Below are positions 1 to 33,956 of a stretch of DNA of 33,956 bases, in pieces. Source of the DNA: Actinomycetes bacterium. GTDB lineage: Bacteria > Actinomycetota > Acidimicrobiia > Spongiisociales > UBA5794. Location: the NCBI GenBank assembly GCA_024640745.1, contig JAHEEL010000001.1, positions 1 through 33,956 on the forward strand. The letters run 5' to 3'. Positions within the stretch are counted from its first letter, which is position 1; each line of letters starts with the position of its first letter. The notes beneath the pieces are model-generated. The model worked only from the letters and a program-made list of their open reading frames with translations. It was not told where the DNA came from and did no database searches. The translations under genes were made by a program, and so were the position numbers.

Positions 1-21
1 TGGTCCGAGTGTTGAGCAAGC

Positions 22-1353
22 TCATGAGGCGGCCGCTCCAGTGGCCGCCCCCCCTGCTGCCGCTGCGACCTGGCGCTTGAAGCCACTGCGCCTCCGATCG
101 GTGCTGGCCCGGGAGTAGAGGTGCCTCCCGAGCTCGACGAGACCGTTCTCCAAGGCCTCGACCGACATGTTGAGCGGCCGGTAGTTCACATCGAACAGCG
201 TGCACAGTTCCCACGCAGCGGGTTCGAGGATGCGACCCTCGGCGAGCAATCGGGCGTACAACGGCGTGCCCGGAAACGGCGTCAACACGGTGATTTGCAC
301 ATCGAACGGATCGGTCTCTTCAACGAAGGCAGCCACCGCATCGAACACACCGGGACCGTCTCCGTCGAGACCGAGGATGAAGCACGCATTCAGGGCGATG
401 CCGTGCGATTGAATCATCTCCACCGCAGCCCGGTAGCGATCGACCCGGCCATGCTTCCAGTTGCGCTTCGTCTCAACACCGTCCAGCGCCGCAGCATTGG
501 GACTCTCGAATCCGACGAGAATCTCGCGACAGCCCGCCTCGCTCATCATGGACAGCAGCCCCGGATCGTCGGCGATCGATACGTCGGTCTCCGTGAACCA
601 CCGGACACCCTGGGATCCAATCGCTGCTACGAGCTCCCGAGCGTGGTGACGATTGACGAATGAGTTGTCATCGGATAGCTCAACGAACGGGTCCGCCCAG
701 ATCGACTTCATCGCCTCGATTTCCGTGGCTACCTTCCGGGCCGGCTTCGTCTCGTAGCGCGGCGTGAGGAGGATCGACGAGGCGCAGAACTCGCACCGCC
801 ACGGGCAGCCGCGCTGGGTCTGAACTGTGAGCCGGTTGTACCGGGCAGGATCGAGGAGGTCGTATCGAGGGATCGGGGCATCGGCGAGATCGAAGGGCTC
901 TTCCGCGCGATAGACCGGCCGTGCGGTCCCAGCCTCGACGTCGGCGAGCAGCCGCCTCCACACCGGCTCCCCCTCGCCCGCAACGACGATATCGCAGTGC
1001 CCCAGCGCCTCTTCGGGAACGGCCGTGGCATGGAGACCACCGATCACCGTTTGCACCCCCGCCGCGCGGAATCGGTCGGCAAGGGCATAGCACTCCTTCG
1101 ACTGCGCGGTGTAGGTCGAGAAGGCCGCGAGATCGCACTCCGGCAGGGGTTCCATGCCTGCGATGTCGTCGACCTCGTAGTACTCGACGTCGTGACGGTC
1201 ATCCGTGAGCGCCGCAAGCGTGAGGAGGCCGAGACTCGGAAGCGACGCAATCGTCTTGCCCCGCTCCACGAACCCCGGGAGGCTCAGACCGAGCGCCGTC
1301 AGCTCGGGATTGTGGGCTCGAACACCAGACATCGCGATGAGCGCAATACGCAT
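22..1353 (-). CDS. B12-binding-domain radical SAM protein (class B type; substrate unknown)
   Basis: ORF 22..1368. The N-terminal region (MRIALIAMSG...VIGGLHAT) resembles a cobalamin-binding Rossmann-like domain. CPWRCEFC (CxxxCxxC) lies at 784..807. ATG at 1353 is preceded by GAGGAGGG (1359..1366 on the minus strand) and is preferred over the TTG at 1368. Confidence 0.85.
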   Translation of the reverse strand: MRIALIAMSGVRAHNPELTALGLSLPGFVERGKTIASLPSLGLLTLAALTDDRHDVEYYEVDDIAGMEPLPECDLAAFSTYTAQSKECYALADRFRAAGVQTVIGGLHATAVPEEALGHCDIVVAGEGEPVWRRLLADVEAGTARPVYRAEEPFDLADAPIPRYDLLDPARYNRLTVQTQRGCPWRCEFCASSILLTPRYETKPARKVATEIEAMKSIWADPFVELSDDNSFVNRHHARELVAAIGSQGVRWFTETDVSIADDPGLLSMMSEAGCREILVGFESPNAAALDGVETKRNWKHGRVDRYRAAVEMIQSHGIALNACFILGLDGDGPGVFDAVAAFVEETDPFDVQITVLTPFPGTPLYARLLAEGRILEPAAWELCTLFDVNYRPLNMSVEALENGLVELGRHLYSRASTDRRRSGFKRQVAAAAGGAATGAAAS

Positions 1354-1494
1354 CGGTTCCCTCCTCAACCTTCAAGGTACCGCGCCTACTCCACCCGTCG
1401 ATAGGGTCTTTCCCCGATCCCCGGTGCCGCAGCGGTGCCCGCGTGACACGAAGGGCACTCCGACCTGTGGCATCAACGTCGCGCGCGGGCCAGA

Positions 1495-2508
1495 ATGGGA
1501 CCCATGCCGGCGAACCTGACGCCCGACTACAAGAAGGCCGAGGCTGCGTACCGGCGAGCGAGGGATCCGAACGAGCGCCTCGAACTGCTCCAGGAGATGC
1601 ACCGGACGATCCCGAAGCACAAGGGAACGGAGCACCTGCGAGCCGATATCAAGACCAAGATCAAGGAGTTGCGAGACGAGCTTGCCGGCCCGACGAAGGG
1701 AGGGGCCAGGAGCGGACCGCCGACCTTCATCCGCCCCGAAGGCGCGGCGCAGGTGGCAATCATCGGACCGCCAAACTCCGGCAAGTCGTCGCTCCATGCC
1801 GCGCTGACCGGCTCCCACACGCACGTCGGGGCCTATCCGTTCACCACGCAGTTCCCTGAGCCGGGGATGCTCGACATCGACGACGCGCAGATCCAGCTGG
1901 TCGACCTGCCGCCGATCTCGTCACAACACCCGATTGCGTGGCTCGGCAACACCCTCCAGTCCGCCGACGGCGCGTTGTTGGTGGTCGACCTCGGCCAGCC
2001 GGGCTGCGTCGAGATGATCGTGGAAGCAAGAGAGATTCTCGCCGAGCGGCGTGTGACGCTCACCGGGACGTGGGACCTCAGCCGGTCCTTGAATGACGAC
2101 CCGTTCGCGATTCGTCTCCCCACGCTCCTGATCGCAAACAAGGCGGACGCCATTCCCGCCATCGAGGAGGATCTGGACGTCTGTCGCGAGCTTGGCGACC
2201 TCCATTTTCCGACCATGGTCGTATCGACCGAGACCGGCGACGGCATCGACGCCATCGGGCCGTGGCTCTTCCGCAATCTCGAGATCGTACGTGTGTACAC
2301 GAAGGTCCCGGGCAAGGAACCGGACATGGACCGTCCCTACACCGTCCGGCACGGCGCCACGGTGGGAGACGTGTCGTTGCTCGTCCACCGGGATCTGGCG
2401 GCGTCGTTCCACCACGCCAGGATCTGGGGCCAAGGATCGTACGACGGGCAGCAGGTAGGGAAGGAACACGTCGTCGAAGACGGTGACATCCTCGAAATCC
2501 ACGCCTGA
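1495..2508 (+). CDS. DRG/Obg-family GTPase with C-terminal TGS domain
   Basis: G1 GPPNSGKS at 1765..1788, FTT as G2, NKAD at 2137..2148. The C-terminal VRVYTK...VGKEHVVEDGDILEI is TGS-like. The N-terminal KHKGTEHLRADIKTKIKELRDEL resembles archaeal/eukaryotic DRG. Alternative ATG at 1504. Confidence 0.8.
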   Translation: MGPMPANLTPDYKKAEAAYRRARDPNERLELLQEMHRTIPKHKGTEHLRADIKTKIKELRDELAGPTKGGARSGPPTFIRPEGAAQVAIIGPPNSGKSSLHAALTGSHTHVGAYPFTTQFPEPGMLDIDDAQIQLVDLPPISSQHPIAWLGNTLQSADGALLVVDLGQPGCVEMIVEAREILAERRVTLTGTWDLSRSLNDDPFAIRLPTLLIANKADAIPAIEEDLDVCRELGDLHFPTMVVSTETGDGIDAIGPWLFRNLEIVRVYTKVPGKEPDMDRPYTVRHGATVGDVSLLVHRDLAASFHHARIWGQGSYDGQQVGKEHVVEDGDILEIHA

Positions 2509-2612
2509 TTCCGCGTACCCGCCGCTCGCCAAGGCCTGTCTGGCGTTCCAGGCCGTCAGGGCGGGCGCCGCCGGCATCGATCGGCCGGTTCCCTACGTGG
2601 TACCGTCCCGCG

Positions 2613-4418
2613 ATGGACGCCCCACAGCTCGTTGTGATCGGGACGCCGTCGGTCGATCGCATCGAGATACGCGGCGATTCGCTGCCGACCGTTGGTGGAT
2701 CAGGCTTCATCACCGCCGTCGGAGCGCGCCTCGCCGGGATCACGGTGGGACTCGTCGCTCGGGTGCCGCGGCGACTTCCGGACGGCATCGCCGCGGCGTT
2801 CCGACCCGGCGGTATCGACCCCGGTGGCCTCGCCGTGGTCGAAGGACGTCTGCCGGGCTTTCACATCTCCTACGACGAGGCCGAGCGTGCCACCTACTTG
2901 ACGATTGCATCCGGCGAGGAGGCCGACGTGTGCGGCGCCGACCTGCCGCGGCGATGGCTCAATGCCGCATGGATCCACCTCGGCCCGCTGGCCGCGACCA
3001 CGGGCATGCAGATCCGCTTCCTAGAGCAGGTGCTCGACCGCGGCTATCGGGGCGGCCTGTCCGCCGGCACGTTCGGACGCGCCGCCGCCGTGGAGCCGGA
3101 GCTCGTACGAGACCTGTTCACTCGGGTCGACCTCGCTTTCCTCAACCGGGAAGAAGCCGATCGCATCTACCCCGACGGCATGCCAGACGGCCGGACCGTC
3201 TGCGTCACCGACGGAGGCGCCGGGGCGCGCCGCTGGAACGGATCCGAATGGACAACCTATCCGACGACACCAGTCACTCCGTTCGATCCAACGGGTGCAG
3301 GCGACGCGTTCGTCGGCGGCTACCTGGGCGCCATGCTCGACGGCGACTCCGATCCGGTGGGCAACGGACTCCGCACTGCCGCGATCGCCATCGACGGCCC
3401 GGGGGCGGCCCCGCTGGTCGAACAACTGCCACAGCATGCAGCGGTCGTCCCGGAACCGCTCCCCGAAGGCGACCCCGTGGCCGTCGTGGACCGCTCCCGA
3501 ACCGATGCGATCGCCGCCGCGCTCCGAAGCGCTGCAGATGCTGCGGCGCTCGATTTCTGCGGCTTCCCATTCCCCGAGGAGGGAGATCCCGGCGCCATCG
3601 AGACGATGGCCATCGGAACGCTGCACCAGTACGGCTTCTGGGAGGGCACCGATCATGGCTACGGCGGGCCGATGTGGGCGACGATCGACGGGATTCGGCG
3701 GAAGGGCTCCGACTTCATCTGGCATGCGTTCACGAGAGCAACGTCTGCCGATCCGCACATCCTGGACGCGGGCCGTCTTGCCGCCGAGCCGCTGCTCTTC
3801 GATGCGATCTGTACCGACGACGACGGGGTGTGCCCGATCCCGGACGTCGGATCGCACCGGGTGCTCCAGCAGGCGTACGGCGCGGTCATCGGTTCACATG
3901 GCGGAATGCAATCGATCGTCGAGCAGGCAAACGAGGCGGCGGACCCGCTCGCAGCTTTCCTCGATTCGATGGCGGTGGTACCCGGCTTCGGCGAGGATCG
4001 CCTCGCAAAGAAGGCAAACCTTCTGGCGCTGATCCTCGCCAATCGGCCGGAGCGCTTCCTCAGACTGGGCGGTCCAACGGCGATCGCTCCAATCGTCGAC
4101 TACCACATCATGCGAACAACGATGCGGACGGGGTGCGTCTCGATCGTCGACAACGACCTCCGCAACCGTCTTGTTGATCGTGCATGGATCGACGCGGAAC
4201 CCGAAGCCGGGATTCGACTCGCTGCGCGTGACGCCATTTGTGACCTCTGCACGAGCTCCGGTCTCGATGTCGGCAGCGTCGACGGGTTCCTGTTCAGCCT
4301 CGGACGAAGCATCTGCCTCGAGACGGAACCTCCGAAATGTGGTGAATGCCCGCTCGCATTCGCGTGCGCGCAGGAAGTCGAGCTGTTCCAGCCGATCTAT
4401 CGAACAACCGCCTATTGA
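2613..4418 (+). CDS. Fusion protein: N-terminal PfkB/ribokinase-family kinase plus C-terminal QNG1(DUF2419)/HhH-GPD-like N-glycosylase domain with a 4-Cys Fe-S cluster loop
   Basis: PfkB motifs: TVGGSGFITAVGARLAG and DPTGAGDAF (3285..3311). C-terminal half: LHQYGFW, PGFGEDRLAKKANLL (HhH-like), IVDYHIMRT (Asp496 at 4098..4100), C568-x7-C576-x2-C579-x5-C585 (4314..4367), and a C-terminal ...IYRTTAY. Confidence 0.7.
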   Translation: MDAPQLVVIGTPSVDRIEIRGDSLPTVGGSGFITAVGARLAGITVGLVARVPRRLPDGIAAAFRPGGIDPGGLAVVEGRLPGFHISYDEAERATYLTIASGEEADVCGADLPRRWLNAAWIHLGPLAATTGMQIRFLEQVLDRGYRGGLSAGTFGRAAAVEPELVRDLFTRVDLAFLNREEADRIYPDGMPDGRTVCVTDGGAGARRWNGSEWTTYPTTPVTPFDPTGAGDAFVGGYLGAMLDGDSDPVGNGLRTAAIAIDGPGAAPLVEQLPQHAAVVPEPLPEGDPVAVVDRSRTDAIAAALRSAADAAALDFCGFPFPEEGDPGAIETMAIGTLHQYGFWEGTDHGYGGPMWATIDGIRRKGSDFIWHAFTRATSADPHILDAGRLAAEPLLFDAICTDDDGVCPIPDVGSHRVLQQAYGAVIGSHGGMQSIVEQANEAADPLAAFLDSMAVVPGFGEDRLAKKANLLALILANRPERFLRLGGPTAIAPIVDYHIMRTTMRTGCVSIVDNDLRNRLVDRAWIDAEPEAGIRLAARDAICDLCTSSGLDVGSVDGFLFSLGRSICLETEPPKCGECPLAFACAQEVELFQPIYRTTAY

Positions 4419-4423
4419 GCCCA

Positions 4424-4477
4424 CCGCAGAACAACGACACGCCGCGAATGTCGGTTCGCGGCACCTCCATTCTGCGG
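4424..4477. terminator. Nested inverted repeats between convergent genes (candidate bidirectional terminator)
   Basis: Inner stem GCCGCGAA (4441..4448) / TTCGCGGC (4455..4462). Outer stem CCGCAGA (4424..4430) / TCTGCGG (4471..4477). No clear U-tract. Confidence 0.35.
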
Positions 4478-4522
4478 GCCCACGAAGCCGACCATGACGT
4501 CGCCAACCCTGGGTAGGCGGAT

Positions 4523-4879
4523 CTAGCCTTCCTCGACGATTTCCTCGGCGGCCTCTTCCAGGACTTCGGTGAGTTCCTCTTCGGCTTCTTCGAGCGCCGC
4601 TTCCTCTTCGACCTCTTCGATCGCCTCGTCGATAGCCTCTTCGACCATGTCGGCGACTTCGGGGGACCGCTTCACAGCTGAGATGACCGCGTCCTGGATC
4701 TGGGCGACCTGCTCGTCGGACATCCGGCCCGCCAGCTTCAGATCGAGGTACTCACGGATCTCCTCTTCCGACATCCCCGAGAACTTCTGTTTCTGATTGA
4801 CGACGAGCGCCACGAGGGCGCCGATTCCGGCGGCGATGATGATGAGAATTAGCGTCCTGAGTGAGAACAGTCTGCGCAT
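4523..4879 (-). CDS. Hypothetical single-pass membrane protein with a highly acidic Glu/Ala-rich C-terminus
   Basis: ATG at 4879 is preceded by GGAGG 5 nt upstream. The ORF-track start at 4909 has no RBS. One TM segment (LILIIIAAGIGALVALVV) followed by an EEAxEE-rich tail. Confidence 0.6.
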   Translation of the reverse strand: MRRLFSLRTLILIIIAAGIGALVALVVNQKQKFSGMSEEEIREYLDLKLAGRMSDEQVAQIQDAVISAVKRSPEVADMVEEAIDEAIEEVEEEAALEEAEEELTEVLEEAAEEIVEEG

Positions 4880-4943
4880 GGGACCTCCATTGCGGTTTTG
4901 CGAGCCCACATCCTAACGAATGGAAGCAACAGTCAATCTGCGG

Positions 4944-5192
4944 TCAGTTTCGGGCGCGGCGGCGCATCACCCAGCGCCAGACCCAGCCGAGCACCGCACC
5001 GAGGAGAAGGAAGACCCCGACCACGATCCAGAGCGGCAACGTCACGCCGAAGAACAGGAACTCGATCTCGACTCGCTCGCGATTCTGGAATACGAAGATG
5101 CCGAGGATGACCACCACCGCGACCGTGACGATGATTCCGATCCCGATTCGGTCGTTCGGCGTATGGATGTTCTGTGGTTGTTCGTCCGTCAT
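4944..5192 (-). CDS. Small two-TM membrane protein, LapA/DUF1049-like
   Basis: 82 aa, two hydrophobic helices, Arg-rich C-terminal WRWVMRRRARN. A GGGAGAG RBS-like purine tract sits upstream of the ATG at 5192. Confidence 0.6.
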   Translation of the reverse strand: MTDEQPQNIHTPNDRIGIGIIVTVAVVVILGIFVFQNRERVEIEFLFFGVTLPLWIVVGVFLLLGAVLGWVWRWVMRRRARN

Positions 5193-5398
5193 GGACTCTC
5201 CCTCGCCCAGTCTGAGTTCATGGTATCAGAGGCCCCGTCTGCGGAAATCCCGGCGAATTGCACGCGTGTGATTTATCGTCTGGCCACCGTGGAGACTCTA
5301 GGAATCATCATTGCGTGGCTGCTGATCGGCCTCATGGTGACCGCATCGGCCGCCCTCTTCTGGGTGTCCCAGCGCTAGCCGGCCGACGAAAACGCGAA

Positions 5399-5454
5399 GC
5401 AGCCGGGATCTGAGATCCCGGCTGCTCATCGATCTCCCCCGGATCACCCGGGGG
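5399..5454 (-). terminator. Two tandem GC-rich hairpins downstream of infA
   Basis: GCAGCCGGGATC (5399..5410) / GATCCCGGCTGC (5414..5425), a perfect 12-bp stem with a 3-nt loop, followed on the minus strand by TTCGCGTTTTCG. A second hairpin, CCCCCGG-ATCAC-CCGGGGG, lies at about 5436..5454. Confidence 0.6.
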
Positions 5455-5466
5455 TCTGGTTGTTCT

Positions 5467-5691
5467 CTATCGGTGCCTCCACACGATGCGACCCTTGGTC
5501 GGGTCGTAGGCCGAAACCTCAACCTCGACCTTGTCGCCGGCGATGATTCGGATCCCGCGACCGCGCCGCATCTTTCCCGATGCTCGCGCAACGATCTCGA
5601 GGCCCGAGTCGAGTCGTACCTTGAACTCAGCGTTCCGGAGCGTCTCGACGACGAGGCCCTGTGTGCGGAATGTGTCGTCGCCTCGTGCCAT
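5467..5691 (-). CDS. infA: Translation initiation factor IF-1 (divergent S1-like OB fold)
   Basis: 74 aa. GKMRRGRGIRIIAGDKVEVEVSAYDPTKGRIVWRHR matches the IF-1 signature GKMR..IRI..GD.V.VE.S.YD...GRI..R. Confidence 0.85.
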   Translation of the reverse strand: MARGDDTFRTQGLVVETLRNAEFKVRLDSGLEIVARASGKMRRGRGIRIIAGDKVEVEVSAYDPTKGRIVWRHR

Positions 5692-5700
5692 GTGGTGGTG

Positions 5701-5946
5701 CTACCGACGGGGACGGGCCTCGTTCACGGTAAGGGCCCGGCCCTCATGCTCGTATCCGTTGAGTTCCTCAATCGCCTTGGTGCCCTCGGCGGCATCCGGC
5801 ATCTCGACGAAGCCGAAACCGCGTGAGCGGCCGGTGTCGCGATCATTGATGATCGCGGCGGAGTCGACGGTGCCGTACTGCGCAAAGAGCGACTCGAGAT
5901 CGGCGTTCGTAGCGCGGAACGAGAGGTTCCCCACAAAGATGTTCAT
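5701..5946 (-). CDS. RRM-type RNA-binding protein (RNP-2 IFVGNL, RNP-1 RGFGFVEM)
   Basis: ATG at 5946 with GGAGG 9 nt upstream. The ORF-track extension to 5997 has no support. 9-nt gap to infA downstream, suggesting an operon. Confidence 0.9.
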   Translation of the reverse strand: MNIFVGNLSFRATNADLESLFAQYGTVDSAAIINDRDTGRSRGFGFVEMPDAAEGTKAIEELNGYEHEGRALTVNEARPRR

Positions 5947-6201
5947 TTCTACTGCCTCCAATGGGCATCGGCTCACGGACCACTGTGGTCCGCACACGGG
6001 CGGGTTCTGTCGACCTGCCTCGAACCAACAAGTGCCACGGCGGCAGCGGACATCCCTCTGTGCACGGGAACAATAGCCTCCCTTCGGTCAACTCGGCGAT
6101 CCAATACCGATGCCGGAAGCGGCGGCAACGCCCAGGCGTGCCCGCCTCAACCTCCCGGACGACCACCCGGCCCGCGCGCGCCCGCCGCTAGCGTCGGGTC
6201 C

Positions 6202-7542
6202 ATGTCGACGGAAACGCCCATGCGCAACGACCAGCGCACGATTGTCGGGTGGGCGATGTACGACTGGGCGAACTCGGCCTACATCACGGCCGGGAGCCTG
6301 ATCTTCGCCATCTACTTCGGCGACACGATCTATCCGGAGGACGGTCTCTCGGTGTTTGGCGCAACCATCGGCGCCGAGGCGTTCTTCGGTATCGTCGTGG
6401 GCGTCGGCGCGCTCCTCTTGTTCCTTGCCATGCCCATCCTCGGGGCCATCGCCGACTATTCGAACGCAAAGAAGCGAATGCTCCGAGCGTTCGCCTACTC
6501 GGGAGCGACCTTTGCCGTCCTGACGGCGGTTCCCGGCGTGGGTGACCTCGGTCTCGCGGTCTTCGTCGCGCTCATGGCGCAGCTGGGGTTCGTTGCGGCG
6601 AACGTCATGTATGAGGGTTTCCTCCCTGAGTTGACCACTCCGGACACCATCGACCGCGTCTCCGCCACGGGTTTCGCCTACGGCTACGCCGGCGGCGGCA
6701 TCCACCTGGTCCTCTCGCTCGTGCTTCTGTTCTTCGCCGAGCCGCTCGGCATCGCCGAAACGACCGCCCAACGACTCGTCATCGTCTCGGCCGGGGTCTG
6801 GTGGGCCACGTTCGCAACCCTTTCGTTCTCCCGCCTCCACGATGCCGGCCGCGCGCATACCCTGCCGGCCCGAGACCAATCGGTTCCGCGCCCGCTGGCC
6901 TATGCCCGACTCGGCCTCAGCCGAACCTGGCGAACGACACGCCAGCTCATCACCTTCCCCCAGCTGCTGCTCTTCGTCGTAGCCTTCCTGTTCTACAACG
7001 ACGGTGTCCAGACGGTCATCAAGATCACACCGGTCTTCGCCTCAGAGACCCTCGACCTCTCGGCGACGACCATCGCTGCTGTGTTCGTGATCATCCAACT
7101 CGTCGCGTTCTTCGGTGCGCTCGCGTTCGGGCGGCTGGCCGAGCGCGTCGGCGCCCAGCGGGCGATCCTGGTGTCGATCGCCGGCTGGACGCTCGTGACC
7201 GTTGGCGGCTACTTCATGCCATCAGGGCAACCGGCGCCGTTCCTCGTCCTCGGTGTGTTCGCCGGCCTTGTCCTCGGCGGTGTTCAGGCGCTGTCTCGGT
7301 CGCTGTACGGCTCGATGATTCCGGAGGAAGCATCGGCTGAGTTCTTCGGCTTCTACTCGGTGTTCTCCAAGTTCAGCGCCATCTTCGGCCCGCTCATCTT
7401 CGCCGCCGTCGACATCGCAACCGGCTCAACGCGGCTCGCGATCCTCTTCCTCGCGGCGTTCTTTCTGATCGGCGGATCGCTCCTCACGGTCGTCGACGTC
7501 GAAGCGGCGCGGGCCTCGCGGAACCGGTGGGTCTTGGACTGA
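6202..7542 (+). CDS. MFS transporter, UMF1/Atg22-like family
   Basis: 446 aa, about 12 TM segments. The N-terminal WAMYDWANSAYIT motif is typical of the UMF1/Atg22-like subfamily. Confidence 0.75.
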   Translation: MSTETPMRNDQRTIVGWAMYDWANSAYITAGSLIFAIYFGDTIYPEDGLSVFGATIGAEAFFGIVVGVGALLLFLAMPILGAIADYSNAKKRMLRAFAYSGATFAVLTAVPGVGDLGLAVFVALMAQLGFVAANVMYEGFLPELTTPDTIDRVSATGFAYGYAGGGIHLVLSLVLLFFAEPLGIAETTAQRLVIVSAGVWWATFATLSFSRLHDAGRAHTLPARDQSVPRPLAYARLGLSRTWRTTRQLITFPQLLLFVVAFLFYNDGVQTVIKITPVFASETLDLSATTIAAVFVIIQLVAFFGALAFGRLAERVGAQRAILVSIAGWTLVTVGGYFMPSGQPAPFLVLGVFAGLVLGGVQALSRSLYGSMIPEEASAEFFGFYSVFSKFSAIFGPLIFAAVDIATGSTRLAILFLAAFFLIGGSLLTVVDVEAARASRNRWVLD

Positions 7543-7605
7543 ACGGATCATCGGCATCGCGGGTCCGAACACGCATCACAAGGGGCCGAGCTAGGTTCCT
7601 GCCCT

Positions 7606-9801
7606 GTGAGCGAGTCCACAGCCGCCCCGTCGCCGGAGCCCTCCGGAAGCCTTCGTCGATCGCTGGGCCTCTATGCGGTGCTGACCATCTCGATCGGCGC
7701 CATGATCGGTTCGGGCATCTTCGTGCTGCCCGGCCTTGCGTTCAAGATCGCCGGACCCTCAGTCGTCCTGGCGTTCTTCCTGGCCGGCATCGTCGTGTTG
7801 CCCGCGGCGCTTTCGAAGGCAGAAATGGCCACGGCGATGCCCCAGGCCGGCGGCACCTACCTGTACATCGATCGAGCGATGGGGCCCCTGATGGGGACCA
7901 TCGCCGGCTTTGGGGTGTGGTTCTCGCTCGTGTTCAAAGCATCGTTCGCCCTGGTCGGGCTCTCCGCATACCTCGAGTACTTCGTGCCCCATCCCGAACG
8001 ACCGGTTGCTGCTCTGCTTGCGCTCGTAATGATCGGAGTGAATCTGGTCGGCGTGAAGCAATCTGCCAGATTCCAGATCGTGGTGGTCTCAGGCGTAATC
8101 ATCGTTCTGATCGCATTCGTGGCAATCGGGTTACCGCGTGTCGAGTCGTCGGCCTTCGACCCATTCCTTGCCCATGGCATTCGAGGTCTGCTATCGGCCA
8201 CCGCCGTCGTCTTCGTGTCGTACGCCGGTGTCACGAAGGTGGCCTCGATCGCAGAAGAGGTTCGACGACCTGAGCGCACCATTCCGCGCGGGATGCTGAT
8301 CTCCGTCGGCTTCATGATGCTGCTCTACCCCGCCATCGTGGCCGTGATCGCAGGGGTCGCTCCCGCCGAAGAGCTCGCCACCACCGAAACGCCGATGACG
8401 CTCGCAGCGGAGCAATTCCTCAGCCCGATCGGTGTGGCGCTCACCGCAGGGGTAGCGGTCATCGCCCTGCTGTCCATGACCAACGCCGGGATCATTGCGT
8501 CCTCGCGGTACCCGTTCGCGATGGCTCGCAACTCCCTCGCCCCTCATCAATTTGCAGCAGTCGGACGCCGATCGGGCGGACCAATCATCAGCATCGCCGT
8601 CACCGGTTGTGTTCTCCTCGCGCTCGTCCTCTTCGTCCCACTGATCGAGCTTGCGAAGCTTGCCTCTGCGTTCCAGCTCCTGGTGTTTGCTCTCATCAAT
8701 CTCGCCTTGATCGCATTTCGAGAAGCTCACCTGGACTGGTATTCGCCTGTGTTCAGATCACCCCTGTATCCGGTCACCCAGATCTTCGGGATCGGCTCGG
8801 CGCTCTTGCTCCTCACACAGATGGGAACGATCCCGCTGCTCGGTGCCTTGCTCTTCGTCGTCGCAGGGGCGGTCTGGTATCGGGTCTTCGGCGGGTCGCG
8901 AGCGCCAAAAGATTCGGCGACTCGTGATGCGCTGCGCATGCGAGAGAATGCTCGCCTGGTACAGACCAGCGCGTCGGCCGTCGCCGCCGGCGGGCGCAGG
9001 CACATTCTGGTGCTCGTTCGGCGTCCGACCCGGCCCAGCCGACAGCACACGCTCTTCCGACTGGCATTGCGCCTTGCAGCATCGCCCGGCGGTCGAATCC
9101 ACGTGATCAACTTCGACGCAAGGACTCGGCGGATGATCCCCACCGACGACGATCGAGCCCGGGCCCGAATGCTCGGGATCGAGGTCACAGCCGAGCAGTA
9201 CACGGACGAGGATCGGCGTGGCATGGTCCACGCCTTCGTCGAACGGGAAGGTGTCGACCTCTTCATCGCCGATCTGCCGCAGGAGCTGCGCGCAACCCGC
9301 CATGTCAATCGCGACTTGCGGTGGCTGCGCGAGCACCTCACCTGCGACTCGGTGTTCCTCCGCAACCGCGAGGTCGAGCAGATCGACCGCATCGCAATCC
9401 TCGGAACGGGTGGACCCTACGACCCGGTGAAGATCGAGATGGCCGATCACATTGCGCGCTACGAACACGCCGAGATTCGCTTCGTGCACCTGACACCCGT
9501 CGACACACCGCCGGCTCAAGCCGATTCCATCCACCGATACCACGGTGAGCTCGGCGAGACGCTCACGGTCCCGTGGGACGACCGGGTCCAACCCGCGGAG
9601 CACCTCATCGAGACGCTCACGGGTCTCTCCCGCGGCGCGAATCTCGTCATCCTGGGAGCCCCGACGCACCGATTCCACGTCGTAACGGATCTCGCCGACA
9701 GCATCGCCGAAGCGGTCGATTGCCCCGCTTTGCTCATCCACACACCAACCCTGGAGAAACCCGGCATCGTCAAACGATCGGTCCAGTGGTTGATCGAGTG
9801 A
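7606..9801 (+). CDS. APC-superfamily amino acid permease fused to C-terminal tandem USP-like domains
   Basis: GTG start. About 440 aa of polytopic permease (GAMIGSGIFVLPG motif), then about 280 aa of soluble region with two USP-like repeats (HILVLVRRP...; RIAILGTGGPYD...LVILGAP). Confidence 0.75.
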   Translation: MSESTAAPSPEPSGSLRRSLGLYAVLTISIGAMIGSGIFVLPGLAFKIAGPSVVLAFFLAGIVVLPAALSKAEMATAMPQAGGTYLYIDRAMGPLMGTIAGFGVWFSLVFKASFALVGLSAYLEYFVPHPERPVAALLALVMIGVNLVGVKQSARFQIVVVSGVIIVLIAFVAIGLPRVESSAFDPFLAHGIRGLLSATAVVFVSYAGVTKVASIAEEVRRPERTIPRGMLISVGFMMLLYPAIVAVIAGVAPAEELATTETPMTLAAEQFLSPIGVALTAGVAVIALLSMTNAGIIASSRYPFAMARNSLAPHQFAAVGRRSGGPIISIAVTGCVLLALVLFVPLIELAKLASAFQLLVFALINLALIAFREAHLDWYSPVFRSPLYPVTQIFGIGSALLLLTQMGTIPLLGALLFVVAGAVWYRVFGGSRAPKDSATRDALRMRENARLVQTSASAVAAGGRRHILVLVRRPTRPSRQHTLFRLALRLAASPGGRIHVINFDARTRRMIPTDDDRARARMLGIEVTAEQYTDEDRRGMVHAFVEREGVDLFIADLPQELRATRHVNRDLRWLREHLTCDSVFLRNREVEQIDRIAILGTGGPYDPVKIEMADHIARYEHAEIRFVHLTPVDTPPAQADSIHRYHGELGETLTVPWDDRVQPAEHLIETLTGLSRGANLVILGAPTHRFHVVTDLADSIAEAVDCPALLIHTPTLEKPGIVKRSVQWLIE

Positions 9802-9853
9802 GCAGCCTCGGCCGCACCCGGCCCGGCCCAGAGCCGATCCGCTCGCGCCGGGG

Positions 9854-11044
9854 TCAGTCGGCGGCGGCCCTCCAGGCTTCCCGCATCTTCACCCTGCCGC
9901 CGGTACGCAGGAGGGCCCCGGCGTAGACACGCGATCCGATCCACACCAGCGCCACAACGGCTGCCACCGTCCCGACTACCGCCACGGCGATCTCCCACGG
10001 GGCGGCCGCTCCGTCCGCAATGCGTACCGGCATCACGAACGGGGCCCACGGCGGCAACATCGATGCAACCGTCGGAACGAGGCCGTCGGGGGACTCGGCT
10101 GCGATCAGGGCGATGAAGTACCCGGGGAGGATCAGCGCAATCGGGAGCATCATCGCACCTTGGAGATCCTCCTGGCGAGAGACCGTCGAACCCACGGCCG
10201 CATAGAGGAAGGCATAGAACGCGTAGCCGAGGACGAACCAGAACACCACACCGGCGATGATCGGCAGCCCGATCGCAGCGAGGTCGATGTCGCCGAGATC
10301 CGCCATCTGTGCCGATACATACGCAGCCCCGGCCAACAAGAGCAGTTGCACCAGTCCGAGGGCGCCGATGCCGATGACCTTTCCGACGAGGACCTGCCAG
10401 GGTCGAACCCGGGCGAGGACAACCTCGACGACCCGGTTCTGTTTCTCCTCCACGGTTCCCATTGCCACGAACTGGCCGAACATGAGGATCGAGATGTAGA
10501 GCGCGATGGTCCCGACGAACGCACCAACGCGTTTGGCATCCTCCTCCGGATCACCCTCCTCCAGCGTGACGACGTCGTACGGCACGGGTGCGATGATCTC
10601 CGTGACTTGGTCGGCCGAGAGTCCCAGGCTCGCAAGCGTTGCAGACTTGACAGCATTGGTGAGCGCTCCGCCGACAAGCGCCAGGAGTCTCGAGGACACG
10701 TCGGTGTGGAAGACGATCTCGTCCCCATCGACGAGTGCCACTGCCACGTCGCCATCGGTGACGGCCTGCTCGGCAGCGACTCCATCGGGGAATCGCACGA
10801 TCGAGATGTCGATCTCGAGCACCGCCGCCTGGTCGGACAGGGCCCGGTCGATTCCGGGTGGCTCTTCCCCGGCAATACCGATCCTTGTTGCCTCCGCTTC
10901 ACCACCGGCAAGGAGGCTCACGATCGGACCTACGGCGAGAATCGCCAGCACGAGCAATCCCATGGTGACCAGGAACGGCTTGCTGGTCGCCCGCGTCGCA
11001 AATTCTCTCTTCGCCAGAATGGCAACCTGGCGCCACCGGTTCAT
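9854..11044 (-). CDS. ABC-2 type transporter permease (NatB-like)
   Basis: N-terminal TM, a large extracytoplasmic loop, then 5 C-terminal TMs. Its start overlaps the stop of the upstream ATPase gene by 4 nt. Confidence 0.7.
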   Translation of the reverse strand: MNRWRQVAILAKREFATRATSKPFLVTMGLLVLAILAVGPIVSLLAGGEAEATRIGIAGEEPPGIDRALSDQAAVLEIDISIVRFPDGVAAEQAVTDGDVAVALVDGDEIVFHTDVSSRLLALVGGALTNAVKSATLASLGLSADQVTEIIAPVPYDVVTLEEGDPEEDAKRVGAFVGTIALYISILMFGQFVAMGTVEEKQNRVVEVVLARVRPWQVLVGKVIGIGALGLVQLLLLAGAAYVSAQMADLGDIDLAAIGLPIIAGVVFWFVLGYAFYAFLYAAVGSTVSRQEDLQGAMMLPIALILPGYFIALIAAESPDGLVPTVASMLPPWAPFVMPVRIADGAAAPWEIAVAVVGTVAAVVALVWIGSRVYAGALLRTGGRVKMREAWRAAAD

Positions 11045-11922
11045 GATTCCACCGCCTCACGGAAGAGATCGGTGAGCCTCGGCGGCTCGAACATGAAGGT
11101 GTTCACCGTCCCCACGGCGCCGGCCGCCGCAAGCAGATCGCCGATTGGAGCGTCACCGTCGACGATGCAGTGCGACCGCCCCTGGGCATCGACCACCGTG
11201 GCGTCGGCCCCGGGTGGAACCCACGGTTGCCCGTCCACGTCGATCGTCAAACGTCGTTTCGATGAGCGGTTCCTGATGTCGTCGAGCGATCCGCTCAGCA
11301 CGACTCGGCCCTCGTTGATGATCGCGACGTCCTCGCACACGTCTTCGACCAGATCGAGTTGATGGCTCGAGAACACGATCGTCACTCCGCCCGACGCGAG
11401 ATTTCGCAGCGTTCCGGTCAGCGAGGCAACGCCCAGCGGATCCAAACCCGCAAACGGCTCGTCGAGGATCAGGAGCTCGGGGTTCGGTGCGAGGGCTGTC
11501 GCAAGCTGGACGCGCTGCTGGTTTCCGTGCGAGAGGTCTTCGAGCTTGGCAGATCCGCGGTCCGCCAAACCGAGTGCGCCAAGCCAGTGGTCGACCGCTT
11601 CGGTTGCCTCCTGCCTGCTGAGCCCCGACAGCCGTGAGAAGTGAATGAGCTGATCCCGGATCTTCATCTTTGGATAGAGACCGCGTTCCTCCGGCATATA
11701 CCCGAACCGGAGCCGCTCCTCCGGGCCGACCGCGCCGCCATTCCAGGACACACTCCCGGAATCGGGACGAACGAGTCCGAATACGACCCGCATGGCGGTC
11801 GTCTTGCCTGCGCCGTTCGGTCCGAGAAACCCGAGGATCCGGCCGCGCTCAACAGTGAACCCAGCCCCGTCGAGGGCGACGACATCGCCATACCGCTTCT
11901 TGAGGTCGACGAGCTGCAGCAT
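11041..11922 (-). CDS. ABC transporter ATP-binding protein (NatA-like)
   Basis: Walker A GPNGAGKTT, signature LSHGNQQR, Walker B LLILDEP. ATG at 11922 is preceded by GGAGGG. The ORF-track start at 11982 is rejected. Confidence 0.9.
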   Translation of the reverse strand: MLQLVDLKKRYGDVVALDGAGFTVERGRILGFLGPNGAGKTTAMRVVFGLVRPDSGSVSWNGGAVGPEERLRFGYMPEERGLYPKMKIRDQLIHFSRLSGLSRQEATEAVDHWLGALGLADRGSAKLEDLSHGNQQRVQLATALAPNPELLILDEPFAGLDPLGVASLTGTLRNLASGGVTIVFSSHQLDLVEDVCEDVAIINEGRVVLSGSLDDIRNRSSKRRLTIDVDGQPWVPPGADATVVDAQGRSHCIVDGDAPIGDLLAAAGAVGTVNTFMFEPPRLTDLFREAVES

Positions 11923-12036
11923 CCAGGTCCCTCCAGAGAGAGCATTCTGCCGGTGTGGGTCGCTCGACCCAAATCCCGGCAATTGAGGGAATTCCTAAAG
12001 AACGCATCGCAGAACCGCCGATGTAGAAAGGGAACC

Positions 12037-12104
12037 GGTGGGACGGCCGGCGGGGTAAGTAGTACCCATGCGGGATGATCCAACCAAGACCGCATCGGTC
12101 CACC
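12037..12104 (-). other. Candidate structured leader (three-way-junction-like nested inverted repeats) upstream of the NatAB-like operon
   Basis: Outer stem GGTGGGAC (12037..12044) / GTCCACC (12098..12104). Inner hairpins GGGTA (12053..12057) / TACCC (12063..12067) and ATGCGG (12068..12073) / CCGCAT (12090..12095). Confidence 0.25.
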
Positions 12105-12175
12105 TCACGAGGTTCAGGGAGCCCCTGCTTTGGCGGGGGCTTCGCCTTTGGCCCATACCCTGCTTCGCAGATGAC

Positions 12176-12210
12176 GCAAGAGCAGAGACTGAAGACACGA
12201 GGCACGAGAC
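12176..12210 (-). repeat. Heptanucleotide tandem array (minus strand: GTCTCGT GCCTCGT GTCTTCA GTCTCTG CTCTTGC)
   Basis: Five consecutive 7-nt units read directly from the sequence. The array starts 31 nt downstream of the histidine kinase stop codon and is in the sense orientation. Confidence 0.6.
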
Positions 12211-12240
12211 CGGCAGCCGGAATGCCGGACCCCTCTTCGG

Positions 12241-13542
12241 CTAGCCCCTGATGGATTGCGGCAGCCGCACCACGACTCTCGCACCGCCAAGGTCACCGGG
12301 ATCGGCGAGGTCGAGCGTCCCACCCGAGGCCTCGGCAATGCGCCGCACGATGTCGAGCCCAAGTCCCGTGGAGTCGACGGTCGACGCTCCACGCTCCACG
12401 GCATCGGGTTGATCGATGCCGGCGCCGCCGTCTTCGACTTCCAGGATGAGGCCGTCGTTCTCCGCTGCGGCAAGTCGCACCGCGAGCGGCGCCCGCTCAT
12501 CGGTGTGGGCGAACACGTTCTCCAACAGCGCATCGATCATTGCCGCCGCATCGACCCGGGGAACGTCGACCCAGCCGCTCTTACCACCAACCGACACCGA
12601 AACCGCGAATGAGCGCCCTTGCTCGTCGCTCAGCGCCGACCAGTAGCGAGCCCGATCCTCGACCACCTCGGTGAGGTTGCATCCGGGATCGACCTCCGTA
12701 CGCACCGGCCTCCGACCTTCCCCGATGATGAAGTTGGCCGTCCGCTCGAGGTCGTCGAGGTCGTCGACGATCCGGTCGGTCGCGCGTCCCGGGGGAAGCG
12801 CCTCGGCATCCAATTTCGCCGCCGTCAGGGGTGTTCTGAGCCGATGTGCGAGATCGGCCGCCGTCTCTCGCTCCTCTCTCAACAGGTGCTCGACCTGCTC
12901 CGCAAGGAGGTTGAATTCTGCACCCACCTCCTCTATCTCCGGCGGGCCCCCTGGTACGACCCGCGCGCTGAAATCCCCCGCCTTCAGCCGGGCAGCCGCG
13001 TCCGAGAGCTCACGGACCGGACGCACGATCGAGCGGCCGAAGCGGTCCGCCGCAAGAATGGACAACCCAACCAGCACGATGCCGAGCCCACCGAGGATCA
13101 GCCACGAGCGCCAAACGCCACGCGTCAGCTCTTCCGAGGGGGCAACCACTCGAACGACCGTGAGCTCGCCGTCTGCCCGGGCAACCGGGACGTAGACGGC
13201 TTCGCCGTCGGGCACGGAGGAGCGGAAGGCGGTTCCGGATCGTGCCGCCTCGAGGTCCTCTCCCTGCGGAACCTCAAGACCCGCGACCCTTCCGTCGGGG
13301 AAGATCAGAGTTGCACCGAGCTCGACGAGGCGCGGCTCCCCGATTGCCCCGACGACGGCATCACTCGACGTCGAAGGGCCGATGACGGCGACCAGGCGGG
13401 CGACGCTTTCGGCGTCTCGTTCGGCACGCGTGACGGCGCGGTCGAAGGCAAGCGCGCTGACCATGATCCCGAGCGGCACGAGAAATGCAATGACCACCAT
13501 CGAGGTCACCCCGGCCGTCACGAGGATCAGGCTCCGCCTCAC
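12241..13542 (-). CDS. Sensor histidine kinase (TM-sensor-TM-HAMP-HisKA-HATPase_c)
   Basis: H-box LAHRLRTPLTA, N-box LLENVFAHT, G1 VEDGGAGI, G2 GLGLDIVRRIA. 4-nt overlap with the response regulator gene upstream. Confidence 0.9.
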   Translation of the reverse strand: MRRSLILVTAGVTSMVVIAFLVPLGIMVSALAFDRAVTRAERDAESVARLVAVIGPSTSSDAVVGAIGEPRLVELGATLIFPDGRVAGLEVPQGEDLEAARSGTAFRSSVPDGEAVYVPVARADGELTVVRVVAPSEELTRGVWRSWLILGGLGIVLVGLSILAADRFGRSIVRPVRELSDAAARLKAGDFSARVVPGGPPEIEEVGAEFNLLAEQVEHLLREERETAADLAHRLRTPLTAAKLDAEALPPGRATDRIVDDLDDLERTANFIIGEGRRPVRTEVDPGCNLTEVVEDRARYWSALSDEQGRSFAVSVSVGGKSGWVDVPRVDAAAMIDALLENVFAHTDERAPLAVRLAAAENDGLILEVEDGGAGIDQPDAVERGASTVDSTGLGLDIVRRIAEASGGTLDLADPGDLGGARVVVRLPQSIRG

Positions 13543-14264
13543 GAGCCCGGGTCGACCAGCCGCACCCCAACCCCGCGCTGCGTGCGGATGTATCGGGGCT
13601 CGGCGGCCGTCTCACCCAGCTTCTTGCGCAGCCACGAGAGATGGACGTCAACTGTCTTGTCGGCACCGCCGTAGGGTTGGTGCCACACCTCCGCGAGCAG
13701 CTGACGTTTGCTCACCATGCTCCCCGGGCGTTCGGCGAGGTACGCCAACAACTCGAACTCGCGGGCGGTGAGTTCGAGTGGCCGATCCTCGAATCGGGCC
13801 TCCCGTGCATCGAGGTCGATGGTCAGGTCGCCGACGACCAGCGTTCGCTGTTCCGGATCCGAGCTGGAACGGCGGAGAACGGCGCGCACACGAGCCTCGA
13901 GGTGTTCGGCAGAGTACGGCTTGACCACGTAGTCATCGGCCCCAGCGTTGAGCAGTCGCACGATTTCGGCCTCGTCGTCTCTGGCTGTTGCTACGACCAC
14001 CGGCACGTCGGTGACCGAGCGGATCATGCGAAGCGCCTCCGCCCCATCGAGATCCGGAAGACCGAGATCGAGGACGACCACATCGAAGGTTCCCGATACC
14101 GCTGCTTCGACTCCGGACATGGCTGTTCCCACGGCATCGACTTGGTGGCCGCGCTCGGCGAGGCGGCTCGAGAGGGACTGTCGAATCCGCTGGTCGTCCT
14201 CAACGATCAGGATGGCTGGCACGCCGCCACGATACCGGCGGGTTCGGCCTCGGACCGCCGTCAT
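13539..14264 (-). CDS. OmpR/PhoB-family response regulator
   Basis: Receiver motifs ILIVEDD and VVVLDLGLPDLDG. Winged-helix C-terminus (KTVDVHLSWLRKKL). The start could instead be the GTG at 14222. Confidence 0.9.
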   Translation of the reverse strand: MTAVRGRTRRYRGGVPAILIVEDDQRIRQSLSSRLAERGHQVDAVGTAMSGVEAAVSGTFDVVVLDLGLPDLDGAEALRMIRSVTDVPVVVATARDDEAEIVRLLNAGADDYVVKPYSAEHLEARVRAVLRRSSSDPEQRTLVVGDLTIDLDAREARFEDRPLELTAREFELLAYLAERPGSMVSKRQLLAEVWHQPYGGADKTVDVHLSWLRKKLGETAAEPRYIRTQRGVGVRLVDPGS

Positions 14265-14280
14265 CGCGGATTTGTTGTGC

Positions 14281-14296
14281 CGTTAGCCGAGCGTTA
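14281..14296. promoter_or_regulatory. Direct repeat CGTTA-N6-CGTTA (11-bp phasing) in the divergent promoter region
   Basis: CGTTAGCCGAGCGTTA was read from the sequence between the response regulator operon start and the Thr-rich protein gene. OmpR-family regulators typically bind direct repeats with about one helical turn of spacing. Confidence 0.2.
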
Positions 14297-14331
14297 ACCG
14301 TGGAGCGACGGCGTGGCACCATCATGGGGCT

Positions 14332-14922
14332 GTGCGACGTATGACGTATGCCCTGCTGTGGCTCGTGGTGACGGCTGCCGCGGTCTTTGTCGCGGCCGCG
14401 GCCGTCGGGAGCGTGCGCGACCAGGTCACCGATGCGCCGACGGCAATGGCGCCAACAACGACTGCAACGACCACCACCGTTGCACCGAAGATCGACACCG
14501 ATCCTACGGGGGCCGGTACTTCGACGACGACTGCGGCTTCACCGTTCACCTCACCCACCACCACGACCACCACAACCACACCGGCGGTGACCACGACACG
14601 GCCGACGGTCCCGGCATCGACTACCACGAGCACCACCACGACCGCCACGACATCGCCGGCGGTCGAGATCCGTACGTACGATCTGGTCGGCGGGTCTGTC
14701 ACGGTGGAGATCGGCAGCTCGGAGGTCTACCTGGCCGGCGCGTCACCAAAGGCGGGGTTTCGGATGGAGGTCGAGGACAACGGTCCCGACAAGGTGCAAG
14801 TCGAGTTCAAGAGCGACGACCACGAGTCCCACTTCTCGGGCAAATTCGAGGATGGCCGCTTCATCCCCGAGATCGAGGAGAACGGCCGCGACGGCGACGG
14901 CGACGGCGACGGCGACGATTGA
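14332..14922 (+). CDS. Hypothetical membrane-anchored/secreted Thr-rich protein
   Basis: GTG at 14332 or ATG at 14341. An N-terminal hydrophobic anchor (ALLWLVVTAAAVFVAAAAV), a Thr/Pro-rich linker, a small beta-rich domain, and a GDGDGDGDD tail encoded by (GACGGC)4 at 14890..14913. Confidence 0.55.
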   Translation: MRRMTYALLWLVVTAAAVFVAAAAVGSVRDQVTDAPTAMAPTTTATTTTVAPKIDTDPTGAGTSTTTAASPFTSPTTTTTTTTPAVTTTRPTVPASTTTSTTTTATTSPAVEIRTYDLVGGSVTVEIGSSEVYLAGASPKAGFRMEVEDNGPDKVQVEFKSDDHESHFSGKFEDGRFIPEIEENGRDGDGDGDGDD

Positions 14923-14975
14923 GTCGATCAGCTGCGGCCGAGGAGCGGAGTCGCTGAGGAGTGGGCCCGAACGAA

Positions 14976-15039
14976 GACGGAGGAAACGAGACCTCATCCA
15001 CCGTCTCCGATCTAGCGTCTCTCGTCTCGTGTCTCCGTC
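14976..15039 (+). repeat. Hairpin-embedded heptanucleotide array (GTCTCCG ATCTAGC GTCTCTC GTCTCGT GTCTCCG at 15003..15037)
   Basis: The left arm, GACGGAG (14976..14982) plus ACGAGAC (14986..14992), pairs with GTCTCGT (15024..15030) plus CTCCGTC (15033..15039). 31-nt loop. Located between convergent genes. Confidence 0.5.
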
Positions 15040-15067
15040 GGCGCCGGCGACAAGCGACCACCAGGTC

Positions 15068-16819
15068 CTACTCGGCTGTGGCACCCTCCCAGTCACCGTG
15101 CAGATCCGCGTACACCCCACCTCCGGCCACCAAGTCGACATGCCGTCCACGTTCGACGAGCCGGCCGGCGTGGAACACGAGGACGGTGTCGGCTGCCTCG
15201 GCCGTCGAGAGCCGGTGCGCCACGGTGATCGATGTCCGCCCGGTTGTCAGGCGCTCGATCGCCCGGCGGATCTGGACCTCGAGCGCCGGGTCGACTGCAG
15301 AGGTCGCCTCATCGAGCACGAGCAGATCGGGATTCGCAATCCAGGCACGAACGATCGCTACGAGCTGACGCTCCCCGGCAGAGAGGTTCGAACCTCGCTC
15401 ACCGACGTGGGCATGGATTCCTCCCGGAAGTGACTCAGCCCACTCCAGGAGCCCGAGATCCGAGATTGCCGTTCGGATGCCGCCATCGTCGACACCCGGC
15501 CTGCCGTACCGGATGTTGTCGGCCACCGAACCGTCGAACAGGAATCCCTCCTGGGGCACGTAGGCAACCCGCGAACGCAGTGAATCGAATCGAACCGCGT
15601 CGATCGGCACGTCGCCGAGCGTGATCGCCCCCTCCGCCGGATCGAGCAGTCGGGTAGCGAGCTTTGCGAAGGTCGTCTTGCCGGAACCCGTCTCACCGAC
15701 AACCGCAACGCGCTCGCCGGCTGCAATCCCGACCGTGACGTCCGTCAGCACATCGTCCCCCGTCGGATACCGGAATCGCACCCTGTCGAATCGAATGTCG
15801 AGCGGACGATCGGGGAGATCGGTTCCGTCCACCGGGTCCTCGATATCGATCGGGGCATCGAGCACCCGCAGCACTTTGCGAAGGCCGGCGCCGGCGGACT
15901 GGGCCTGATTGATGGTCTCGACGAGCATCTGCACCGGCTCCACCAACAGCGTCACGAGAAACAGGAAGGCGACGAGCGTCCCGGCGCTCAGGCCCCACGA
16001 ATCCCCGAAGACCACACCGATGGCGATGGCCGAGGCCGTGATGACGCCGGCGAACATCTCGGCGGACGAAAACAGCACTGCAGCAAGGGCGCCGGCGCCG
16101 TATTCAGCCCGGTATTGCCGATCAAGTGCTGTGGTGACCTTGCCGAGGACGGCAGACTCCATTCCAAACGCGCGCACCGTCGGCAGCCCCGCCGTGGCTT
16201 CGCCGATGACCGAGAGCGAGTCGGCCACCCGCTCGCGTACCCGGTCGTGGGCCCGCCGGAGAATGCGCTGGAACCAGACGAGCATCAGCGAGTAGGCGAA
16301 CACCCCGACAGCGATCATCAGGGCGAGGCGCCATTCGTAGGCAACCATGACGGCCACTGCGAGCGCGATCTGGGCAGCGCCGAGGATCAAGCCGACTCCG
16401 CCCCATTCCATGAATTGCTGCATCGTCTCGATATCCGAGGTGACCCGGCTGACCAGCGCACCGCGTCGCTCGCCTTGGACATGGAGCATCGAGAGCCGGT
16501 GGAGATACTCAAACGTCGTGACGCGCAGGTCGGTCAGTCCCGTTATCGACGACCGGGCAAGCCGGGCCAACGACGTGCGCCGCGCCCACATCGCCAGAGC
16601 AATCGCCACCAGCGCAACGAGGCCGGGCGCGATCACGTCGGACGTTGCTACATCGCCGGAGAGCAACACCGAGTCGATGATGCGCTGAATCGTGACCGGC
16701 ACCACGAGCTGCAGCGCCGTCCCAACGACCGCGAGCGCCAGGGTCAGCCCGAGGCCTCTCGAGAGGGCCGGCGCGATTCGGAAGGCACGGTGCAAGACAC
16801 CGCCGGTCGAGTCCGTCAC
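15068..16819 (-). CDS. ABC exporter subunit (fused TMD-NBD)
   Basis: Six-TM exporter domain, Walker A GETGSGKTT, signature LSAGERQ, Walker B LLVLDEATSAVD. 4-nt overlap with the upstream partner gene. Confidence 0.9.
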   Translation of the reverse strand: MTDSTGGVLHRAFRIAPALSRGLGLTLALAVVGTALQLVVPVTIQRIIDSVLLSGDVATSDVIAPGLVALVAIALAMWARRTSLARLARSSITGLTDLRVTTFEYLHRLSMLHVQGERRGALVSRVTSDIETMQQFMEWGGVGLILGAAQIALAVAVMVAYEWRLALMIAVGVFAYSLMLVWFQRILRRAHDRVRERVADSLSVIGEATAGLPTVRAFGMESAVLGKVTTALDRQYRAEYGAGALAAVLFSSAEMFAGVITASAIAIGVVFGDSWGLSAGTLVAFLFLVTLLVEPVQMLVETINQAQSAGAGLRKVLRVLDAPIDIEDPVDGTDLPDRPLDIRFDRVRFRYPTGDDVLTDVTVGIAAGERVAVVGETGSGKTTFAKLATRLLDPAEGAITLGDVPIDAVRFDSLRSRVAYVPQEGFLFDGSVADNIRYGRPGVDDGGIRTAISDLGLLEWAESLPGGIHAHVGERGSNLSAGERQLVAIVRAWIANPDLLVLDEATSAVDPALEVQIRRAIERLTTGRTSITVAHRLSTAEAADTVLVFHAGRLVERGRHVDLVAGGGVYADLHGDWEGATAE

Positions 16820-18636
16820 GGTGCGCCGTCCTCCGCTCGCCGCGCGGCGTCTTCCTCGTAGGCGCGCAGGAGCCGCTCGTAGCCGGGCTGTGTCGCGAGG
16901 AGCTCCTCGTGCGTGCCGTGAGCGACGACACGTCCCTCGTCCATGAACACGATCTCATCGGTCAGGATGATCGACGACCGCCGGTACGCGACGATCACGA
17001 CCGTCGAGGGAAGCTCCGCACCCTGGAGGCCGCGCAGGATCTCGGTCTCCACCGAAGGATCGACTGCCGACGTCGCATCATCGAGGACGAGAACGCGGGG
17101 ACGCCGCACAAGCGCTCGAGCGAGAGCGATTCGCTGTCGCTGACCGCCGCTCAGCGAGGTGCCGCGCTCACCGATCTGCGTGTCGTAGCCATCCGGCAGT
17201 TCGGTGATGAACCTCTCCACCCCGGCCAGGCGCATGGCACGTAGTACATCCTCGTCGGGGACGTCCGAGCCGAGCGTCACGTTGCCCCACACGGTGTCGT
17301 CGAACAAGAACGACTCCTGCGACACGTAGGCGACCTCGAGCGCGAGCTCCGATCGAGCGAACTGGCGGAGATCGCGCCCGTCGATGTGAATGGCTCCGTC
17401 CGTCGGGTCCCACAGGCGGGCCAGCAGCATCGTCAGCGTCGACTTGCCCGAAGCCGTCGGTCCGACAACCGCCACGGTACGCCCGGCGGGGATCTCAAAC
17501 CGCAGGTCGCTGAGGACCGGTTCGCCGTCTCCGTAGGCGAATTGAACCTCACGGGACTCGAGTTCCGCACCGTCCGGAACGGGGCGAGCCGCGAGGACAC
17601 CGTGATCGATGAGCTCATCGGCATCGAGGATCTCCTGGACCCGAGTCCAGGCCGCCTGGCTGTGCGCCATCTCGAAGATGACGAAGCCGATGAGCTGGAG
17701 GGGGAACGCCATCAGCGTGATGAGATACACGACGGCGACCATCTCGCCCGCGGTCATCGCTGCGTTGATCACGAGCATGGCCGCGGCGACGAGCATCACG
17801 ATGTTGAGCGCCGCCGGTATCGACTCGACGATGGCGCGGAAGTCGGCGAACCGGACGCCGATATCGATCAGTCTCGTCCGGAGCACCTCGGCGGCGATGC
17901 GGAAGCGGGCGACCTCGTACGCCTCACGTCCGAGCGCCTTGACGGTGAGTGCCCCGTCGATGCTCTCGTGGGCGATCTCGCTGACTTTGCCGCGTTCGTA
18001 CTGGGCTTCCTCGAAATCGGCGAACAACGAGAAAGCCCCCCGGATGTCGATGGCCACGAGAATCGACAAGCCGAGAAGAGCGATGACGCCGAGGATCCAG
18101 TGCGTCGCGAAGATGAGGATGATCGTTCCGATGAGCAGTAGCGAGGCGCCCGCTGCGTACGGCAGCGGGGCAAGGACGAACGTGCCGGTCTGCGTGTCCA
18201 CTTCGCTGACCGAGAGCAGGTCGCCGGTGGAACGCCGGTCGTGCCAGGCCAGCTGAAGACGCAGCTGTTGCTCGATCAGCTTTTCGCGAGCGTCCGCCCG
18301 GGTGCGGAACTGCAGGGCGCTGGCAGCCGTCCTCCGCAACGTGATCCCGACGGCCTTCCACAGCGCCACACCCATCACGGCGACGACCGCAACGGCTACC
18401 CGGTTCCCGATCGCTTCGCCGCCGTCGAGGACTGGGATGATCACCAGATCGGTGATCCGCCCAACGACGACCGCCGATGCAACGATCGCCGAAACGAACA
18501 GCGCCGCGCCGAGGACGGCAAGCGTGAAAGACCACGGATGCCACCGGACGAACTGCCGAATCAGCCGCATGCCCCCCGCAACCACTTCACCCAACCGAGC
18601 CGGCGCGGCAGCGTCACGACGAACGGGAGCGGTCAT
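16816..18636 (-). CDS. ABC exporter subunit (fused TMD-NBD), heterodimer partner
   Basis: Walker A GPTASGKST, signature LSGGQRQR, Walker B VLVLDDATSAVD. ATG at 18636 (MTAPVRR...) is preferred over the ORF-track start at 18663. Confidence 0.9.
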   Translation of the reverse strand: MTAPVRRDAAAPARLGEVVAGGMRLIRQFVRWHPWSFTLAVLGAALFVSAIVASAVVVGRITDLVIIPVLDGGEAIGNRVAVAVVAVMGVALWKAVGITLRRTAASALQFRTRADAREKLIEQQLRLQLAWHDRRSTGDLLSVSEVDTQTGTFVLAPLPYAAGASLLLIGTIILIFATHWILGVIALLGLSILVAIDIRGAFSLFADFEEAQYERGKVSEIAHESIDGALTVKALGREAYEVARFRIAAEVLRTRLIDIGVRFADFRAIVESIPAALNIVMLVAAAMLVINAAMTAGEMVAVVYLITLMAFPLQLIGFVIFEMAHSQAAWTRVQEILDADELIDHGVLAARPVPDGAELESREVQFAYGDGEPVLSDLRFEIPAGRTVAVVGPTASGKSTLTMLLARLWDPTDGAIHIDGRDLRQFARSELALEVAYVSQESFLFDDTVWGNVTLGSDVPDEDVLRAMRLAGVERFITELPDGYDTQIGERGTSLSGGQRQRIALARALVRRPRVLVLDDATSAVDPSVETEILRGLQGAELPSTVVIVAYRRSSIILTDEIVFMDEGRVVAHGTHEELLATQPGYERLLRAYEEDAARRAEDGAP

Positions 18637-18809
18637 GACAGAAATGCTAGGAACACACAGCACGCTGCCGTTCGCTGCTCACCGAACTGCTCCGGTTCGC
18701 TACCGCGAATCCCGCCTTTCGACTATCGGCTCGTGGCAGGCAACCGGCGACTCAACCGCTGGACTATGCCACCTCCTTCCACCACAATGGGGGCAACACA
18801 GGAGATGGC

Positions 18810-20363
18810 ATGAACATCGAAGAGCTTCAGGTTCGTGCGCGGGCAATCGTCAACGACCCGCGACTCTCATACCACCAGCGACGCCACTATCTCGCGGGCC
18901 TGGCGGAAGAAGCGCTCGACTACCCGGCCCTGTCAGCCGACGCGGTCGACGCGTTGAACAAGCGAATCATCTGCGACCTGTACGAGGGCCACGCCCCATA
19001 CCGCGGCCGCTATATCCTTCCGGACTACGCGAAAGCGTTGCGCAACGGCTCGACGTTCCTCGAACTCGATCCTCCGGAGACCCTCGACGACGCGCTGAAC
19101 TTCCTTCTCATTCTGTACACGCAGGTGCCGTCGATCACCGGCTACCCCGTCTACCTCGGTGATCTCGACAAGGACCTGGCACCGTACGCCGAGGGTGTTT
19201 CGGACGAGCACCTCTACCAGTCGCTCAAGCGTTTCTGGATCGCCCTGGACCGAATGCTGCCGGACGGGTTCGTTCACATGGACCTGGGTCCGCGCGACGG
19301 TCGCATCATCCGCATGGTGTTTCGGATCGAGCGAGAACTGCTCCAGGTGGTTCCCAACCTCACGTTCAAGGTCGATCCGAACCTCACACCGGACGACCTG
19401 ATCCGGGATGCGGTCGAGACGGTGTTCGAGACCGCGAAGCCGCACTTCGTCAATCACCCCATGATGATCCGCGATTTCGGCGACGACGCCTATGCCTCGG
19501 TCAGCTGCTACAACTCGCTGCGGATCGGTGGCGGCTCCCATACCCTGAACCGCCTGAACCTCAAAGAAGTGGCCCTCGTCCACAACGGCGACACCGAGGC
19601 CTTCTTCGAAGAGACGCTTCCGCACTACGTCGAGCTCAATGCCGAGCTGATCGAAGCGCGCATCCGCTACCTCGTTGAAGACGCGAAGTTCTTCGAGCAC
19701 GACTTCCTCGCCAGGGAAGGCCTCATCTCCCTCGACCGGTTCTCCGCGATGTACGGGGTCTACGGGCTGGCCGAATGCGTGGACACGCTCATGGAGAACG
19801 CCGGCAAGTCGGGCCGCTACGGCCACGACGACGAGGCGAACGAACTGTCGTACCGAATCGTGCGCGCCGTGGCGGATCAAGTCGCTGCCCGGCCGATGCC
19901 GTATTGCGAGGGCAACGGCGGCCGCTGCATGCTGCACTCGCAGTCGGGCATCGACGTCGACGTCGACGTGACGGCGGGGACACGCATCCCGATCGGGTCG
20001 GAACCTTCGATGTTCGAGCACATCGCCTGTGTCGCCCCCCACCACGATGTCTTCATGTCCGGCGTCAGCGACATCTTCCACGTCGAGGACACGGCGCGGC
20101 GGAATCCGCAGGCCGTCGTCGACATCATCCGCGGAGCGTTCGAGGCAGGGATGCGTGACTTCACGTTCAATCTCGACACCAACGGGTTCATCCGTATCAC
20201 CGGATATCTCGTCCGCAAGTCGGACATCGCGGCATTTGCAGATGAGGGAGGCCGGCACGGTTCGACCGTGTTCGCGGCCGGCTCCGTCGAGAACTCCCAT
20301 GTCCTGGATCGTGCGGTGAAGCGCGTCCTGATCCGTGAACACCATACGCGGCCGCCTCAATAA
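18810..20363 (+). CDS. yjjI: YjjI-family (DUF3029-like) short glycyl-radical enzyme
   Basis: 517 aa; E. coli YjjI is about 516 aa from memory. C-terminal FIRITGY with Gly465 at 20202..20204. AGGAG 6 nt upstream of the ATG. Followed immediately by an activase gene. Confidence 0.7.
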   Translation: MNIEELQVRARAIVNDPRLSYHQRRHYLAGLAEEALDYPALSADAVDALNKRIICDLYEGHAPYRGRYILPDYAKALRNGSTFLELDPPETLDDALNFLLILYTQVPSITGYPVYLGDLDKDLAPYAEGVSDEHLYQSLKRFWIALDRMLPDGFVHMDLGPRDGRIIRMVFRIERELLQVVPNLTFKVDPNLTPDDLIRDAVETVFETAKPHFVNHPMMIRDFGDDAYASVSCYNSLRIGGGSHTLNRLNLKEVALVHNGDTEAFFEETLPHYVELNAELIEARIRYLVEDAKFFEHDFLAREGLISLDRFSAMYGVYGLAECVDTLMENAGKSGRYGHDDEANELSYRIVRAVADQVAARPMPYCEGNGGRCMLHSQSGIDVDVDVTAGTRIPIGSEPSMFEHIACVAPHHDVFMSGVSDIFHVEDTARRNPQAVVDIIRGAFEAGMRDFTFNLDTNGFIRITGYLVRKSDIAAFADEGGRHGSTVFAAGSVENSHVLDRAVKRVLIREHHTRPPQ

Positions 20364-21192
20364 GGTCCTCCGTTTCTCGACGGTCGACGGACCCGGCAAT
20401 CGGTTCGTCATCTTCACACAGGGCTGCAACTTCAACTGCGTGAACTGCCACAACCCGTACACGATTGCTGACTGCAACCACTGCGGGCTCTGCGTCGAGT
20501 CGTGCCCCGAGCTTGCGTTGAAGCTCGATCCGGGGCCCCGCGTCGTTGTCGATCGGGCCCGGTGTACCGGCTCCGACGTGTGCATCGAGGTCTGCCCGTT
20601 CGATTCCACGCCCCTCGCCTACGAGGCCACCGTCGCCGAGGTGCTCGAACAGATCCGAGAGACCGCAAAGTTCATCTCCGGCATCACCGTCTCCGGAGGC
20701 GAGGCGACTGAGCAGACCGGCTTTCTCGTTGCTCTGTTCTCGGCGATGAAATCCGACCCGCACCTCGCGCACCTCACGACGTTCGTCGATACCAACGGCT
20801 CGGCGTCGCGCGCGGTGTGGGACCGGCTCGCCCCCGTGATGGATGCGGCGATGGTCGATCTCAAGGCACTCGACGAGACGACCCATATCCGCCTCACCGC
20901 CGCCTCCAATGTCGATGTGCTCGAGTCGATCCGGTACCTCGCGTCCATCGATCGACTCTACGAAGTGCGGCTCTTGATCATGCCCGGATACAACGACGAT
21001 CCGGAGACGGTCGACCACACAGCCGAGTGGCTCCGCTCCGTCGACCCCTCCATGCGAATCGTCGTGATCGGCTTTCGAAGTCATGGCCTCCGGCCCGGAT
21101 TCGAGTACCTCGAGGAGGCAACGCCGGATGCAACACGACAGATCGGCGACCGAATCCAACGATTCGGATTCACGGACGTCGTGGTGGTGTAG
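20335..21192 (+). CDS. yjjW: YjjW-type glycyl-radical enzyme activating protein (radical SAM)
   Basis: DGPGNRFVIFTQGCNFNCVNCHNP (CxxxCxxC), plus two ferredoxin-like clusters CNHCGLCVESCP and CTGSDVCIEVCP. The GTG start overlaps the yjjI-like stop by 29 nt. Confidence 0.85.
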   Translation: MNTIRGRLNKVLRFSTVDGPGNRFVIFTQGCNFNCVNCHNPYTIADCNHCGLCVESCPELALKLDPGPRVVVDRARCTGSDVCIEVCPFDSTPLAYEATVAEVLEQIRETAKFISGITVSGGEATEQTGFLVALFSAMKSDPHLAHLTTFVDTNGSASRAVWDRLAPVMDAAMVDLKALDETTHIRLTAASNVDVLESIRYLASIDRLYEVRLLIMPGYNDDPETVDHTAEWLRSVDPSMRIVVIGFRSHGLRPGFEYLEEATPDATRQIGDRIQRFGFTDVVVV

Positions 21193-21205
21193 CGGTCCCG
21201 GGAGC

Positions 21206-22339
21206 CTACGGGAGCATGATCACGCGGGTGCCGACATCGGCCCACCCGAACGTGAATTCGGCGTCATCGAAGTCCTGCCGTACGCATCCCCCGGATCGCA
21301 ACGTCCCGAGCTGCTCCTTGGTCTGGAGCGGCGACTTGTCCGGGTTGATCGGGATCGAGTGGAAGCCGTACGGCCACTCGTCCCGGGCGAAGCGCACCAT
21401 GAACTCCATGGTGATGCCATCGTAGGGTGCCCACGCGTACCGGGATTTCGAGTAGACGTTGTATCGATCCGGCGTGGGGACGCCGCGCCGGCCCGAGACC
21501 TGATGTGTCTTGGCGAGCTCACCCGTCGCCTCGACGAACCACACCCTGGCTTCCCGATTGGCGTAGATGATCCGGCGACCCGATCCGACGGCGGGATACG
21601 GCAGCGGTGGCTTCTCAGGATGCACCGTGCCGGTCGCCGCCACATACTCCGGCGAATCTGTGAACGCCACCACCAGGCTCCCCCGACTCAGCTCGCCTCT
21701 ATTCAGCAACTCGACGAAGGGAGCGATTCCACCCGCTCCCGGCTCGCGGCCCAGAACGGATTGGTACAGGATCGGGATGAGGGCTTCATCCGACGGATCG
21801 CCGTGGCGGTCGATGAACTCCGTGCTGGTGGTGAACGCCTCCGCGATCGTTGCGAGCGGAAGGCCGTTCCAGTAGCGGCGGGCCCAGTACTCGACCTCGA
21901 GGGAATCAGGCTCGCGCCCAAACAGACCGCAATAGAGCCGCACGACCGAATCGGAGACCGCCCGATCCGTTCGTTGCGGGCCCACGTCACCAAGCGCATT
22001 GGCCGGTGGTGTAGCCGCCGTAGCGGCCGTCACCAACGCGGAGCCGCGCGTGCCTGAAGCCGCCCACAGGCTGGCCTCATCCGGATAGCGGATCGACGCC
22101 ATCGGCATGTCCTCGGCGTCGGGGTCCCCGACGACGATCGCAGGGTCCGCCGCCGGCATCAGGCCGGGGACGAGGACGCCGTGGTCGGCCTCCGAATAGG
22201 TCGAGAACGAACGGCAACCGGCCGCGACAAAGCCGGACGCTGCTTCGGCACGAGGTCCGTCGACGACGATCGCCGAACCAACCACCGCAACAGCTGCCAG
22301 GCAGACGGCGAAGACCCTCACAGGCAACCGATGGTCCAT
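21206..22339 (-). CDS. Secreted L,D-transpeptidase (YkuD domain) with two DUF4214-like repeats
   Basis: Signal-like N-terminus. The repeats are VVRLYCGLFGREPD...STEF and ILYQSVLGREPG...SPEY. The catalytic region is FHSIP...LRSGGCVRQ. Confidence 0.8.
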   Translation of the reverse strand: MDHRLPVRVFAVCLAAVAVVGSAIVVDGPRAEAASGFVAAGCRSFSTYSEADHGVLVPGLMPAADPAIVVGDPDAEDMPMASIRYPDEASLWAASGTRGSALVTAATAATPPANALGDVGPQRTDRAVSDSVVRLYCGLFGREPDSLEVEYWARRYWNGLPLATIAEAFTTSTEFIDRHGDPSDEALIPILYQSVLGREPGAGGIAPFVELLNRGELSRGSLVVAFTDSPEYVAATGTVHPEKPPLPYPAVGSGRRIIYANREARVWFVEATGELAKTHQVSGRRGVPTPDRYNVYSKSRYAWAPYDGITMEFMVRFARDEWPYGFHSIPINPDKSPLQTKEQLGTLRSGGCVRQDFDDAEFTFGWADVGTRVIMLP

Positions 22340-22457
22340 GAACCCCGCAACCTACCCCGGGATGGGCGCAAGGTCGAGGAATCCGCAACCCAGGAGCGAT
22401 ACGTCCCGTAGGGTTGCGGCGGAGATGGCGACCGCGCCGCAGGAGGAGGAATCACCG

Positions 22458-23228
22458 ATGGGCTATCCCAACGGGCTATTCACATGGGCCGACGTAGCAG
22501 TCCCGGACACGCACCGAGGGGCGGCGTTCTACACCGGGCTCTTCGGATGGGAGGCGGTCGAGCCTTCGGCCGGCGATTCCATGCAGTACACCATGTTCAT
22601 GCTCGACGGCGAGGCCGTCGCCGGCATGGGTGCCCTGCATCAGAAGGACATCGACGCCGGCAGGCAGCCCGTGTGGTCGTCGTACATATCGGTCGACGAC
22701 GTCGATGCCACGGCGGCGAAGGCGACAGAACTCGGCGCCACGCTCCTGGCGCAACCGATGGAGATCCCAGGATCGGGGAAGATGCTCATCGCGATCGACC
22801 CGGTCGGCGCAGCGATCAGCTTCTGGCAGGCGGGGGGCCACGATGGCGCCGGGGTGTTCAACGTCCCTGGTGCGATGACGTGGAATGAGCTGGGGTGCCG
22901 CGACGTCGAGTCCGCCAGAGCCTTCTACACCAAGCTGCTCGGCTGGGGATCCGAAGTGCAGCACATTGGCGACTTCTCGTATCTCGTCGTCTCCGTCGGT
23001 GGTCGGCCCAACGCCCGCATCTACGACATGACCGGTATGCGCCCCGACGAGGTTGCCCCGCACTGGTTCGTCTGGTTCGCGGTCGACGACGCGGATAACG
23101 CGGTCGAGCGGGCCCGATCACTCGGCGGAACGATCCAACAGGAGCCGTTCGACACGCCATTCGGCCGCATGGCCGCCATCAGCGACCCCCAAGGGGCACC
23201 CTTCGGCATCGTCGCGTCCAACGAGTAG
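22458..23228 (+). CDS. Two-module VOC (glyoxalase/bleomycin-resistance/dioxygenase) family protein
   Basis: ATG at 22458 is preceded by AGGAGGAGGA (22441..22450). Duplicated modules (FYTGLFGW..., FYTKLLGW...). The ORF-track start at 22338 is rejected. Confidence 0.8.
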   Translation: MGYPNGLFTWADVAVPDTHRGAAFYTGLFGWEAVEPSAGDSMQYTMFMLDGEAVAGMGALHQKDIDAGRQPVWSSYISVDDVDATAAKATELGATLLAQPMEIPGSGKMLIAIDPVGAAISFWQAGGHDGAGVFNVPGAMTWNELGCRDVESARAFYTKLLGWGSEVQHIGDFSYLVVSVGGRPNARIYDMTGMRPDEVAPHWFVWFAVDDADNAVERARSLGGTIQQEPFDTPFGRMAAISDPQGAPFGIVASNE

Positions 23229-23239
23229 GGCGAACGGCC

Positions 23240-23277
23240 AAGACCGAAGGTCTTTGCTCTTTGCTCTTTGCTCTTTG
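23240..23277 (+). terminator. Tight hairpin followed by a CU-rich heptad array (GTCTTTG CTCTTTG CTCTTTG CTCTTTG)
   Basis: AAGACC (23240..23245), GAA loop, GGTCTT (23249..23254), then four 7-nt units at 23250..23277. Starts 12 nt after the VOC stop codon. Confidence 0.4.
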
Positions 23278-23336
23278 CCCCTAGTCACCGCGGCGAATCG
23301 TCGTCACAATTGACCTAGGCAACCTGGAGGAGTCTC

Positions 23337-23579
23337 GTGCAGAAGGACATCACCATCGACGTACACATCGAGGAAGACGAGACTACGACCACGGTCCGGA
23401 CGGTCCTCGATCTGAGGGGCGATCATTTCGAATCGCGGGGCCGAGCGCGAAGGAACCCGATCGACGAGCCCATGCCGGTCGTTGGTGAGGAGTTGGCGCT
23501 GGCCCGGGCTCTGAACGGCCTCCAGATGGAGGTCATGGAAGCCGCCCAGGACAAGATCGCCCGGTTCCTGACGGTCTGA
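23337..23579 (+). CDS. DUF1876 domain protein (Rv2632c-like)
   Basis: GTG start with GGAGGAG upstream. DVHIEEDETTT...GRARRNPIDEPMPVVGEELALARAL resembles the mycobacterial DUF1876 pattern. Confidence 0.7.
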   Translation: MQKDITIDVHIEEDETTTTVRTVLDLRGDHFESRGRARRNPIDEPMPVVGEELALARALNGLQMEVMEAAQDKIARFLTV

Positions 23580-25184
23580 TCAGCGCCAGAGCGGCATCGG
23601 GGGGAGATCAGCGAGGCTCCGGAGGAACGTCAACGCGGCCTCCGAGGTGCGCCGAGCCTCGATCACGAGCACGCCGTAGTCGGGCGGAGTTTCCGGCGCT
23701 TCGCTTGCGGCGAACAGCTCGTACCCGTTGCCGGTCGGGTAGTACAGCGTTCTCCGCTGCCCCGAGCGGCCGGGACCACGGTAGGAATCGATACCGACCA
23801 AGCGTCCGGGATCTGATCCTTCGAAGACCTCCGTTGGGAGGCGCCACCCCATGCGCGCAAGATCGTTTGCCGAGTGTTTGGGGAGGTCGGCGCGGTCACC
23901 GACGACGACGAGCGAGAACGGCGCCGGCCCGGGTTCCGGAACGGTGATGATGGCTCCAGTATCCGGCTCGAGGATGAATTCTGGGATGGGCGCGGGCATC
24001 GACGTGTTTTCGACGAGCTGAAAACGGCGGACCAGTTGGTCCACAACGACCTGCCGCAGGGTCTCGCCCACCACGATGATGCGCGATGGATCGAACTGCT
24101 CGAGTGCCTCGGCCGTGACCTGCGGGATGTAGTCCGGCTCGGCAAGGAGGAGCGGCCCGGCGAGATCGAGGTGGGTGAATCCCCCGGACTGCAACAATTC
24201 GTGGTCGGTCGTCGTCATGATGTTGACCACGCTTGCACCGTTGCTGTAGGCATAGGTTGCGATTTCGGCAGCGGCGGCGACGCGGTCGTCGCCGTTGGTC
24301 CGCTGGTAGCGGATGCGGTGCGCTGCCTTGAGCGACTTGTAGGGATCGACCGGCAACCCGCTGGGCATCCGAATCTCGAAGTGGACGTGCGGAGGTGTGA
24401 ATTCTGCGTTTCCCGAATCGCCGACCCAACCGATGATCTGACCGGCATCGACCTGCGAGCCGCGTTCAAGTCCGGGAACGACACACTCGTGGTCGGCATC
24501 GTCGTAGCCGGGCGTGTCGTTGTTCAAGTGGACGTACCGGGTATACCAGCGGTCCCGGGCCGTGATCTCGATGATGCACCACTCGGCGTCGTCACGGATC
24601 AGGCGGATCCTCCCGTCGTGGGCCGCGACAATCGGCACGCCCTTCCACCCGTACGTCATGATGTCGATGCCGTGATGCTCACGTTCGCAGTTGTCCCGGC
24701 ACGCGCCGAAGCTGGGGTGGTAGTAGTTGAGTCCGACGACGGGGAACACGATCTTGCGAGTGACGTCAACCCGGCGAACCTGATGCTTTGGCACGCCTGG
24801 CTCTGCGAACGGGTCCTCTGGGAGAATCTCGTCGATCGGCGACAGTTCGTCCAACCCAGGGTCCGCAGGTTCTTCGACGTCCGGCTCGGGTTCCGTCGCC
24901 GGCGGGTCCGCAGGCGGCGGGTTCACCGGTGGCGGTTCGGCCGAGGGCGGCATCGTTGTGGACGGGGGCACCGTTGTTGTGGTCGTCGGGGCGACGGTGG
25001 TCGTCGTAGTCGGCGCAACGGTCGTCGTGGTCGTCGTCGGGGCGACGGTGGTCGTCGTGGTCGTCGTCGGGGCGACGGTGGTCGTCGTCGTCGGCTCCGG
25101 AGGTGGCTCGTCGTCCGCCGACGCGACGGGCATGCCCATCGCCAAGAGGGCGGCCAGGAGCGCCACCAGCAATGATCGCTGCAT
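23580..25184 (-). CDS. Secreted M23 (LytM-type) metallopeptidase with a Thr/Pro-rich linker and C-terminal cell-wall-binding-repeat-2-like domain
   Basis: Signal peptide MQRSLLVALLAALLAMGMPVASA from the ATG at 25184. M23 motifs HHGIDIM and PPHVHFEI. CW_binding_2-like region GDDRVAAAAEIA...GPLLLAEP...RIIVVGE. Confidence 0.85.
   Translation of the reverse strand: MQRSLLVALLAALLAMGMPVASADDEPPPEPTTTTTVAPTTTTTTTVAPTTTTTTVAPTTTTTVAPTTTTTVPPSTTMPPSAEPPPVNPPPADPPATEPEPDVEEPADPGLDELSPIDEILPEDPFAEPGVPKHQVRRVDVTRKIVFPVVGLNYYHPSFGACRDNCEREHHGIDIMTYGWKGVPIVAAHDGRIRLIRDDAEWCIIEITARDRWYTRYVHLNNDTPGYDDADHECVVPGLERGSQVDAGQIIGWVGDSGNAEFTPPHVHFEIRMPSGLPVDPYKSLKAAHRIRYQRTNGDDRVAAAAEIATYAYSNGASVVNIMTTTDHELLQSGGFTHLDLAGPLLLAEPDYIPQVTAEALEQFDPSRIIVVGETLRQVVVDQLVRRFQLVENTSMPAPIPEFILEPDTGAIITVPEPGPAPFSLVVVGDRADLPKHSANDLARMGWRLPTEVFEGSDPGRLVGIDSYRGPGRSGQRRTLYYPTGNGYELFAASEAPETPPDYGVLVIEARRTSEAALTFLRSLADLPPMPLWR
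24966..25094 (-). repeat. In-frame tandem 24-30 nt coding repeats (TTTTT(T)VAP units)
   Basis: Repeated GGGGCGACGGTGGTCGTCGT(GGTCGTCGTC) blocks on the plus strand. They encode VAPTTTTTTTVAPTTTTTTVAPTTTTTVAPTTTTTV. Confidence 0.7.
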
Positions 25185-25391
25185 CAAAACGGGATCGGCC
25201 GATCCGGGCCAAGTCTGTAGCGATTCGCGGGTCACGAAGCGAGGCATGGTGGTGGCGGGCTTCGCAGGGAGGAACGAGTGGGAGGAAGCGCCGGATCACG
25301 GCGACAACGCTGATCGTCGATTACCGGCTCTGGACCAAGCTACGCCATCGCCGGATGCTTGATCGCGCTGCGGTCCCTCGGGCGCAGCGAT

Positions 25392-25823
25392 CTACAGCAG
25401 TCGACGACGTTTCACCTCTTCGGCAATTGCTTCGTCGGAGTATCGAAGGAGCTCCGGGCTCCAGTCGAGCGGCTCCATGGGTGAGTCTGCGGTCTCGGCG
25501 AGAAGATCCTCGATGGGGTCGCGCAGGGTCCGTGCCCAGGCCCGGCCCCGGGCGCTCGCGCGCAAGGTCAGCGTGGCATCGCTGTTCACGGTGTAGACCC
25601 GAGCCTCGATCGCAGGGTTCGCCCGACTCCCCTTCTCGCCGTAGACGAGAATGACACGTCCCGGCTCGACGTCCTGAATGCCGCCGGTCGCAATGAAGTC
25701 GCCGTCGAAAGCCCAACCGGTGGCGAGTGAGTCATCCACGTTGGTGACGGCCTTCGCCCAGTTCTTGCGGCGCTCGTCGCCCACGAGCGGTATCTCGACG
25801 GCAACGGTCAACGGAACGTCCAT
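25392..25823 (-). CDS. Hypothetical protein (no family recognised)
   Basis: ATG at 25823 (MDVPLTV...). High GC3 throughout. No motif I can name. An imperfect hairpin (CGCTGCG...CGCAGCG, 25360..25391) lies just after the stop codon. Confidence 0.5.
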   Translation of the reverse strand: MDVPLTVAVEIPLVGDERRKNWAKAVTNVDDSLATGWAFDGDFIATGGIQDVEPGRVILVYGEKGSRANPAIEARVYTVNSDATLTLRASARGRAWARTLRDPIEDLLAETADSPMEPLDWSPELLRYSDEAIAEEVKRRRLL

Positions 25824-26038
25824 GGCCGGCGAGGCTAGCCAACATCGTGTACCCAGGGTTTGCAGCGTCAAGCATCATGTGTGGCGTTCAGGCCCACAGG
25901 AACGCGCCAACCACGTGGAATCCAGCGCAATCTGGCGCTGATCCATCGACGGAGGTGAAGCCTGTGCCGAGACGCCGCCGAAACGGAATTCAAGTCGCAC
26001 CCCCCGTCGTGCCGAATCAGAAGAGAGGAGGCGCACGC

Positions 26039-26968
26039 ATGAGTCGCTCTGCCAGAAGCTACGCGTCGTGGATCCCCGCCGTGTTCGCGTGGGCGGTCGC
26101 CCTCGTCTTGATCAGCCGATGGGCGATTTCTCTTGACGGAAGCGGCCGCGTGGCCGCGGTCGTGCTGCTCGCAACCCTTGTCCCGATGGCGGCTCTCACC
26201 GGCGCCGTCGCCGTCGGCCGACCGCTCCGGCGCCACGCTGCCGAGCTCGAAGCCAGGATCGACGAGGAGCAAGACGCTCGGCGGGTGCACGATGAGATCT
26301 ACAGTCGTTTCATCAACGAACTGCGCGCTCCCCTCACGGCCGTCTACGGTTTCTCGCGGCACCTCGAGGATGCAGGCGTCTCCAACGTATCCGATGCCGA
26401 GGAGCTCATCGGCATCATCTCTCATGATGCGACCGAGGTCGTCCGGAAGGTCGAGAACATCGCGACCGCGGCGCAGATCGAGGCCGGCATCTACCGCCCA
26501 CAACCCAAGGCTGTTGATCTGAGTCGCGAGGTCGAACGAGTGGTCGGCTCTCTCGGCCGATCGCGGGTCGACGTCACCATCGATGCGCAACCTGCGATCG
26601 CCTGGTGCGATCCGGCTGCGATCCGACAGATCGTCTTGAATCTCATCCACATCGCGGCCGAGGCAGCCGCCCAAACGGCCCGCATCGATGTCGAAGAACG
26701 AAACGGGCTCGCGATCCTCTCCGTTACGGACGACCGCCTCAATCACGACGACCACCCGCCCGACACCGGGGACCTGCTCGGCAGCGCCGGAGGCCTTTCT
26801 GCGCGAATGCTGCCGGCCCTCGCCGATTTCCAGGGGGCCACGATGAACTCCAACCGGACCCTGGGCTGGACCAACACGGTCGTTCGCTTTCCGATGGCCA
26901 CTCCAGCGCAGCTGTCTGAGGACTTCCGGCCGCCGCGCGCCACCACGTTTTCGGAACGAAACCGCTAG
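26039..26968 (+). CDS. Degenerate histidine-kinase-like membrane protein (pseudo-HK)
   Basis: ATG at 26039 is preceded by AGAGGAGG. Two TM segments. The DHp-like FINELRAPLTAVYGF has Asn (26315..26317) where the phospho-acceptor His is expected. The N-box is LNLIHIAAE and there is no DxGxG. Confidence 0.7.
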   Translation: MSRSARSYASWIPAVFAWAVALVLISRWAISLDGSGRVAAVVLLATLVPMAALTGAVAVGRPLRRHAAELEARIDEEQDARRVHDEIYSRFINELRAPLTAVYGFSRHLEDAGVSNVSDAEELIGIISHDATEVVRKVENIATAAQIEAGIYRPQPKAVDLSREVERVVGSLGRSRVDVTIDAQPAIAWCDPAAIRQIVLNLIHIAAEAAAQTARIDVEERNGLAILSVTDDRLNHDDHPPDTGDLLGSAGGLSARMLPALADFQGATMNSNRTLGWTNTVVRFPMATPAQLSEDFRPPRATTFSERNR

Positions 26969-27409
26969 TCAACTCTCTCGCTCGAGCAGCGCCCGTTCCA
27001 TCGGACCCTTCCTCCTGGTGAGGAAACGCATCGCCTGAATCGCCAGGACCGCGCCCCAGAGCGCTGCCACGTAGTAGAACCACCAGCCGCCCCCGTTGAG
27101 CACGTCGATGAGCAGCAACGCCGTCACCACGAGGGCGTAGACCATGGCGTGCCGCACAAAACGCATCCGACGGCGCACGCGCTTCCGAGCCTCACGCGCG
27201 TCGGCCGTCTGCCGCTTTCGCTCCTGGCGAACCGCCTGCTCCACGGCAGTGCGGGAGATACCGACTTCCGCAGCGACGTGGACCAGTTGGGCGAACGTCA
27301 GCCCGAGGTCGGTCGAGTCTTCCGCAAGATCGTCGAGGCGTGCGGCAATGTCGATGATGTCGCCGATCTCGTCACGGGGGAAGCGCTGTTGTTGCTGTTG
27401 TGCGTCCAC
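26969..27409 (-). CDS. 2TM-domain membrane protein
   Basis: The C-terminal RRMRFVRHAMVYALVVTALLLIDVL...WWFYYVAALWGAVLAIQAM is typical of the 2TM family. The start is uncertain: GTG at 27409 is preferred over ATG at 27469 because the overlapping frame has better GC3. Confidence 0.6.
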   Translation of the reverse strand: MDAQQQQQRFPRDEIGDIIDIAARLDDLAEDSTDLGLTFAQLVHVAAEVGISRTAVEQAVRQERKRQTADAREARKRVRRRMRFVRHAMVYALVVTALLLIDVLNGGGWWFYYVAALWGAVLAIQAMRFLTRRKGPMERALLERES

Positions 27410-27437
27410 AGCAACGAGTCTACGGCGGACCGCTCGC

Positions 27438-27641
27438 TCAGTCTTCGGTGAGGTCGAGGTCGAGAACATCGACTTTGGTGAGATCGACCGAGCAGTCGCG
27501 GTCGCGGAGATGGGCCGATTGCCTCTGATAGCGGGACACACCGGGTTCGCCCGGCGACTGGCTCCGGCCCGAGCGCACATTGCCCTTCACGGGCGGCACT
27601 TCGGCCAGTCGCCGTAGGATGACGTCGAGGTCAGTCTTCAT
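27438..27641 (-). CDS. Small hypothetical protein (67 aa)
   Basis: ATG at 27641 is preceded by GGAGGAGG 5 nt upstream. High GC3. Ends 28 nt before the GTG of the 2TM gene. Confidence 0.45.
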   Translation of the reverse strand: MKTDLDVILRRLAEVPPVKGNVRSGRSQSPGEPGVSRYQRQSAHLRDRDCSVDLTKVDVLDLDLTED

Positions 27642-27743
27642 CCGGTCCTCCTCCGGCCCATCCAACCGCCTCGCGCCACAACCACCGTACCGCAGAACTC
27701 CCCTCCTGCGCGGGAAATCGGAGGAACACTGGAGATCGGAAAC

Positions 27744-27824
27744 GCCGGACACGAGACCCGACCGTGGCAGCACGCGTCTCAAGTCTCGTGTCTCGTGTCT
27801 GGCATCTCGTATCTCGTGTCTCAA
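27744..27824 (+). repeat. Hairpin-embedded heptanucleotide array (GTCTCAA GTCTCGT GTCTCGT GTCTGGC ATCTCGT ATCTCGT GTCTCAA at 27776..27824)
   Basis: The left arm GCCGGACACGAGAC (27744..27757) can pair with GTCTCGTGTCTGGC (27790..27803; 14 bp with one G-U), or one register earlier (27783..27793). About 32-nt loop. Located in a divergent intergenic region. Confidence 0.6.
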
Positions 27825-27857
27825 ACCTTGGCTCGCGATCACGAATACGCTTCCCGC

Positions 27858-29198
27858 ATGTACCACGATCTACGAACTGCCGTCCGAAACGGGTTTGGTC
27901 AGGCTCGAGCCGAGCTCGAGGAGCTCGTTCGGATCCCTTCGGTATCGGCCCCGGGGTTCGATCCGCGCCAGGTTCGGCGCAGCGCTGAACGCATCGGCGA
28001 ACTGCTCGAAGCGTCGGGCTTCTCGGACGTCCGTCTCCTCGAGATCGACGGCGCTCATCCTGCGATCTACGGTGAGATCCCGGCGCCTGAGGGGGCGCCG
28101 ACGGTGTTGTTGTATGCGCACCACGACGTTCAGCCACCCGGTCCCGAAGAAGATTGGGAGACCACGCCGTTCGATCCGATCGAGCGGAACGGGCGGCTCC
28201 TGGGCCGCGGGTCGGCGGACGACAAGGGCGGGGTCGTCATGCACCTTGCCGCGGTTCGCGCCTTTGAAGGAGACCTGCCGGTCGGTGTGAAGGTGTTCAT
28301 GGAAGGTGAGGAGGAGATCGGCTCTGCCAACCTCGGCGCGTTCCTCGACGAGCATCAGGATCTCCTCGCCGCAGACATCATCGTGATCGGCGACGCCGGG
28401 AACTGGGCCGTTGGCCATCCGGCGCTCACCACGTCATTGCGCGGTCTCGCCGATTGCATCATCGAGGTGCGCACGCTCGAAAGCCCGGTCCACTCTGGGA
28501 TGTTCGGTGGACCGATACCCGACGCCATCACCGTGCTCGCCCGCGTGGTCGCCTCGCTGCACGATGAGCGCGGTAACGTTGCGGTTGAGGGCCTCATCCG
28601 GGCCGCGGCCGGCGGGGTGGATCTCTCCGAAGCCGAACTCCGCTCGCAGGCCGGTACGGTCGAGAGTCTCCAACTCGTGGGTGACGACAGCCTGGCCGAT
28701 CGTCTGTGGTACCGGCCGGCAATCTCGGTGCTGGCAATCGATGCACCGCCGATCAGCGAGGCCATCAACCAACTCGTTCCGACTGCGCGAGCGAAGGTGT
28801 CGATGAGAATCGCACCGGGGCAGGATCCACAGGCTGCGCTCGCCGCGCTCACAGCTCACCTCGAGAAGAACGTACCGTGGGGGGCAGAGATCACCGTTAT
28901 TCCGGGAGCGCTCGGAGAAGCCTGCCTTCTTGACGCCTCCGACCATGCGTCACAGGTCTTCAAAGAGGCGTTCCGGATCGCCTACGGCGCAGACACCGTC
29001 GAGATGGGCGTTGGAGGATCGATACCGTTCGTGGCAGCGTTCGAGGAAGCCTTTCCGGACGCGTCGATCGTTCTCACCGGCGTCATGGACCCGACCAGCC
29101 AGATCCACGCCCCGAATGAGAGCTTGAGCCTCATCGATCTCGAGCGCGGAATTCTCGGAGAATCAATCGCGCTGCGGATGCTGGCCGAATCCGGTTGA
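27858..29198 (+). CDS. M20/M25/M40-family metallopeptidase (dipeptidase-like)
   Basis: Motifs HHDVQPPG, GRGSADDKGG, EGEEEIGS. ATG at 27858 (MYHDLRTAV...) fits family N-termini. The ORF-track start at 27795 falls inside the heptad array. Confidence 0.85.
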   Translation: MYHDLRTAVRNGFGQARAELEELVRIPSVSAPGFDPRQVRRSAERIGELLEASGFSDVRLLEIDGAHPAIYGEIPAPEGAPTVLLYAHHDVQPPGPEEDWETTPFDPIERNGRLLGRGSADDKGGVVMHLAAVRAFEGDLPVGVKVFMEGEEEIGSANLGAFLDEHQDLLAADIIVIGDAGNWAVGHPALTTSLRGLADCIIEVRTLESPVHSGMFGGPIPDAITVLARVVASLHDERGNVAVEGLIRAAAGGVDLSEAELRSQAGTVESLQLVGDDSLADRLWYRPAISVLAIDAPPISEAINQLVPTARAKVSMRIAPGQDPQAALAALTAHLEKNVPWGAEITVIPGALGEACLLDASDHASQVFKEAFRIAYGADTVEMGVGGSIPFVAAFEEAFPDASIVLTGVMDPTSQIHAPNESLSLIDLERGILGESIALRMLAESG

Positions 29199-29305
29199 GT
29201 CCCCGACCGCTCCCGTACGGGTCGACTGATTCGGATGACGAGGGCACACCGCGGTCCTGATCCTGCGCCGGACCGACAACGCGGAGCGACTCCTACTCTC
29301 GGATC

Positions 29306-30343
29306 ATGAATCGCCGCTCTCTGATCGTCATCATCTCCATCGCTGCAGTCGCCCTCGGCGCGGCCGCCTACCTGATCGCGACCGGTGGCGAGAACGAGAA
29401 GCAGCCGTCGGCACTCCCACAGGGAACGACCGTCGGCCCACCGACATCAAGCTCCAATCAAGCGCCGGAGACGTCATCCTCGATGGTGCCCGAGACCACG
29501 ACCACGGTAGCCGGCAGCCCTCCGGTCAACGCCGGTCATGCCGGCACGGCGTGCGCTCCCTACGAATCCGTCACTGTCGCCGGAACCGTTGCGTCGCCCG
29601 GCATCGTCGAGGCATCCGGGATGGCCGCGAGCCGCACACAGCCGGGAGTCCTCTGGACACACAACGACTCGCGCGATGGTGCGCGCGTCTACGCAATCGG
29701 GCCGGACGGGGCCGACCGCGGCGCGTACGACGTTGCCGGCGCGGTCGCGTTCGACTGGGAGGACATGGCTGCGGGACCGGGCGCGGACGGAGCCTCCTCG
29801 TCCCTGTTCCTCGGCGACATCGGTGACAACTTCGCCATCCGCGACGGTCGGATCACGGTGTATCGAGTGCGCGAACCCGATCCTGCGACTCTCGAGGGTC
29901 CGATTGCGGGCGCTGTAGCCCTGGAGTTCGCGTATCCGGACGGCGTCTTCAACGCTGAGGCGCTCTTCGTCGCGGACGGCTCGATCTACGTCGTGACGAA
30001 GGATCGGGAGGAAGCCCGCGTCTATCGGGGAGACGCGACCGGCGACGGCTCGAGTGTGGAGATGCTCGAATACGTGACCTCTCTCACTCTCGGCGACGAG
30101 GTGAGCGGTGCAGACTCCTCTTGGGACGGCAGCACCATTGCCCTCCGCGGCTATCAAACCGTATGGCTCTGGCATCGGCCGGCAGGTTCGTCGGTGGCCG
30201 ATGCACTCGCGGAGGAACCTTGCGAGGCGCCGTCTCCGGATGAGATTCAGGGTGAATCGATCGCCTTCCTTGCCGACCGCTCGTATGCGACCATCAGCGA
30301 AGGGAGCAACGTCGATCTCTTCGTGGTTCCGTTCGTCGAATAG
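29306..30343 (+). CDS. Secreted/membrane-anchored hypothetical protein, beta-propeller-like
   Basis: N-terminal anchor LIVIISIAAVALGAAAYLIA and a Ser/Thr/Pro linker. Repeated beta-rich segments follow (EASGMAAS, LWTHNDS, LFLGDIGDN, IYVVTKD, GESIAF). Confidence 0.55.
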   Translation: MNRRSLIVIISIAAVALGAAAYLIATGGENEKQPSALPQGTTVGPPTSSSNQAPETSSSMVPETTTTVAGSPPVNAGHAGTACAPYESVTVAGTVASPGIVEASGMAASRTQPGVLWTHNDSRDGARVYAIGPDGADRGAYDVAGAVAFDWEDMAAGPGADGASSSLFLGDIGDNFAIRDGRITVYRVREPDPATLEGPIAGAVALEFAYPDGVFNAEALFVADGSIYVVTKDREEARVYRGDATGDGSSVEMLEYVTSLTLGDEVSGADSSWDGSTIALRGYQTVWLWHRPAGSSVADALAEEPCEAPSPDEIQGESIAFLADRSYATISEGSNVDLFVVPFVE

Positions 30344-30399
30344 GCGAGTCCGCCGATACTCCGGCTTCACCGAGAACACCAAACTGCCGATAGAACACC

Positions 30400-32061
30400 A
30401 TGCCCAAGGCCGTCCCATCAGCTCCGCTTGCCGGAGAGCGACTCCTGGTATGGCTCATGACAGTCCTCTCAGCCGCCGCGGCCGTCATGTACGTGCTGGC
30501 CGGCTGGCGGTCCGGCGATTGGAGTTTCGTGGCCGGAGCCATCGGTCCAGCCTTGGTCGCGGTGCTCGCCGCCCTCTCGGCCCGGCTCGGTCGCGGCCGG
30601 CTCCTCCCGGTGCTGATCGCCGCGTCCGTGGCGATCATCGCGGAGAACCAGCTGCTCCCGATCGAAGATATCGCGAACGCCTCGTTGGTTCCGCTGGCCG
30701 TCATCGGCGTTGCGGGGGCGTTCTTCGTACCTGCCCGCTGGGCAGTGCCCTACGCCACCGCATACGGGATCGCCATGTTCTCTACCCGTATCCCTTGGGC
30801 GCACAACGACACGAATCTCCTGCAGGCCACCATCGCTGCGGCCTCGGTGGTTGTCGGTGCGCTGTTCGCAGCGTGGATCCGGCGAGGCTACGACCGGCGC
30901 GGCGAGCGGTTCCGAAGCTTGTTCCAACATGCCCCGGTGTCAATGTGGCACGAGGACTTCACGGCGGTCGCGTCTGAGATCGATGTCCTGCGAAGCCAAG
31001 GTGTCGAGGATCTCGAGAGCTACCTCCGCTCGAATCCGGAAGAGGTCCGTCGGCTCGCGACCCTTGTGGAGGTCAAGGATGTCAACGACGCTGCCGTTCG
31101 TCTGAGCGATGCACCAGACCGCTCCGTGCTCATCGGCAGGTTCGGCATGGACACGTTCTCGCGGGGCTCGCTCGAATCGTTCATTCCGCAGTTCGTGGCG
31201 GTCGCGAACAACAGCGAAACCGTCACGACGGACCTCAACGGAGGACTAACCGTCACCGGCCGGCACATTGAAGCGCTTCTCGTCTGGAGTGCACCACGGC
31301 TCGGTGGCGTCCTCGACCTGACCGACGTGACGGTCGCGATCGTCGACATCACCCGTCAACGCGATGCCGAGCGGAAGCTCCAAAGCCTCGTAGATAGCAA
31401 GGACCAACTCGTTGCGACCATTTCTCACGAGATCCGAACGCCGCTCACTGCCGTCGTCGGGATCGCGGAGGAGCTACGAAACCCGCTGAGCACCATCGAC
31501 GAAGCGGAGCGCGCCGAGCTGCTCGGGCTCGTAGCCGACCAGAGCATCGAGGTTTCCCACATCGTCGACGACCTCCTCGTCGTCGCTCGTTCGGACGCCG
31601 GGAAACTGGCGGTCGATCCTCGCCCGTTGCGGCTCTCCGACGAGACGCCGGCCGTCGTGCGCACCGTCGACGCGAGCATCCCCGTTGAGATCGAGGCGGA
31701 GGCCGTCGTCGTTGCCGATCCCAAGCGTATTCGACAGATCATCCGCAATCTCATCACCAACGCACAGCGGTATGGCGGCCCACACATTCGCGTCGTCGTC
31801 AAACAGGAAGGCTCCCGCAGCGTTGTCGAGGTGCGAGACAACGGCGCCGCGCTGCCGCCCTCCGGGCGGGCCAGAATCTTCGAACCGTATGGCCGCGCCG
31901 AGGCGGGCGAAGTGCTCGAGGCATCCGTCGGTCTCGGATTGACCGTGTCGCGTCGGCTTGCGCGACACATGGGCGGCGATCTCACCTACGAGCACGACGG
32001 GCGCGAAGCCATCTTCGCGCTGACGCTCTCGAGCGCGTCGCTCCCGGTGACCGTGCCCTAG
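30400..32061 (+). CDS. Membrane sensor histidine kinase (multi-TM N-terminus, PAS, HisKA, HATPase_c)
   Basis: PAS-like FRSLFQHAPVSMWHEDF. H-box ISHEIRTPLTAV, N-box NLITNAQRYGG, G1 DNGAALP, G2 GLGLTVSRRLA. No cognate response regulator is adjacent. Confidence 0.85.
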   Translation: MPKAVPSAPLAGERLLVWLMTVLSAAAAVMYVLAGWRSGDWSFVAGAIGPALVAVLAALSARLGRGRLLPVLIAASVAIIAENQLLPIEDIANASLVPLAVIGVAGAFFVPARWAVPYATAYGIAMFSTRIPWAHNDTNLLQATIAAASVVVGALFAAWIRRGYDRRGERFRSLFQHAPVSMWHEDFTAVASEIDVLRSQGVEDLESYLRSNPEEVRRLATLVEVKDVNDAAVRLSDAPDRSVLIGRFGMDTFSRGSLESFIPQFVAVANNSETVTTDLNGGLTVTGRHIEALLVWSAPRLGGVLDLTDVTVAIVDITRQRDAERKLQSLVDSKDQLVATISHEIRTPLTAVVGIAEELRNPLSTIDEAERAELLGLVADQSIEVSHIVDDLLVVARSDAGKLAVDPRPLRLSDETPAVVRTVDASIPVEIEAEAVVVADPKRIRQIIRNLITNAQRYGGPHIRVVVKQEGSRSVVEVRDNGAALPPSGRARIFEPYGRAEAGEVLEASVGLGLTVSRRLARHMGGDLTYEHDGREAIFALTLSSASLPVTVP

Positions 32062-32106
32062 CACCGCGCCGCATCAACGCGATGGCTCAACCCGGCAGCG
32101 CCCGTC

Positions 32107-33813
32107 TCAGTCGCCTGCCGGTCGATACGGCAGATACTCCGGCGTCCACATCACGTCGTCGATGGCCTCTTCGAGCGAATCGACCGGATCTGCCACGCCC
32201 TCGTCGATCGCCTCCTGCGCCACCGCGATCGCAACGGCGCGCGACACCGCACGAACGTCATCCATGTTGGGATAGATCTGACCCACGGCGAGCAAGTCGC
32301 TGCCGACCTGATCGGCAAGGGCGTAGGCGCCGGCAAGGAACATCCGGTCGGTGATCTCGCGAGGCTTGATCGTGACGACGCCGAGGCCCATGCCGGGAAA
32401 GATGAAGACGTTGTTCGCCTGACCGATCCGGTGTTCGACACCGTCGTAGTCGACCGGCGCGAACGGGCTGCCGGTGGCGACGATCGCCCTGCCGTTGCTC
32501 CAACTCAGGGCCGCCTTCGGGGTCACCTCGGCGTTGCTCGTCGGGTTCGAGAGCGGGAGGATGATCGGTCGATCGATGTGCTGCGCCATCTCGGTGATCA
32601 CGTCTTCTCCGAACAAGCCCTGAGTGCCGGAGACGCCGATGAGGACCGTCGGCTTCACGTTCCGCACGACGTCCAGGAGCGACGGCAGCGGTGTGTGCTC
32701 GTCCCAATCGGCGATGTCCGCGACCGGCGTCGCCAGCCGCTGCTTGATATCGGTGAGGTTCCTCCTGTCCTCGAGGACGAGGCCGCGGCTGTCCAGGGCG
32801 TAGATGCGCGACCGGGCTTCATCGATATCCATGCCCCCGTCGGCCATCGCGTGGGCAATCTGCTCACGGATCCCGTAGCCGGCGGACCCGGCCCCTGCGA
32901 TCACGACCCGATGGTCGGTCAGCTTGCCGCCGCTGTGGCGCGTCGCGGCGATGAGGCCACCAACCACCATCGCAGCGGTTCCCTGGATGTCGTCGTTGAA
33001 CGACGGGAGGTAGCGCCGATACAGCTCGAGGTTGTGGAACGAGGTCCGGTTGGAGAAGTCCTCCCATTGGAGCAGGACGTCGGGGAAGACCTCCTTCACG
33101 GCGTGAACGAATTCCTCGATGAGCTGGTCGTATGCCTCTCCCCGCAGGCGAGTCTCCCGGTAGCCGAGATATAGCGGATCTTCGAGGAGCTCGGCGTTGT
33201 TCGTGCCCACGTCGATCGAGATCGGAATGCAGCGCGCCGGGCTGATGCCCGCCGCTGCCGTGTACAGCGCCAGCTTCCCAATCGGGATACCCATGCCGCC
33301 TGCGCCCTGATCCCCGAGCCCGAGAATGCGCTCGTTGTCGGTCACCACGATCACCGGCGGCTGCTCAACGGCCCGCGACAGTAGGAGATCTGCGATCCTC
33401 CCCCGATCGCGCGGGGTGATGTACATCCCGTGGGCCGACCGATAGAGCCTGCTCCAGTATTTGCAGGTCGACGCGACGGTGGGTGTGTAGATGATCGGAA
33501 CGACCTCTTGCAGATTGTCCATGACGAACCGGTAGAACAGCGTCTCGTTTCGGTCCATCAAGCTGCTGAGGTAGATGTTCTTGTCGAGATCGGAGACCTT
33601 GGCGTCCATCTGCGTGCGGACGCGGAGCAATTGCTCATCGAGCGTTGGGATGTGATCCGGGAGCAACCCGCGGAGGCCGAACGCCCGCCGCTCGTCGCGT
33701 GAGAATGCCGCCCCCTTGTTGAGGAACGGGTCGTGGAGCAGCGCGTCTCCCCGCTTCGTGACCGGCAGATACCGTTCGCCCGTCTCGTGGTCGACGAGAG
33801 GCCGGAAGTTCAT
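32107..33813 (-). CDS. maeA: NAD-dependent malic enzyme
   Basis: 568 aa, collinear with E. coli MaeA/SfcA: NKGAAFS..ERR.F.L.GLLP, IYTPTV, VVTDNERILGLGDQGAGGMGIPIGKL, FNDDIQGTAA, GAGSAG, PLSNPTS. AGGAGG lies upstream of the ATG at 33813. Confidence 0.92.
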   Translation of the reverse strand: MNFRPLVDHETGERYLPVTKRGDALLHDPFLNKGAAFSRDERRAFGLRGLLPDHIPTLDEQLLRVRTQMDAKVSDLDKNIYLSSLMDRNETLFYRFVMDNLQEVVPIIYTPTVASTCKYWSRLYRSAHGMYITPRDRGRIADLLLSRAVEQPPVIVVTDNERILGLGDQGAGGMGIPIGKLALYTAAAGISPARCIPISIDVGTNNAELLEDPLYLGYRETRLRGEAYDQLIEEFVHAVKEVFPDVLLQWEDFSNRTSFHNLELYRRYLPSFNDDIQGTAAMVVGGLIAATRHSGGKLTDHRVVIAGAGSAGYGIREQIAHAMADGGMDIDEARSRIYALDSRGLVLEDRRNLTDIKQRLATPVADIADWDEHTPLPSLLDVVRNVKPTVLIGVSGTQGLFGEDVITEMAQHIDRPIILPLSNPTSNAEVTPKAALSWSNGRAIVATGSPFAPVDYDGVEHRIGQANNVFIFPGMGLGVVTIKPREITDRMFLAGAYALADQVGSDLLAVGQIYPNMDDVRAVSRAVAIAVAQEAIDEGVADPVDSLEEAIDDVMWTPEYLPYRPAGD

Positions 33814-33956
33814 CTGTTCCTCCTGGATCGGCGCGTTGGACCGTATGCATCCAACATGGGCAGCATATTGAAAGGACGTTCACGCACGCAGGGCCGTTTG
33901 GCCGGTTCGGAGCACCGCCTCACCGACCGCATCGGTTAGCGTTCAGCCATGGCCGC

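Follow-up and report, generated by a model that had tools for sequence, protein, structure and literature searches.

A PfkB kinase fused to a Qng1-like glycosylase with a four-cysteine loop, a candidate two-step enzyme of modified nucleoside salvage

The window, the whole 33,956-nucleotide stretch of DNA analysed here, contains a gene whose product joins a PfkB (ribokinase-family) kinase to a homologue of the Qng1/DUF2419 glycosylases, and this fusion is real and old. We consider it probable that the protein is a bifunctional enzyme for breakdown or salvage of a modified purine nucleoside, with the kinase converting the nucleoside to its 5'-monophosphate and the glycosylase then releasing base and ribose-5-phosphate. 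Qng1 (QNG1) recovers the micronutrient queuine in eukaryotes and some bacteria. The existing annotation of the gene is only 'carbohydrate kinase family protein'.

The open reading frame (2613..4418, forward strand) yields a 601-aa product. Its ATG start is supported, since homologues from many loci share that beginning, and the stop codon comes right after Y601, the final residue of the ...IYRTTAY tail. Every motif and coordinate given in the first-pass annotation of this DNA was found in this frame, including LHQYGFW at residues 337-343, the HhH-like segment PGFGEDRLAKKANLL at residues 457-471 and the IVDYHIMRT motif that contains D496. The triad D496-Y497-H498, the pair K466-K467, the four cysteines and the tail Q593-P594..R597-T598..Y601 show no variation among 21 homologues, and are at least 90% conserved in a set of 61 full-length fused proteins whose identity to the window protein is only 30-75%. 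Conservation of this kind is far beyond chance. The features are collected in Table 1.

Table 1. Features of the fusion gene and its product, in window coordinates
Feature	Position	Strand	Evidence
PfkB kinase / Qng1-like glycosylase fusion, entire gene	2613..4418	+	601 aa, stop codon included; architecture repeated in ~60/80 loci
PfkB (ribokinase-family) kinase domain, residues 1-274	2613..3434	+	PF00294 E 9e-11; best PDB match of kinase profile 3kd6, E 1e-22; Foldseek 3kd6 TMt 0.77; pLDDT ~90
D15, equivalent of ribokinase D16 (ribose 2',3'-diol)	2655..2657	+	invariant 21/21
G28-G29, PfkB GG motif	2694..2699	+	little or no variation among fused proteins
N178-R-E-E181, NxxE motif (Mg/phosphate)	3144..3155	+	N178 and E181 invariant
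DPTGAGDAF (residues 225-233), predicted anion hole and catalytic base D231	3285..3311	+	T227-G-A-G-D231 invariant; D231 maps to E. coli ribokinase D255
Flexible interdomain linker, residues ~275-299	3435..3509	+	pLDDT <50 at 275-285; whole-chain pTM 0.55; least conserved segment
Qng1/DUF2419-like HhH nucleotide glycosylase domain, residues 300-601	3510..4415	+	AF2 pLDDT 89.8, pTM 0.89; Foldseek top 11 all Qng1
G341-F342-W343; F342 equivalent to StQng1 F75 (ribose stacking)	3633..3641	+	residue map
K364-G365-S366-D367, in place of the Qng1 D-G-Y93-W94 queuine-pocket motif	3702..3713	+	Ser/Ala 27/27, Asp/Glu 23/27
K466-K467 of the HhH motif; K466 equivalent to StQng1 K199	4008..4013	+	invariance; residue map
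D496-Y497-H498: putative catalytic Asp (StQng1 D231), ribose-stacking Tyr (Y232), phosphate-contact position (K233 to His)	4098..4106	+	invariant; residue map
D557-G-F-L-F561-S-L-G-R565: base-anchoring Asp (D298), stacking aromatic (W302 to F/W), Arg at the Q306 position	4281..4307	+	residue map; R565 by motif register only
C568-x7-C576-x2-C579-x5-C585, probable [4Fe-4S] cluster loop	4314..4367	+	invariant (21 homologues); exact spacing 145/157
C-terminal tail FQPIYRTTAY ending in Y601, equivalent to StQng1 Y323 and its terminal carboxylate	4386..4415	+	Tyr-terminal in 151/157

The first-pass annotation took the fusion to be genuine, and a phylogenetic survey that it proposed bears this out: kinase and glycosylase halves share a single frame at ~60 of 80 genome loci, in several phyla, and the halves co-diverge (r = 0.88). 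In all, 360 genomes carry the family. A frameshift artefact was rejected as the origin of the fusion. The sole 'split' relative (P0179, locus L081) comes from a contig that has breaks in several syntenic genes, and its second reading frame is in frame with the window C-domain for the last 73 residues only. Around the standalone glycosylases of Verrucomicrobiota/Kiritimatiellia, a family-specific HMM found no PfkB gene of the fused family within 10 kb; the glycosylase can therefore work without a fused-family kinase. The segment joining the halves (268-315) ranges from 30 to 58 aa across the fused family. The full-length AF2 model has a pTM of 0.55 with no confident interdomain packing. The earlier supposition that neither a kinase-Qng1 fusion nor an Fe-S Qng1 had been described agrees with the searchable literature, where we found no account of either and nothing relevant on Qng1 with PfkB, queuosine kinases, PF10343/IPR019438 or 3KD6.

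The N-terminal half was correctly recognised at first sight as a canonical PfkB kinase. Its PF00294 match spans residues 27-265 and scores 42.1 bits against a gathering cut-off of 25.8, and D15, the GG pair, NxxE and TGAGD show little or no variation; judged by these residues, the half is catalytically intact. Among solved structures its nearest relatives are 3kd6, which bears the deposited name 'nucleoside kinase' (its substrate is a structural-genomics label), and the MJ0406 nucleoside kinase. A fold search with the full model places ribokinases nearly as close as nucleoside kinases and does not separate the two groups; E. coli pseudouridine kinase (7vva) is also among the matches. NCBIfam ribokinase models reach just 14-27 bits, their cut-offs being ~300-340. 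What we take to be the free-ribose contacts of E. coli ribokinase, K43, N46 and E143 in a reference sequence checked by length and known residue numbers only, are replaced in the fused kinase by A/S, I/Y and V/L/I. No unfused kinase relatives above 31% identity were found. On sequence grounds the kinase resembles nucleoside kinases more than ribokinases.

Direct Pfam and NCBIfam scans of the C-terminal half gave nothing usable, and homologue profiles and structure were therefore used. Of the separate HMM searches suggested at the outset, the one for PfkB succeeded, and those for Q_salvage and HhH-GPD failed for the window protein. Q_salvage (PF10343) gives no match to it even at E 10, finds 4 of 16 close homologues (best 1e-5) and passes its 25-bit threshold in clade members P0062 (34 bits) and P0141 (37 bits); HhH-GPD (PF00730) gave no match. 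The A2 profile reaches human QNG1 directly (E 0.0038) and, at ~1e-30, a subfamily of ~335-aa proteins whose own profile reaches StQng1 at 5e-10 over nearly its full length. Structure prediction and comparison, also suggested earlier, point the same way. The first 11 Foldseek matches of the C-domain model are Qng1 structures (TM 0.73-0.77, rmsd ~3.1 Å), the best with E 7e-10 over ~305 aligned columns, and EndoIII and MutY form a second tier at TM 0.43-0.51. The model has four beta strands in its N-lobe and carries the beta-strand insertions typical of Qng1. Fold, profile chain and the active-site residues described below support homology of this half to Qng1/DUF2419, as first proposed.

Residues were mapped to StQng1 with alignment counts taken per 27 sequences. 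D231, Y232, K199, F75 and I203 of StQng1 correspond to D496, Y497, K466, F342 and L470 of the window protein, and E267, R271, D298 and W302 to E531, R535, D557 and F/W561; all these positions are at least 85% conserved. D496 is present in 27/27, Y497 in 25/27, K466 and D557 each in 26/27, and Phe or Trp at 561 in 26/27. In the 5'-phosphate pocket K233 becomes H498, Q306 becomes R565 (by motif register) and R80 becomes P353, while K364 lies beside the pocket. The three basic residues H498, R565 and K364 are all invariant.

This putative phosphate site bears on the order of the two reactions. If the order were reversed, the glycosylase would split the nucleoside into base and ribose, and the PfkB half would act as a ribokinase to capture the ribose as ribose-5-phosphate. 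The near tie in the fold search and the conserved ribofuranose-binding D15 and GG are compatible with such a scheme, as is the finding that StQng1 is somewhat active on nucleoside Q (PMC9881137). It nevertheless seems unlikely, given the replaced free-ribose contacts, the invariant basic residues remaining at the Qng1 phosphate site, and best profile matches that are nucleoside or riboside kinases. Phosphorylation before cleavage is the order we infer. Qng1 prefers the 5'-monophosphate, as the first-pass annotation had stated, and in the 2023 structural paper the kinase that makes Q-5'-monophosphate is still unidentified (PMC9881137); a kinase-then-Qng1 route is therefore already accepted logic.

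The pocket around the base suggests a related but altered substrate. The Asp that reads N1/N2 (D557) is kept, so the base should be guanine-like. The aromatic pocket that receives the cyclopentenediol in Qng1 (P46, W48, H53, Y93, W94 and W299, of which W48, Y93, W94 and W299 are conserved from bacteria to human) is not conserved here: Y93 becomes S/A and W94 D/E, W299 is variable (Gly in the window protein), and P46 and W48 fall in gaps. As the 7-side is polar and acidic (S366, D/E367) rather than aromatic, another 7-deazaguanine-type or modified guanosine substrate is possible for the clade. By these residues the substrate is most likely a guanine-like, possibly 7-deazaguanine, nucleoside; it may be of the 7-aminomethyl-7-deazaguanine type (queuosine bound differently, or a preQ1-type nucleoside) or some other modified guanosine.

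Queuosine itself, proposed in the first-pass annotation, would be a special case of the kinase-then-glycosylase scheme, in which Q is converted to Q-5'-monophosphate and then to queuine and ribose-5-phosphate, with the queuine passing to a Tgt that accepts it. In its favour, fold and profile both place the C-terminal half nearest to Qng1, the sole characterised activity of that family is on Q and Q-5'-monophosphate (PMC9881137), and the acidic residue at 367 could pair with the secondary amine of Q in place of the cation-pi Tyr of Qng1. The missing W48, Y93, W94 and W299 tell against it, as does the genomic context: no tgt, que genes or transporters for queuine or Q precursors lie nearby in the window or at related loci (80-locus neighbourhood analysis), and no preQ1 riboswitch or any other Rfam family was detected in the window and eight diverse loci. 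Moreover, a transporter encoded beside a bacterial qng1 is reported to carry preQ0/preQ1 but not Q (PMC11130926), so that some bacterial homologues may have substrates other than Q. We regard queuosine as a possible substrate, though not the expected one.

Among the 80 loci no partner gene is conserved across phyla, and synteny holds within clades only. In Acidimicrobiia the gene follows one for a DRG-like GTPase and precedes one for a small acidic membrane protein; neighbours in other clades are SmpB, nadD-rsfS, RtcB, Lyase_1 and a C5 methylase. One standalone lineage, and only that one, lies 20 bp downstream of a C5 DNA methylase.

In Qng1 the C-terminal tail brings the terminal carboxylate to the active site, where it binds the ribose 3'-OH (PMC9881137). 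A tag added at this terminus inactivates Qng1. The four-Cys loop is an insertion within this tail, with exactly 16 residues following the fourth Cys in 144/157 members. Conservation of the cysteines, their EndoIII/MutY-like arrangement and the QNG1-like end of the tail, all noted at first reading, hold up across the family (Table 1), and E531 and R535 are conserved too. Cluster-loop models of MutY/EndoIII match weakly at this position (TIGR01084, region 178-208, E 0.11-0.31), and PF10576 does so in 6 of 16 homologues at E 1.4 or worse. From the invariance of the four cysteines we argue that the clade is not metal free; most likely they are ligands of a [4Fe-4S] cluster by which the C-terminal tail is kept in position.

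The same loop could suggest that the C-domain is a base-excision glycosylase of EndoIII/MutY type acting on DNA (or RNA), the kinase being regulatory or acting on a different molecule, an alternative already raised in the first-pass annotation. Both enzymes are second-tier fold matches, and the standalone lineage beside the C5 methylase recalls the setting of some mismatch glycosylases. We consider this very improbable. The methylase link is limited to that lineage, no HhH-GPD Pfam match was obtained, the TM to EndoIII/MutY is far below the 0.77 to Qng1, and the model carries the Qng1 beta-strand insertions. In addition, 151/157 members keep the C-terminal Tyr; in Qng1, which is inactive on tRNA and 3'-phosphates, this residue fills the 3' side of the ribose (PMC9881137).

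In the kinase-then-glycosylase reading, the N-terminal half would transfer phosphate from ATP to the 5'-OH of a free nucleoside, and the Qng1-type domain would hydrolyse the N-glycosidic bond of the resulting 5'-monophosphate via D496, with help from K466, Y497, F342 and the carboxylate that Y601 contributes as last residue, to give the free base and ribose-5-phosphate. A [4Fe-4S] cluster on the four cysteines would keep the tail positioned. With a flexible linker between the domains, joining them would serve to keep them close together and in a constant ratio; no tunnel is predicted.

That a Qng1-like domain and an intact PfkB kinase were joined long ago is Rosetta-stone evidence for such a route and names a candidate kinase family. 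If the reading is true, the PfkB family supplies candidates for the eukaryotic queuosine kinase. The four-Cys loop suggests a structural or regulatory role for a cluster in placing the catalytic C-terminus; if a cluster is indeed bound, no earlier member of the Qng1 lineage would be known to carry Fe-S, and the clade would link mononucleotide glycosylases with Fe-S DNA glycosylases. Were that cluster to clamp the tail, base salvage would respond to oxygen, iron or redox state. A different substrate would widen the known range of nucleoside salvage in uncultured bacteria that abound in water and soil. Tentatively, and with considerable doubt about the whole combination, we propose a previously unrecognised, widespread clade of Qng1-like glycosylases whose active site is completed by a tail clamped by a [4Fe-4S] cluster; the fused PfkB domain would then be the first kinase identified for a route that runs from nucleoside through 5'-monophosphate to Qng1. 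The clade may be an evolutionary bridge between EndoIII/MutY and the cluster-free Qng1.

Among known systems the nearest is Qng1/QNG1 (DUF2419, PF10343; 7u07, 7u91, 7ugk), a queuosine-5'-monophosphate N-glycosylase. The window protein has the same HhH architecture of two lobes and inserted beta strands (TM 0.77), together with the ribose-stacking Phe, the base-anchoring Asp, the HhH Lys, the catalytic Asp-Tyr pair, the Glu/Arg that secure the tail and the Tyr at the very end; a mononucleotide substrate is also common to both, though only probable for the window protein. It differs in its low identity (~17%) and lack of a Pfam Q_salvage match, in having a gap, Ser, Asp and a variable residue for pocket residues W48, Y93, W94 and W299, in the changes of K233 to His and Q306 to Arg, and in the fused kinase. 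Qng1 is reported to be metal independent, whereas the window protein has an 18-residue four-Cys loop inserted in its C-terminal tail. With the [4Fe-4S] glycosylases EndoIII and MutY it has in common the HhH superfamily, a catalytic Asp after the HhH motif and a C-terminal Cys-x(6-7)-Cys-x2-Cys-x5-Cys loop in the corresponding position, but its first Cys spacing is x7 rather than x6, and it has Qng1-type beta insertions, a C-terminal Tyr plug and a fused small-molecule kinase. The PfkB nucleoside kinases 3kd6 (Chlorobium tepidum) and MJ0406 (2c49) share the fold, GG, NxxE and TGAGD loop, and 3kd6 also the short lid, with 13 residues from the diol-binding Asp to GG, at only ~20-30% identity. The logic proposed here is that of PsuK, a PfkB kinase, and PsuG, which take pseudouridine, a nucleoside of RNA turnover, to its 5'-monophosphate and then to base and ribose-5-phosphate; PsuG has an unrelated fold without an Fe-S cluster, and cleaves a C-glycosidic bond to a different base.

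In the fusion gene (Table), all of the motifs quoted by the first-pass annotation were found where it had placed them. That annotation had read the N-terminal half as a PfkB kinase and the C-terminal half as Qng1(DUF2419)-like. Searched separately with HMMs, the first half was recognized directly, Pfam PfkB matching residues 27-265 (42.1 bits; cut-off, 25.8), but the C-terminal 311 residues matched no Pfam or NCBIfam model in a direct scan, whose sole trace was that the Cys region weakly matched a MutY cluster-loop segment (E 0.11-0.31).

Table. Motifs of the fusion protein and features of its neighbourhood in the window (65% GC)
Feature	Position	Strand	Remark
B12-binding radical SAM enzyme	22-1368	-	at window edge
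DRG/Rbg-like GTPase (MMR_HSR1 + TGS)	1495-2508	+	105 bp upstream of fusion gene, same strand
Fusion gene	2613..4418	+	601 aa, starts at ATG
DPTGAGDAF	residues 225-233, nt 3285..3311	+	kinase half
LHQYGFW	residues 337-343	+	C-terminal half
PGFGEDRLAKKANLL	residues 457-471	+	C-terminal half; quoted in first-pass annotation
IVDYHIMRT		+	C-terminal half; includes D496; quoted motif
C568-x7-C576-x2-C579-x5-C585	nt 4314..4367	+	Cys loop
...IYRTTAY	chain end	+	quoted tail
128-aa protein	4523-4909	-	one predicted membrane helix, very acidic Glu-rich tail; no Pfam match
Amino-acid permease, 731 aa	7606-9801	+	Pfam covers residues 20-410; C-terminal ~320 residues unannotated
YjjI-like glycyl radical enzyme, then radical-SAM activase with ferredoxin-type inserts	18810-21192	+	glycyl radical enzyme: PF11230, E 1e-198

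The relationship to Qng1 emerged from profiles and structure, and the Qng1-like assignment held in both. Residues 291-601, used as the query of a word-indexed search, retrieved just 29 proteins, mostly metagenomic fragments also carrying PfkB, five of which have a precomputed PF10343 (Q_salvage) match. When a profile of 16 of these proteins was compared with solved structures, human QNG1 (7ugk) was the top match (E 0.0038). When 1.84 billion cluster representatives were searched exhaustively with a profile, 754 relatives emerged (114 below 1e-30) in size classes of ~600 aa, ~320 aa and, from ~1e-30, a third group of ~335 aa, whose own profile matches S. thermophilus Qng1 (StQng1) over nearly its full length (5e-10). 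The AlphaFold2 model of the C-domain is confident (pLDDT 89.8, pTM 0.89), and in a Foldseek search of the PDB, Qng1/QNG1 structures fill the top 11 places (E ~1e-9; TM 0.73-0.77; rmsd ~3.1 A; ~305 columns; 17% identity), with EndoIII, MutY, NTHL1, AGOG and OGG1 in the next tier (TM 0.3-0.5). The fold ranking and the chain of profiles therefore place the C-domain in the Qng1 lineage, as a divergent member, and not among DNA glycosylases of the EndoIII type.

The third group (P0141-P0175) shows 'AICHxT' instead of NFxFW and a conserved Cys pattern of its own (C280, C288, C310 and C316, P0141 numbering); its proteins also end in Tyr. In another relative, P0170 (795 aa), a Q_salvage-type domain at ~500-750 follows ~500 residues without a Pfam match, which may be another fusion partner in the Qng1-like superfamily.

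Active-site residues were mapped using StQng1 23-305 (from a printed alignment whose numbering agrees with PMC9881137), 27 sequences of the putative Fe-S clade, i.e. relatives with the four-Cys loop, and 15 of the third group; residue roles are those of PMC9881137. The nucleophile (D231→D496) is kept in 27/27 Fe-S-clade sequences and the base-anchoring Asp (D298→D557) in 26. Also conserved are the ribose-stacking residues (Y232→Y497, F75→F342), the HhH Lys (K199→K466), I203→L470, the tail-holding pair (E267→E531, R271→R535) and W302 (as F/W561). Phosphate contacts are partly kept: K233→H498 is invariant, R80 becomes Pro, Q306→R565 (an equivalence from motif register) is invariant, and so is K364, which adjoins a backbone phosphate contact. 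Tyr is the last residue in 151 of the 157 C-terminally complete members; Qng1 uses its terminal carboxylate to bind the ribose 3'-OH and is inactivated by a C-terminal tag (PMC9881137). This Qng1-type residue pattern, with its C-terminal Tyr plug, argues against a DNA or RNA glycosylase with an accessory kinase, which we consider very improbable. By contrast, the cyclopentenediol pocket of queuine, aromatic in Qng1, is not conserved: Y93 becomes Ser/Ala and W94 Asp/Glu, so that the 'GYW' common to bacterial and human enzymes is 'GSD' in the window protein; W299 is variable (here Gly), and P46/W48 lie opposite gaps. Judged from these residues, the clade appears to retain glycosylase chemistry and recognition of a guanine-type Watson-Crick edge, with a 7-side-chain pocket that seems remodelled and is now polar and acidic.

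The four cysteines, invariant among the first 21 homologues, keep the exact C-x7-C-x2-C-x5-C spacing in 145/157 C-terminally complete members (relaxed pattern, 152/157), and the fourth lies exactly 16 residues from the C-terminus in 144/157. By register the loop is an ~18-residue insertion that follows the last helix (D557..R565) and precedes the terminal FQPxxRTTxY, whereas StQng1 has just 17 residues from Q306 to Y323. The C-x6-C-x2-C-x5-C loop that holds the [4Fe-4S] cluster of EndoIII/MutY is similar in pattern and position, and the weak cluster-loop matches land exactly on the four-Cys loop. We infer that this loop would bind a [4Fe-4S] cluster, which would anchor the tail and so place its terminal carboxylate in the active site. 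Qng1 itself is reported to be metal independent (PMC9881137).

The fusion is real and old. When 185,579 species were scanned, each represented by a single genome, 360 had a relative. The best 80 of these 360 are all MAGs, the nearest being Acidimicrobiia/Actinomycetota (up to 73% identity), with others listed as Myxococcota, Verrucomicrobiota/Kiritimatiellia, Marinimicrobia, Chloroflexota and Gemmatimonadota. The window, with its 65% GC, therefore probably derives from Acidimicrobiia as well. Both the family-specific PfkB and the glycosylase lie in one ORF in ~60 of these 80 loci, and the identities of the two halves co-vary (r = 0.88; 1,830 pairs). Verrucomicrobiota/Kiritimatiellia genes are standalone (~320 aa), and no family-specific PfkB kinase gene was found within 10 kb of standalone copies. 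The frameshift artefact weighed in the first-pass annotation thus finds no footing. The lone apparent split, P0179, was rejected as a pair of genuine genes and ascribed to assembly indels, since neighbouring genes on its contig are likewise fragmented and the second ORF shares the frame of the window C-domain for the last 73 residues only; on that contig, the syntenic 96-kb ENA contig of L081 (1-12972), the fusion gene, ATG22 transporter, amino-acid permease and GTPase are all fragmented. Several co-assembly MAGs titled Rickettsiales, Enterobacterales or Bifidobacterium (L021, L022, L025, L027, L030, L032, L041, L048 and others) also have fused genes. The C-domains of these genes are ~43-54% identical to the window's, and by identity they fall between loci with the titles Acidimicrobiia, Myxococcales and Deltaproteobacteria; the taxonomic labels look unreliable. 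Because the full-length model has confident domains with pTM 0.55 and disorder at 275-285, and the linker, which differs in length among fused homologues, shows the lowest conservation, we read it as a probable flexible tether, not a fixed channel.

Across 61 full-length fused proteins, which share 30-75% identity with the window protein, the kinase half is conserved at S13, D15, G28-G29, N178, E181 and T227-G-A-G-D231; these positions are also invariant or nearly so in a 21-sequence cross-phylum alignment. The nearest PfkB outside the fused family is 29-31% identical. The best solved relative of the kinase profile, end to end, is 3kd6 (E 1e-22), deposited as 'nucleoside kinase from Chlorobium tepidum in complex with AMP', followed by the MJ0406 nucleoside kinase and then by mixed sugar and riboside kinases. 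For residue comparison we used an Escherichia coli ribokinase sequence that has the right length and in which N14, D16, K43, N46, E143 and D255 carry their published numbers. It matches the kinase half at the diol-binding Asp, GG, NxxE and catalytic Asp, and its free-ribose contacts K43, N46 and E143 are replaced in the fused family by A/S, I/Y and V/L/I. These replacements favour a nucleoside over free ribose as the likely kinase substrate; the comparison does not identify the base. Together with the basic phosphate site of the other half they disfavour the reverse order, glycosylase first and ribokinase second, which is unlikely.

The best-supported reading, and a reasonably probable one, is a general two-step mechanism in one polypeptide. 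The PfkB domain would convert a nucleoside and ATP to the nucleoside 5'-monophosphate, which the Qng1-like domain would hydrolyse via D496 to free base and ribose-5-phosphate. It draws on intact catalytic residues in both halves, the basic phosphate site, the C-terminal plug, the age of the fusion and the precedent of Qng1, whose 5'-monophosphate substrate is made by a kinase not yet identified (PMC9881137). Queuosine, the substrate proposed at first pass, is possible but doubtful: the queuine pocket has been remodelled, no queuosine gene (tgt, que, QPTR/QrtT or other) lies in the window, and a neighbour of one bacterial qng1 transports preQ0/preQ1 rather than Q (PMC11130926). Speculatively, the acidic residue replacing the cation-pi Tyr/Trp pair of Qng1 would match a 7-deazaguanine that bears an aminomethyl group, or a base carrying a positive charge, such as m7G.

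Neither the window nor any of eight diverse loci yielded an Rfam family, preQ1 riboswitches included. In 11 Acidimicrobiia loci, the window among them, the DRG-like GTPase precedes the fusion gene, directly in most; it is not conserved there in other phyla. The downstream set comprises the small acidic membrane protein (a conserved neighbour in 10 loci, one of them the window), a LapA-domain protein, an RRM protein, an ATG22-type MFS transporter and the permease; this gene order is preserved among close Acidimicrobiia only. Neighbours in other clades (SmpB, nadD-rsfS, RtcB, a Lyase_1 enzyme or a C5 DNA methylase) have at best a faint RNA/translation flavour. RtcB RNA ligase directly follows the standalone gene in L046. 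The C5 cytosine DNA methylase (L042 1089-2483, L052 1381-2775) ends 20 bp upstream of standalone genes that are 92% identical, so this link represents one lineage. The B12-binding radical SAM gene is syntenic in L081 and several Acidimicrobiia loci, and the YjjI-like enzyme and activase represent anaerobic-type chemistry in an apparent Acidimicrobiia genome.

The first-pass annotation knew of no described kinase-QNG1 fusion or Fe-S QNG1, and we likewise found no mention of either in the searchable literature. Relatives are publicly named 'carbohydrate kinase family protein' or 'hypothetical'; the architecture is nonetheless visible in databases, because the precomputed annotation of some relatives already shows the two Pfam domains together. 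The PsuK/PsuG pseudouridine pathway follows a similar kinase-then-glycosylase logic. By fold and catalytic residues the window protein belongs to the Qng1 lineage, but it falls below the Pfam threshold, lacks the queuine pocket of Qng1 and adds a Cys loop and a kinase; it would work like Qng1 preceded by its missing kinase.

Follow-up and report, generated by a model that had tools for sequence, protein, structure and literature searches.

A predicted YjjI/YjjW-type glycyl-radical enzyme and activase pair in an Acidimicrobiaceae-like actinobacterium

Introduction

The glycyl-radical enzyme (GRE) YjjI and its activase YjjW are on record from many bacteria and form one of the few glycyl-radical families of E. 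coli K-12 that are still without a substrate. In E. coli, yjjI is directly activated by FNR, and the yjjI/yjjW pair of Yersinia is anaerobically induced. Gly465 of E. coli YjjI has been labelled in live cells by a radical-trapping probe; the same paper states that the glycyl radical was not directly observed. A paper of August 2026 still terms YjjI an uncharacterised putative GRE, and for YjjI, YjjW, DUF3029 (the former name of PF11230) and the Haemophilus orthologue HI0521 the literature to that month yielded data on expression but no assigned function. An earlier note on this DNA, made from its letters alone, had stated that the family has no assigned substrate, and this holds in the literature searched. 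Papers on a LysR regulator, on an RNA-chaperone screen and on Haemophilus mention the genes incidentally, and a GRE review of June 2026 was not among the full-text matches for 'YjjI'.

Several features of other GREs are useful for comparison. According to the June 2026 review, the chemistry of pyruvate formate-lyase (PFL) requires both Cys418 and Cys419, a two-Cys loop found in PFL and TdcE only, and the GRE 1,2-eliminases and isomerases carry a C-x-E motif whose Glu touches the substrate. The genes for some of the latter sit in bacterial-microcompartment loci. The review also gives an extended fingerprint for the glycyl-radical domain (GRD), RVxG[FWY]x6-8[FL]x4Qx2[IV]x2R. Among the activases, an eight-Cys ferredoxin-like insert (two CX2CX2CX3C motifs) is found in E. 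coli YjjW and in most GRE activases.

Here we describe a yjjI/yjjW pair within a stretch of 33,956 nucleotides (contig JAHEEL010000001.1), which we call the window. With good confidence we read the pair as an intact, functional and ordinary YjjI/YjjW glycyl-radical module of an Acidimicrobiaceae-like actinobacterium. The window opens the question of what YjjI does no further than E. coli does.

Results and Discussion

An intact gene pair of the YjjI/YjjW family

The two genes and the features within and ahead of them are listed in Table 1; the open reading frames, their lengths and the 29-nt overlap agree to the base with the earlier note. The 517-aa product scored 696.8 bits against TIGR04040 (YjjI; cutoff 498.3), a match that spans 3-497 of the 497 model positions, and 660.9 bits against PF11230 (YjjI-like; cutoff 23, E = 1e-198), covering positions 1-484 of 485. 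The 285-aa product scored 316 bits against TIGR04041 (YjjW; cutoff 250.2), and PF04055 and Fer4 domains were also detected in it. Both proteins passed curated, equivalog-level models, which supports the family call made from the letters, a short YjjI-type GRE with a dedicated YjjW-type activase.

Table 1. Features of the yjjI/yjjW locus, in positions of the window
Feature	Position	Strand	Details
Promoter-like element	18759..18788	+	CTGGAC (18759..18764), 18-nt spacer, CACAAT (18783..18788)
Shine-Dalgarno-like AGGAG	18800..18804	+	5 nt ahead of the yjjI ATG; direct sequence reading
yjjI-like gene	18810..20363	+	517 aa; predicted glycyl-radical enzyme (PF11230, TIGR04040)
Cys233 codon	19506..19508	+	Predicted thiyl-radical Cys in the S232-C233-Y234-N235 loop (SVSCYNSL)
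Gly465 codon GGA	20202..20204	+	Predicted glycyl-radical site in R462-I-T-G465-Y466, peptide GFIRITGYLVRKS
yjjI/yjjW overlap	20335..20363	+	29 nt, out of frame
yjjW-like gene	20335..21192	+	285 aa, GTG start; predicted radical-SAM GRE activase (TIGR04041)
Radical-SAM cluster motif	20425..20448	+	C31-x3-C35-x2-C38 (CNFNCVNC), within GCNFNCVNCHNP; invariant in the activase alignment
Ferredoxin-type motif 1, complete	20473..20505	+	C47-x2-C50-x2-C53-x3-C57 (CX2CX2CX3C)
Ferredoxin-type motif 2, incomplete	20563..20598	+	C77-x2-S80-x2-C83-x3-C87-P

Both proteins align end to end with their E. coli K-12 counterparts, YjjI (b4380) at 47% and YjjW (b4379) at 41% identity; the E. coli pair belongs to a different clade. 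The E. coli lengths, 516 and 287 aa as the earlier note had them, are nearly equal to those found here; the gene order is alike, and the overlap is identical at 29 nt. An overlap of this length was seen in 27 of the 54 loci compared, the others being mostly 26, 20 or 4 nt, and its out-of-frame arrangement suggests that translation of the two genes is coupled.

Strong purifying selection acts on both genes. Against the closest relatives, dN/dS is 0.05-0.09 for yjjI and 0.09-0.19 for yjjW, at dS values of 0.7-1.0, and GC3 (0.83 and 0.82, respectively) is typical for the genuine genes of the window. A horizontal-transfer island was considered and rejected, as GC and GC3 are the same as those of the neighbouring genes and related MAGs share the synteny. 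The exact sequence of the 517-aa protein was not on record in a look-up of public assemblies. Its nearest relatives, at 85-94% identity, come from Acidimicrobiaceae and Acidimicrobiia MAGs, which bears out the high-GC, actinobacterial-like host surmised from the sequence, and the proteins it clusters with, at 62-94% identity, are from Acidimicrobiia and a scatter of other phyla. Many of the Acidimicrobiia homologues are already named 'YjjI family glycine radical enzyme' in public annotation.

Conservation of the catalytic loops

We compared the protein with 374 homologues, whose identity to it ranges from 23 to 92%. Gly465, which bears the same number in E. coli YjjI, is kept in 99.7% of them and aligns with Gly734 of PFL (RVSG734Y), and 371 of the 374, the YjjI-like protein included, have the core motif R[IV]xG[FWY]; the glycyl-radical fingerprint previously read at this codon is therefore confirmed. 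None of the 374 family members, again including the protein of the window, matches the extended GRD fingerprint beyond this core. NrdD, the class III ribonucleotide reductase, shares with YjjI the C-terminal glycyl-radical hairpin with the short RxxGY core motif, and it, too, is not known to carry the fingerprint beyond that core. Cys233, put forward earlier with hesitation as the Cys of the thiyl loop, turns out to be the right candidate: it is kept in 99.5% of the homologues and aligns with PFL Cys419 and, by hhalign, with E. coli NrdD Cys384. The S-C-Y-N loop, also that of E. coli YjjI, occurs in 368 of the 374, with Ser232 kept in 99.2% and Asn235 in 98.7%.

Conservation extends well beyond the two loops. 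At least 98.7% of the homologues keep Gly465, Cys233, Arg462, Arg67, Arg248, Arg392, Glu59, Asp120 and Asp147, together with His156, Asn183, Glu303, His376, Gln378 and Asp384. Of the 30 positions without variation in a diverse 20-member alignment, the window's protein keeps every one, as does that of E. coli, and about 30 near-invariant polar residues would define a distinctive YjjI pocket.

Could the protein be a short pyruvate or 2-ketoacid formate-lyase, as the historical annotation of HI0521 as a 'pflB homolog' would have it? When PDB sequences were searched with the family profile, formate acetyltransferases gave the best matches, in the region of the Cys loop (E = 0.002-0.008), and the profile aligns with PflB both there (YgiaSCYN versus YAIACCVS) and at the Gly loop (RvtGY versus RVSGY). 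Some homologues have faint precomputed matches to PF02901; additionally, the activase resembles that of PFL (PFL-AE; 123 bits against TIGR02493) and falls with PflA in the activase subfamily TIGR02494. However, the TIGR02493 score is under the cutoff of 231.75 bits, PF02901 is not matched by the window's own protein, and with 517 aa against about 760 aa the protein is some 240 residues shorter than PflB. The position of Cys418, one of the two cysteines that PFL chemistry requires, is occupied by Ser in 99.2% of the 374 members. We therefore give a formate-lyase very little credence.

An eliminase or isomerase of the CXE type was considered as well and set aside. The GRE 1,2-eliminases and isomerases have a single-Cys loop and the barrel fold in common with YjjI, but where they carry C-x-E the window has C233-Y-N235, and C-Y-N is found in 368 of the 374 YjjI members. 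They are also longer, at about 790-850 aa, than the YjjI proteins, which have about 500-520 aa and are without conserved neighbours.

A predicted GRE barrel that differs from NrdD

The AlphaFold model of the YjjI-like protein (pLDDT 90.7, pTM 0.90) is a GRE barrel, with the Gly and the Cys on two β-hairpin finger loops. In the model, Cys233 is at the tip of the hairpin E228-232/E235-238 and Gly465 at the tip of E460-463/E466-469. The best 50 Foldseek matches were all GREs, with NrdD first (E = 2.5e-18, TM up to 0.77) and PFL-type enzymes next. As no PDB match was better than E = 0.0017 in the profile search, no solved structure of the YjjI family turned up.

The nearest solved fold is that of NrdD, at 13-15% identity, the foremost structural matches being NrdD without exception. 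This would suit a class III ribonucleotide reductase of minimal size and divergent sequence, with an NrdG-type activase, serving oxygen-free deoxyribonucleotide synthesis. There is also a secondary Pfam match to PF13597 (NRDD, E = 1e-10), and hhalign pairs residues 16-361 with residues 120-532 of E. coli NrdD, with Cys233 on the thiyl Cys384. Against this, NrdD models gave 17-23 bits where their cutoffs are 326-764 (TIGR02487, 23.3 against 326). C175 of E. coli NrdD, its second catalytic Cys, lies opposite a gap, and apart from Cys233 none of the Cys is universal among the 374 homologues (C55 is kept in only 90%). Since there is no Cys beyond residue 407, the C-terminal Zn-Cys4 site is absent, and an ATP-cone domain was not detected. 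The activase, too, fits PFL-AE-type models with a ferredoxin insert and reaches 44 bits against the NrdG model TIGR02491 (cutoff 126), and E. coli has nrdDG alongside yjjIW. To judge from the residues that are missing, an NrdD identity appears already largely refuted, and we hold it to be very improbable. The comparison narrows YjjI down by ruling out three identities: ribonucleotide reductase, PFL, and eliminase or isomerase of the CXE type.

The YjjW activase and its auxiliary ferredoxin domain

Three motifs are invariant in the activase alignment: D18-G-P-G-N-R23 (DGPGxR), the CX3CX2C motif and G121-G-E123 (GGE). The radical-SAM CxxxCxxC that had been reported for this protein is thus present, at C31/C35/C38. 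The same account had spoken of two ferredoxin-type clusters, which is borne out for motif 1, complete with four Cys, but not for motif 2, where Ser80 leaves the protein with seven of the usual eight Cys. The Ser80 codon is TCC (20572..20574), whereas a Cys codon, TGC or TGT, stands here in the three closest relatives, and E. coli YjjW likewise has Cys at this position. From the nearest relative the window differs here by one G-to-C change, at 20573.

Among 59 mainly actinobacterial YjjW orthologues, both motifs are complete in 16, motif 1 only is present in four and the insert is absent from 33; six, the window's included, have one complete motif and a motif 2 without its second Cys. By these counts the eight-Cys ferredoxin-like insert is not strictly defining for YjjW. 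As for the activases of the GRE 1,2-eliminases and isomerases, those of CutC, glycerol/propanediol dehydratase, HypD, IslA and YbiW/PflD are of the eight-Cys kind and combine a radical-SAM domain with the ferredoxin-like insert, as YjjW does, whereas PflA is without the ferredoxin-like domain found in most YjjW proteins. The YjjW family therefore holds a natural deletion series of an auxiliary domain whose role is enigmatic in all GRE activases.

The loss of an auxiliary-cluster ligand, in a host that may be aerobic, raises the question of whether the pair has become a relic that is decaying or no longer catalytic. Of the four closest genomes, only that of the window has Ser in place of Cys80, and many actinobacterial orthologues have a degenerate ferredoxin domain or have lost it. 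Both reading frames are nevertheless intact, their dN/dS is 0.05-0.19 at dS values of 0.7-1.0, and the approximately 30 family-invariant YjjI residues and the radical-SAM and SAM-binding motifs of the activase are all retained. Moreover, a highly conserved YjjI accompanies the insert-less YjjW proteins as well, which makes the ferredoxin domain appear dispensable and its loss no sign of decay. We consider a relic scarcely likely, and retain the reading of a functional YjjI/YjjW module.

YjjW is the only conserved neighbour

To describe the surroundings of yjjI we clustered 1133 ORFs from 82 sequences (the window and loci L001-L081), 74 of which had a called yjjI. In these 74 loci, mainly from Actinomycetota and including E. 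coli, YjjW was the sole conserved neighbour, and in 54 of them it lay at +1 on the same strand as yjjI. Six further loci, which came from Bacillota and Fusobacteriota and from one more actinomycete-like genome, had no common partner besides YjjW. The description of the pair as an orphan system is upheld across this whole set. Helicases, a DtxR-type regulator and ABC ATPases recur near yjjI as a matter of lineage-specific synteny. The adjacent ABC exporter pair, which takes the place of deoCABD in E. coli, was considered as a functional partner and rejected: it is generic, reaching the cutoff of no NCBIfam model, and only the closest relatives retain it.

This context bears on the type of reaction. 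A genuine YjjI-type GRE might act as a reductase that draws on formate or on some other diffusible reductant. The enzymes nearest to it in fold are reductases, expression of E. coli yjjI clusters with nitrate-respiration genes, one RNA-seq table lists yjjI among further genes of anaerobic respiration and fermentation, and a diffusible reductant is compatible with the sequence. The points on the other side are arguments from absence: there is no second conserved Cys for reducing equivalents, and genes for a formate transporter, thioredoxin or ferredoxin are not conserved nearby in any of the phyla examined. Since neither a second conserved Cys nor a conserved reductant or accessory gene is present, we favour a redox-neutral reaction, and a reductase seems unlikely, with a small chance of being right.

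For the substrate we can offer a guess, and one in which our confidence is low: YjjI may carry out a redox-neutral cleavage or rearrangement of a small anionic metabolite that is ubiquitous and probably phosphorylated. In an NrdD-like barrel, this metabolite would be bound by the near-invariant Arg67, Arg248 and Arg392 and the G241-G242 loop. The whole basis of this guess is the invariant Arg and Gly residues and the fold resemblance; genomic context supports no substrate. That no transporter, reductant or downstream enzyme lies beside yjjI in any examined phylum indicates a common intracellular metabolite.

A broader proposal is possible, although it may well not hold. The S-C-Y-N loop and the truncated glycyl-radical domain are unlike those of the characterised GRE classes, and the YjjI reaction could be of an undescribed glycyl-radical type, acting on a ubiquitous, probably phosphorylated central metabolite. 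The module might then provide a stand-alone function in surviving anoxia in nominally aerobic Actinomycetota (Acidimicrobiia, Dactylosporangium, Planomonospora, Nocardioides), and the series of eight-Cys, seven-Cys, four-Cys and insert-less YjjW proteins would mean that the ferredoxin-like domain is dispensable for activation. The presence of the module in such nominally aerobic actinomycetes hints at hidden anaerobic capacities in these groups.

Proposed mechanism and upstream region

By analogy with established GRE enzymology, SAM would bind YjjW at the [4Fe-4S] cluster held by C31/C35/C38, where its reductive cleavage would give a 5'-deoxyadenosyl radical. This radical would take a hydrogen from Gly465 of YjjI, where a glycyl radical, stable and sensitive to oxygen, would remain. 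At every turnover the radical would pass from Gly465 to Cys233 on the opposing finger loop, and the substrate would then lose a hydrogen atom to the resulting thiyl radical. Co-transcription of the two genes is probable, as is their translational coupling through the conserved 29-nt overlap, and on the model of E. coli they are probably used under oxygen limitation.

The region ahead of yjjI contains a candidate promoter. The pattern CTGGAC ... CACAATGGG recurs in eight related loci at equal spacing from the start codon, and the CTGGAC/CACAAT element is a putative promoter of yjjI. It was not called by a strict sigma-70 consensus scan, and sigma-70 and terminator consensus scans over 18500..21500 gave no match. 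No FNR- or CRP-type palindrome was evident within the 146-bp region upstream of yjjI. The nearby Rv2632c-like gene, whose family is presumably associated with a hypoxia regulon, prompted a search of the window for DosR boxes; the single match was at chance level and within an ABC transporter gene, with no DosR-like site upstream of yjjI. The Shine-Dalgarno-like AGGAG is kept in six of the eight aligned loci, and the two most distant have GGAGG.

Finally, the genes around the pair had been called aerobic-looking housekeeping genes, a description for which nothing in the window speaks. A B12-binding radical-SAM gene and the Rv2632c-like gene lie close to yjjI/yjjW.

Identity and distribution of the gene pair

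The open reading frames, their lengths, the overlap between them and the Gly465 and Cys233 codons described in the earlier note were all reproduced, and GC3 values of ~0.82-0.83 in both genes are typical of real genes in this window (GC 65%). The note had taken the pair for a YjjI-type glycyl-radical enzyme (GRE) and a YjjW-type activase, and model searches agreed. The larger protein matched PF11230 (YjjI-like, Pfam) from end to end with 660.9 bits, and scored 696.8 bits with TIGR04040 (glycyl_YjjI, NCBIfam; curated cutoff 498.3); its partner scored 316 bits with TIGR04041 (activase_YjjW; curated cutoff 250.2). The E. coli K-12 proteins, for which the lengths given in the note, 516 aa (YjjI) and 287 aa (YjjW), proved correct at the reference locus, are respectively 47% and 41% identical to those of the window over their full length, and the two loci are identical in gene order and in their 29-nt overlap. 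Both the original observation and its overall interpretation were borne out.

Coordinates of features in the window
Feature	Position	Strand	Remarks
yjjI ORF	18810..20363	+	517 aa
yjjW ORF	20335..21192	+	285 aa, GTG start
yjjI/yjjW overlap	20335..20363	+	29 nt, out of frame
Gly465 codon GGA	20202..20204	+	within peptide GFIRITGYLVRKS
Cys233 codon	19506..19508	+	within SVSCYNSL
YjjW radical-SAM motif	C31/C35/C38	+	CX3CX2C; peptide GCNFNCVNCHNP
YjjW ferredoxin motif 2, Ser80	20563..20598; codon TCC 20572..20574	+	TGC or TGT in the three closest genomes
Promoter-like CTGGAC-N18-CACAAT + AGGAG	18759..18804	+	upstream of yjjI; conserved in related MAGs
Heterodimeric ABC exporter, generic		divergent	window neighbour of yjjI
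DUF4214 + YkuD (L,D-transpeptidase) protein	21206..22339	-	converges on yjjW
Two-glyoxalase-domain protein	22338..23228	+	resembles AfsK-binding protein KbpA, 135 bits, below cutoff 250
Tandem repeat TCTTTGC x4	23251..23278		perfect; intergenic, just upstream of Rv2632c-like ORF
Rv2632c-like ORF	23337..23579	+	80 aa; PF08962, 69 bits, cutoff 25
B12-binding radical-SAM protein	22..1368	-	PF02310 + PF04055
PfkB-matching protein	2613..4418	+	601 aa; sugar kinase match confined to residues 27-265
Amino-acid permease	7606..9801	+	731 aa; no Pfam match over last ~320 residues
RRM protein and IF-1 gene	5701..5997 and 5467..5691	both -	gene pair

A look-up in public assemblies did not return the exact YjjI sequence of the window. 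Its closest relatives (85-94% identical) are in Acidimicrobiaceae, Acidimicrobiia and unclassified Actinomycetota MAGs, and many of the closest homologues already carry the source label 'YjjI family glycine radical enzyme'; the window pair belongs to a known, already catalogued family. Further members occur in Ilumatobacteraceae, Nocardioides, Dactylosporangium and Planomonospora, in candidate Nanopelagicales, Trueperaceae and proteobacterial MAGs, in Enterobacterales, and in many strict anaerobes, among them Clostridia, Erysipelotrichaceae and Fusobacteriota. The family is compact, with only ~20 full-length representatives at 50% clustering of 1.84 billion proteins. A recent island was considered as the origin of the module and rejected: the flanking ABC exporter pair and DUF4214-YkuD gene are common to the window and its nearest relatives, indicating that the module is resident in the lineage.

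Full-text literature searches yielded no functional assignment for YjjI, YjjW, DUF3029 or HI0521. A June 2026 review of GREs, according to which entire clades still await validation, was absent from the full-text matches to 'YjjI'. Gly465 of E. coli YjjI has been labelled in vivo by a radical probe, in a paper of August 2026 that still treats the protein as an uncharacterised putative GRE and states that the radical has not been observed directly.

Catalytic residues and fold of YjjI

In a set of 374 full-length homologues spanning three clades, Gly465 and Arg462 are each conserved in 99.7%, and Cys233, which had been put forward only tentatively as the thiyl-radical residue, in 99.5%. A second universal cysteine was not found among these sequences, Cys55 being present in 90%. 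An alignment of 20 members, with identity down to 31%, retains 30 invariant positions, which include S232, C233, N235, R462 and G465 as well as the polar residues E59, R67, Y68, D120, D147, H156, N183, R248, E303, H376, Q378, D384 and R392.

When the family profile was searched against PDB sequences the best match had E = 0.0017, indicating that no structure of a close relative has been solved. A confident AlphaFold2 model (62 sequences; pLDDT 90.7, pTM 0.90) places Cys233 at the tip of one hairpin (E228-232/E235-238) and Gly465 at the tip of another (E460-463/E466-469). In the architecture set out in the review, two 'finger loops' define GREs, and the modelled hairpins correspond to these. 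The best Foldseek matches (E as low as 2.5e-18, TM reaching 0.77, identity 13-15%) were class III ribonucleotide reductases (RNRs) of Prevotella copri, Streptococcus thermophilus and phage T4; PflD, YbiW, HypD, pyruvate formate-lyase (PFL) and other GREs ranked after them. Additionally, hhalign placed Cys233 on the thiyl cysteine of E. coli NrdD (Cys384), with NrdD Cys175 falling in a two-residue gap.

Despite this likeness in fold, identity as an RNR was rejected. NrdD models gave only 17-23 bits, far short of their cutoffs (326-764); YjjI lacks an ATP cone, a Zn-Cys4 site and a second catalytic cysteine; and the window activase does not resemble NrdG. Profile alignment also set S232-C233 opposite PFL C418-C419, and RITG465Y opposite PFL RVSG734Y. 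A PFL was excluded too, since YjjI has serine at the Cys418 position; the review confines the two-cysteine loop to PFL and TdcE. A CXE-type eliminase or isomerase was likewise discarded, the loop reading C-Y-N in 368 of the 374 members. The review also gives an extended GRD fingerprint, which none of the 374 matches; only R[IV]xG[FWY] survives in the family. With the RNR, PFL and CXE-type classes ruled out, YjjI is a distinct GRE lineage, closest to NrdD in fold and with an active-site signature of its own.

The ferredoxin-like insert of YjjW

DGPGNR, CX3CX2C and GGE are invariant in an alignment of YjjW orthologues. The earlier note had credited the activase with two ferredoxin-type clusters, which is only partly right: the motif CX2CX2CX3C is complete once, in motif 1, but in motif 2 Ser80 replaces the second cysteine. 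This change notwithstanding, purifying selection acts strongly on both genes, with dN/dS of 0.05-0.09 for yjjI and 0.09-0.19 for yjjW in comparison with four relatives (dS 0.7-1.0).

Of 59 orthologues, for the most part actinobacterial, 16 have both motifs complete (8 Cys); the seven-cysteine form lacking the second cysteine of motif 2 occurs in six, including that of the window, and motif 1 alone in four. In the other 33, including that of a complete Dactylosporangium chromosome, the whole ~45-residue insert is cleanly deleted. A highly conserved YjjI accompanies every one of these forms (loci L002-L081 of the comparison set, plus the window). The auxiliary-cluster domain is thus evolutionarily labile inside a single orthologous family. 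The review describes this ferredoxin-like domain as present in most GRE activases and of no known function; the series amounts to a natural experiment on it.

Genomic context and regulation

YjjW is the sole conserved neighbour of yjjI in 74 loci, mainly from Actinomycetota but with E. coli included, and also in six further loci (Bacillota, Fusobacteriota and another actinomycete-like genome). The remaining neighbours in the window, which also include a two-component system and an ABC-2 transporter, showed no link to yjjI beyond the closest relatives. The identical 29-nt overlap was found in 27 of 54 loci, from Acidimicrobiia, other Actinomycetota and E. coli (L001 9516..9544); in most of the others the overlap is 26, 20 or 4 nt long. 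Dual coding may therefore constrain the C-terminal tail that YjjI proteins conserve (R501, R505-V506, E510).

A strict consensus scan of the yjjI/yjjW region found neither promoter nor terminator, and a search of the window for DosR-type boxes was negative. In some relatives (L007, L008) a partial inverted repeat (GTCC) comes after the CTGGAC upstream of yjjI and could serve as an operator. The operons listed as direct targets of FNR activation in E. coli include yjjI, and the gene co-clusters there with genes for nitrate respiration; Yersinia yjjI is induced anaerobically. In the fusobacterium Haliovirga abyssi a 223-aa Crp/FNR-family regulator (cNMP_binding; L089 6227..6898) is divergent from yjjI, an arrangement consistent with the control by FNR described in E. 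coli.

Proposed mechanism

The best-supported reading is that the pair encodes a functional GRE and its activase. By analogy with this class, SAM would give rise to a 5'-deoxyadenosyl radical, which would generate the Gly465 radical on YjjI; this would be passed to Cys233 as a thiyl radical, which would in turn attack the substrate. As to that substrate, we would hazard, with little confidence, a common anionic and possibly phosphorylated intracellular metabolite. The guess is prompted by three near-invariant arginines and a GG loop after the Cys loop, by the NrdD-like barrel, and by the lack of any transporter, reductant or downstream enzyme accompanying the module in the loci examined; a redox-neutral reaction is tentatively favoured because YjjI has no second conserved cysteine.

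The window pair will not surprise specialists, and the open question is no more testable here than with E. coli. Of most use besides are the exclusion of YjjI from other GRE classes, the set of invariant residues and the series of YjjW proteins with natural deletions of the ferredoxin domain.

Other features of the window

The Rv2632c-like ORF lies 2.1 kb downstream of yjjW, a position that just the closest relatives share; in M. tuberculosis the DosR hypoxia/dormancy regulon includes members of its family. The top NCBIfam matches of the B12-binding radical-SAM protein, BchE and HpnJ, were both far below their cutoffs, which makes it a second unassigned radical enzyme in the window. Large unassigned extensions are present on both the PfkB-matching protein and the amino-acid permease. 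Finally, the gene beside that of translation initiation factor IF-1 encodes a 98-aa protein whose RNA recognition motif (PF00076 RRM_1, 75 bits) is of eukaryotic type.
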